Assembly: GCA_965285935.1 (NCBI GenBank)
Contig: OZ260663.1
Span: forward strand, 43,028,001 to 43,092,000
Length of the DNA: 64,000 nucleotides
Origin: Ophelia neglecta
Taxonomy: Eukaryota
Direction: 5' to 3'
The translations under genes and the position numbers were made by a program. Shown here piece by piece: positions 1-64,000 of the stretch. The notes under the pieces are model-generated. The model made no database searches and had not been told where the DNA came from. It worked only from the letters and a program-made list of their open reading frames with translations. Every line of letters begins with the position of its first letter. The first letter of the stretch is position 1.

Positions 1-2844
1 CGCGCATCAAATTATAATTCAATATATTAGTAATTACATTTTTAATATGTTAGTATATAAAGCCAACCTGCTCAATTTTATTTGCCATCTCACGATTTGT
101 TTTTGTCCCTGTGATGTAAAATATGGGTAGGAAAATGGCCTTAACATGGTGTTCATTGATACGAAACGTCTTCTAGAGGTCATTTGATATCTCCTGGTGT
201 CACTGGAGTAGTTTGGCCATCTCTCGATTCAAATTTGACCCTTGTAATGATTTCAATTCCTGGTTCATTAATTGGCGAAAATTGGTGTTACCTAGGATAA
301 AGGAATGTCTTTTATTTAAGTCCTGTACGCTCACAAACTTGTCCGCCGATTCCGTAGCGCATGGGACGCTGCAGGTCGTCGTCGTTCCAAATTCTCTTAA
401 AATTGTGCCATTCGGGAATACCTTTCCTTAGTTGTTAGGTCGCGGTGTTCATTTCTATATGGGTGATGTTAGAAGTAAATTTTCTACCCCCACTGACCTG
501 CCAGCTAGCGGGTACAGTAGGTCTGGTGTAGCTGCCGGCCGTCCCCTAGAGCTGTTAGTCTATCGCCCCGGAAAAGCTAGCAATCTGCACCCGACTCGCC
601 GTATATGCCTCTAAGGATGCATTTCCCTCCCGGCGTCGGGTTAGGATACAATTGTATGCGCCCTATGGGGATAATTCACACGAAAAGTCTTAGTATGTGG
701 ACAGTGAAATACCGTTTATAATGAATATTCTGAATAGAGAATCGTGAGCTGTGAACCAACTGGACACATGTTTCATGATTCAAGAAAAATATACTTTGAG
801 GAATGAATCGTGAAACGTGAATCAACTTGATATCCATTTAAATATTTAAAAAACTGAATCGTAAAACGTGAATCGTGAGCCAGCTTGACGATGCTCCAAA
901 ACCCGTATTTCTACGCCATATTTTTTGCTGAGTTTTACAACAGTTCTTACTACCATTTTAACAAGTTCCCGAGAGGGCCACCAGGGGAGATAAAACAAGG
1001 GGTCAGGGCGTAAATCCTATACATATGCATGCGAGTCATTAGGCTAGTTCCCACACCATTTGCCGGTATGAGGGCCAAAGTATAATATAATTCACATCCA
1101 GTGACATCAGGAGAAACACGGCACCATTATGAATTATACGCGCTTGCAAATTAGGCTAATGTGACTACAGCGGTGAAAGGCAGTATATCTGCCTTTTACG
1201 ATTGTGCAGAATTTAAAACCTCAAATATACTGCCTTTTAATGTCTAAAAAAAGTCTAAAACAGAAAGAATATCTATAAAATGACCTTTAAAATGTGTAGT
1301 TGCCAAAATGGTTGCAAGCCATAAAGCTAGAGGCTTGATTTACGATATCTGATCCTAATTGACCTTTTCGTATAACGATTAAATATATCCCAGAAATCAT
1401 CTCCGAGATCTTCACAGTTATACCTGATCGAATCTGTGCTTACTGGGTGTTACTTAACTGACAAGTACCATATGATACAAAGCTATTCGTATGGTTGAAA
1501 ACTACTGATCCAGGGTGTGCCAGTAAACTACACGTATTTTATAATGAATATTCATTTTTCTTCTCAAGTGTGGCGAGAGGATCAGAACTTATTTCGTCAG
1601 GTTGCTTTTCAACACTTTTCCATAATAAATACATGTACACTTGTAGTCATATATCTTTTGTAAAATGTGCATTAAGTATCACTGGATTGCATTTCTCTTC
1701 AGTCTTACAGGCGCCCCTGGGGACAGCGACATCTGGCCAAATTTATATTATCATTCTCTACAATCGTATAGGGACAAGCTAAAAGGTCACATGTTCAAAC
1801 ATTCTTGTTGTCTTCAATGAACGCCACATTGCAAGAATTTTGCAAATGGCAGCATAAATTTATTTAAGCAATATTCTTTGTTTATTTCAACGTTTAGGGT
1901 TTTAATACAGCGAGTAACCATGGTAACCCAGCGGCAAGGGAACCAGGTCGTACCAACGCGATTCAAAGGGAAGGAACATAGCTCAAAGCCAGATATATAC
2001 AAAATCCCCTTTTCGCTTTTGTTCTATTTGCCATTTCAACCCTTTTTAACGTATGTATAGACTGTCAAGGGCGTATAGTGATTCAGCTTTTAGATTTCTT
2101 TGCCGGACACGAGGATTATGGAAGTACTTATACGCATGCCCGTGTCTATACAGATAACGACCAAATACAAAGAATAAGAGCCTAGAGAGAATTTAATACC
2201 ACTGAAGATACTCTAAATACTCTACTACAACGGCATTAGGGGAACATCATCAGATATAAAATGGAATAAACCGTTGCTTTAGCAGGAAGAGATTAAGAAA
2301 CATTTCACGAAAAATTCATTTCTTAATTAATTTGGTTCAGGGATTAAGAGCAGAAAGGCCAGTTTATTTGTGGCATTCTATGTTAAAGCGAAGCGTAGGT
2401 TTCATAAACAATAATTTGCAATGCCATTATTATTAATATCATTATTACAACTGGTCACTTTATCGTGTTAATGATCAAGCGCCCGAGACGAAATGCTTTG
2501 CCCTATAACATTATATTATCTGAGCCAACTAAGGCCGAAACATGCTAGGATATATAAATCGCCGAAGCAAAATACTGGGAATTATTTAAACTGCATATAA
2601 TTGGGATGGTAAAACATCTTGTTGTAATATTTTACATCATTAAGAAGACTCTTAAATGACCCACATAGACCTATGTGCCAATCGGTCAGTTTTAATAAAC
2701 ATACAATACCTTGAGGTCCTCAAGGTTTCTTCAAATCCACTAAAATATGTACAAAAAAAACCCCACAGCTATGTTTGATTTGGTTGTAAATTAAGTAGCT
2801 TTATTTAAACCACATAGTTCTATAATCACGGGAAACATATTGTC

Positions 2845-2900
2845 ATCTTTGCTCAGGTGAGCAAAGATTATATTTTTAGTCTTTCCGCTGCGTGTGCGTT
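2845..2900 (+). mobile_element. 5' end fragment of a Helentron/HINE-like non-autonomous element
   Basis: Hairpin ATCTTTGCTC-aggt-GAGCAAAGAT (2845-2868) followed by TATATTTTT and a GTGY-type tract. The same GCAAAGATTAT-T-run-microsatellite layout starts the element at 32827. Confidence 0.5.
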
Positions 2901-3728
2901 TTTGAAGAGACCAGCAACCCAGGGCTTGACGCCAACAAACGACTCATCAACCAGGTCTTAGGCTTGAGCCCATTACATACATCACGTCGTAGGTTTTAAT
3001 ACTTAAAATTTGACAAGCTAATTTGGCCTGAGTACTGACTTGGCATTTCATCCAACATAAATGTCATGCGAACAAACACAAAAGCCTTTCAAGCTTGTTT
3101 ACCATGTCAGTAGCGTCAACTGGAGCCGCAAGATTGGCTCTACTTTTGGTTGGTTAGTTCGATCCCCAGATGGCACTCGAAATGGACGCGTCCCCATATG
3201 ATGGTCTTTAAATCTATGGGTGCACTCCGGGATGTGTGTTGTTCTGTTGGCAGCAGTAGGCAACTTAAAACTCTAGTTTGTTAGAAAGAAGCATTTTAAC
3301 CCTAAGTTGCGTATTTGGCTATTACTCGAAAACTATTGCCGCATGCCCTAGAGGTCAATATCAACAGAATGCAGGCAATCAATCGGCACATATTTTAAAA
3401 GTAATTCAAGGTCTCTAGCCCTTCACATTGCTCTGTATAAGTGAAGGTGGTTTAGTGATATCCATACATTGTCCTCTTGTTAAATTTGGTGATTTCAAAG
3501 ACCGAATACTACGTTCCATAGAGTACTCCTTGTCGAAGACAACAAAGATGATTTGATTTTTGGCCTGACCGCCTCGTAGCAAATGAATCCTGTATACAGC
3601 TCGTACTCTATGGAAACGTAGGGGTTTAGCATCGAACAAGTCGTTTGACAATATATCTTTCACAATATGAATGCTTTTGCGGATCATTTCTTTTATAAAT
3701 TTATTCTTTGCAGTTAACAACCACGAAC

Positions 3729-4907
3729 ATGGATGACAATGAAACTGACATGTTTTGCGAGGACATAGTTTCATACTTGAGGGATGAAAGCTTCGGTTTC
3801 GGCAATAACCAGTCTAATAACCGCACGGCGTACAATGGGATGATGGCAAACCGTAGTGTCGACTACAGCGACACGATGGAAGATGTAAAATACTATCTAA
3901 AGGGCATCGTGAACCCATCCCTCTGTGTGTTCGGCTTCATCGGCAACGTCTTAAATGTAATTATTTTGACGCGCAGACGGATGAAGAGTTCCATGGAATG
4001 CAGCATGGAGCGTTCGGCCCAAACCGGTCTCATCGCTCTGGCTCTGTCAGACATGCTCTACTGCACAGCCACGTTTTTCGGTGGATTATGGGGTCGTCAA
4101 CAAACTATGTTCCAAGGTAGAAGCCTGTGGTTGTATATTCAAATCTACGAGAAAGGATTCCAGAACATTTTCATGAACACAAGCACATGGTTGACAGTCA
4201 TGATGGCCGCGGGAAGATACGCCGCCATATGTCGTCCACTGCATGCTCGATATTTAGTTGAGCTGAAAGCCACCAGGATCGCCATTTGTGCCATATTTGT
4301 TTTCTGGGTCCTAATCAATCTACCACAGTTTTGGGAGTATTCTGTCCTTGCCATTCACTGCCCGGGACGTGGCTCCATCTACGTCATCGACCAGGGTACT
4401 TTCCCCATGAATACTACTCTGAAAACGGTATTCATCTACATCTGGTCTGTCCTCGGTTTCTTTGTCCCCGTTATCATACTCGCCTATTGTAATGTTCATC
4501 TTATTAAAGCATTGAGGGATTCTATCAAAATGAGGCGTTTGTACCGCGTCCACCAGAACAAATCTCCTAACTACGGGTCAAAGATTACGCCAACCCTCGT
4601 GGCCATAGTCTGTGGGTTTTTTGTTCTTGTCTCTCCATCTGAAGTCTTACATTTTTATTATTACGCCATCAAGTCTGACAGCGTGGAATCCTTTAACATG
4701 GGAATAGTTATCACCAATGTGTTACAGACCATTAATTTTGCGTGTAATTTCATTTTATATTGCATAGTGAATGTTCATTTTCGAGAAACCTGGAAAGACG
4801 TCGTGTATTGTAAATGGCGCAAAAGGAAATCTTTCAAATGGCGCGCTGGGTCATCTAACAGCATGAAAGGGACCTATGTGACGTCCAGCGCAGAGACTAA
4901 CATATGA
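3729..4907 (+). CDS. Class A (rhodopsin-like) GPCR, FMRFamide/sex-peptide receptor-like (Srw-like) group, 392 aa, intronless CDS
   Basis: Seven hydrophobic segments: TM1 GFIGNVLNVIIL, TM2 LALSD, TM3 STWLTVMMAAGRYAAICRPL, TM4 W..NLP, TM5 FFVP..LAYCN, TM6 F..LVSP, TM7 NFACNFILYC, then helix 8 FRETW. N-terminal N-glycosylation sequons NET, NQS, NRT, NRS. The ORF-track start at 3708 is a TTG inside a splice acceptor (ttattctttgcag, AG 3712-3713). The first ATG is at 3729. Confidence 0.93.
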   Translation: MDDNETDMFCEDIVSYLRDESFGFGNNQSNNRTAYNGMMANRSVDYSDTMEDVKYYLKGIVNPSLCVFGFIGNVLNVIILTRRRMKSSMECSMERSAQTGLIALALSDMLYCTATFFGGLWGRQQTMFQGRSLWLYIQIYEKGFQNIFMNTSTWLTVMMAAGRYAAICRPLHARYLVELKATRIAICAIFVFWVLINLPQFWEYSVLAIHCPGRGSIYVIDQGTFPMNTTLKTVFIYIWSVLGFFVPVIILAYCNVHLIKALRDSIKMRRLYRVHQNKSPNYGSKITPTLVAIVCGFFVLVSPSEVLHFYYYAIKSDSVESFNMGIVITNVLQTINFACNFILYCIVNVHFRETWKDVVYCKWRKRKSFKWRAGSSNSMKGTYVTSSAETNI

Positions 4908-6169
4908 CACAAGCTTATGGTTAGCAAAAACAAAGAACACACTAGTTGGCTTAATTCGCATTTGACAAAGGTTTAGTATACTGTACATAACAGATCTCTC
5001 TTATTGAGTTTCTGTTCGATAGCTGTTTGACAAAGAGAAACATTTTGGGCGTAGATATTGTAGTGTTAATTTTACTAGGCTTATAAAGACACTATATCGA
5101 ATGATAACTATCCTACAGAACTGTCCTGCAGGTGAATGAAATGCCTTTGTCTATTGAAAAAAATGAACATTTATTAACCCATCCCATATGTTTAATTTAT
5201 TTAACATTACTGTCTTAGTCATTTGCAGCGATGGATTAAAAGTTTTGAATGTATACATATAAATGACGATTGTACATTAAGGGGTCAGTGCTTAAGAAAA
5301 GATTTATTTGCTGTTTTTGAGCTTGTTTCAAGCTGAAAGAAGTTGGTACAAGAAAAAACCATTAACCGATGTTCAAATGATTGCTGAAAAGATAATATTT
5401 TAATCAACATAATATCATAATTCTGTAAATATTTTGTATGAACGTGCAACTGGGCTGGATGGAACCATATAAACCCCTGGCCCCGAACTGGGATGATACT
5501 GATTGCGTGAATACATTTATAATACATTTTCTACTTTTCGCTGTTGGCATAATGACCAAAGAAAAGTTGCCATTTTTTACATTTTTCACGGATGCTACCT
5601 TAACACATTTTTAAAGCTTAAAGAGCTTGGACATTGCGCAAGGAACCACTGCCTTTGAGACTTTATGGCATGACTTCCTAAGCCGTCGATGACAAATGAT
5701 GTTATGTTTTTATGACACCTTAAGGGGGTATTGTAAATAGGACTGCCTGTCAAGCTTGAATCTACGTCATTTTTGAAATATTAATTCCCCGTCTCTTTGC
5801 TTTTACTCGGGAAGGCCAATTGATGTAAGATGGGCAATATATAACAGAAAACTTCTTGGGTAAATATGGTTGCCTTCAGTAGTTAAAAGTGAGCAATCAT
5901 TTTGCTTAGCACATAACAGCAAGGCCAAAGTGCAGAAGTATGTCGGTGAAAAAGGCAAAATAAAATAATCCGCATATAAATATATTTTCTTTGTTTTCTG
6001 GAATAAGCATTTGCTGACTCTGTTATTGACGAAGGTGTGTTTTACAAATGTAACATTACATTATTGTACATTGAATTAATATCAAAATATTAAATCCAAT
6101 AACAATTTTTATACATATTGATACTATATAAACCTACAAATATGTATTGATATATGTCTGCTATATCAT

Positions 6170-6175
6170 AATAAA
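6170..6175 (+). promoter_or_regulatory. Candidate polyadenylation signal of the GPCR transcript
   Basis: AATAAA followed ~15-25 nt later by a T/GT-rich tract (ttattgttttattgtc), at the end of an AT-rich 3' region. Other AATAAA hexamers occur nearby. Confidence 0.3.
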
Positions 6176-7260
6176 TATAAATATATCTTATTGTTTTATT
6201 GTCAAGTGGACGAACTCATTTTTTTACCGATCAGTGCTTCAGTTTATTTGTTAAAATTGTTAAAATAAAAATCACTATCACCATCACGTTATATTCCGCA
6301 AGTTATTCAAGAAATATAAAAAAGCAATCACCGTTCTTTGGCATTCCTTATTGCACCGTGAAGGAGTACTTGTAGATACAATTATAATATTTCTTATCCG
6401 GCCGTGTCGGCGAAATCCGTTGAAGTAGGCTTATTTTTCCGTCTAAGTAAACGTAGCCCCCCCCCCCCCCACCCTTGCAATTTCAAGCTGGTATGTCTAC
6501 TCGTCACGGACCCAAAAGTATCCCCTGAAGACGCCTCACGTCACATACAGAATATTGTGAGTGCTTACAGGTTTATTGTAATAGACTAAGCACTGTATTC
6601 AAACATATTTGAGCATGTCAATGAACTACCCCAACATACTGAAATTTGTCACACATAATGAGGCCAATGGTAGGGTCATTTTAAAATACAATGACAAGAA
6701 GAATAAATCCATCGTTGCTATGGTAACGGGCATTATACAGAAGAAATAACACTTGTTGGTTACATTGGAATTACTGCCGAAATCATCTGATCAAAAAAGT
6801 TCAAGGACTAGAATTTATTTATATAATATCACTAGCAAGAGATATTTGGCAACCATCAAGGATTTTTTGATGGAAGATAAATCATGGAGCATATTTATCC
6901 TTATTTCAAGCTATCCTTAAAATGGCCATCAAGGATAATCGTGCTAGAAACCGAATCTATACTTCCGGTATATTCTGGCTGCTTAGTAAATTAGTTAAAA
7001 ACCAAATATAGAAAATAATGTGTCTTGAATGTGGGGACTTCGTATATAAGAATTACACTTCAGATAGACAATAATAAGAATTGAATTTTATCGGCAAACT
7101 ACGCAATAGATCTATGAATAGTTGACCTGGCAAAATATATCTCAGCAAAAAAATAGTGCAATTAATCTAAATTTCTGTCAGTATGCATGGATTTTTTCTG
7201 ACTTTTAAAACATGCGTGTTTCTTCTTAAACGCCGTAATTATTTTACTTTTATTAATGTA

Positions 7261-7436
7261 CAGTGAAACCTGCCTTAAAGACCACCTCTATATTCCGACC
7301 ACCTTGAAATTAAGACCACTTATTTAAAGACCATACTGCATACTATCAATGTAAAATAACCTGTCTAAACAGACCACCTCCATAATCAGACCAGTATTTC
7401 CGTCCCTTGGGTGGTCTCAATTCACAGGTTTCACTG
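7261..7436. mobile_element. Tc1/mariner-superfamily (pogo/Tigger-like) MITE, 176 bp
   Basis: Perfect 12-bp TIR CAGTGAAACCTG...CAGGTTTCACTG that extends imperfectly to ~26 bp (AGACCACC/GGTGGTCT). TA on the left flank, TTA on the right. Internal repeated AGACCAC motifs. Confidence 0.8.
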
Positions 7437-8825
7437 TTATAGTATAGTATATGTCAAACGCGCTTTTGCTGCATGCATTACTAAAACTAACTGTTAGCAC
7501 AGTTGTAGGTGCAAGTGTATAGAGGGAAAACGGGGACAGAAAGTTCATTTTGCCAGTACGAGGAGGGAAGCCGGGTAGGCCGAATCGGTGTAGAAAGTTC
7601 CTTTTTTGCTTGACTGAGAAGGGAAATCAGGGAGGCCGAATTGGTTTGAAAAGTTCATTTCCAACTCTGCATGAGGGGTCTGACATTTACAGAAGCCAGG
7701 CAATTTGCGGACTGCTGTGGCAGACCGGAAGGAAATAAGGAAATCTTAGTGATACTGAAGCCTTCAATGCTTTATGACAGCTGTCATATATGTCTTTGAC
7801 TTCCTGTATGCATCCTGTAGCCCACAATAGTATCTATACCCGAGGATGCTTTGACATACTGTCCACAGTATTAGCGTGACCAGCGCCGTAATATACGTTT
7901 TAAATTTATTAGAAATTATTGCACCTATTATGCACTTAATGTGAGTGCTTAATACACAAGTTGATCCTTCCTAACAAATTCGAACTGTTTTATAACATGA
8001 AAGCTAATCTTTCTTGCATTTCAAGGTGCCGCGCATATTAAACATTAAATTGGAAACTTGGCCTCGTAGGCTTTAACATTTTAGCAATATAATTTCTCCT
8101 ATTTAACTTAAAAGTTCGTGGTTTTGTAATACAGCCAGCGCTTTTATCCAGGCACCCTGGGTAAAATGGAGATATGATAAGTAGAATAACGGTTATTCAG
8201 ACCCTATAGGTGCGACATGGAGATGGCAAGCTGCGGAACAATACACTTTTGGGCTGGCCACTCTTTACATAAATCTGGGTTCTTGGATTCGATTCTATGC
8301 CCAATTTAATAGGGAATTATTGTCGAAATACCTATTTTCCTGTGTTTATGCTACACACATATAGACCCTGGTTACAAATTCCTAAGCATTAAATTGTTGC
8401 ACTAGCGTACGTACTGATCATTGTGATACGGAATCGCAGATAGGAGATGTACTTACCAGGAACAATGTATCTACAACACTGCTAACCTATATGAATTTCT
8501 TTTATGGTAGGGCAAGAGTTTGATATATGTTTCATTTAGGTTGTAGGCACTAATCTAACACTAATCCTGCTGAAACACAGTTTCGTTTCTGTGTACGCCG
8601 TATTTCCTTCGTATTTTGGATCAGGTATTGCATAAGTCCCGTGGCACTCTTATCTGTTTAGAGAAGCCTTTGGGACGCGGTATCTTGAGGCCTCTATATG
8701 CCATTAGCAAGTTGGAACATCGAGTTCAAATCAAGCAAAAGCCAATTGTTTCGTGAGTAAAAAGCAAGGTATGACGAACATGATTCCGTCGGGGGCCAAC
8801 GAAATGTCTGATGCACGAGGTACAC

Positions 8826-8950
8826 AGATAAGAAAAGGTTTAGGGTTTGGTGGTGACAGTGTAGGATATGCAAACAACAATCAAAAATATCCATCCTTAA
8901 CCGTAACTCCTAACCCAAACCTATCCCATATAGCTACGTTTTTAAGATCT
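8826..8950. repeat. Imperfect inverted repeat with telomere-like arms (probable decayed MITE core)
   Basis: GGTTTAGGGTTTGG..GGATAT on the left mirrors ATATCC..CCTAACCCAAACCT on the right. Confidence 0.35.
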
Positions 8951-9520
8951 CATATCTCGTATATTTTTTCGTATCTAGTATTTTCTTCAGCATGACTATT
9001 ACTAGTATTATAAGGCAACATCAGTAAGCTATAACATCCAACGACAGTAGCCGCCTCGCATGATCAATCTTTTCCTCTCTAGGAAAAGGCACAGCTCCGA
9101 GAAGAGAATAAAAATAAACCTTTTTAGCTTTGCGCAATGCTGGTGTCACAATTCTAGTCCCCTGCATAAGTTATAAGCTTTAAAGGTTATGGAGATCAGT
9201 TTAAGACGGCGATAATATTTCTACTAGTTTTTCTAAATACAACCCCGAGCTATGTGATTCGAAAAGGGCTGCAACTGCCATAATGGTCGATGGTGAAAAA
9301 AGAGGAAGGAAGCATGCTCTCCTTCGAGTATCAATATATAGGTAACAAGGTTGTCATTGCATTGGCTCCTTCACACAGTCATAATTTCGAGTGATCACTT
9401 ATTGGCATTAAAGGTTATGCCCTGCGTGGCTTCTTCGTAACTTGTTGCACAGAGAGGGTTTAGTCGCAATGACGGGTTCAATATACATAGACCAGGCCTG
9501 TGTTCAAATAATTCAAGGTG

Positions 9521-10149
9521 CAACCGGTCATGTGTGTAGACAGACAGTTCTATCTGTATTCTATCGGTCATGTGTGTAGACAGACAGTTCTATCTGTATT
9601 CAACCGGTCATGTGTGTAGACAGACAGTTCTAGCTGTATTCAACCGGTCATTTGTGTAGACAGATAGTTCTATCTGTATTCTACCGGTCATGTGTGTTGA
9701 CAGACAGTTCTATCTGTATTCAACCGGTCATGTGTGTAGACAAACAGTTCTGTCATGTGTGTAGACAGACAGTTCTATCTGTATTCAACCGGTCATGTGT
9801 GTAGACAGACAGTTCTATCTGTATTCAACCGGTCATGTGTGTAGAAAGACAGTTCTAGCTGTATTCTACCGGTCATGTGTGTAGACAGACAGTTCTATCT
9901 GTATTCTACCGGTCATGTGTGTAGACAGACAGTTCTATCTGTATTCTACCGGTCATGTGTGTAGACAGACAGTTCTATCTGTATTCTACCGGTCATGTGT
10001 GTAGACAGACAGTTCTAGCTGTATTCTACCGGTCATGTGTGTAGACAGACAGTTCTAGCTATATTCTACCGGTCATGTGTGTAGACAGACAGTTCTATCT
10101 CTTTTCTACCGGTCATGTGTGTAGACAGACAGTTCTATCTATATTCTAC
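9521..10149. repeat. Minisatellite, 40-bp unit, ~16 copies
   Basis: Unit C(A/T)ACCGGTCATGTGTGTAGACAGACAGTTCTA(T/G)CTGTATT repeated head-to-tail with no unique spacers. One 15-bp deletion near 9750. Confidence 0.97.
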
Positions 10150-13100
10150 TAAGATATTTTATTCCCCTCAGAGTCACTTAGGGAATATTTCAATCCCCCC
10201 ATTCTATCACCAAGCATTTGTTCATTTTTTTGGTAAAGTCCAAAGTTGAAAACATCTCTGCCGGTGATTTAAACAAATCGCTTGTTAGATATAAAATGTA
10301 AGATGTTAACCTTTCATTACATATGCAGCTCGGAGAAATCATTTAAACTCTCCCTCTCATTTGTACGGGAGTAATTTGTTCAAGGGGTTTACTCGTACGT
10401 TTAGGGGGATAAAAGTTAGAACATTCTAAATAAAACAACCCCGATTAGTTTTATAGCTTAGCAACACAAAGAAAAATGTCCACACATGAAGTGATAAAAT
10501 AGAAACTACAGAAAGCCTTGGCGCCCCTGAGAGGATTCAAACGAACAACCTAATGAAACATTTCAGAGCCAATCTATTCCCAATGCAGTTCTTGAATACA
10601 AAAAAAAATGCAGGATTAAAATCCTTGCTTTACGTCAGCTGAATATCAATATCCAACTTTTGCCAAGCAACTACGAATTTGTCACATTTAAATTCTCCAT
10701 ATGGTGAATTTCTGATTTAGACCTAAAATAGTTGGTACACTGTCCAACTTTCAATGTGATCACCACATTATCTTTAAACGATCTATGTAACATACGATTT
10801 TCGCTAAACGAAATTAGTAAACAAGACGTGTCCGAGTTGCTTTGATGTCAGGTCTTAATTAATAAATAACGAATGCAGAAAAAGAAAGTAAAAATATTGC
10901 ACTTGCAATACCTGCCTCCCTCCCCTCCATTGTATATCTGCCCAATGCATTTCACAGCCAACTGATTTAGTCATGCAGATCGGGTACACATGCACTGATA
11001 TATAAGAATTTATTTATAAAAGTAAACAATATACCTTTAATATAGACAAACATCTTAGAGTAATCCAAACTTGCTGATTTGTATTCACATTTCACCTTAA
11101 CCGAACCGAACAGAAGACACCCTCAATGTATCAATTAATGAGCACGTTCATTTTCTTAACGGCTGACCTAGCAGGCTACTGCGGTGGGTCCTTCCGGCGA
11201 GTAGGAACTGGTTCGTGTGTCATGAGTGGGCGGAATATACATGTCTGGAAGTCGAGTTTATTAAGTTATTTACTTTTTAACACACATGAAACGACAGCAA
11301 CAAAAGTAATGTATATATAATGATTACAAAGACAGGATCTGGAAGATTTGCTGATCAATGTAAATTCATTAAATGGTCGTTTACATGTGTTATAGGTGAA
11401 ATCCATGCCTCATCCATCTAGCCTTGTTTAAGGCGTTTCTCTGACAATTCTATCCCTATTTAATTGTTTCATTATAAATCTTGTTCCTTTCTTTATTGTT
11501 ATAATAGTAACATTGTCCATAAAAATTCTGAGGGTAATAATTCCTCTTCACCTAACTCTTACTGCTTACGGGCGGGCATGAACATGGCTGTTGGTTGAAG
11601 TTGTTTATATCTCAGCCTTAGGTTAATTCTCAGAAGAAATAAATTGTGTCCGAAAATGGTAGCGTTGCCTTTGTTAGGAAAAGACAAAAAAATGTTTTCC
11701 TCAAAACATGATATAACTTCAATGGAATACAATTGGTAATCCTAACAATTAAAGATTAAAAAAACTATGATATTGCTTTTAGGCGTGCACATGTTCCGTC
11801 ATTAAGTCTTCTTGTTGACATAAAAAAATGGCCGTGGGATAAATATAAACATGTTATATAATAACTGCGATACCTATCGCTCGATTTTTATTAAAGGAAT
11901 GTCATACAATATATTGGAATGTATTTATGTTGATATTCACTCTACATGCTGGACAGTATCACCTCCACGTGCAAGTCATTTTAGTAACACGAAAAATCAA
12001 TGCAATACGTGTAACATTGCTTTCCCTTTTGGTATGATTAACAAGTGTATTAGTTATGTAATTCCATAAAAATGTCTTAGGGGCAAGCAAGAACTACAAA
12101 CAGTAAAGTCCTAGATAAAGCAATATAGTAAATGTGTTTCATGCTAAATAAGTGCAAATAATTATATGTATAAAAACATGTAGAAAATCCTAATATATAA
12201 AGTTTAAGCAGCATCAAAGGGTGTCCAAAATGGACTTTCTAAAAAATTATGTAAGATATGTGGTGTTTGCTTAACTCGACCACCTAGGAGTATTATGAAA
12301 AACGTAGATCTGGAAACGCCCGTCGACAAAATACATGTTATCGGTGAACTTATTTTAAGATCTCTTCATCTGCTTTGTTGCTTCTTAATGTAGCGAGCGA
12401 ATTGGTTAGGTGTCCTATTAACAGAAGCAGTGGTTCACTTTTCAACGTATAAAGAATAAAAAAAAAAGAATTAAAAAGAAACCTATTTCTACTTCTTTCC
12501 GACTAGCAGGTTTCACAAATTGCAAAATCAATTTTCTGTAATGAAAGATGCTGTAACATGTTTAATAGCAAACGCCAGAAAACATCTTTCGTCACAATAA
12601 GAGACCAGTATAGAATATGGTCAGACATGTGCACAGGACAGTGGCATCGCTGTGCCACAACCTTGCCAATATGGATGTGATTGTCTCACATTCCACTATG
12701 GTGCAACTTCGGCCATGGGCAATTTACTTTATGCTACATAATATAGGACAAGTTTTATCTATTTCCGGCCACCCTCGGGTCAAGAGGAAATAACCGTACA
12801 GTGATTGTTTGCCATAAAACAACGAAATATGTATTTACATATTCAGTCAACTCTTAAAAACTGATCCTTGGGCAATGGCACCCATAGCTTCTTTCAGCCG
12901 CTATTCTTGTCTAGGTGTGTCTGCATAACAGAGCCATAATCAAAATGATGAATATAATTCGCTGGCCCATGCTTCTTCGTCGTTTTTACTTTAGTCAATA
13001 AGGCCACCATTAAATTGAGCATAATATGTGTTTAAACCTAATAAACAGATGACTGTTATTACTTCTGAAATAAACATGAACAAGGTTGACGTGGAATAAA

Positions 13101-13650
13101 AAAGTAAGATTTTAGAGCATTATTATAATCTTGAAAAGCGTATCAATCATGTAGCAAACACTTCATTTAATCACGCGAGTCGATACCTGACAGATATATC
13201 AAAACAAGAAAAGTACATTAAGTCGGTCCGCAATCACCAGGAACAAGCTGATACAGGCCCACATACATCAATCCCAACTTCGTTATCATTCAATGAACTT
13301 GTGATGCAAAACATTAAAAAAAAACCCAAAAAAAAAACACAATAGATATAACTTACATTTAATGTGTTTCCATGATGCGAGTCAGAAAACAAGACAAAGG
13401 AGTCAGTGGTGGCTTAAGCTCTCTTAAAATTTAGTAACTAAAGAAGACATTTTGTCATTAATACAAGGTAAAAGGTCTTGGTACAACTATGAACAATAGA
13501 ATGTGATTTCTGATTGAGTCAATCACGAAATATCTCACTAACAACGTGAGGTTTAATTGAAAAACGTTAGCTGTTAAAAACCACAACTGAATACATTCAG
13601 AAGTTTCAAAATTTCTTCGCCATGGTCCTGAGGCCTTTTAATCTATATAT

Positions 13651-13791
13651 NNNNNNNNNNNNNNNNNNNNNNNNNNNNNNNNNNNNNNNNNNNNNNNNNN
13701 NNNNNNNNNNNNNNNNNNNNNNNNNNNNNNNNNNNNNNNNNNNNNNNNNNNNNNNNNNNNNNNNNNNNNNNNNNNNNNNNNNNNNNNNNNN
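13651..13791. other. Assembly gap (141 N)
   Basis: Run of N. Confidence 1.
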
Positions 13792-14399
13792 AGATCAGTT
13801 GAAATGTTAGACTTATAAATGCTGTAGAGCCAGCTTATATGTATAGAATAGCTCCTAGCCACTAAAATCCCAGATTAAATGTTAAGAGTAAATGTGCAAC
13901 ATATGTCATTCTCAACGAAACATATACAGAGACGTGGCAGAAGGGGTTGGACAGGCTTAAAACGCGTTTGGTTTCACCAAGGGTAATTCCAATACAACCC
14001 CTTTGTACCTCATTTACTTAAGTTGAAGCATGACAGGGTGTGGGAGTATAAGCTAATACTCACGTTGTCAGTTATTGTTATGCCCTAGTCTGAATGATTC
14101 CGTGACCAATAACGATGTTTCTCTTGATTACCAAGCCAAAGATAGCACAAAGTCGTGTAAAACAAAACGAACATAATTCATTTTCATGACTGGCGAATGT
14201 AACGTTACAGGTCAAGCTATCTTCCCAAGTTGCCTGGCAAAATGGCAACTTGGGATGACAGTTTGTCTAATGACAAACCAAAGTTTGACATCTCAACGAT
14301 GCGAGAATAAGTAACAAGGCACGTATTTTACTGAAAATGTAAATTCCTTAATCTCTGCCAAGCTTAATACCTTCTCCAATTCTCGCCATCAGTTAATTT

Positions 14400-16325
14400 C
14401 TAACCAGGAAAACCGAACAAAGGTAGGTGGCCAGATTGGCGTCGACTTTAAATATCGTGCGTAAACCGTGATGGTGGTCGATTCACTGAAGGTCACCGCA
14501 AGCTGGTACTGTTCGACTTGTTTGTCGCTAAGTAGAAGTATATTGGCTGTCGAATTGACACCAGTGAACGTATATTCCCGAACCCGGAATAGCAAGGGAA
14601 ATGCTGAGGCATATATGGCGGCCAACAAAATTGGATTGCACCTGTTGTTTAGCACCCTCTGACGAAGTCGTATCACTCCGTTTAATATTTCTAAGGAAAC
14701 TAGCCGCCTTACGTCCAATGCCAAGTTAAGGTTTCTAGCGCCTTGTAACATTTTTTTTAACGATAAACGAATCAGTTGGGTCAAGGAACGATCTCTTTAA
14801 AAAAAAAGAAGAAGCGATAACTGGCACGTTTACACATTGATGAGTGGGTGAAATTAGCTTCTTGAAGGGATGCAAGGGTAATACTTCAAATGTAGGTCTC
14901 ATACCACCACGAGCTTGTCGCGTTAATAAAAGGCCACGAGCCGTTTGCGAATGACTAACAGCGGTCGTATTGTCCGAGCAGCTGCGAAGGGGCAGAGGAA
15001 ATCGGATTCGGCTGTTATGAGTGCATGGCCCCAAACAGCCAAAGGGCTATTGCCGAGTAGATTGGGATATAGTTCCTTGATCGTAATGTTATATTTTGCC
15101 CAACTGTGATAATGTTTAACTGACACACAGCGGCAAAACCGAACCCGCAAGTGTCCGCGTGAATGTCTAACTCTTTAATTGGCAGTCATGGTTGTTTTGT
15201 CCATTTAATAAACGATCGCAAGGAACCTAGGCAAGTATAGTTATCAAGTCGCCCTTCTTTATTAAGAATTACTTGGTGGTTCGTTTTGGTATACCGCAAG
15301 TCATGTTGGTGAGGCGTCTAATGAAGGGGCGCCCGGGTACGATCACTTTAAATGCATCATTCATAGATTCCAAGCCGTTTACAATTCACGGTTCGCCTTT
15401 GCGAAAGAGCCTCTAATTTAGCGATAAGCCCTTTCAGCTTGTCCTGCGATAGTTTCATCAACATATTGCTTGTATCGACTTCCATACCAGGCAGCTCAGC
15501 TATCGTTGTCGAGTGTACGGTATTTTCATGTTTTATTGGCAGATTTAACTGGTCAGCCAGGTTGAAAAAGCTGTTTAAACCTTTTTGGCCATACGGACCT
15601 AAGAACATTAACTCTTCCAATATATGGCTCATGTTGCCAACCCCGAAATGGCTTCGTAATATCCATTGAATGGCTACTAAAGTCTAAATGCCTAACGGAC
15701 CCAGTACATTTGGGCGGTGCATGTTTTTGAACGAAAAAAATTTCCGCCCCAGGTAAAGCCAATCAAAACAAACGGAATGCATCAAGTCAGCTTTGGCAAT
15801 AAAGCACCCTTGACCTATTTCCTGCATCAATGAAACTAATGGATCGTAGGAGACGCGTGTTTCCTCCTTTCGTATAAGAGAATTAACCCCTGGGAATGAC
15901 ATTTGGGCTCTTTTGGCGGATAAGATCCGGCGGGGAATATAAAAAAACCGTAGTAGTGGTCGGTCGAAGGGACCTGCCACTCTACCAGATATAACTTCCT
16001 TGTTCACTTGTGTTAGTCGGGGTGAATAGAGCGACCGTTTGCCCTGCTAATTGATGACGGGATTGGGAAGCCATAAGCCATCGGGTTGGAAGCTCCGTTG
16101 GAATACAAAGCTGGGTAATGCCCTGGACATTTCGAGCAAAAGTGTTGTAACCGCAGTGTTTGAAATAACACTACTTGCCGCTCTTGGAAATACGACAGGA
16201 TCTCGTGTGACCTGGTGCTCTTCCAGACACGTTGTTGTTCTGGTGACCTCGGTGTGTTCTAAAACCGGCTTCTTGGCCTTATAATATTTACGGGGCCTTT
16301 TCTCTGGACGGGCAGCGCTCACGGC
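14400..16325 (-). mobile_element. Decayed tyrosine-recombinase retrotransposon (DIRS order, Ngaro/PAT-like): RT - RNase H - YR
   Basis: In order on the - strand across frameshifts: KEVISGRVAGPFDRP, SFPGVNS, GQGCFIAKAD, HILEE (decayed YLDD/HILDD), LPIKHENT..GMEVDT..MKLSQDKL and AFKVIVPGRPFIRRL (~15311-15355) for the RT; GFGFA, ITIKELYP..WG and DNTTAV for the RNase H; then LLAAIYASAF.LLFRVREYT, a YR first-arginine box, in 14389-14784. Confidence 0.85.
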
Positions 16326-18499
16326 CGACCGGGTGCTTATAGCTTCTCTATGGTGCCCGTAGGCCCTAGTGATGTCATATTGACCACGAAATGTTATAAT
16401 GTATATGACTCAAATGCCACAATATACTTTAAACATGTTAAATATGAAATTGCCAGCATTGAAGCCTTCAGCATCATTCGGACATGGGGAAGTGCGCAAA
16501 TTAAGCTTGAGTAAAATATCTTGGTTGATATGTACTGCATCTTATGAATCACGTGAAAACAAGTTGGTTCACCTTATTACAAATATTCAATAAAGTCAGG
16601 GATTTCTATTTAAATTACTTCAAAGTGTACTTATAAACTTACCTGGAGAGTATAAGTCCGTCAGCAGGGGACGTTTTGGCACCAAACTCGAGTCAAATGG
16701 TACCACCTATTTTCTTTTAGCATTTTATCCCCCGTTCCAAAAATGCCTGATATTTATGACAGGTAAGTTATGAATATGTAGTGGCTTAAAGTACGAAACT
16801 ACCCATATGTCAAAACCGTTACTACGCACTCAAAACGGCTAGATTCTGTATATATTTTGCCAAATTAGAACACTATATAAAGGGAAAATTAGGACAAATA
16901 AATTAGTGGATCACCCGCTTTTCTGGATTGGTATGATATTTAATCAAAATGATGTTTACAACTTGATTGATATATAATTTGAATTATTACATGTCTGAGA
17001 GACCAAAATACAATAACAACGCCATAACATGTTTATTGCCATATCGTTTTCCTTTTTACTGGAGAACTACCTACCTAGCTTTGTACTTTGGGTTATGACT
17101 TACTACTGACTAATTGAACAGTTTTATAGTGATAAAACGCATTTCCTTTGATCTCATTGGCAAACACCTCTATTACCGTAACGTTTGAATAATCAGTTTG
17201 CTAGACTAAGTGCAGCTCTCAGACGTCTTCGGGTTGTCCTGACTGGTGTCTGGCGTTCCTGTTCTCCTGTAGTTTCGTGCAGTGTTCATGAATACGACAA
17301 TAATGTTTACGAACAACTTCATCAGGTACCGCACATAATATCTGTATCGGGGAAAAAGAAGTTCTCTTTATTTTAACCTGCCCAGCTCTTCAAGAAAGGA
17401 AGCAATGATTTCTAACGGCCATCACAACATTTTTTGCCAGGCGCGCTAGGAAGACCACATGATTTACTATAGGCTTATGTGTTGCTGTGTTTTGTTAATA
17501 AGCGCATATAAATACTAAACGGAAGAAATCCCTCCTGCTATTGTTATATGCGGAGAATACTGCAAAATATCTCCGGTCACTAGCCATGAAGTGTAACAGG
17601 TTCAATATTATAATTATCAAGGTTTTATTTCCTTCATAGGTACAATTATTATCATTAGGTACAATTATTATCATTAGTGATCCGCAATTTGCTGTTTGAT
17701 TTATTATCATATTCATGCATTTTATGTTTTACGTACACTTTTATTTGTATGCTCTTGTATTTATTATTATTGATGCACCTTTTTATTGTTAATGAATTAA
17801 AAACTACCAATAATAGTTATCCATAGATAATTTTAGCATAAAACTTGAGCATTATATAGTTTTATTCACAAAACTATCTAGAGTTAAATGAAGGCTCACT
17901 TTGTAAATGTTTTACCTAATGTTGACTATATATTTCTGTTTAATCATTAGGCTGATCTCTTCCGAGCGCTGTACAAACTGTGTAAGGAAGTACATGGAAG
18001 TTAAGCACAATGTCACGTACAATGATAACTCAACTAGCTTGTTAACGTGGGCATGTGATAAAATGAAGCGACACAAAAAAGCAAAATAAAGGGGAGAGGG
18101 GCGAAAGTCATGCAATTATTTCTGGCTGTAAGGCGGCATTATGTTAGTTACATAAGCTCACAAAGATAAAAAAGAAAGGAATAGGAGTACGAATCAAAAT
18201 ATACGATGTGATATCTATTAGGATACACAATCGGGTTCAGAGGAGATTTCTCCTATAGTGTAACAAGTTTGCTACGACGCTTTCGACCCCAGAATTCGGG
18301 CTTTCAACACACGCTTGTCTTGTAGGTGAACGTGTAGGTAGCTTTGTACATTCCACTTACACACAGTCCCTTCAGATCAAACCACAATGACGAATGCAAA
18401 GATTGATCACCAAAATCTTAGCAGGCAGTCTGGATAAACAATTAATAACCGTGATTACATCAGATCTGCAGTTTTACTGTCCTATATTGAATGTTCTAT

Positions 18500-20765
18500 G
18501 AGTGTAAACAAATTTAGTAATTTTGTTGCACGACTTGATGTATATGCATGCATGCATGTATGATTTTCGTTGGGTGTGTAGGTATCTTGGTGGTCGATAC
18601 TGGACTGGAAAATGTCAACCAAAAGTCATGTCGATCAGATGAAAATGATGGAGAATAAAGCGGGTGGAACTGCAAAACTTGTTTAGGGAATCTTATCAAC
18701 TTTTTATCATGACTTTTTGTCATGATGCTCTTTGTAAGGGCCGAAAACTGACCAACTGGCCTCTACATATCTGGAACATGACATGATACCGTACTTTGTT
18801 TTATACCTAGCCCTGTAAACTATGGCAGTTATTGCCTCTATCTCAGATCAATTGACCAGCTGCCTCCTGAGCTCCTAGTTCAGTTTCTGAAAGGTGATGA
18901 TGTGATGCGACATAACGAGGGTTTTAGAGTGACATTTGCTCAGACATGTTTATGTACAGCTTTCATGCGATATGGTCACAGCTCAGAGGGACTCGTTTGC
19001 TTTACCACTACATACTGGGGCCCAGGTGGAACTAAGCCTGCATACCTGTATCCACATGAGACATGAGAGATGTATGTAGCGATTCTTACCATGTCATAGT
19101 TCACAAAGAGCAATTGCCAACTTACACACATTGCGATGCAAATGACAAAAAAATGAAAAAAATGCTCTAGAACCTCATACATTATGTAGATCCTTTGAAT
19201 CCTGATAATCACCTCACTGTCACAAACAGTATCATCTCAGGAAAGAAATAAGTGAACAAGTGTGAAGCAAAGTTGCAGGGAAGCTTCAATAGATCCTGAA
19301 CCCAAAAATTATAACAATGGCTGTCAGCAAGAAACCAAGTAACGAGTAAAGGTGGGAGCAACAAAAGCTTTTGAGACTGAACTGATTTATTCCAGAGTGA
19401 TGCGAATGATGCATTTACTTGAGTTAGATTTGCGGAATATCTTTCATTATTAACCAACTTCCATGTTCGAGGACAGTGGGTACATGCGAGTAACAAAACC
19501 AACATTGAAAAAAAATACCTCAAATCGTGCACTCCCCTCGAGCTGTGAAGCATAACTTGCGGCAATGTGTTATTCTTTGGATAATACGCTGGAATACATT
19601 TTGTTCTTTGTTCATTGATGTTCGAGGACAGTGGGGACATTGGAGTAACAAACCAACATTTAAAAAAAATACCTCAAATCGAGCAGTCGGCTCGAGCTGA
19701 GAAGCAGCCGCGAAGTTGTGTTCATTAACCAATGTGATATTCTCTGGATCATACGCTGGCCATCACAAGGCACAGTTCAAGAATTTGTTGATGGCTCTGC
19801 AAGCTATGTGCGTAGCAAACTATGCGCTAGTGACGTCTTTTGACCGCTACAATGAATACAGCATTAAAAATGGGAAGAGAACATCCTCTAACTCTCAAGC
19901 AAGTTGTTTTGAATCTCACAGAACGGCGTTCAAGTCAGTCCTTATTGATAGAATTTGCCAACATCTACTGGCGAAAGTCAAGAATATACAAATTAATGAT
20001 GCCAGTGAAAACACAACGTTGATAACAGTATCCAGGCCTGTTCCTGAAGAAGACACGAGGGGCATCTTGATCTTCAGAAATATGAACTTAAAAGACGTTA
20101 TGAGGAAGCAGATGTACTACTGGTCCAGCAAAGATATGTGCTGGTAACAGGGTCACAGATGAATCCAAGTTATATGTGATGATACCGATGGACATTTTGT
20201 TTGTTCTCAAAGTACAAAATATTTTTTTACGGAAGGAACAAGTAACAGAACATTCACTTATAGACATAGGTGCTACCGCAAAGAAAATTGCACCAATTTC
20301 AACACAACTGCAGCCAGCTCATTATCTCTCTGGATGTGTCACTGTTGCACACATGTGGGCTGTTGGAAAGCAACAGTCGCTTAAGTTCTCTCGAGAGGAT
20401 CAACGTAATTTTGGAGCGTGGAGATCCCGATTCATTCATAACAGAAGTAATCGCAGAGTCCACCACATTGATTACTGCATGTTATGGTAGCAAAGAATTA
20501 ATCAGAAACTAAGAAAATTTATCTATATCAGAAATTCGGTAAGACATGTGGCTCAGCAAATCTGCCAAAAGGAATGTGAATACCAGCCCGAAACTTAAAA
20601 CATTGTCATCAACAAGAGGAGCCATTACGGAAAACGTTAAACGTGAGCACTTTCAAACATTTAAATGGAAGGCAGCACAAAAAGCAGTTTCTCCCAAGCT
20701 TGCTGTTGAAGAATACGAGTGAATGAAGAATGTCCAGTCGAACTCGCTTCCCCCAGTAACAACAC
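18500..20765 (+). mobile_element. Decayed AcademX-like DNA transposon ORF (transposase core plus XPG/FEN1-like nuclease)
   Basis: Frameshifted motifs in the expected order: MHACMIFVGCVGILVVDTGLE; FVRAE..NWPLHI..MIPYF..NYG..LYLRSIDQLP..FLKG..VMRH; SDMF..AFMRYG; PTSMFEDSG; LWIIRWP.QGTV; FDRY..SIK; EEADVLLVQQ; VICDDTD; IDIGATA..AHYLSGCVTV....VGK (H3TH-like GCD motif); PKLKTL...ENVKREHFQ..WK. Truncated before the C-terminal Cys-rich finger. Confidence 0.75.
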
Positions 20766-21699
20766 TAATGTTCAGCAACCACAGCCGGCAGCGCTTCAGC
20801 GCGTAACTTTTCCCTCATGAAAAACATACCCTTTTCCGCGTTTTTGTTCGAGCTGGGAAAAGGAGTGTTTCCCCCTATACTTTCGTTTATACTTTCTGGC
20901 TTCTTATATACATAAATTTAAGATTTCATAACCTACCGTTTGACTAGTCATGTTACAAAGTTCTTTAATGCTACTTCAGAATGAACTGATTCACTGTTTT
21001 CTTTCTCGTTTTTATAACATCTAATATTTCGCCATCAAACTATGGCTCAGTCCGGTGTTTTTATTTTACTTTATTTATTGCTGCGTTTTCTTGAAAAGGG
21101 TCATGAATATATAAATGATGCCAGAATTTTCACATTTTGACAAGGCTTTGTCCATTCTGATTAGCCCAAGCAGTCGGTTTATGCAGCTATGCAGTGTGTT
21201 ACTGTAACATATGACCAGCGCTCTCTGAGAGCAGATGTCATCTGACAATGAGACAGCCCTATGGCATGCTGCATGACATGCATTGGACATGTGGACTGTT
21301 CACATCCCGGGGGCAAAACACCGTCTTGGTGAGACATATTTGTCAGCGGCTTAAACAAACAACCCTTGACGATGTGCGAGTTGTTAGTGGGTTGTCCTCA
21401 CGGGCCAGGAAGTTTACAGCCACCTTATACCAATTAATACAATGTTCCAGTGATAAATAGGGATGGTCATTTTATAGGTTTTCCTTCCTATTCTCTGCAT
21501 GCATGAAAATGAAATAAACCTTTATTCCAACGTTTATCTATCCTGTGGACTGGAGGGCATTTTCATTAGAAAACTTGACACAGAAACAGTTGGATAAGCT
21601 TACACATTTAGTTGGCAATCCTCAGCAAGTAAACTTGAAAAAACAAAGCTTGAAATTGACATTAGAAAGAGGGATAAAAAACCCTGTTAGATATGAATT

Positions 21700-23550
21700 T
21701 GTTTAGCTATTTACAAAAATGCAAATCGTGGGTTGTAAATGTTATTCTTTATTCTTGGCATTGCTAACAAGAGGGAGAACTTCCTCAAAACAGTTCAATC
21801 TGAGCAACAAACTGTTTACACTTTAAGACAATTGAATCCATTCATAACTTCTCTAGTAGTAGGTGTATCGTGCCTGTTCTCTATCGTGCATGTTTACTTA
21901 TTTATTCTTTAAATGGGAGTAAGTTTATTATATCCATGCTGTAAACCAAATTGCCAAATTATTTCTCAATGAAAAAATTGCTTGTGAATAACGGGGAAAA
22001 AACGGCGAAAAGAAATCTCCCTGAGACATCATTTTCACATTTCATAATAACCAGATTTCGCCCAAAGCCTGGAATGTCAACATTGACAAGCAATACCGAT
22101 GCCACATTGTGACAATTTTCTACCTTTTCTACAAACTACGGAGGGTCTTACAATGGAAAGAGGAAATGAGACCGGGCATATGGACATTAAAAGAGAACAT
22201 CAAAACACAAAAATGTTTATCGATCAAGAAAGGGTGGTGAAAAACACCCACTTTAATGAACAATTTTATCCATTGTTAGTAAAAATGATTACAGACATGG
22301 CAGCAGAGCAAAAGTAATACCATGCAGATACGGAAAAACCAGACCTTTTTGATAAATGTTGATGAGCTTGTATCCAAACAAGCTTAAGAGAGGAATATGT
22401 GACAACTTGTCATGCCTGTGGAGCAACTGATGTTCCATGAACAAAGATAAAATGTCCTTGCTGCAAAAGCAATGTCAAAAGTGCTGAACATGAATATTGG
22501 GTATGCTAAAGGACAGAAAAACATATACAGAGAAAACTTCAACGGAAAAACATACTGCCAAAGCAGTATAGGGTTGCCTTCCAGGAAGATGAACCTGATA
22601 AATTCTGACTTGGAATATCAAAAAGAGGAGCCTTTATGTGACGTTTTAGGATCTGTTAAGGATCTGTTAGAGTAACAGAACCAGTATTTTTAAAACCCTG
22701 TAGTTATGAGGCGTGTGCTGTGGTACTGAGGAAAATAGGTAGAGAGCAAGACCATAAATATACGTCCACTTAGGAATAAGTGATAGCACCGAACACATCG
22801 ATATGCATTCTTTAAAAAATTAACAGAGTGAAATGCCTTTAGAATTCGATTGGGTATTGCTTATACACGGACCTGGGCATATGAATGAACACACTGAGAG
22901 GTTTTGTGGAAATGTCCTGGGATATTTTTTGGAGACCATTGGTACAACTGCTGAACTTTAGAACTGAAACGCTTTTGATGTTCCAAAGCTTTTCTGACCA
23001 GCGCAAGGGGTGTCAGCTATGCCGAGTTGCACGTGAGGCACTCATCAAAGAGCTAAAATTTCCCTGGGTTCAAAAACTGCTTAGCACAGACAGCCCGAAT
23101 ATGTCCCAGATGCTTAAATTAAATATTTGATGAGTAACAGTATTCAAGACCACCCATATGTCATGATAGTAACAGACTTAGTATTTTCAAGAACTCTTCG
23201 ACATCAACTTGCTGTGCAGGAAAGGAATTCGCAACGGCAAACCACAACTTGCTTATGTCACAAGGACTAAGTTGGCTAAATTTGTGTCAGGTAGGCATCA
23301 CCCTAGCTACCGCGAAATGCAGACGATGGACAGCATTGATCTGGCAAGATTACCCACTGATTTTATGGAGGCTGTGTTGGTCTATTGGCACTTCTGGCAT
23401 AATTTGCACTAATGAAGGAGCAGATTTCAAACTTGAAAAGGTCAATAAACAGGTACAGGCCTAGCTTCCCAAGGTCCCAACAGGTGTAGATTGGACGAGC
23501 AGCTTAAATATTCAAGGCTACCATTGCGAAAAATAGCCCCAAGTTGTCGA
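21700..23550 (+). mobile_element. Second decayed DNA-transposase-like ORF, probably Academ-related
   Basis: Frameshifted fragments: zinc ribbon CHACG..x..CPCC (~22405-22470), PCSYEACAVVLRKIG, EFDWVLLIHGPGH.MNTLRGFVEMSWDIFW, RKGIRNG..GRHHPSY, EGADFKLEKVNKQV. The G..H / N(H)..Y / D..LE..N spacing parallels the Academ core at 18.5-19 kb. Confidence 0.5.
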
Positions 23551-24778
23551 TGAAGATGCTAAAAACACTTCCGAAAGTTTCACTCTCACTGAGGGGCATC
23601 TTATCAACCAAAGATGAGCATGCACATGCCCCTAAGTCAGATACATTATATTCCCCAACCTGCATTAAAACATCATAATATTATGAACCCTGCGTAGATG
23701 CATTCTATTAATGTCAATCACTTATATTGTAATATTTAATATATTTATAAAAGAATTTGTCACAAAACAAACTTATTTGAAAAAGCATATGATAATTGCT
23801 TGCATGTTTATGACAGTCAACAAGAATTTGTCACAGAACAAAGATTAACTAGAAAATCAATGTACTTAGCTTCGATAATTTGCCATATATAATGAACGTA
23901 ATGTGTATTTATTTGGTGAATAAATCAACACCTCGTTCTGTAGCTGAAAGTTGTTATATCTAGATATACTTGTTTTCAATATCAAATTAAGAATTCTAAA
24001 TCAGAAATCCACACTTGTCTTCTCACTACATTCTGGGTACATTTATTTTTCATTTGGAACCATGTATGCACAAAGTCTGTGACATGAATTACCATTTTGC
24101 ATTAAACGAAGATCCCACTGGGATGTGTTTTATCACAAATCTCATAGCAAACAACACAAATTTATTTCCTCTCTCATTTTTGTAAAATAAATCAGTTTGC
24201 AAAGGTCTGTCAACAGACTCGTGCAAAATAATCATAGGTTGGGCCATAGTTAATTCACCATTGTGACTGCATGAAGGTAGTTGCATATTGTCTGTGTCGG
24301 ATTCATTTGATGTTCTTTTCCTTTCGGTTTATTCAAAACAGTACGTAATGAATCACTTATAGTTTCTGGCTTGTTACTTGTCCTAGCATTCTCTGCAGAA
24401 GGCACAGTCTTTTGGCGAGTATTTTAACGGCCTCTCTTCCTGTCGTTAGAGGAGTTGTACCGCTTTTGGCTTCTGTGCTTTCAGCGGATTAACCCACTTG
24501 AGAGGTTTTTGTGTTTATAGATTTCAGATCTACCGGATATGTCCTTTGTGGTGTGGGATAGGCTGGGTTTAATTACCACTTTTACCACAGTCCGTTTATC
24601 ACTGGCAAATTGAGCTGGGTAGCTGGAACTTCCTCTCACTCTGTTCGAACATGATAGTATTCATGTTTTTTTTCCATCTATGATTTGCTCAGTTTCTCCT
24701 ACTAATTTTCCTTGTACATTTGCAAAACTGATTTTATTTGGGTCAGGATTTCGCATCGCCTTCAACCCAGTGACTCCC

Positions 24779-24835
<57 letters not shown>
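24779..24835. repeat. (TAT)n microsatellite, ~18-19 units
   Basis: Directly visible. Confidence 0.97.
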
Positions 24836-24836
<1 letters not shown>

Positions 24837-27115
24837 ATTAAAATTTCAAGTTTTCTTAGTGTTACAAGAGAAGTACACCGGGCGCATGTGCATAACCGTT
24901 AAACATAAGGGATTCACTTCGACCTTCGACACTACACAAATTACCGTGCTAGACTGCGCTTGAGGTAAGCTACCACGATTTAGGAAATTAAATTGAAATA
25001 AAGGAATCTCCCGCATCTGTTCATGCCTGTTGAGTATTCTGCGACAGATGCAGCACATCCCAGTTGGTAGTAATGAAGATGGGTTCCACGCATCTCTTTA
25101 AAAAACCGATGTGTTGCAAGTTACAACAGGCAGCATTCCATCAATCCCGATTAACCTTCGCCTGAGAATTACAATTAATGAATTTACTGCGCAGGCTGTC
25201 AATACAGTATCTCTTGTTTAGAATGTACTATACACCCACGGGGCTTCGAACCATAGTTCGAAACTGGAGCTCAGAATTAAGGGCATAGGGGTTAAGGTCC
25301 TAGCGGAAAATAACCTGGGCTAGGCTAACGTACGAACGGTGGCGGCTTGGGGGGGGGGGGAGGGGGCCCGCCCCGCCCGCTCAGTAGTCAGCAAGGGGTT
25401 AAGAAGGCGACGTACTAAATACTTCTCATTTAAATTTAACACCGGGAATTTATTTTATTGGTGTCTTCTCCATACCCATAACAGTAAACGGAACCTAAAA
25501 AATAGGTATAATTTCTGAATAAAAAACTTGCAAATGTGTGATTTTCTTTTTGGTTCGATGGTTTCATGGATAACAATCATGCCAGCGCTGATAAATCAGT
25601 AGCCCAGCTCTACAAATACGGTGGACTGGTCATATGCAGCACTGTTACCTGATAGATAGGAAGCTGGACTAGACCTAGTGACGCTTTCCCTGACGGTATC
25701 AGTCTGAATGACCAACTCTTAACTGTTAAAGGACAGCGTTTCTGTGCTCGAGCTTCCTGTATCATATTTATGTTGTACTTTAATGACCTCTCCATCCCTG
25801 CAATCATTTGTTTATTTACATGTCTAAGTATTACCATGTTATATCTGTATGTAAGTTATAAGGAGTTAACCAACCATGCTATACGTAGTTTCCTTTTACT
25901 CTTTAGATTTTACCTCTTTAGATTTCAGAGGGCGGCTTATGCTAAGGATTATACACTCCTCAACAATAATAATTTATTAAACGGTAAAACAGGAATCGTT
26001 TGATACCACAGAGTAAATTATACATGTTTTAAATATAACGTGGGCTATAATCTATAAAACACTCAATTGCACTCCATTTTATCAAAGGCCGTTGTAAGCC
26101 ATCAGACCAAATAATTATGTGCTCTGATGCAATAACGTCTACGCTTTGCACATAGAATGATAATGGCATCAAAAAACACGGAAACATAACAGGGTGAATC
26201 TGCGGTCAGCTTAAATGGCGACTAGAGCTTATTTTTGTGGTCCACACAGAAAACCATATTAAAGTACAAAGGGGATCGATGACACTTACCAGATGATTTA
26301 TCCCTACCGGCAATGCTACCACTTGAAGCGCCGTAGAGGCCGCACTGATGGGGGTCGGCCAAATATCGACGCCTTCTTTAAACCCGAACTCAACGAGGCT
26401 TTAAGCATAATTGTCAAGCTTTAAGCATAATTACAAGCGCGACAGCCTCCCGGCTCCCGAAGAACAGACGGTTTGCCCGGGCTAATCTTGTTATCTTATA
26501 GCTTTATATAATTCTTTAATTACATAGTGTATTTTCACAGACTTGATCCGTCATATAAGAAATTAATTTTGGCACGTGCCACCACAATATGTGCGCCTTT
26601 ACTCTACATCAGTATCTATAAATTAGATTTACTTCAGTGTCAAGTTTGACCTACACTCTGATATCTGAACTTCTCATTTCTAATCTTATTGAACAGCTCA
26701 TATGAATTGGTTTGGGTTTGTGCCTAAAACATTTCCTGTGATTTGTGATTTATTATTTTCTTGCTACTAGAATTTTATATATACCTTTAAGTTGACATGT
26801 TTTTCCTATAAAAAAATAAGCTGCAATATGAAGAGAATAAACTGGAGTGACAATAATATGCAGAATCAAAGGCACAGCCATATCCTGGGGATCACAAACC
26901 AACGATATTTAAAGATCAATTATATAATGGGATTCTCCACAACTATACATCAAGTATTTACTTAAGGTTGTGCATAATGGCATTTTCCGGCAATAGGCAT
27001 ACTAGTAGTTTTATGCAAATGTCGATTGGAATAAGGTTGTGAGTATTTTAATAAATTGGTTAATTCGGCAGACATCACAAAATTATGAACACAAAATATA
27101 ATTAGGATTTAACAC

Positions 27116-27951
27116 AATAAAGGTCCCCGGAGATCAGTTCCGTCATGTTCGCTAGGTGGCGCGTTATGTATCACGCCGACCTACCTGTCACTACTGGTAG
27201 GGTTAACATTCAAAATGGAGGAAAGTGGAAAGTGGAAAACTGACAGCGAATTTAATAAGTAAACATACTGATACGTCGAAAAAAACAGTGAACAATTACC
27301 GGCAATATTTCATGAAACGGGATTATCACAATTCAGAATTGCAGGACTTTTGAAACTAACAGCCGAGGTAATTGCGCTAGATGCGCCGGTGATCAAGACA
27401 GATGATCACCTTCGTCTTGAATCTGAATTCCATACATTTGGTGATAGCCGTAGATTGGTCGAGTTTTCGAAGACGATCACTCATAAACCTTAGGGCCATG
27501 ATCTAATTGTGGCCAGTCAAGGAGCAGTCAAGGAGATGTCATGTGTTATGCGAGTTCTACGTATCAATGGGACGTCTGCGTCCTAGGTCTGTCTCAAGTT
27601 GCAAAGGCCAGAACCGAACAACTCGCATCCATGGGTACTTGTACAGCTGCCGTTGCTTCGACATAGAAGCTCCACAGTGTTTTACACAACAGAAATAGTT
27701 AGGCATGATCACATATTCTTTATATATCCTACTTCAGCTACTATCCTAAAAAACTATAGAACACGGCGATTATCGGCTTACCCTTCGATGACACGTGTTG
27801 TTATAAACAGATGACTATCTTAACCCTACTTTCTCGCAGAAATCGCTAATCTCGCGCGATTATAACCCAACTCGGTGGCGGTGACTAGCTGCGATACATG
27901 TCAAATAGGCTATGGTGCTTACTAGTAAAATTATCTCCGGGGTCCTTTATT
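27116..27951 (-). mobile_element. Non-autonomous TIR DNA element carrying a THAP-like N-terminal fragment
   Basis: 18/19 inverted termini AATAAAGGTCCCCGGAGAT ... ATCTCCGGGGTCCTTTATT. The - strand from ATG 27706 reads MPNYFCCVKHCGAS..RFWPL, with LIRR in a shifted frame, resembling a THAP C2CH start. Superfamily (Kolobok/Harbinger/P) unresolved. Confidence 0.6.
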
Positions 27952-30344
27952 ATGATAAAATTGGGAGGTGCGTTTTTCAATTTGATTTACATGTTTGCAA
28001 ATGTTGAACATGCCTTTCTAATAGGTTGGTTGGTTTCTATAAAAGAAGTTTTCTCTAATTCTTGTTAATTTTCCAATTCTTTATTCGTGCTCAGGGCTCA
28101 AACTGGGCAAAACAAACACACAATGTTGTTATATTATTTATTTTTGAGGAGAAAGTGCTTTATAACGAATATTTTTAGAGTGTCTGAATCCAAATTTAAA
28201 CGTTTTCGATCCACCGTCGACTCATCGATCATCATTCCATCGCTCGAGTAACGATCAATCATCAATCATTTCATCTATTGACAAATAAAAGTACCTACGA
28301 TCAATGGAATCGACAAATCCTATCATTCAATTCAATAAATCAAACGATTTCATTGAGTAATTAATTAAATTAATCAATCAATTCATCACTACGTTAATCA
28401 ATCAATCAGTTAGTTTGTCGATCTCAGCGAGGGACTAACCAAACAATCTTTCCTGTGGCGACCAAATGTAATAAATCTTTACGTCCGGCAGACAGCAGAC
28501 AATGGGCGAAGAAGCCGCCAGACAGTTGGCGCCCTTTTCGATCCATCTTTTCCACACTGACTGGGGTAAATTGTCCTTATTACCCCGAGGAATGTGCTAA
28601 GGGTCATGAACAGAACACGAATGCGAGTAGAACATTAAGGGTAATCTTTTAACATCAACTAGTCCTCCTCGTCATTGATACATCAAAGATCTTCGCAACA
28701 TACCCAGCGAATATGAGAGCTTAAGTCAAGCCGACTGTCGTTTTACTTATATTTGCCTCATTAGCGTTCTTCTTGCAGAAAAAAAGTTTTGAATAAGTTG
28801 AATACCATCTTCAATGGTATTCAAGCTGCCTCCAAAGTCTAATGCGTACATACATGCGTATAACATTTTGGTTCCGATCTACAGCTGGTAATTTTTTTAA
28901 TTGCCAAAAGGCACTGTTTTATTCTCTTAGCTTATGAGTTAGACATTAGAAGGAGGAGAGGAGAGGAGCCGCCTGGGGTGGAGTGTGATTTGGTAGGGGC
29001 GGCGAGAGGGGGGAGTGGGGGATTGGGGCTGTACATCGTCATTAGATGAACACCTTTTGTTAGATATTGTTTCAACTGAATCAATGAATCTGATAAAAAA
29101 AATCGATGTTGACATCGTTGACGGAAAGAACTTCGGAAATCAGCAATTCTATTGATCAAACACCCTCCTTTCACGTCAATCTGAAAGATATAGACGAACT
29201 GACCCCTTGACCACAGCGAAATTAGTAGGCTCGATGGTAGGCAGAGGAAACCTGTGTCCGCCAAAAGATAAATAAATCTTTGCGGAGTTAAAAGCGGAGT
29301 TAAAAAGTCATACAGTTTCGTCCCCTTCATTGGACAGTAAACGATGATAACGTAGCGATGACGTCACGATGGCGTCATACATTCGTGAGGAAACGCTTTT
29401 TTGCATTTGGCGCATACGTGTATAAGCGATTTTAAAAATGGTAAGTGTTAGTAGGCGGTGCTAAAATGGAAGCCGGCGGTAAAATTTGGTCGGCTATGGT
29501 AGTCGTGTGTGAATAATGGTGGTTGTAGGGCCCGGTTGGCGATGGTCATTGGGCATCCTTGCAACGGTCATGGCCGCATGTCTACAGTTGGTGCCAATGG
29601 ATATTGGATATGTATCGTTTTAGTTTACCTTCATGCTTGTGTAGTAGATTAAGATGGTAGGCCGTGGTAGTCGAAGGTGTAAAATAGGCGGTAGTAGACG
29701 ATAGTGATAATTGGTAGGCAGTAGCAAAATCTCCAGGGCAAAAGATATGTTAGCTGGCGGTCGGCGATTGTGAAACATGGTTATAAATATTGCCACGGTG
29801 GTCCAAGTGTCAGTTGGCCTATATCAAGCAGAAGATATATCAACGAACAATCGTGTAAGGGACTGTAGAACTGGGTATCTGGGTTAATTGGCCTACCGTT
29901 ACATTTGTAGGCAATACTTGCGCCACGTGCACACTCGAGACGGCCAATATTCTGGATGATGATACAAGGAGATATAAAGCTAATACCTTCGGGCATCAAC
30001 AGTAATCGGTTTACAGCCACTAAGACGTCATAATGACCGATACCAATGCTCTTTGTAAATGAAACGCTTTTTACTTGATCTCTGCTTTTAATAATGATAT
30101 GAAACTTATTTATAGATGGACAGTGTTCAAAAATGATTTAAAGGCCAGACGGTACAGTTCAGCCAATTTTCAGTGATCACCTGGCTGGTTTGTTACCATA
30201 TTGAAAACTGAGAGGTATGGCGTGTAAGACTGTATGATTACAAGTTAAATCTCTTGAAATATGAATTCTTCCCACGGAAAACGTTTTCGATTTGCCTTTT
30301 AATTATTGTCTACCTGTTTCAGCCAAACCTTCCAGCGAGACGAG

Positions 30345-30934
30345 AGACACTAAATGGCCTACGTGGTGATTGTGTCGTTAAACGCCGGGCGGGGGTGGGG
30401 GGGGGGGAGTGGGCGGTGGGGGGTTCCTCGGGCCCAAAGTGGGTAGGTAGGCTCCCCGGAAGGTCAAAATGGGGGGGGGGGGTCCAAAGTGTATGTCTGT
30501 CGTAAAAATGGGGGTCAACATTCTATGTTGGTCAAAAATATAATTATGTTTTTCAAAAAAATATGGGTCAAAATTCTATGTTTAAAAAAAAACAGGGGTC
30601 AAACTCGAAAAACGAAAAAGCAGTCAAAACACTAAAAATTACCTCTTTTTTATAATTTATTATTTATTTCAAAAATCTATATTTTTACAAACCGGAAACT
30701 AACTGTTGGACACTCACTCTCCCCAGGTGTTGTATCATAAAAAATGAAAAATGAGGGGCTTAATTCTATGTTGAGTGAAAACATGGGGTCCAAATTCTAT
30801 GTTGCAAGCAAAAAGTAGGTATCAAAATTCCATGTGACCTGAAAAAAAAGGGGGGGGGGGTCATTCCAGCGGAGCCTGCCTACCTACCTCCAATGAGTAC
30901 CAAGCCGGGGGTTAAACCCAAAAACACCAAATCC
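30345..30934 (+). mobile_element. 3' tail of an I/Nimb-type LINE (or LINE-tailed SINE), split by a MITE
   Basis: GACACTAAATGGCCTACGTGGTGATTGTGTCGTTAAAC (30345-30383) rejoins CCAAAAACACCAAATCC after 30917. Together they match the tail of the LINE at 34148 (GACACTAAATGACCCACATGGTGTCTATGTGTCGTTAAGCCCCAAAAATCCAAATCC). Confidence 0.6.
30384..30910. mobile_element. Non-autonomous DNA element with CCGGG/poly-G ends and internal repeats
   Basis: Flanked by direct repeat GTTAAAC (30377-30383, 30911-30917). Subterminal inverted motifs GGTAGGTAGGCTCC / GGAGCCTGCCTACCTACC. About 7 degenerate copies of AAAATGGGGTCAAAATTCTATGTT. Confidence 0.7.
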
Positions 30935-32826
30935 AGCCAGGCGAATTCATCTACATTTATAGAAGCATATCAATTTAGAAGGTATCAAGGTATATTTGTT
31001 AGTTACACTTCTGAAAAATTGTCTACATTTTTTAGTACAAAAAGCACAAGTAGTCTTTTTAACGAAACGTGGACACTACTACCCAAGAAATTGTAATACT
31101 CATGTCAATTAGGGTATAAAGTATGTGAATAAAATTGAATATGTATTTGTTAAAGATTTGACTGAACCCCAAATGGCATTGATTTTATTGCCATGTCACA
31201 ATACTCTGTTCCATTCTGATTAAGAAAGTTGAAATATTGTCCTTAGTGTAGCAAATCCTTTTGATGCACACAAATGTCCCTAAGAATAAAAACGTTATAT
31301 CTATATGAATAAAGTATGTCACAGTTCAAAACATCCAACGATGCTCTTCATTATATTAAATTTTAACAAAATTCAATCAAAATTGAGATAGTTTGATCTA
31401 TGAGGTCCAAACTGCAACCAATGACCACATTGCAGTATCTAAATATTCCAAGGTTGGCATTCATATTATACCGAGAAAAATATATATTGGTTAGTTTTCT
31501 GCACTACCCTTCGACAATAGGAGCATGTTGCCCTCACCATGAAGTACCATTGAATTAATTTTATCCCTATTTCACATTAAAGCCCCAAGCTGCTTAAAGA
31601 GCAGGTGAACATGCGCCTCAAATATGAAAACATCCCACAATGGTAGGCCTTTACAACCAATCCCTCCACTAACAACTTCATCTTCGAACGCTAAAGAACT
31701 TCTTGACTGGCCTAAGGCTTATACAAAAACAAAAAAAGGAAAGAAAAAACACGTCTGATCATACACAATATTCCCTTATTAAAAAAGGCTCTTAAATGCA
31801 CGTATAGTTGTCCTCATTTATATTTACTCCCGGTATGCCTTTCTGCATACAGAGACTTAACACACTGTGGCCAAATTGATTTTAGTTTTAATTGTTGCTT
31901 TCTATGTTTTGAAAGTACCTGAACGTAAACGCTTAATATTTTGTTCTCGTGTATGTAAAATATTATAATTTGAATTATTATCATGAGTAAATTGCTTTTT
32001 TTATTTGCAAGTAGAAACATAAGAATAACGGGATAAATTTATTTGCAACTCTACTCGAATACCATTCAAGTATTGAGATTTTAAGCAAATTAAATAAGTT
32101 GAAACTCCCTGCCAAAATTTCCAATATTAAACAACAAACTCATTATGCATTTATTGATAAAGAAAATACAACCTTATTGTGAACTCGGAAATTACCAATA
32201 TATTGTATATCTTCATTTAAGTATGGGTAACGGGGTGGGGAATGTTGGACGAGATTGAAAATAAATATAATAATAATAATGATAATATTTTTTAAATAAC
32301 GCCCTAATTAGTACAATTACTAAGCGCTCATAGGCAAATAAATTTATTACAATACCATGATAAAACAAAACAAAAGCAGTGACCAAAACATAGTCCATTT
32401 GGTCAAATACTCATCTAGAAAAAGATAAGCTAAAACATACAAAAAAATTCTTCTCAAAGAGCACTGTCAAGATAATCTTTGTGACATTTCCGAAATATTT
32501 CACAATCAACAGGAATACAAGTTGTTTCGAGAGTGAAGCTTTATGTACATCTTATTAAATGAATCGATTTTGGGAATTTATGACAGCAAAGTCAACATAT
32601 TGCTGAATATTTAGCAGATAAGCCAATTAAGGTCCATCCTCAGAGACGTGAGAATATTACCCTGTGGACCGTAGACATAAATGTCTACTCGAAGCTACAT
32701 GTCATTTAACTGCATGATGCCAGCAATGATGCAACTCATATCGCTTATTGGGTGTGCAAAAATGAATCCTTAGCTATCTATCTGCATTGCTTTGACTGGT
32801 AATATATAAATGAATCGAGACATTAG

Positions 32827-33390
32827 GGGCAAAGATTATGTTTTTTGTCATGTGCGTCTGTGTGTCCGTCTGTCTGTGTGTCTGTGCATCTGTCTGCAAG
32901 ATATCTCAAGAATCACTTGGCCGATTTCGATGAAATTTGGTGAGAACCTAGAATAGGACAAAGGCTCGAGGCCATTAACTTTTGGTTGACCTACTTCAAA
33001 AATTTAGGTCACACCGTGACCTTGAAAATTTCAAATGGCTATATCTCAGCTGTTTACTGACCGATTTCCGCAAAGTTTGGCACGTATGTAGCCAGTCAAA
33101 AAGTCTTCTGACAAAAATTATCTAATTGACCTACTTTCAAAATCAAGGTCAAACCGTGAAATTGAAAATTTCAAATGGCCATATCTCAGCCGTTTATTGA
33201 CTGATTTGCATAAAATTTGGCATGAATGTTGTCAGTTATAAGCTCTCGATCAAAAAACTTTGTTCATCTTCGTTATTCGCTTATTTTTGCTGAAATTTAT
33301 ATTTTGCAGAACAATTTATTACGATTGAGAAACTATCAAAGGGCAAAGATATCGTATCCGATAGGATACACCTTTAATTCCTAATGTTTT
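32827..33390 (+). mobile_element. Helentron-associated (HINE/DINE-like) non-autonomous element, 5' hairpin arm missing
   Basis: GGGCAAAGAT at 32827 and again at 33341; (GTCT/GTGT)n microsatellite; two 140-bp core repeats (TTGACCTACTT at 32986 and 33126); 3' hairpin GTATCC-gata-GGATAC (33354-33369) then a T-rich end. Confidence 0.8.
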
Positions 33391-34147
33391 CTTTACTTTT
33401 AATGAGAATTCCTGTATATTCCTGGCATTGCACAGTTATATTATTTGTTCTTACATAGACATATAAGTGTTTTTATGGGAATATATTTGGGTCTTAACAC
33501 CAAAAGCGTTCGAAACTAGCAAAATAACTGACGACGATTTAGCTACTGCTGAATATAAGCAATAACAAGACAGAATAATTACTGCGCAGTTTGTGTCATT
33601 TTATGAGAGTCGAGTACGGAAGTAATTAAGAATGGAATTCGTATTAAATACCAAATCAGCATTACACCCGTGCTGAATAAGTGGCCTGTAGGTGTTCACA
33701 GTTTGCAAGAACAGTGTCACATCCGATAATTAGACAGATATACCATATCAAGCACCCTGTAGGCCGCCTAAAGTTAATTAATTTATTCTCAGGCAATAAC
33801 TTTAAGAAAATAAACCGGGATGCTTTCTCGTAATTTAGATGAAAATCATTCTAAGGCTTCTTTTTTTACAAATGAATAATTGTATGCATTTATTTCCAGT
33901 TGAAATATATTTTAAGAGCAGGCGGATTTTGTAACATAACTGAATGGAAATAATCAAGCCGATAAGATATAAGCGTGTATTAATTAATAACTTATATTTA
34001 TGATTGTTTCCATTTCCATTTGGCTTGCCTTGAGGCATGTATGGCTGTCACGAAAAACTCTCTATTTTGGAAAGAAATAGGGTGATTTATTCTTACTCGT
34101 CCCAACAGAAGCGGGAGTAATTGTACACACCTTTCTCTGCTGGTCGG

Positions 34148-34643
34148 ATTTGGATTTGGATTTTTGGGGCTTAACGACACATAGACACCATGTGGGTCAT
34201 TTAGTGTCTTAAGTTGGGTATAGTTAATTTTTTATTGTACTCTCTATTTTTATTACATGGGGATAATAGTAAGAAGTAAGTCGTTATTGAGCTCTATTTT
34301 ATAAAAAAATCTAGGTGGATGAGTCAGATGTTTTTTCTGGCTAAATTGTGTTAGTAAATAAAGGTAAAAGGTTAGTTGTTCAATAAATAGATAAAAGAAA
34401 GTTCCATAAACTTTCGCACATTGAAATTGGTTTCCACGTTTAAGATCTACTACATTTTGTAGTAGAGATCTATAGATTTTAAGAAATTAAGGATCTGCTG
34501 TGGGCAGACGTTGTCAAATAAGGTTTTGAGGCTGTTAACGTTATAAAAACGGTATCTAGCCTCGGCGAAATCCCTACACTCCAACAGAATGTGTTGGATG
34601 GTAATCTGGCATTGGCAGCCCTCACAAAAAGGTGGGTCCTCTC
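34148..34643 (-). mobile_element. 5'-truncated I/Nimb-group LINE with target-site duplication
   Basis: C-terminal zinc-finger peptide EDPPFCEGCQCQITIQHILLEC...ILNFLKSIDLYYKM* (stop at 34450), a 3' UTR and an (AAATCC)n tail. Flanked by 15-bp direct repeat TTCTCTGCTGGTCGG (34133-34147 and 34644-34658). Confidence 0.88.
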
Positions 34644-37499
34644 TTCTCTGCTGGTCGGGCAGCTGGTATTTTTTTTGGCTTTTATCTTTCCAGTTACGGA
34701 CGACAGATTTTTGTATTAGCAATTTCATCTTAAAATATTTGGCCGGCGATTATGGAAAGAGGTGTTTCCCGAGAATCATTTTATTAACTTTAGTTGGCCT
34801 TAGTCTGAGAGCGTAAGGATGGAAATTCAGACCGGATATTGATACCCACAGGAGGCTGAACAAGAATGTTAGGAACGGGTTTGCATACCCTGAAGACAAG
34901 CATACCCTAATTGACAAGCATGTGACTGTCTGGACATGTTATTGAACGCGAAACGCATATAGATATAGAAAAAATTCTGCATAAGTTGGTTCTGGCTCGT
35001 GCTAAGTGAAATGCTATATTGCAATGATTCTATCGATCAAAGATTAATACATGTAGTTGGAACTATTCCACTTAAGCCTTTACGATGTCGAAAAGCCCAT
35101 TTAATGTAGAAGTTTTGGCAGCGTTGCACTATAGTCTTTCATACAGTTGCAACTTATTATAGGTATCGACTGCGCCACAGGCTCCTTGGCGAATTGTGAC
35201 ATTTTCCCCATCAGTTGCTGCTGCTACATCAGCACATTGCCCGAGTCAGTATGCATTACGCTGTGTGCTACCTTTACATTATCGCCGCGTTATATGCTAC
35301 CTTTCTACCGTCTGCCCCTTCATTCGGCATATTTGCATCAGCTGGCATCAGCTGTTAATAATACGCCTAAATTATTTTCTTCCGGTGCCTTCTTTGTCCC
35401 CTATCGACAGCTTTTACACATGGCCCTTATCAAATTCAAAAACAAATGTTTTGTTCACACACTGCCAACTATTCATTGTCTTTTGTAAATGTTCTATTTT
35501 GTACACCATATGCTATGATTCTTCACTTAAAGTTTGTCGTTTTTGGCGTACATACTTTCTGAGGTTTATACACAATCGGTTTGTTCCACATCTCCTAGTG
35601 TATAAGATTATTTCGTTCCCGTCTGTTAAGTCACCCGACCCAAAAGCCTAAGGTAATTTGACCCCAGAGACGAAATTTACCAGTATATTGGAACAGGCGG
35701 ACGTAATAAAAAAGCCTTTCGAGACCGTATACAAATTCACTAGAATTTCTACACAGCCAGACTGATACTATGGCTTTAGGACCGGGGGACTCTATAGTTT
35801 GGGGAACAGTTAATAAATGAAACCCGGGCGACCTTCCACTCCGGGGGCTGCTCTATAGGCTCCCTGTATTCAAACGGCGCTACGACAGTAACCCTACCCT
35901 AACCCACGCGAGATCCCGTTCTCAGTGCAGAGCCAGAGCAGCTAGCAACACCGAATCACACAGCGCAGCGCCACACCGAATACAGAAACCTGACATACAA
36001 GATAAAAATGGCCACTCACTTATTAGGTTACACTACTGACCTATATCTTTTACAGTGTCGTACTTCCGACACATTAAGTCAAAAGCATGCATTAATCCTT
36101 ATATTTACGGATTTCCGCATCCTGCAGATTCATACGAGATGGATGAAGCATTAATTTGTCAAACGTAATGGGTTGGTGACAAAAAGTAATTGGTCATCTA
36201 GTAAGTATATATCTTACCTGTCATAAACATCAACATGTCATTTTCTCAAAAGATCATTACCATATGGGAACTGACTTCCACTTTTGGTGATAGAAATTAA
36301 GAATAGGAAATAGATTTGTAAAATACCCAGGGGTAGGGAAACCCCATATAATCACGATACTGCTTTCAAAAAAATACTAAAATGGAGAATGGAAATAGAA
36401 AGGGGTAAAAAGCAAATGTAAAGAAAGAGACGGCACCCTTCATTTTTGTTTCGATGGCACAACTCTTTGTGAAACAAGTATAACAAAGTCTTGTCTGAAG
36501 ACCGTATTTCACGAATGTGTCTGTTATTACTCACAGGGGGTTTTGTTTATGATATATACTAGGCTCATGTTTGTATAATATGGGGACAAAAGATTTATCG
36601 TATAAAACAAATGTTTATACTATTAATCTTTAGTCCGTAGTTCAGGTATATTTCGTCCCATCAAAATTCGTTTAAAGACGTTATAGAGGTATTTCTTGCA
36701 TTTGGCAAACGCACATTTGGTTTACGAAAACAGTATCTTCATTTCTAAGGAGCTTGACAGGAAGCTACTATGTGTACTATAGAAAATCATTGGACAATAT
36801 TTTCTAATCGTGACTGTATTAAACGTCTCTCATAAAATGTATGGTAGGGGTGGGAATAAAAGCTCGTTGCTATTATGAAAGGTAAAAAGATATTATATAA
36901 GAATGTGGGCCCGTCTTCATATTGGGATTGCACGCAACCCGTTTTAGCTGAGTTGACAAAAAGACTGTGCAAACAGTTCGTAAAATTAGCTATTTATAAT
37001 ATGAAGGATACATGAGACTTCACACCTATGCAGTTGTTTAATGTATACAATAGTAATGATGATGCAGATTTCTTACAGCGACCAGAGGTGTATCATAATG
37101 GGCGAGACGACGATGGTGACCAGTGGAGCTTGTATATGTTGGAATTTTTTTCTTTTCGAAAAAAACCTCATGTCCAGTGATATATGCTTATCTTTGCCAA
37201 AATTTTGGGGGTAATGCATTTCCAGCCTGTAAATTGTCGATGGCTGAAATTTGTTTCGGAGTCCAGCCGTTGTTGTTAGATGGTAGTTTAGATTCTTAAT
37301 CATACTTCCTCCTGCCCCCAATTCCTTCAAGTCAGAGGAATCTAGGTTAAGACGCCTCACGACATTTCCCAATGGCCTTCAGTGATAGCCTTATTTGCCA
37401 AATATGTTCCAAAGAAAATATGTTGCAGGAATATGTTTTTAAGCTGGTTATTATCTTTTCTCTTTGAAGTCAACATACTCATTTAGTTGATCATTGTAG

Positions 37500-38578
37500 G
37501 GGACGGACCATTTGATATCCAGGGGGGGGGGCGAGGGGGGGGGGCGAGAAAAGCATGTGCTACATAGAAAATTTATTTCCACCCAAATCAAAGACAGAAA
37601 TTTTTTTCGCACAAGTCACGGCCATAATTATTTTTTCAAATTATTAGCTCTAAAGTTTTTTTTTTTTAAATCCTTAAAACATTGATATTAACAGAATATT
37701 AATAATTAAATAACACTATTTAATATAATATCACTATGTAGCCCATTGTACATAAACACAATTTTCCTGATAATATCCTGCTTGTGCTTTTGGTGTCATG
37801 ATCTTCTTCCATCCCTCATTTAAATCATGATATTTTTTCTAACCATCATAAAGAAACCAGCCATTACAATAATGTACTGCACTGCAGAAGTGTCCACGGT
37901 TACCATACGTTAAAAGCGTTTGATTAGTCATTAGAGGACACTTAAGTTAAAAAAAGTAACTTGCGAAGACTGATTAAAAACAAGAAAAAGAGTGAAAGAC
38001 GTGCAGTAGTACACAGAAACTTGTTGGCCTATTTTCAAGATAAAAACAAGCCAGCACCCCATATTTCCTTTAGGGAAAGGTTTTATTACTTGTAGCTAAA
38101 AACATGATATTCCTATTGTATATATCCCAGTTGCCAAGATACTTTGTATTCTGCCATGTGTGTATTTATTCCATTAAATTAAAGTTAATCTATGTTTGTG
38201 TCATCTTTTGTTCAAATACTGAAATCATAAATACCTTCTTTAATATGCACCAAACATTTGTTTAAGGATTGTCAGAAAAATTATTTATTGGGTCTCTCAT
38301 AATATTTTTCCCCACATATCTGAATCAGAATATTTTTTTTTTACCTACTAAATACCTTCTTTAATATGCACCAAACATTTGTTTAAGGATTGTCAGAAAA
38401 ATTATTTATTGGGTCTCTCATAATATTTTTCCCCACATATCTGAATCAGAATATTTTTTTTTTTACCTACTCTTAGACAGAAAATTTATTTTCAAGCAAT
38501 TCTCATACAGAATATTTGTTTCATATTTTTCTCGCCCCCCCCCCCCCCCCCTCCCCTGGATATCAAATGGTCCGTCCC
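37500..38578. mobile_element. Non-autonomous TIR DNA transposon with 3-bp TSD (TAG), Zator- or Harbinger-like
   Basis: Perfect TIR GGGACGGACCATTTGATATCCAGGGG extended by poly-G/poly-C and GCGAGAAAA/TTTTCTCGC. TAG immediately flanks both ends (37497-37499, 38579-38581). Internal 121-bp tandem duplication at 38228-38471. Confidence 0.88.
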
Positions 38579-39615
38579 TAGTCTGCTGATAGCTTCTTCT
38601 TTTTAATCAGCTTCATGTTCAAGGACCTCCTGTTCATGTTTCAGTAAGATGGTGCTCGTGGTAGATATCTGTGTTATATGTTCCGTTAGGTTTAGGTTCT
38701 ATATCGCTCCTATTCATTGTTCTCGCATGGCGCCATTGTGACTGATCAATTCAAAACACGATTTCTAATAAATTTAACGTCGCTGCTTTGGTCCAGAGAA
38801 CAGTTCACTCCTTCTCTGAGCTGGGTCAATCCTTTTCCCTTTCTGATTATTATTCCTTTCCTACTCGAGCCATATTTTGATGCCCAAGTTCACTATATCC
38901 ACGCGTTTACCTCATTATCAAAAATGTATGAATTCAAATATTTAAAATTCCATTATATTTTATGCAAATGATCCCGAGCGATATTCCTGGCGTGTCCGTC
39001 CTAGCACCTGCGCGTCCACCCTTCGATCTAAAAAAAAGGGGGGGGGGGGTTCATGAAAGCCATGTGAACAAACCTCCAATGGCGCTCTGTTTAATGGCGG
39101 TACTGGGGCAGCGAGTATCACCATTTACCTTTACGTCGCAAAGGACACAGATGCCGATATAGCACACATTAAACGATATCGGGTGATGGAAACTTATTAC
39201 TAAAAAAAAGGGGTACCTACATGTAATATGTGGCAAAGATCTAGGGGCGTTTCATATTTTGATAACAAATAATTTTCAAAAATTGACCCCACATATACAC
39301 ATAGTTCTGCAGTTTACAAATTCTAGCAATTATATTTAAGATTGAATAAAAAATGTCTCTTGTAGGTATTTGTAGGCTGTCTTTGCTGTGCTTTCCATAG
39401 GTTTGGCAATGAATACCAAAAGCTCTCTTATACCACTAGAAGTCCTGATCGGGGACCCGGCAGAAGCAGCTGCGACCGAGATCTTGGAAAACGCGGACAG
39501 TTAAGAAACCCAATAAAATTGGATACAATAAGGGCATTGTGTTATTTTGTAATCAATACAATAGGAGACAATGAAGCACAAATACCATTTGAGTATAATA
39601 TGATCCTTCCTTCTG

Positions 39616-39831
39616 TTAAGCGACACGAGCAAACCTATTTCTATACTCTAAAATGCCTTCCAAGGACGCACCCAGTAAAATAATCCATACATTAATCATA
39701 TAGTTACAAAAATCGAATCGTGAGGTGACCATATAATTCAAGGGCTCCCTAAAAGCGTCAGTTGTGAGAGATTTCCGGAAGAGAGCGATGTTTCGCAGGT
39801 GGAATGCCGTTGACTTGATTGCACTCAACAC
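39616..39831 (-). mobile_element. L2/CR1-group LINE RT C-terminal fragment
   Basis: IKSTAFHLRNIALFRKSLTTDA..MVTSRFDFCN..LLG..RNRFARV matches the L2-type pattern FHLRNI..IR..L....VTSRLDYCN..QN.AAR. Confidence 0.75.
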
Positions 39832-39932
39832 CTGTTGCCATGACCTCCGATGGATCAGACATCACTCCCTAGTTACCGATTGGTTCCGCCCAAGCCAGCA
39901 ATGTGGCACTATTCAGAGAGAAAAAAACATAG

Positions 39933-39971
39933 TTATTATATCCGCGAAATGCGGATATTATGTTTTCAGTA

Positions 39972-40026
<55 letters not shown>

Positions 40027-41126
40027 AGATTTTAGTCGTTAACGCGGTAACTCAAAAACCATTTCGTACATCTTTTTCAAATTCAACACAGCCATAGACC
40101 TTATTGAGAGGAGGAACTGATTAGATTCTGGTGAAAATCCAATAATTATTAATTAGTAAAAACAATTAATTAATTACGTCAGAAACGCATTTTCTGCAAT
40201 AACACAAAAAATATTCGATACATCTTTTTCTAATTTGACACAGCCATAGACCTTATATAGAGGAAGACCTGTATTTATTCTGGTGAATTTCTGATAACTA
40301 TTAATTAGTTAAAATAATTAATTAATTATGTCAAAAACACATTTTCTATCATATATTCCAAAGTATAGATGATATTGGCTTGAAGTTTTGTGTCATGATT
40401 CATGTAATAACTATATACAATCTGTGTAATAAGTTTACTAGTTAACTTTATTAATTAAAATTAATAAATTAGTTAAGGTGGTTTTACATTATTCTTGAGG
40501 TCATATGGAACCAACTTTTTTAATGACCTGCCTTATTATTGAGGTTATATAGAAGCTACTACTATCTATGTAACAAGTTAACTAGTACTGTGTAATAAGT
40601 TAACTAGTTAACTTTATTAATGACCTGAAAAAAATTTAGTTAAGGCAGTTTTTCATTATTATTTATGTCATATGGAACCTACTACAATGTGTGTAATAAG
40701 TTAACTTTATTAATGACCTGAAAATTTTTAGTTAAGGTCGTTTGCATTATTATTGAGGTCTTATGGAACCTACTAATAAGTTCACTAGTTCACTTTATTA
40801 ATGGCCTGTAAAAAAATTAGTTAGGGTCGTTTTGCATTATTATTGAGGTCATATGACACCAACTTTAAGAAAGACCTGCATTATTATTGAGGTCAAATAG
40901 AACCTACTACAATCTGTGTAATAAGTTAACTAGTACTGTGTAATAAGTTAACTAGTTTCACTTTATTAATGACCTGAACAAAAATTAGTTAAGGTCGTTA
41001 TCTTTTGTGCCAACTAAAAACTACCATATTCACTACCTCGCCTTATGCCATCTTCCCCATTCGATTATTGCACGCATTCGCGGATATACCCCTTGCTGTC
41101 GGCCCCCCGACAGCGTTGGCCTAGTT
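39933..41126 (+). mobile_element. Apparently complete Helentron/Helitron2-type non-autonomous element with (GCC)17 and internal tandem repeats
   Basis: 5' hairpin ATATCCGC-gaaat-GCGGATAT (39938-39958); (GCC)17 at 39974-40024; two 152-bp repeats (40067, 40219); AT-rich ~90-bp subrepeats to ~41000; 3' subterminal GCGGATATA (41080-41088); hairpin GCTGTCGG-cccc-CCGACAGC (41095-41114); CTAGTT end. Confidence 0.85.
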
Positions 41127-42051
41127 ACATTTGAAGTTCTGGTGCCTTTATCTGTGGAAAATATTACATCCGTCCTATCAGAGATCAGCTTCGCTATATC
41201 GGCAGTCATCAATTCCTGGACGAACACATTGAGATAAAGCGGGATGTATATCGCTAGGTATATATGGAAGTCGTCTGATAGGAGGGTGCTACAGGGGTAA
41301 ATATCACCCTTTTTACTCCAACCAAAACCCGTCAGCAAGGCTGGGCTAGGGCTGAGGATCTCTTTTAGGGTTAGGAAAAGGGCCAGGGACAGGTTTATGT
41401 AGGTCTAGTGTTGTGTCTATGGTTTTTCTTCCGCAAGGCTCAGCGCCACCGCTTTTTATTAAAGCCAGAAATTGGAAGAAATTATGACGTCGCCAAGAAG
41501 AGAAGGTCCTTTTTTCGAACCCTTACACCATTGTGTTGCAAAATGGAATGTATTATTATTCAACCGAGAAAGATCAAAACAAGCAAAATTTCCAAGCATA
41601 TCGCTTAAATATAGAATCTAGAGTACAGTCAATCAAATTGGGTAAACAAAATTGCCCCAACAAAACGAAATATTATCAATAATTGCCCGGAAATGCCGGG
41701 GATTTTACCAAGTTGAGAGAGGGGGGTGGAAATGGGGAAACTGCGGGCGTCCTCCGGCGAATGCGGGGGACATGACAGTCGTGGCATGGCCATGCGGAGA
41801 GGAGGATTGCTTCTTGGGATAGATATCTATGAACCTACTGTATATATTAATACGGTCAGCAATGTTGAGAGGACAAACTTAAAGTAGTGTGCATGGACAA
41901 GAATGCTTCGTTTACAGCTGTGACTATACGAAATTATGTTATAAGCTGTGACTATAAGAAAAGAAGGCGGAGAAGCTGACATTTACATACAACTGCACTT
42001 TGATTAGCTGTTTTTCATACAACTTGAAGGTAAATGTAAAATGACTTGCCT

Positions 42052-42205
42052 AGTTCAGTTTGACTTGAGGGTAACTTCAATTTGACTTTGGGGTATCTTC
42101 AGTTTAACTTTAGGGCCACCTTAGTTTGGTTTGGCCTTCGGAGTAACTTCAGTTTGACTTTGGGCAACTTCAGTCTAACTTGGCGGAAACTTCAAATCGA
42201 CTTAA
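42052..42205. repeat. Degenerate ~21-bp tandem repeat, ~7 copies
   Basis: Recurrent AACTTCAGTTTGACTTTGGGG-like units. Confidence 0.75.
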
Positions 42206-45049
42206 CCCAACCCCTGGAGTCCCCGGTCTTGAGAAACCAGTATTTTAATTCCAACGGTCTAGAAATTCTAGTATATTGCGGACCCGATTTCATTACCCCA
42301 GTGTTTTGAGCCTGTGAATGAAATTATCTTTATCGCCGGGATGTGATATCCTCCCCTTTGAAAAAAAATTGCCCCCCCCCCCCCCGACAAAAAAAGTATA
42401 TATACCCAGAAAGTGGTTTTTTAAGGAGTTCAGTCTGCATGAAAGGTAAATTGACACACCATAGCTCATTTTAGCCCGGCATCTCTGAAATAAAACTGCG
42501 GAGGTGTGATTGAATTTGAGTGGCTATTATTCCGTTTCTATGGTAACCCTCGAGTTATTTAAACAAATAATGTTTTATTTTGCATTGTTTATTTTACATT
42601 GTTATTGTACATTGTTTCCTGACGTTGTTTTCTAAGAAAATAATGTTTGAATTAAAACTTAAAGCAATATATTCATGGCGTCAATTATCATGTATGTACT
42701 GTATAGGCTAGTTCCACTGAAATTATCGCCTACTTAGGCTGTGACAGTGAAGCCATTGACTAATGAGGTCACGCATGCGTGGTAAGAGACCATAAGAATT
42801 CATCCATATCCGCTATTTCGGCGGGGTTTATTTTGGAGAGATTGCTTTCGTGACTTAATTTCAGCGATAAGTAAGCAGACACTTTTGTGCGTACAGAATG
42901 ACCAAGCTTATGGACTTCTCGGTCCAATGGCAATCAGCGAGTCTGTCTGTCCATGTTCTCCACACAGGCGTCTCCAGAGCTTGGTTCGAGGCTTTGAGAG
43001 TACACGTTGTCTCCCCCCCCCCCCAATCACCTCCGCAGAAAGAAAGAGCTCCATCTGACGGGTAATTTGGGCACGAAGCCCCCCCCCCCCCGCTACCCCG
43101 GAGGTTTCACGCATATTTCGCTCTCCCAATTAAAGCTCATTTTTTGGGTCTCTATGAGCGAAAGATTTATAAGTTAAATCATCATTTCAATAAGCATCAC
43201 AATGTCTCAGGCGTAAAGGCCCCAGGCATGGGGTAAGAGGCCTCCTGTGTTGGGTAAGAGGTTCCATATCCTATTGATCCATCACGAAGGGAGGGGGAGG
43301 TGCGGCTTTTAAACGAATCAATACCACAATTGTCCAATAACCAAAACTAATGTGTACCTTAGATACCGTGCTAGTACTTTACGTGACACAAATCAGGTTT
43401 TAGGCCTAATCAAAAGTGGAAGCTACTTCGTGTAGCTGAATTGTTTCGGAGTGCGATACGAACTAAGTACACAATATTTACTGAGATAATATGACATTTA
43501 TTATATTACTTGCATAATTAATGAATGTTTAAATTCATCGATCCACCAGCCATAGTCCAAGAAAAAAGGAACCTAAAGATGTTTTTGCTCGCAAATGTTA
43601 CAGCGAACTCTCCATTCTTGTGCCTAGTTGGGATTCCTGTGGTTATAAGAATATGAATATAAATATTATACTGTTTACGCAGTTGTTATATAAGTCTGTA
43701 TATTTTAATGTATATCTCATGGCATTAGAACCTTTCTTAGTGGAGCTGCCCCCTTAAATGGTTTCACTTTGTCTCTTTAGAGGAGGTCGTGGATCATAAC
43801 ATGACCCTGAGGCCCTTGTGGCTCCCCCCCCCCCCCTCCCTCCCCCGTCTACGTCTCTGTGAGCTGCCCATGGAAAGGGATTGACTGGCAATTCAAGGCG
43901 CTCTCAGTCCACTTAGGAAGTGTGAGTACTTTTCGACTTGCAAATTACATCAGTAAAAGTCTACCAAGTCTTCCTGCGATCATAGGTCGACCCTCCAAGG
44001 CTCTTTTTTGTGGTAACAATAACAGCTAGGTGGCTAACGGGGATTTCCAGGGATTAAGGACCTCATTAATTTCGGGAGACGCGTGGGAATTGTTAATATA
44101 ATAAGTTCCCTGCCTCGAACGGTCTGTTTTATCAGACAATAATGTCACTTTGGCGTCGGTCTTAACGCAGCTTTCGGAATAACTTGTCAGGAGCTGAGTG
44201 GCTTGACGAACGGCGAGTGTACTTTGGTTGGACAGTCAGTCGGCTAAATATTTTGGATGCATACATTGACATACATGTAGTTATGGATATTTACTATTTT
44301 GCCATTTAAAAAAATACATTCATATAGTTGATATTCTTGTTTATGGCTCTTATTGATGGTCAAATTAATGTTTGACAGTAAAAACTCTGAAAAGGCCGCC
44401 GGTGTTTTCGGATACATGCCTTGATGTTGAACAAAATATACATGTCTGAAGCAACGGGAAAGGTTTGAACATTGAGGCAAATACCAAATTTGTCCACCTT
44501 GAAATCATCCTTTCCTAGACTTTTACATATATTGTACGAGTAATGGGTTACGTCAACCCTTGCCGTTTTCGTCCCGCTCGGTCCATCACGCTGGGTTGTC
44601 AGCCAATCTAAGGTCGGGTCACCTCGACTATCTCTCAATTCCCTTCGAAACAGACTAATTTAGCATTTTCTATCACGGCCATGCTGAGTTTGCCTACCTT
44701 ACACAAAAAAGTATTCAGATCTAAAACAGGTATTAATTTCTGAAATTGGATGGGTCAAAAAGGAATTTGGGCCCTCAACTCAAATCTTTAAAAGTCGGAT
44801 TTTGGTATTTTGATTGGTGTGAGTGATGTCAAACGGTGCAAACTTCATTATCTATCATCGGTTGTGAACAAGCGATTGATCATCAAACCTAAGGTCGGTT
44901 AGCGCATCTAGTAACAGGCAAGATTTCTACTGGGAACTTATTGCACTTAAATTTAACATCATGGCAAATGTGTACATGTATGTAATGTGCTGTATTGTAA
45001 AATCCCCTATGTCAAATGTTGAATATTGCTCGGTCACTGGAAGCTAGTA

Positions 45050-45622
45050 GTTCAGAATGTATTTTAAACTGTAGTTCAGTTAGAAATATGACATGTATTT
45101 TATTTAATCGTATAGATGACTGTGATCATGATACTGTTGCCATATCAGAAATGTTGCTGAAACCCGGTTTCGTCGACCTGTCTATTAAGTGGTGGTCGGC
45201 GAACTGTACAGCGAGTGTAACGAAACTGGACACGGTGGTGTGGCAATTGTTTCAAAATCTTATTTTCTAGTTCGTAAACAATTCAAACATTGTTTTACGT
45301 CTTTTGAACGTTTAAATTTGATTTAAGTATCAAGCAAATTTCATCAAGGATTAGAACCATTGTAATCTATAGCCCACCTCCATCGCAAAGAATCTGTCAA
45401 GTTTTCCACATTTTTTAGAAGAGTGTTTGAAACCCTTCTAGATCTCTTGTTCCATGGAAACCAAAGTCTCTGATATTGGGAGATTATAATATTTATGTTG
45501 TTAGGTCAAATGATATTTATGTGGCAAGGTTCTTGGATTTGCTCAATACATTTGACCTTAAACGACACATTAAGAGTTAAAACCTGATAAAGGTCATATA
45601 TGAGACCTTATAATAACGAATG
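45050..45622 (+). mobile_element. L2/CR1-group LINE AP-endonuclease fossil
   Basis: LNCSSVRN, DTVAISEMLLKP (AITETWL), VIYSPPPS (IYRPP), GDYNIYV..ARFLDLLNTFDLKRH (GDFN), KGH..DLIIT. Confidence 0.75.
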
Positions 45623-45626
45623 ATGC

Positions 45627-46312
45627 CCATATACGGTGGTGTAGAAAAACGGAAATCAAGTCACAATTGAGTCACCGCAGAAGAAGATATTCAAAAGGAA
45701 TGTGACTGATGTGAAGGTGTTCAATTCACATCAAGAGGAGAACATGGAGGAATAACAAAACACTCCTAATCAAAACACTCTGCCAGCGAATAAGTACACT
45801 GGTGATCGACCAATTAGAGCTAGAAAAGCTCCTGATAGATTTGGTGAATGGGTGTAAGAGCGTAGCCGGATCGCTGTTCTTACACACCTTATTATTATAT
45901 ATATGTTAAATAGTTTGCAATCTGATTACAGTTGATGGACTTCGAATATAAGTAACCTAAAAAGTTAAGAGAAACATTTGACATAATTAGCTATTTGATT
46001 ACTGTTGTGTGAACTTTGATGGAATTTGGATACAAGTCACTAAAAAAAACCTCAAAAGAAACATTTGACACATTTTGATATTGGTTTGTTCAGATGAAAT
46101 AAGCATCGGGTTTATTTGGAGATAAGAAGGGATGTAGTAATCTGTCATACTACTAAATCGAGCAGACCTCCCTGTCTCACTCTGTATAATGGGTAGATCC
46201 CGCTGGGCGGATGTAGATGGTAGTAGTTGAATCTGGACGCTGAATAAAGAGTCATATGTTCATATTTAGTGTCGTGTTTATCGTCTTTAATGCGATATAT
46301 TGGATTATTACA
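45627..46312 (+). mobile_element. Gypsy-type LTR retrotransposon 3' end: integrase C-terminus, PPT and 180-bp 3' LTR
   Basis: PYTVV..NGNQVTIES..IFKRNVTDVK...RPIRARKAPDRFGEWV* (stop ends 45857). Purine tract GAGATAAGAAGGGA lies directly before TGTAGTAATC (46133). The LTR ends GATTATTACA (46312), a 9/10 inverted match, and contains TATAA and AATAAA. Confidence 0.8.
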
Positions 46313-46394
46313 CACGCTGTCGCTATAAGATTGAGTAATGAATAAGGTAGTTCTTAGTTTGTTTGAAAGACAAGAAAAGTGTTTTTTACCATTA

Positions 46395-47300
46395 GTAAAA
46401 TTAACTAACTGAAATAGTAAAATGCTGACAAAGGCATCTAAATGGTCAATTTGCCCTTTATAACTCATTTATAATGAAATAAAAGCTTAACTAATGTTTC
46501 TACAATTATTATTAAAGTTAACTAAATAACCAATTGTAAATAATAAAAGTATCCTTATAAATTACATTTAAAAAAAGTACTATTTTTATGCAGTTATTAA
46601 TAAAGTTAGATAGTAAACGTATTACTTGACTCTTCATAAATCACAACCAAAGTGACAAAGATTGTCGATGGATATAACATGAATCACTATGCAATTTATG
46701 GAGCAAATATCTTGCTTAGTTTCAAAGATATGGTCAAAAGGTTTTTCAACAAAATAATTAAAACATTTTTTATTAAACAATAGTATTAAGTTACCTGGTT
46801 ACCTTATCACATATTATTAATGAAATTAACTAACTGAAATAGTATATTGATGCGAATCTCATGACAAACGCTAATAAATTGTCAAACTGCCCTATATAAC
46901 TCATTAATAAAGAAATGAATGCTTAACTAATTTTTCTATCACTATTAATAAAAGTTAACTAAATAAAGGGAAGGCTATACATTCTAGCTGGTCATCAATA
47001 CTTTCAAAGGTTCCATAGGACCTCAATGATAATGCAAAACTACCTTAACTAATCATTTCTATGTCATCAATAAAGTAATCTAGTTAACTTATTACACAGA
47101 TTGTATCTAGTTAATACGGAAATCATGCCAAAAAACTTCAAGCCGATATCTTCAATACTTTCAAAGATATGATAGAATATGCGTTTTTGACATGATAAAT
47201 TTATTATCTTAACTAATTAATAATTATCCAAAATTCACCAGATATAATCCTTCTTCCTCTCAATAAGGTCTATGGCTGCGTCAATTTTGAAAAAGATGTA
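46395..47300 (-). mobile_element. Diverged, inverted internal fragment of the Helentron-like family at 39933-41126
   Basis: 47009-47300 is the reverse complement of ~40219-40512 (e.g. TAAGGTCTATGGCTG, CTTCAAGCC, TTATTACACAGATTGTA). 46395-46530 and 46820-46965 are direct repeats of related AT-rich subunits. Confidence 0.8.
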
Positions 47301-48139
47301 AGACTTTTCACAAAGCGTGATATTGCATTAGGCATGTCTGTGATGTAGGACACGTATGTATCATCAGGTAAACCGTACGAGCACATGTCTGCCACTAGTT
47401 TAATCTCTCCCTTCTGTCACATTGCTTCCGGCCTTGGATGAATCTGGAGCATGAGACTGGCCCCTGGAAGTCAGTTCATGAACTTCCTCTCAGAAGGCGC
47501 CTGCGGACAGAATTCGATGTGAGCCGAGAGTACACGAAAAAATCGGATGATCGTATATCTCATCAAAGTAGGTCAACACCTTGGAATTCTGATTGACTAC
47601 TCCGACATAGGAAACTATGTCATAAACCCGACTATCCAGACAACACGTTTCCGTCAGAAACGGGATGGGTTAATCATAGAATCCCGCTTTCTACAGAAAC
47701 CGGATTCTGGCATTGAATATTAAACCACTCAGTCATCACGCTAATTTGTCGCACAGTACGTAAATTTCCGATCGTTAAATCAGAAGACAGACACATTGAC
47801 TGGCAAGTGACATGTATCCGCCAAGCAATAAGACACGCTGTTTACCGCCTTTTCAGCACCGTCTTTTACTGCTGACACGTGGTCGAAGATTCTGATCCAC
47901 CCCACCTCCACCCTCCGCCCCCCCCCCCACTCCACTAGAGACATTAAAAAACTATGGACATGATTTTATTCAATATTTTCATGTTATATGAAATTCAGCA
48001 TATAAGGATATTCATATTTTGTTCATAGCAGATCGAATTTGGCGTGATTGAAGCTTTTAAATTGTGTAATATAGTTCATGCTATTTTTTATTAAAAAAGT
48101 TACTCAGCTATGGCTAGCCTATTTCTCGGTTCACATTTT

Positions 48140-48775
48140 ATGGGTAGTTCGATCCAGGCCTTCCTTTGTCACATGACTCAGTCAGTAGTTGTAGATGGTA
48201 CTCGTTTATGCCCCGTTCCAGTGGTCTCAGTCGTACCACAAGGAATGGTACTGGGTCCAGTATTGTTTCTGCGAGAGATCCAGGATCTGCCCACTTCTGT
48301 CAAATCTAAAGTAACGATATTCGCCGAGGACGACATATATTCTATAATTCATAACTCAGTGATAACAAGAGTTCCCAGGATGTTCTAGACAGATAGACAG
48401 CGATGTGGGCAATGAATTTCAGTGCAACCAAGTATTAGATCATGAGGATCAGTGTGTCGCGTCCATCAACGTTAACTTATAATTAGGTCTACTCTCTGAG
48501 CTACCGTGCTCAACAGCAATTCACCTATAGCTAAACCCAGTATCCCTGAGCTCTCCTTTTCCAGACCCATCCGCGAGTATAGCAGTACCGTAAGTGACTC
48601 TCATCTCAAGGCTGATATCAACAACCTAGAGGCAGTATAGGCAAATGCGACAGAGAGGCAGGGCAGTCGAACGCCAAAGTTTAAAGATCTCGAATCGGAG
48701 ACTCAAGCTCTGAGAGAGAAAGAGAAAATTCAGGGTACCCATGTTGTACAAGGTTGTCAATGGATTGGTAGACTC
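48140..48775 (+). mobile_element. CR1-group LINE reverse transcriptase fossil
   Basis: IQAFL..TQSVVVDG..VPVVSVVPQGMVLGPVLFL..IQDLP..VKSKVTIFAEDD (GVPQG / FADD boxes), later DINNLEAV and MLYKVVNGLVD. Confidence 0.88.
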
Positions 48776-49902
48776 CGCAATATTTAAATAAAACGAATGA
48801 AAGCATTGCTAGAACCTCTCGCCCATGTCAGCATAAAGCAGCCATCAAGCTTCCCAGCATGCAGTGCGGTCTCCCGTTTCTCGTTTTAACGGCAAAAATT
48901 GATCTCGTGCATATCCTCTTTTGAAAATGGGCGAATTTGGACCATAGTTCAAGGCTCTTGGTTCATCAATCGACTAATGAACCAGAGTGTGAAGTTGGCA
49001 CCGAGTTCATGGCCCATCATTCAAACAATAACTGCAGTTAGAAATTGGCTCATAGTTCCTGGTTCATAATCCATGTGTGTTGATATCTGAGCTAATCATG
49101 CAACATTTATAAACTTCGACCCCTGAGGGGTCTTGACAAATCTTAGGGGCATGGTATGTTTTTTAGATTTACTTTGAGCAGGACCGTGTTGTTTAGGCGT
49201 TTTAGGTCCCGAGGATCACATGTACAATCCAAATTTTGCAATGCTTCCTTTCCTGTCCATTTTCTAAGTTTTAAAACGTTTAAATGCATTAAGTGTCCTG
49301 GGCGGCAATAAATAATGAACTAGGTGCATGATAATGAATGTGTGAAGCTTTACTATTATTCGATTTAAAAATTGCGCCCTTGGGGGTATTTAAACCTCCC
49401 CGGGGTAGGTACTATGGTCACCACCAAAAGATCATCACTCAGTTAGGGCTGGTAGGCGGTTTGGGACGGAGAAAACATTCGATGGTGTTAAAAAATATTT
49501 GCTGTTAATTAAGGGACTCCTCGAATTTTTACCTGTTTGTTTGTGTCCTTGCGATCCAATTTTGTTCACAGCCATGTACCGTCTCGGAATTTTACTTCAT
49601 TTTTGTCAAGATCAGAGCGCAATCTTGAACATGTAAGACACTCATCGCCCTTGGCCTTCACAGTGGGCAACTTAAGTGACAATATTAATGTCATGCGGTG
49701 ACATTCTTTCTTTCTTCACTTGGTGTCTTGTAAACAAGCTCAATCAACCGCCTTCACCGTGTCGACAGACTTCCTACAGAACTATATACGTCTGAGGAGG
49801 TAGGCACGTAGGCCATATGTATAGGCCCCCTACCCGTTCGGGAAAGACAAACGTAGGCACCATGCATCAATGTTGAGCCTATAATATATATATATATATA
49901 AA

Positions 49903-50050
49903 TTAACCCAGATGTTTAACCTGCTTGTTTAATCAGTCTTTTTAATGTTAAACCCACCTGTTTAATCCACCAGTTTAAAGTTAAACCCACCTGTATAACC
50001 CACAGGTTTAAACCACATGTTAAACCCACCTGTTTAACCCACAGGTTTGA
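49903..50050. repeat. Degenerate ~13-bp tandem repeat (TTAACCCACCTGT-like)
   Basis: About 9-10 imperfect copies. Confidence 0.7.
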
Positions 50051-50779
50051 AAAATGAATCCAAACCAATGTCAGCGATGCAGGGTTCTTTTTCAATTATG
50101 TCACCCACGAAAAATTTAATCGAGCATTTTTATTATAGAAAAACTAAGGTTTAATTGGTTGGATTTCAAACTCACTATATAGTGATAATGTTGCATACCT
50201 GACATAACAGTGTGTGTGTGGGTGCGGGGGTGGGGGTCCAGACAAAATGATCATGATCCCTAAACGCTCCCTTCTTGAACCATGATGGGAACACGATATT
50301 ATGGGGCCAAGCGAGATGCCCCGATTCCATAAGGAGAGGTTTCCGAATAGGGTCACCTATATCTATATTGCGTGAAACTCGTAACCTCGCTGTGTCTGTC
50401 CGGAGTTTTATACCTTGTTATAAGCAGGTACATTTGTCCTGTGGATTTCTAGAGCAGAAACATGTGTTTTGGGCCCACTTTATTCAAGACACAAATTAGC
50501 CCAAATATCTGTCACAGTCTCCTGTCGTAAAAGCAGATTAAATGTAGGAAAATCAGATGTTAAATCCCCGTATTAAAATCCCTAAAGTTATAAGACCGCA
50601 AGAAATCTACCATTTTTTGTTACAACGGGTATGACAATCATGAAAGTCACTACTAAGACGAAAGAGAAATTTGAAGTAGTCGGGTACACAGATTCTCAAA
50701 GCCATTTAAGTAGTGTAAATAATTTAGATCTTTATCTTTATTACTAGTTTAGTTCGTGGAAGAATTTTGTCTAATCTGT

Positions 50780-50920
50780 NNNNNNNNNNNNNNNNNNNNN
50801 NNNNNNNNNNNNNNNNNNNNNNNNNNNNNNNNNNNNNNNNNNNNNNNNNNNNNNNNNNNNNNNNNNNNNNNNNNNNNNNNNNNNNNNNNNNNNNNNNNNN
50901 NNNNNNNNNNNNNNNNNNNN
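50780..50920. other. Assembly gap (141 N)
   Basis: Run of N. Confidence 1.
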
Positions 50921-52048
50921 TCCTTTGATCCTGACATTGTTTGTTATGATATTGCCTTTTACTCCGTGTATCTCTACTTGCATTCATTCATTTGCACTGT
51001 GTCCTAGCTGGCTAACACACTATAAAGAAATTACTGTAACAGAATCGTGTTCCTGTCTAAATTTACTGAGCAATTGTCTGACTTTCAACCTTTTTAGCCG
51101 AACTGAGTAAACATTTACGAATGGTACAGAGAATCCCTCTGTTTACAGGGCTTGCCTTACTTTCAACTTATTTTTGCCTTATTTGGGTTTTTCAGATTGA
51201 GCTTGAAATCGCACCTATGAGCTCCAATTTGGAGCTATTCTTGCATGAATGGGTGTGTTTTTAAGAATGTATCACAAATAAAGCAGAAAATGTTTCATTT
51301 TAAGTAATTTAAAAAAGTAGATACTAAATTAGAGTTCCTTTTAATGAGGGGCGACTAGCAAAAATGTATGCGTTGTGACAACGTCTGAGTACAATTTCTG
51401 CAATATCATAAAAAGAGTTCTAAACCAGCTATAAGCCTTTGCCTATTTTCTTTAGAAGAAACAAAGGAGTATTTGGAACATATTTCAATATTAATTTTGT
51501 TTTACCGTTATATTTTACACGGGCTAGCAGGGGCATTCCCATATAGGCTACATGTAATAGGCCTATCTATATATTGCTGAAATATGAAAATCATATTTCT
51601 TGCGCAATTTATGTCTTTACTTTGAAGCGCGGTGTGTTTGGTTTAACAGTAGAAGTCAATGAATTTTATTTCTAAACTTTAGCGATACTGGCACATTTAT
51701 ACGTTTATTAAGTCATATTCTGTCCACCCTTTGGTGTAAAATATGATGGATTCCAACAGCTGTCGTCCATCGAAAAAAGAGCGTTTCGAACTAACCCTTT
51801 GCAACAATTCCCGAAAAAAGTCTCACGCGCTCCCGGTACCACGTGAGCTCTTTCTGCTGGGTGGGTGAATAAATAGAGCAGACGGTCTGGACAGCCAGAT
51901 AATGAAACACTGCTTCACTGCATCAGAGTTGAAATTTTAAATAATGAAACAAAACAGCAGCCAGGGGTTATACAGAACCCTTATATATATATGAGATAAT
52001 AGCATTTATTGTAATATACAATTGAAAAGCATGTCAACAAGGAGTTGA

Positions 52049-54453
52049 CTATAATCTAATTGGTCCACTCATGATGATATTGTCTGAGATGTCGGATTCA
52101 TTGACAATCACTCGTGGATACTCCGGGGAGCTCACAGAATCTACTGACATCTCTTCATACGCCGAGTCAGTAACAGATCTACCACTAGATATCACATCGC
52201 TATTCGAGCAGTCCCCGAGCAAGGTTTTTCCTATTCCGAAATCTGGGTCCTCGTTCGAATTGTAATACGGTCTCTTGGGAACTGCTTGCCCGAGCGCAGT
52301 AATTTTGTCAAATGGATCTGGCAGCTTGATCACTACACAATTGCTTTCAACACTCGAGAATGAACATTGGCTTGAAGTTCGCCTGTGAGATGCTTCACCA
52401 TTAAGCGAGTTGCCCTCCCTGCTCTCGTGGTCACTTTTGGTCAGTGTCGACCAATGCGAAGACATGCTGTTCAGCGTCCCAAACGAGTCGTCTGCCTCGT
52501 ATCCTTCATTGCTCACGCCATCTGTCGGGGTCCTGGATGCTCCTGCCGAGCGCGAACGCCGCGATGACACTGAGGTTGTGTCAGACCTCCTCGGAGAGTT
52601 CAGGCCAGCCTGATACAAGGAGTCTTTAGGGGCTACAGATGAATGTTTCTGTCCGGAACTGTCTGACTTATCTGATGGACGCCGGGAAGCCTTGGTACTT
52701 ACTGCAGGAAAAATATAGACAGTTTATTTGCCGCAGCATTTATTTTGTCAGTTTTTCTATTATAGAATACATAATTATTCTAATTGACTTATACAGAAGT
52801 ATTAAAATATTTATTAGTGGATTTTAGTTGATCGAAGCAAATAATATTAGGGGTGTTTAAGAGTTCATTTTAATGCTGTGAATTCGTTGACCTGAAGAAG
52901 GTTCTATGTTGAAAGAAGTTTAAAAAAATGTTATGGCCGGAAGCATTTTTAACGTAAATATACATAGTTTTATTTTGACTTGCCTGAAGTAGTTTTGTTT
53001 TTGAACAGGGTCTTATAACAGTGAACGGCCATTTTAAAAGTTACAGCAAAGTCCAACAGAGCAGTGACAAGTAGTATTGCGTGTACTATCAAGAGTGGGC
53101 GACTCTGTTCGAAGAAAAAAAGGCCATCATTTCATTCAATGTAAACAAATTGCTTCAAGAAATCTTTAAGGTAGAATATTTCCAAGTGTGATAAATGACT
53201 TACATTCCTGGGGTCTTATTTACATTGAAAAAAAATGATACATTATGTTTACAAATATCAAATAATGTTTATAAACGCTTGTTAACTTACCATGGAACAA
53301 GTGGTATCTGTCGGATCTTCGTTATTACACGAGTATCTTTTAGATTCATTTATGAAGAACAAACCAATACAACTCATAACGAACAAACATACACAGAACA
53401 AGCCACATGACAACCCAGATAATATCAAATTGCCATTTATCTGAAGAAAAAATAAACAGAAAATCTAAGTTGTGATTTCATTAACGTTATATGCACTTTC
53501 TTTTTACAGTATCGATCCTACTTTATATACAATTTCCCTTTTTGAAGGGCAACTACCTTTTCCTGAACAATAAAGATATAAAACGCACTGGCCCATGAAA
53601 ACAGAAATACTGAATACTTAAATATTTGTTAATCATTACACAATTCGGTAGGTAAGCGGCAGATGAGCTTACCATTTTGCGGGTTTTGTATCTTGCGCTG
53701 AGTAAACACACAACTCCAGTCATAACAAACTGAAAAAGTAAACAAAACAATATTCAAAATGCTCCGTGTTTGCTTTTACTAATTTATATTTCTATTCTTT
53801 AAAGGAAAAGTTGTTGTAAAAAGAGCAAAAAATGGTCCAGACCATAAAAAATTACATACAAATGCACCGCACCAAATCCCCGTTGCGAAGTAATTGTATC
53901 CATCCTCCTTATATTCAGTTGGTTCACTAAATCGAATAGCCACAGCCTGACACGCCACCGCCGCAGTCCCGAGCCCGATTTGACCGACACCGGACCAGCG
54001 TGCAGTCTGTCCTTCATAGTTCGGGTAAAATGTTTGCGGAGACTGAGGCGATGGCTCGATAATTTTAGTCTGATCACATGCATGTACACCGAAGTCTGCC
54101 AAGTCTGAAATTTCGTCTTGTGGTAAGACTAGAATGTTTGTCGGTATATCAGGTGAACTGTCCGCTAAGCCATCTCGATGGTCTTGCAATGCGAGGTCTT
54201 TTGATGAAGAAGTTTCTAGTATGTGGTTTGATTTGATCTCATTTGCGTGGGATGAAATTATGTACAGCGTCTCTGAATTCCCACCTGTATGTTTTGTGTA
54301 CCTGGTCGGTTCTGTAGAAAGGAATGATTCACCGGTAATCTTTGACATTTCAATGCGGTCTTTCGATCGGGCTTTGCATTCTTTAAGTGATTCGTTTCCC
54401 GAGTCACATGAATGTTTTCTGGTAACAATCCTTTGGTTCTCCGTAGATGCCAT
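52049..54453 (-). CDS. MS4A/CD20-like four-TM protein, paralog A, 5 coding exons, 524 aa, long Ser/acidic C-tail
   Basis: Exons 54453-53860, 53729-53673, 53440-53291, 53104-52984, 52701-52049 (1575 nt, open throughout). Donors GTATGT, GTAAGC, GTAAGT, GCAAGT; pyrimidine-rich CAG acceptors. TM1 GVGQIGLG, TM2 ATGIWCGAFFVMTG, TM3 LILSGLSCGLFCVCLFVMSCIG, loop with two Cys, TM4 LLIVHAILLVTALLDF. In-frame stop at 54481-54483 upstream of the ATG. AATAAA at 52010-52005. Confidence 0.85.
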
Positions 54454-56775
54454 TTGAATGTATGAGTAAGGTCCTCGGGTTCAAGTCCTGTGGCCCATTC
54501 CATATAGATCTACCTCGCCTAAAAATGTACCAAAAGTTCATTTTAGGAGAGATAGGCTTAGTGCAGGCATTCAAAGCTACTGAATGTGTTTTGTCAAGCT
54601 GAAAATATGACCTGATTCTATATACCTTTCGAACAAAACGTAGGCCAGTGGGGGTAAATAAATTTACATGTACATACACTATGTACTCTCCCACTATGAT
54701 ATACCAGACATACGCGATTGTTATGAATGACGAACAGTGTATTAGTGGATAATTCCAGTGCACACAGTAAAACTGTACAGACATAAAGACATAATGTATA
54801 CTTATACTGTGTGCTGTGGCATCATGCCAAATATTATATAACTATTAAAGTGGTTCAAATATTGTTAACATTTTAAAATTTAAGGGCCAGTATTTTAAAA
54901 ATTCGCGTAAAAAGCTAACGTTTAACTTCGCCAATAAATACTCTTATAGTATTATTCATTTAGTTTGTATACGCTTCAGCAAAGCAAAGGGCGAGTTTAT
55001 AAAGTATGATATCAACACTTGTACCACTCGTATGTATATTAATTCAGACGTTAAAGTACTTGCCACCTTTAAGTTTCAACGATAACTGGTGGTTTACTGT
55101 TATCTACTGAAGGAACAATATAACTCACCTGTGCTTGAGAACTGCCCCTGACTACCTGTTGAACAATCGGCCTCTTCGACCTACCGGTTTCAGCGCTGCT
55201 ACCTAACTGCCAACAGGACAATGTTCCCAGATTCAACATATAGGTATGTAAATGCCTTAAAGCACCGTCCTCGAGATTCACCAAGCGTGACGTTTACATT
55301 AAAGCAGTTTAACACCTACCTGACATACCGTAGTCACCATTTTAGAATTATAACTATGTCAGGGGGAGTAAACCATTGACTGTCGTCCTCGGCGGTTAAT
55401 ACAATGTACATGTAAATACCGGTATACATGCATATGCTTCACTTCATATTCAATTGTAAGCAGCAAACAACATTTTTAAACACTTGGACGGTTGAAGTTG
55501 AACTCTTAATGGTTTTCTCTACTCGGGGCTCACCTGTTGCCCGTATAGCGTAGCTTGTTTAAAAGTTCCGGAAGAACAGTTATCAATGCGAATTCTATGA
55601 CCCTTGGTAATTATAGGAATGTGTTTATTATATGACAGTGCGTGTTTTCAAGAGACTACATAATAACACAGCGCTGACGATAGAAAGGGGTTTTAGAACT
55701 ATAAGTGCAATAACACAATCACTGACTTCACATGGGTCTGCCTTATAAATCTAGATTTCTTAACAAATAGAGCTCTACTTATATAGAAAAACGGCGCTTT
55801 AAATCAACAATTCAAAGAACAAGTTTTTGGATTTTTATTTATTTATCTAGAGGCATCTTTAAGTCAATATCACTCTGTGTTGATGTAGCCATCTGGTATA
55901 CTTTATATCAAATGGTAGTCTCCTTTGCTAATTTGTTCGCGGTATACACAAAACACGAGCTTTGAAGGCCAGGGTGACGATACACAGTTGTTATTATGCA
56001 CAGACAAAGTCGCATTTTTTAATTCTCCTGCAGTGATTGTAGATAATGTTAAAGATTAGTCCACTACAAACTGATAATGTTTGAATAAATGAATAATATA
56101 CACAATAATGTACCTGCAGTCAAGTATAAGGCTACAAATATTTTAATACTAGGTAAATTGATTACACTGGTAGAATCCACTGCTGATGTACCCGCAAAAG
56201 TAAAGACGACTGAAATCTATAGGAATGGAGATAACCGTAGAACCATAAAAGAAACTGGATTTTACTGGTCTGGGAGATACCCCATAAGTTCTGCAGAGGA
56301 ACGCTTTTGTAGGAACCACCCAAAGGAAGAGTAAACTGATGTATTATATTATATTTTATGATGATTGAAATCGAGGCAGGATATATTTAGGCTTTGCCAC
56401 ATAGGCCTATTTAAACCTATCACGGAAATTCAAATCCACCATTTTAGTTTTTTTGTATTGAAAATTTAAAGGTGTTTGTTGACTTGGCTGGGGCGACTTT
56501 ATCAATTGTGCTACCTCCCCAACACCACTGAAAATAATACATTTTCTATAGCGGTGTAATCTTTACGATTATCTATAATCACTGTGGGAAAATAAAGAAG
56601 TATAAGTTTATATGTGCATTAAGGTGTTGAGATGTATCACTATGGTATAAGTCGCCTATGGGCTAGGTGGTGGTACAGCAAGGGATACGGGTTTTTGCCC
56701 CAGCAAATTCAACAAACGCCTTTGAATATTATATCATATTGTTTTTATATTATATTATACATCAGATTATGTAAA

Positions 56776-59039
56776 TTACAGGTAAGTAGACATGACGTCA
56801 TCAACTGGTACTATTGGGGGATCTTCATCGGCTGAGTATCCCAAAGATAGTCCTGACTGATTAGCTAAAGACGCTGACGGTTGAGGACAAGTTGTGAATT
56901 GCTTGCAATAATTTTCATTTAATGCGAGTTCAACCTCTGTTGATGTGTCAACATTCCTATAAGAAGATAAATATTTCGGAGGCTGTTCTTGGTACGGCGG
57001 AGGAAGAGCCGCCTGCCCTGTCTCATCCACAGCATACGGCGGTGGCTTTAAGACTGCTGAAAGTGTTAACAAACAAGTTAAATTATTATATATTTTAAAT
57101 CGTATAATTGATAGAATTTTGATTTTGAAGAAAGGAATACACAAAATCTGTGTAATAAAGTGCTGTACGCGCAGTGAAAAGTATACATTAAAAACAAGAA
57201 TAAACCTCGAGTTTGCATTGGAAACAGAATCTCTCTATTTTTCACTCTGATAAAAAACGTTTTATAGGGGTTTTGTTGCGATGACGATCTTCGATTGTAA
57301 TCTGGGCCTTTGTTGAAAACTACCAGATGACCTGAATAAAAAGAATCAAAATGTATATTAACATTTTACCGGATTGAATAAACTATGTCGATTTTTAACG
57401 CCATTTTCATTAATCAGCAAACCCTAATTTGTCAGAAGTTGAACAAAATGTGGTCAGCGAGGCCTAACAAAAATTAATATTTAATTTACAGATACCTTCT
57501 GGGGTCCGGACACACTGAAGCTGATCTCTTGTTCTTCCTAATACAGTTTTGAAGCACTGAATTGCGACATTTACACAGAGTACAAACTCCATGATGGATG
57601 ACACGAGCATTGCGACATTCACTATCAATAACGGTCGGCTCTGAACATATTAAATAAAGTAATTGATGTCTCAGTATCTGTCTGGACTAGTCAGTAGTGT
57701 ATTTCAGGTCTGTTGTCAATAAAGGCTACCTCTTTATACCAAATATAAACACTGCAAATATTACTTGAAGTACCTACTTTTAATTCCCCTTTTTAATTTG
57801 AAATTGCCAACACAAGATAACAAATACGCCCTTTGAATATAAACACGAATATTTAAACTAATCTTCAACCATGCATTACACAAATAAACTTGATGACTTG
57901 TTACACATATAATGACATAAATGAACTACAACTACTCCTGCCAGTACTTAATTTAAACATATGCATTTCGTACATGCGATGTTCTAATTGGCTATCGGCC
58001 ATAATTAGAAAAATAGTGATTTAGTTCAAAATAGATATTTGCGAAACATCCCATTACTTACGACTGGACAGGTCCTGTATATCCTGTTAGGGCCTTTTAT
58101 GAAACGACATGGGTACCTGTCAGAATTGTCCGATAGACCAATACAGCTCATGACGAATAGATACACACAAAACAGCCCACATGTTATCAAGGAGATAACA
58201 GCAGTCGCTTTTATCTGCAAACACATGTTGGTACTTAGCTGGGCACTGGTCATTTTGAGGTTTTATTTAATGTTTAGGAGCGCTCCACCCGCTGCGAATG
58301 TACTTACCACATTCCTAGTTCGGAACTTTGAAGATACTATTGCAGCAAAACCGCTTAGCATAAACTGGAAACAAAACTAGAAGATATTTAAGATATTATC
58401 GTAACGTTTTTGTCACACGGTGCCAGGATCAGTGGGGCAAAAATTTGTATCCATGAATCACAAAAATATAACAGAAAATGCTTAAATGAACTATTTATGA
58501 AAATTTATATCGGTTGACGAACATAGCCTTAATTTTGAACTTACGAAAGCACCACAGTAGATTCCTGCCGAGATAAAGTTGCGAGAATCATGGGGGAAAG
58601 TCTGTGTATCACTCAATACAATAGCTACTGTCTGGCATATCGCACACATAACGCCGACCATGATCTGAGCAACCCCGACTAGCAGAGGTTTCATTGTCGG
58701 GTAACTCTCGTACAATGTGGGAGCAGGGGGGCTGGGGGGAGGATCATCCGTCAGAGAATGGTCTCCTACCATCGCCTCAAGACTGGGCAGATCTTGTAAA
58801 TTGTTTGGAATCATTTCAATGTCCGTAGGAAGTCCGCACGTGCTTTGATCTGGACCGAAAATTTCTCTAGTGGTGTCAGCTTCAGACACCTCATCATTAA
58901 TTACATTGCCAGCAACAGTCCCAGGAACTAAATCGGGTGTCGACCGATGAACCTGCTCCTCTGGTGCTGCATCATTTTCCTGACCTTCCTGCCTATCGTC
59001 TTTATCTGGACCATTATGTCCAGAGTTCCCGGAGGTCAT
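56776..59039 (-). CDS. MS4A/CD20-like four-TM protein, paralog B, 6 coding exons, ~418 aa, three PPxY motifs
   Basis: Exons 59039-58545, 58364-58308, 58214-58062, 57640-57496, 57331-57206, 57056-56776 (1257 nt, open). Intron positions and phases match paralog A (57-nt exon 2 in both). GVAQIMVG, SAGIYCGAFFMLSG, CGLFCVYLFVMSCIG, SRPLLIV. Tail KPPPY..LPPPY..PPKY, ends STYL. The last acceptor is a CAGCAG tandem. Confidence 0.87.
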
Positions 59040-59212
59040 GATTGAAGTAACGTTAAAAGAGAATGTTCGGTCAGTATGCTAGGCGCAATGATTCTCTCGT
59101 AAACAACATTCTTAAGGCAACACAATGTTAAATGGTCACACCATCACGTAGGACCATTTTAATCACATCTAAACACTGGCTGCATGAAGGCGTACCGGAG
59201 AAGGATGCACAC

Positions 59213-59250
59213 TTCTTATACCTCTAGATAAGTGTTAACAACCTTATCTA
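59213..59250 (-). promoter_or_regulatory. Candidate core promoter of paralog B: inverted GATA pair plus TATA-like box
   Basis: TAGATAAG (59225-59232) and CTTATCTA (59243-59250) form a perfect inverted pair, immediately upstream of TATAAGAA (- strand, 59220-59213) and ~175 bp before the ATG. Confidence 0.4.
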
Positions 59251-62200
59251 ACGCTCCAAATTACTGTATAATAGATTTAATAAGCACATATGATACATGT
59301 GAGATTTTTAAATACATTCCCAGATTTAATCAAAGATTACAGATAATCATATAGAATAACAAACATACAGCCATGTCTCCGGGTAGATAAGTACAAGAGT
59401 ACTGTTTGGAGCCTCGTGTACTTTCTTTGCATCTTCCATATTCAAATCAAAATGGAAAAGTCTCAACAAACGGCGTATCGTGTTCAAATTTACTTTATAC
59501 TTACTGTAAGCGACCTTCGTGGTGGACAACACTGTGTTTGGCTGGAAGTGTTGGTAGCTCGCCAATGGAATGTTTGGTGTTTGAAATGAATGCCCAGTGT
59601 CATATTCGACGCGACGGATACATTGTTAAAAGCACATATATAACGATTCGTTCACGATAAATAGGCCTATTGGTTATACATGAGAGAATATGAAGTTGGC
59701 CCCAGACCCATACGTGTAGTAGTAATACATACATGTAACAGCCTAAAATCAGTCAACCTTAGAATTGTCAATACGTAGTTATTAAGGTAACCTTACAGGT
59801 AGAACCCTTATATCTTCGAAAAGCAATCGTACAAGCGCTGTGCTCTATTCGTTGACTTTCAAGGAAATGTATTATATTAATTCATCTAGAAGTATGCAAC
59901 ATGGATGGAAATTTCATCACATGATCAGTCAACGTTATAAATTTGACAAGTAGTGGTCCATTTTCCTATTACTGACTACCTTGGCAAAAGGTCTGTAGCT
60001 ATAAAGGTATACCAGAATCATATCAAATCTAATGACCAGTGTTAGCTAGATAGTCTACATTTATAAATACACCGTTCTTTTTTGTGCATCCCAGGAACAA
60101 ACATTTATTCTGCTTTTATATTTTAATAAAACAACATTTTTATATATCCGGTAGCTCCTACCTAGAAGGGGATTGAAGAGGGGGGGGGGGGGGGGGCATA
60201 TTATTTTCATTGAAGCGCAACGTTCGACGTCTGTTGTTTGAAGTTCGGCATCCGGATTCCTTTGTCACGGGAAAAAAAGAAAACCCCTGTATTTTTCTAC
60301 TAGTATATAACATAGATTACTGTCTGATCGCAATCAACAGAACACAGAGGCATTGTTTTCTAAAGCTGATAAGGTAAAAGACAAGCTCCTATGGTTTAAT
60401 TTGTTATTAGAGCTCAAAATTACTTTTGAAAGACTTAAGAATAGTATGGTCCGAATATGACGTTTAAAGATTTGACTTTGGTGTACGTCCTTAAGGTCAT
60501 ATCACCTGCACATTTTATAGATTTCTCAAATTTGACATTGGTTTCCACTTTCAATGTCAAATCAATAAAATGATGAGTGTGGTGTACTTTTACAGCTAAA
60601 TTATCATGCCCTACCATACTTTTGACAGTCAAGTTATCTGCTTATTTGTTCATCTATTCATATTCATTACATTTTCTAATCAATGCGTGCATTCTTTAGA
60701 GCGAAACTTCTTCCAAGTATTCAAACCAGAAACATCAACCCAATAACGAAAGCACCAATGCCATTTGCGTAAATTTAATAACGAGAAGATATGGACACAA
60801 TTTATTTATTTGTCGAACTGTTCATGGTTCCATTGCATGTAACGAAAACCCAGTAGACGACTTCAAAACACTGATCAAGAATAGTCTGTTAAATCGGCCC
60901 GCACTCAATAAATCAATTTCCAGCTTCCAAACAATAAATAAAAATTCCAAGAATAATGATAATATCACTTGTAGTTAGAAGCAGTCAACAGTTCTCCACG
61001 ATGCGAGTTAGCTCACAAAACAAACGAGTCAGTTTTCAATGTAAGACAGAGATGAAATATTTCCCAATAGGGGATATGGTAGAGTAAGCTCTCTCATTAG
61101 ATTTAGATACTATAGAGGAAAGTTTCCCAGTAGACACTAGACCGAAGACGTGTGTAAGAGATCCCCGAATAATGAAGTGGAAAATGGTATCAAATCTCCT
61201 CGATATGACTTTATTACATATACAGAGTGAACCAAGCACGCTTTTATTGCGAATGAAAACGTGGATATGCAACATACGATATTATATCGGTATAAAGCAG
61301 CTGCACATGGCCCCTAGTCGTAGGATGAGCGGAATTGATAAATTAAAGTCATTGCAGTCTTTTCCTGCGTAGGTTTTTAAACAATGGCAACTAGAACCTA
61401 CTAGAGGAGAGTGATCGATCGTATTTTGACAGTCCCCGAGGTTGATTAAATCTTAAAAGGAAAATTTACGATTCTCCTAGGCGAATGTTATATTTAGCTT
61501 GATCGGTGAAATATTTACCCGTGAATTTGAAAAATGCCCGTAATCCTGGGGGTCAAGTTTTTGACAGCAGGGCTACCATTTATACCAGGCAGAATAGCAC
61601 AAGCTCTTACAAGGGAAGCATCAAAGTATACACCCCGCGCTGGGAAATAGGTATTATTGCTATCAAGCAATTGGACGATAACTATTGAAATCATCGATCT
61701 ATTTGACATAAAGTACTGAACTTAGAAGGCATTTTTTGTTAAAATAAATAATAAAAAATCAATTTAGAAGCAGGATATATTTACCCATAATAGGAATTAA
61801 TTTTGGTTCCAAATAATTCCAATTATATACAACCAGTCAGTTGTATCTTTAAGGAAGTTCCATTAATCGTGAATACATCTCATTAACATATTAACTGAAG
61901 TAATTCTTATTGAATGAAAACATCATCATCTAATGAAGAAGAACATTTCTTGGCTATGTGCATCTTCGCACCCTTCAACCAACTAGTAATTAAATCATAT
62001 TTATAAGTGAATTGATACAAATCTGCAGCCAAAGAAGCGCAGTTAGTTCCTTCAAGAATACCAATGAAACAATTCACTACTTTACCCGCAAGGACATGAA
62101 TTTTATCGATGATAAGCGCTTTAGATGTAGTAAACTCGACATAGAGTGTTTGAAAAGAAAGCTGTTCTATTGCTTACATTTATTAAACGTCCTGTTTCAA

Positions 62201-63078
62201 AAAATGTATTTTTCTAGCTATTTCATACGCGACTTAAAATCAGCATGCGGAAGTGTAGCATACAGGGTAGTGAAGTTCTACGAGGAAAGAGACAAGCATT
62301 CAGTTTGACTGAGGTCTTCTTGATGTTGTATCGAGTCTTTGCCGCTTTTATAAATACTCATATGTTAGACTCTAAGTTGCGAAGGACCACAGCGCCATAC
62401 CATTGTTTATATTGTGTATTTTCGGTAGCTAGAATATTCTAGGAAGACCCATACCGGAAGCTATTCTACTGTTGGTTGCGAGGAATCTATGATGACTAGA
62501 AATAATTTCCTGAACTGATGTTTGAAAAACTCATAGGTGGTCATAAACTCAAGGTCGGTATTGCATTTGTTACTTTTAAAGGAAAGGCCCAATGCTTCAG
62601 GCAAAACTGTAAAATGAAAGATTTTACAAATAAGTGCAACATTATATGCTGCTTAAGCATTTGAAACATCGACAAAGTTCTGTGTATGCAATAACACTTT
62701 GGATTTGACGATTAACTTAAAGGGAAGCGATGATAATTCCTTTCGTTTCAATTATCGACGAGACGGTGCATCCTCATTTGAGTGTTGGTAATGATCATAT
62801 CCCAATTCCACTTGATCAACGGTATTTCTCGATATATTTATCGCTCGAGCTCATCTGTAAATTTTTGTATGATATTTCAATGGAATCTATTGCTTCGGTT
62901 AGATAATTGAATTTGACACCGTATCCAAAACATCTAGTGCAGAGGAGTTGACCGGAAATTCAACCGGAAGTTGCCTCGATTTGCAAACATCATTGCTTGC
63001 GGTGCCATGTGCTGGCTGAAAGTCATGACGGGTTCATCAAACCAAACAACTAGCTCTCAGCTATCCTTATCCGATGAC

Positions 63079-63889
63079 TCAGGAGTGGTGATTTGGTTTT
63101 CTGTAGCTAGGTGGCGGTGTTTTGTATTTAGGTGGCGCTGCATGATTTCCCTTTTCATCGGCAGCGTATGGGGGAGGCTTAAAAATGCCTGAAATGAGGA
63201 TACAAAAAAAAGACATTTATGGTCATTTGATATTTAATAGAACAAATAAAAAATATGTAATAAATTGCTTAGGTGGTTGAAAGAAGTACCAAAATCTAAA
63301 TGATATGGTAATACCTTCACTCTGAATAGGACAGGAGAGCATGTCTAACACTGCTTGTGACAGATCGTCCGTGTCCAGTCGATTATTAATACGAGAAGTA
63401 CTACTTGAAAAATCTGGTCCCCTGTTCATGACTACCAGTTCACCTGGAAGCAAGATGGGAGGGCTTTTGAAGCAATAGCTGCAATAAATCTTCCGATTAG
63501 AGTCTTTAAAATGCACGGAATTGTTCATAAATACCTTGCACAATACACCCATTTTGCAGAGTAAAGACAGTTAAAGGTACGCCACTGCTTTGTGGACATC
63601 TCCTAACTATTAGTCGACAGTGATAAATGCGATGCTCCAACAGGCGTACTAGTTGACATGTATAAGCCATGTGCATATCATTGTCGCAATTTTACAAAAC
63701 AAATACTATTTGCCTTTTAAAAGAAAAAAACAGCTTTTGACTACCTTCAGGCGATCTTATATACTGAAGTTCGTCGTTCTTCTTTTCGAGGATGGCTTTG
63801 TAACACTGTACAGCCATCTTGACACTAAGGACTATTTCCATTATAGTTCCGATCAGCATAACTATTTGTGTAATTAACAATGGTCTGCC
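63079..63889 (-). CDS. MS4A/CD20-like paralog C, partial (last three coding exons; 5' part lies beyond the window)
   Basis: Exon 63889-63745 (145 nt, same length as B exon 4; GRPLLITQIVMLIGTIMEIVLSVKMAVQCYKAIL..LQYIRSPE). Exon 63443-63315 (GELVVMNRGPDF.., vs B GHLVVFNKGPDY). Exon 63188-63079 (GIFKPPPYAADEKGNHAAPPKYKTPPPSYRKPNHHS*). Confidence 0.83.
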
Positions 63890-64000
63890 CTAAATTTAAA
63901 TGCACACAAAGATAAGTTTAAATTATTTGAACTTCAGTTGATCAAGTTCTGAAATCTTAAAGCTGATATCAAACATAAATATGTCAACAACAGTAAATGT

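Follow-up and report, generated by a model that had tools for sequence, protein, structure and literature searches.

In FceRI-beta, a vertebrate MS4A protein, the cytoplasmic tail carries an ITAM. A 2010 phylogeny placed the origin of MS4A in jawed vertebrates, and its authors did not accept the look-alikes of invertebrates as MS4A (Zuccolo et al. 2010, PMC2826416). Later work on ascidians reports that Ciona has a clustered set of 29 MS4A genes, that nine of these show enrichment in palp cells, and that the outer loops of Botryllus MS4A clades contain sites under positive selection (10.1101/2022.08.15.492342). Other membrane proteins are known for cytoplasmic PPxY (PY) motifs. For example, the CD20-domain protein ENTREP (FAM189A2) is described as a single-pass protein whose 343-aa tail has two motifs spaced by 42 residues, a spacing of 28-42 residues being taken for ENTREP/FAM189 in general; the motifs bind ITCH and promote CXCR4 ubiquitination, and ENTREP activates ITCH and drives uptake of CXCR4 (PMC8811627). 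FAM189B, likewise a CD20-domain protein, is mentioned as possibly binding WW domains, with reference to a WWOX paper (PMC4815072). Similarly, NDFIP2 is stated to need three PY motifs, whereas the single-PY TMEM127 binds WWP2 without activating it (PMC12720080), and the PY motifs of LAPTM5 form a clustered triplet (PMC2064599).

Here we describe three neighbouring genes, A, B and C, at the end of a 64,000-nt stretch of DNA from Ophelia neglecta (hereafter the window). An initial annotation of the window had proposed a tandem array of at least three invertebrate MS4A/CD20-like genes with a conserved triple-PPxY tail. We consider it somewhat probable that A, B and C are old tandem duplicates encoding CD20/MS4A-like four-TM proteins, and that B and C use their PPxY triplets to dock a Nedd4-family ubiquitin ligase and thereby bring about tail-driven uptake.

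The three genes lie on the minus strand (Table 1), and, as proposed, they are same-strand paralogs sharing intron positions: phase-0 introns and a second exon of 57 nt are common to all. The spliced frames of the gene models are open over 524 aa (A), 418 aa (B) and 312 aa (C), the last of these starting 1.6 kb past the window end. Splice sites are canonical throughout, except for intron 4 of A, modelled with a GC donor (a GT/AG pair moved by 4 nt also keeps the frame), and for exon 5 of B, whose weak donor was picked by phase and by agreement with C, where the corresponding exon has 129 nt. The GC content of exon 5 of A is 50%, as against 28% in the preceding intron. Over 183 kb the array consists of these three genes and no others, so that the count of three stands, while a larger number does not, as no fourth member was found in the window and 119 kb upstream. 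A rhodopsin-type GPCR gene lies 47 kb from the trio.

Table 1. Exons and PPxY blocks of genes A, B and C (positions in the window unless prefixed G000:C5).
Feature	Position	Strand	Content
Gene A exon 1	53860..54453	-	ATG, long N-tail, TM1, ECL1, TM2 start
Gene A exon 2	53673..53729	-	57 nt, phase 0-0; TM2 end, inner loop
Gene A exon 3	53291..53440	-	TM3, ECL2 with two Cys
Gene A exon 4	52984..53104	-	TM4; GC donor modelled
Gene A exon 5	52049..52701	-	217-codon Ser-rich tail without PPxY
Gene B exon 1	58545..59039	-	ATG, acidic N-tail, GDH...DDPPP motif, TM1, ECL1, TM2 start
Gene B exon 2	58308..58364	-	57 nt
Gene B exon 3	58062..58214	-	TM3, ECL2
Gene B exon 4	57496..57640	-	TM4, post-TM4
Gene B exon 5	57206..57331	-	126 nt; weak donor
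Gene B exon 6, last exon	56776..57056	-	
Gene B triple PPxY block	56971..57045	-	PPPY, +14 PPPY, +21 PPKY
Gene C exon 1	G000:C5:43093618-43093280	-	outside window
Gene C exon 2	G000:C5:43093043-43092987	-	outside window
Gene C exon 3	G000:C5:43092502-43092344	-	outside window
Gene C exon 4	63745..63889	-	TM4
Gene C exon 5	63315..63443	-	129 nt
Gene C exon 6, last exon	63079..63188	-	
Gene C triple PPxY block	63103..63177	-	PPPY, +14 PPKY, +21 PPSY

No RNA data set was listed for positions 56700-59200. In reads from one sample (three runs), contigs cross the introns uninterrupted, and no joint corresponds to a modelled intron among the joints listed (15 of 29). These contigs are possibly the source of the assembly, and hence they were not counted as support for the gene models. 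Allelic variants of gene B are present in them, and contig comparison gave 140 differences. Dead gene copies, or artefactual models stitched from fragments, are a hardly credible explanation: the models are without RNA support and need one GC and one weak donor, but the frames are open, the canonical splice sites fall at the positions used in 27 other loci of this genome, and nonsynonymous divergence stays far under the saturated synonymous divergence.

Each of the predicted proteins has four hydrophobic segments by hydropathy, although TM1 of A is weak (peak only 1.45), a basic TM2-TM3 loop and a basic stretch after TM4. The first 40 residues are hydrophilic, which as a prediction fits a four-TM plan with no signal peptide, and both termini would lie inside the cell. 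Exon 3 encodes two invariant Cys in ECL2 that may form a disulfide. Short ECL1, the G-x-W-x-G leading into TM2, the basic inner loop, the two-Cys ECL2, four TMs and tandem clustering are all shared with vertebrate MS4A (FceRI-beta/MS4A2, CD20/MS4A1; PF04103). Vertebrate MS4A genes presumably also have a short (57-nt) exon at the TM2 end as the counterpart of exon 2, an exon size for which we found no published source.

The trio is nevertheless distant from vertebrate MS4A. Pfam CD20 matched none of the 10 single-exon pieces of A, B and C, and the locus was absent from the list returned by a genome-wide PF04103 search. With no single exon passing Pfam CD20, the probable membership runs through one intermediate, the relative P0135, which was found by a profile of A/B/C exon 1. 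It passes Pfam CD20 (30.0 against a cut-off of 27.9 bits), has FceRI-beta as its top PDB match (E 7.5e-7), and aligns with spliced B, A and C at 36.1, 34.1 and 29.9 bits (E 9.5e-10, 3.9e-9 and 7.3e-8), the best of 3000 shuffles reaching 11.8. In addition, the top four PDB matches of an 18-row exon-1 profile including A, B and C are all FceRI-beta (E 4.2e-6 to 2e-3). Exon 1 of B alone finds a CD20-bearing Atlas cluster at 0.91, a lead in which the family is found on 16% of members. The MS4A/CD20-like assignment is thus supported by sequence homology, as the initial annotation had it.

The exon-1 profile yielded 17 matches, including P0135 and the Ciona protein P0132 (XP_078481376.1); P0123 and P0124, unrelated long repeat proteins, were dropped. 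The GDH...DDPPP motif of B exon 1 is common to C and P0121, and a quick tree unites A, B, C and P0121 with support of 72. Within the trio, A+C receive 86/96, yet the AU test rejects none of the three topologies; these trees held no vertebrate rows. An exon-1 relative is present in another organism, so that the proposed lineage-specific family does not fit this trio. None of the 353 candidates among longer proteins was orthologous to B exon 1, and a search for orthologs with the 18-row profile returned only three of its own rows.

A further claim was that the TMs are conserved, while ECL2 diverges apart from its two Cys. Of the motifs named, RPLLI occurs in all three proteins and CGLFCV/LFVMSCIGL in A and B. 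The contrast itself is not borne out: pairwise identity is 45/97, 45/97 and 35/99 in the TMs (35-46%) and 11/27, 9/24 and 8/24 in ECL2 (33-41%), and S-x-R-Y-x-C, as well as R-P ahead of TM4, are likewise kept. Synonymous sites are saturated between all pairs (pS 0.75-0.85) at dN of 0.52-0.55, so the frame appears to be under purifying selection; loop dN is 1.0-1.7 times TM dN, and with dS saturated no test of positive selection is possible.

These values bear on the sensor reading of the initial annotation, here taken to mean that the trio are chemosensory receptors whose outer loops diversify for ligands and whose PPxY tail serves desensitisation. The ascidian genes, whose loops diversify in young clades, provide a precedent, with palp enrichment in Ciona and selected outer-loop sites in Botryllus (10.1101/2022.08.15.492342), and are alike in being invertebrate, about 30 in number, clustered and expanded within lineages; the GPCR gene nearby would also be in keeping with it. 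Younger clusters elsewhere in the genome do show the expected pattern (TMs 67-90/99 identical, ECL2 5-12 of 22-28), with imperfect ECL2 models, and "diversifying outer loops" would fit them. By contrast, the trio is old, has not expanded, and its loops are nearly as conserved as its TMs, and we regard a sensory role as distinctly unlikely.

In the genome, at least 30 CD20-like loci, A, B and C included, share the same plan. They were retained from 35 candidates after four were removed (scores 17-21 against a null of 16.8-21.8) and a distant outlier at C1:94.63 Mb (32.6) was set aside. The 57-nt exon occurs in 28 of the 30, and A, B and C are one old, well-supported branch of this family of about 30 genes. 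In most members the last exon encodes one PPxY or two; among the 27 other loci, 16 have PPxY in a plausible last exon, and post-TM4 motifs are found in 18 of 27 in sense against 9 of 27 in antisense (p 0.029) and 18 of 52 in background (p 0.009). The 14-residue spacing of PY1 and PY2 in B and C recurs in one tail, at C5:33.55 Mb, but none of the 27 has three PPxY in one frame.

The triplets of B (residues 330/344/351) and C (281/295/302) have not almost the same but identical spacing, 14/7. When the tails were shuffled 200,000 times, three or more PPxY arose at a frequency of 9e-5 for B and 5e-6 for C. The tail of A has neither PPxY nor LPxY, so that the proposed conserved triple tail holds for B and C and not for the whole array. 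Nor is the surrounding tail divergent, as had been stated: between B and C no region is kept better than the PY block (16/27 identical, spacer included), and alignment persists in exon 5 (13/43) and after TM4 (9/20). Alignments of tail and exon 1 against metagenomes confirmed 0 of 257 and 0 of 96 stretches, respectively, and no ortholog tails were found; triplet conservation therefore refers to two paralogs.

The tails of B and C, 100-154 aa long with 7-8 lysines, carry PPxY where FceRI-beta has its ITAM. With three motifs each, B and C show the clustered cytoplasmic PY motifs of Nedd4-family adaptors, which A lacks. ENTREP/FAM189 (FAM189A2, A1, B) are alike as CD20-domain membrane proteins with cytoplasmic PPxY; going by the published description, they are set apart by their widely spaced motifs in a long tail, as B and C are predicted to cross the membrane four times and have their three motifs packed into 25 residues. 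We propose that the triplets likely dock WW domains of a Nedd4-family ligase, which would tag B, C and any bound receptor for uptake and lysosomal sorting, such a partner being suggested by analogy with FceRI-beta and ENTREP; B and C, if expressed, WW-bound and ubiquitinated as the model supposes, are thus likely pulled off the cell surface through PPxY-recruited ligases. Three clustered motifs might give avidity enough to disinhibit the ligase alone, as in NDFIP2, while single-PPxY paralogs would only bind and A would escape ligase control. In NDFIP2, however, Y177 and Y186 are 9 residues apart and PY2-PY3 of B and C only 7, and whether two WW domains could sit on PY2 and PY3 at once is uncertain. 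At the sequence level the proposal is supported by the exon structure, the homology, the conserved motifs, purifying selection on the frame and the presence of ligase genes; WW matches lie together with HECT matches at C5:47.55, C8:29.13, C8:56.65 and C2:98.6 Mb, giving at least four WW+HECT genes. The Nedd4-docking reading of the tail put forward initially is to this extent upheld.

PPxY also binds WW proteins other than ligases, many of which are encoded in this genome: most of its 28 WW matches have no adjoining HECT match. YAP/Yorkie, WWOX, Kibra, MAGI and dystrophin are candidates, and B and C could serve them as membrane scaffolds; FAM189B, as a possible binder of WW domains, would be in keeping with this (PMC4815072). 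No particular scaffold is indicated, though, and ENTREP and NDFIP2, membrane proteins with clustered PY motifs, are described as working via Nedd4-family ligases (PMC8811627, PMC12720080), which makes this very unlikely.

Alternatively, B and C could be adaptors of the Ndfip/LAPTM5 type in Golgi or endosomes, mainly activating a Nedd4-family ligase on other membrane cargo instead of being regulated surface proteins. NDFIP1/2, TMEM127 and LAPTM5 are likewise multi-pass membrane proteins, and the clustered triple PY is as in NDFIP2 and LAPTM5 and is met in none of the 27 other loci; in addition, the tail of B contains the YxxPhi-type strings YKTF and YRNV. But these strings are absent from C, the scaffold is MS4A-like with four TMs and not Ndfip-like (three in NDFIPs, by published descriptions), and the paired-Cys ECL2 and conserved outer-loop residues are kept even in the PPxY-free A, which indicates a role at the surface that does not depend on the tail. 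We therefore hold an adaptor role to be unlikely, if less so than the alternatives above. A more speculative version of ligase docking, which seems rather unlikely, is that B and C activate Nedd4-family ligases on their own from an MS4A scaffold: in an old annelid branch, one or two PPxY would have been raised to a tight triplet coupling an outer-loop signal or bound receptor to ligase switch-on, with the tail-swapped A as a ligase-blind partner tuning mixed dimers. Ligase recruitment would then be the ancestral MS4A output, later replaced by ITAM or channel roles in vertebrates.

The locus had been put forward as an undescribed system. Because 27 other loci share the plan (16 with PPxY) and every ingredient has a published precedent, we see no new system in it; A, B and C add to known themes as part of a CD20-like family with PPxY tails. 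Literature searches brought up no study of MS4A genes in annelids or of PPxY motifs in MS4A proteins, which is a weak negative. MS4A proteins matter as drug targets and in disease, and what they did ancestrally is unclear. A family of about 30 genes that follow a single exon plan and mostly end in PPxY tails provides a lophotrochozoan (likely annelid) case beside the ascidian one, and the trio, with three, three and no motifs, is a natural comparison for how motif number relates to being substrate or activator of a ligase. The family as a whole suggests that coupling to Nedd4-family ligases is an old trait of MS4A-type proteins.

Three neighbouring CD20/MS4A-like genes with four predicted transmembrane (TM) segments, here termed A, B and C, lie on the minus strand and carry the motifs named in the initial annotation. 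Exons 1-3 of C are located just outside the window. Introns 1-3 are in phase 0 and at the same places in all three genes, intron 4 is in phase 1, and exon 2 measures 57 nt throughout; two junctions are less certain, the GC donor of A and, in B, the weak donor of exon 5. Four hydrophobic segments are predicted for each protein, and the distribution of charges fits an N-in/C-in topology. Of the array of "at least 3" genes proposed initially, three are present, and a fourth was found neither in the window nor in the 119 kb upstream of it. The observation is partly confirmed. High-copy repeats (56388-56494 and 60170-62400, depth up to 20x that of the flanks) occur between the genes, and one allele differs at 17/272 letters at the start of B exon 1 (58827-59098), far above the remainder of B. 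An intronless GPCR gene (Pfam 7tm_1 and 7TM_GPCR_Srw; best named matches Capitella, 55%, and Paralvinella, 54%) is situated 47 kb from A; these matches make an annelid the likely host. Stretches studied alongside contain a LINE-type frame (L006) encoding an endonuclease and a reverse transcriptase domain, and a frame that is hAT transposase-like by eye, with no Pfam match at E 0.001 (L012).

Features of the window and of the host genome (G000); positions without prefix are window coordinates, C1, C2, C5 and C8 are chromosomes and L0xx further stretches
Feature	Position	Strand	Description
Gene A	54453-52049	minus	5 exons, 524 aa, model from sequence
Gene B	59039-56776	minus	6 exons, 418 aa, model from sequence
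Gene C	G000:C5:43093618 to window 63079	minus	6 exons, 312 aa, modelled
GPCR gene	3732-4904	plus	rhodopsin-type, 391 aa
Cluster	C5:33.53-33.59 Mb		5 loci
Cluster	C5:25.99-26.01 Mb		3 loci
Cluster	C5:51.22-51.24 Mb		3 loci
Smaller groups	C5, C1, C2, C8		
Tandem last-exon ends	L024:3920-4550 (G000:C5:51.225 Mb)		~7 repeats
Distant gene L046	G000:C1:94.634 Mb	minus	CD20 clan
LINE-type frame	L006:3083-6760	plus	1226 codons, open
hAT-like frame	L012:5143-6612	minus	490 codons, open

The tails of B and C each contain three PPxY motifs (PY1-PY3) at offsets 0, +14 and +21, and A has none. At least three such motifs arose by chance in 9e-5 (B) and 5e-6 (C) of 200,000 tail shuffles. The motifs had been thought to stand in an otherwise divergent tail, but they sit inside the stretch that B and C have kept best (16/27 identical residues versus 45/97 in the TMs), in which spacer residues are also kept; this conservation, together with the rarity of triplets in shuffles, indicates that the motifs are selected. 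One tail of a paralog at C5:33.55 Mb has the 14-residue spacing of PY1-PY2. Close to its end, the PPxY-free tail of A (52049-52701, minus) holds Y-E-E-M and Y-P-R-V, each in a single copy, which may be phosphotyrosine or sorting motifs.

None of ten single exons of A, B and C matched Pfam CD20, and a genome-wide PF04103 search did not return their locus. An exon-1 profile of the three genes retrieved 17 proteins among 1.84 billion, 15 of them relatives, of which six have CD20 matches at E < 0.1, with P0135 as the one above the cut-off; FceRI-beta sequences are the first four hits of an 18-row exon-1 profile that contains the window's genes. P0135 matches FceRI-beta in the PDB (E 7.5e-7), CD20 clusters make up 28/30 of its Atlas hits, and on spliced A, B and C it reaches 30-36 bits (3000 shuffles, at most 11.8). 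Another protein, P0121, encoded on a short contig, matches B with 45% identity across 87 residues and has a motif ahead of TM1 in common with B and C, which places the branch, as far as exon 1 shows, in another organism too.

Exon-peptide searches of the genome yielded 35 candidate loci, each modelled by spliced profile alignment in which phase-0 introns could fall at any position. Thirty, a lower bound for CD20-like loci, lie well above the null (16.8-21.8 in 10 windows), the ten not used in profile building scoring 58-147; four failed against the null and were dropped, and one was set apart as a distant outlier. The 57-nt exon recurs in 28/30 models, and A, B and C reach E 1e-22 to 3e-26 against a profile made without them. 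A tree was built from P0135 and 29 genomic cores (the incomplete C1:33.22 Mb locus being omitted); in it, A, B and C form a clade (99.8/100) with a long stem, for whose internal order the AU test rejects none of three topologies. The branch is marked by the third PPxY motif, a conserved R-Y-x-C...C...R-P loop and an N-terminal motif; a Cys cluster after TM4, found in most paralogs, is missing from it. Sense-strand PPxY motifs follow TM4 in 18/27 other loci (antisense 9/27; background windows 18/52), within a plausible last exon in 16/27 by eye, with at most two per frame. In L024, a PPPY-bearing last-exon end is repeated in tandem past the stop codon, and most copies terminate with a stop of their own; motifs could multiply in this way. 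L046 carries the motif Y-P-Y-W-A-G, its second exon is longer, and it presumably resembles sarcospan. L019 (C5:33.589 Mb) and L025 (C1:76.186 Mb) are near-identical (dS 0.04), on this distance a recent interchromosomal duplication. Dead copies are suggested by the C5:33.571 Mb gene, which halts inside TM4, and by an isolated fragment of TM4 near 33.560 Mb.

Diversifying outer loops, also proposed initially, are not borne out in the trio. There, dN is 0.54-0.79 in the loops versus 0.44-0.55 in the TMs, and the synonymous sites, saturated in all three pairs, neither show nor can test diversifying selection. The comparison shows, at the level of sequence, old duplications under purifying selection. 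Identities in the second outer loop (ECL2) are 11/27, 9/24 and 8/24 (TMs 45/97, 45/97 and 35/99), and only the first loop of B is clearly divergent (1/12 and 2/12). In younger pairs of other clusters, 67-90/99 TM residues are identical and just 5-12 of 22-28 in ECL2, the loop models being imperfect, so that loop diversification appears to be a property of other branches. The trio could alternatively belong to a chemoreceptor repertoire; the younger clusters (L013-L019, L020-L023, L024 and L033, at C5:33.5, 26.0 and 51.2 Mb), with kept TMs and a fast-changing, often Tyr-rich ECL2, are better candidates for a diversifying one.

The initial interpretation is partly supported. WW and HECT matches are co-located at four places, which shows that this genome has Nedd4-type ligases. 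B and C, if expressed as predicted, are probably membrane partner proteins: their tails would bind a ligase of this type, and the recruited ligase would drive ubiquitin-dependent uptake of B/C and of putative bound receptors. ENTREP/FAM189A2 is described as having a CD20-homologous region and two PPxY motifs that bind ITCH, as being ubiquitinated and as promoting CXCR4 uptake (PMC8811627); FAM189A1 and FAM189B reportedly carry PF04103 (PMC4815072). B and C might instead be dedicated endosomal adaptors, or a WW scaffold independent of ligases. Under ligase recruitment, the triplet may suffice for activation: WWP2 disinhibition by NDFIP2 is reported to require three clustered PY motifs, and TMEM127, with a single PY, binds WWP2 yet needs a partner (PMC12720080).

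Invertebrates lack MS4A-like genes according to Zuccolo et al. (PMC2826416), contrary to the 29 clustered MS4A genes reported from Ciona in a 2022 preprint (10.1101/2022.08.15.492342), which also describes positive selection on Botryllus MS4A loops, and to the echinoderm, chordate and mollusc Atlas clusters among the P0135 hits. A review describes MS4A ancestry as poorly known (PMC7776563). Among the papers that our literature search listed, none deals with MS4A genes of annelids or with PPxY in MS4A proteins; as evidence of absence this is weak. The trio, correctly spotted, is apparently unreported and of a kind already known; its testable twist is the number of PPxY motifs.
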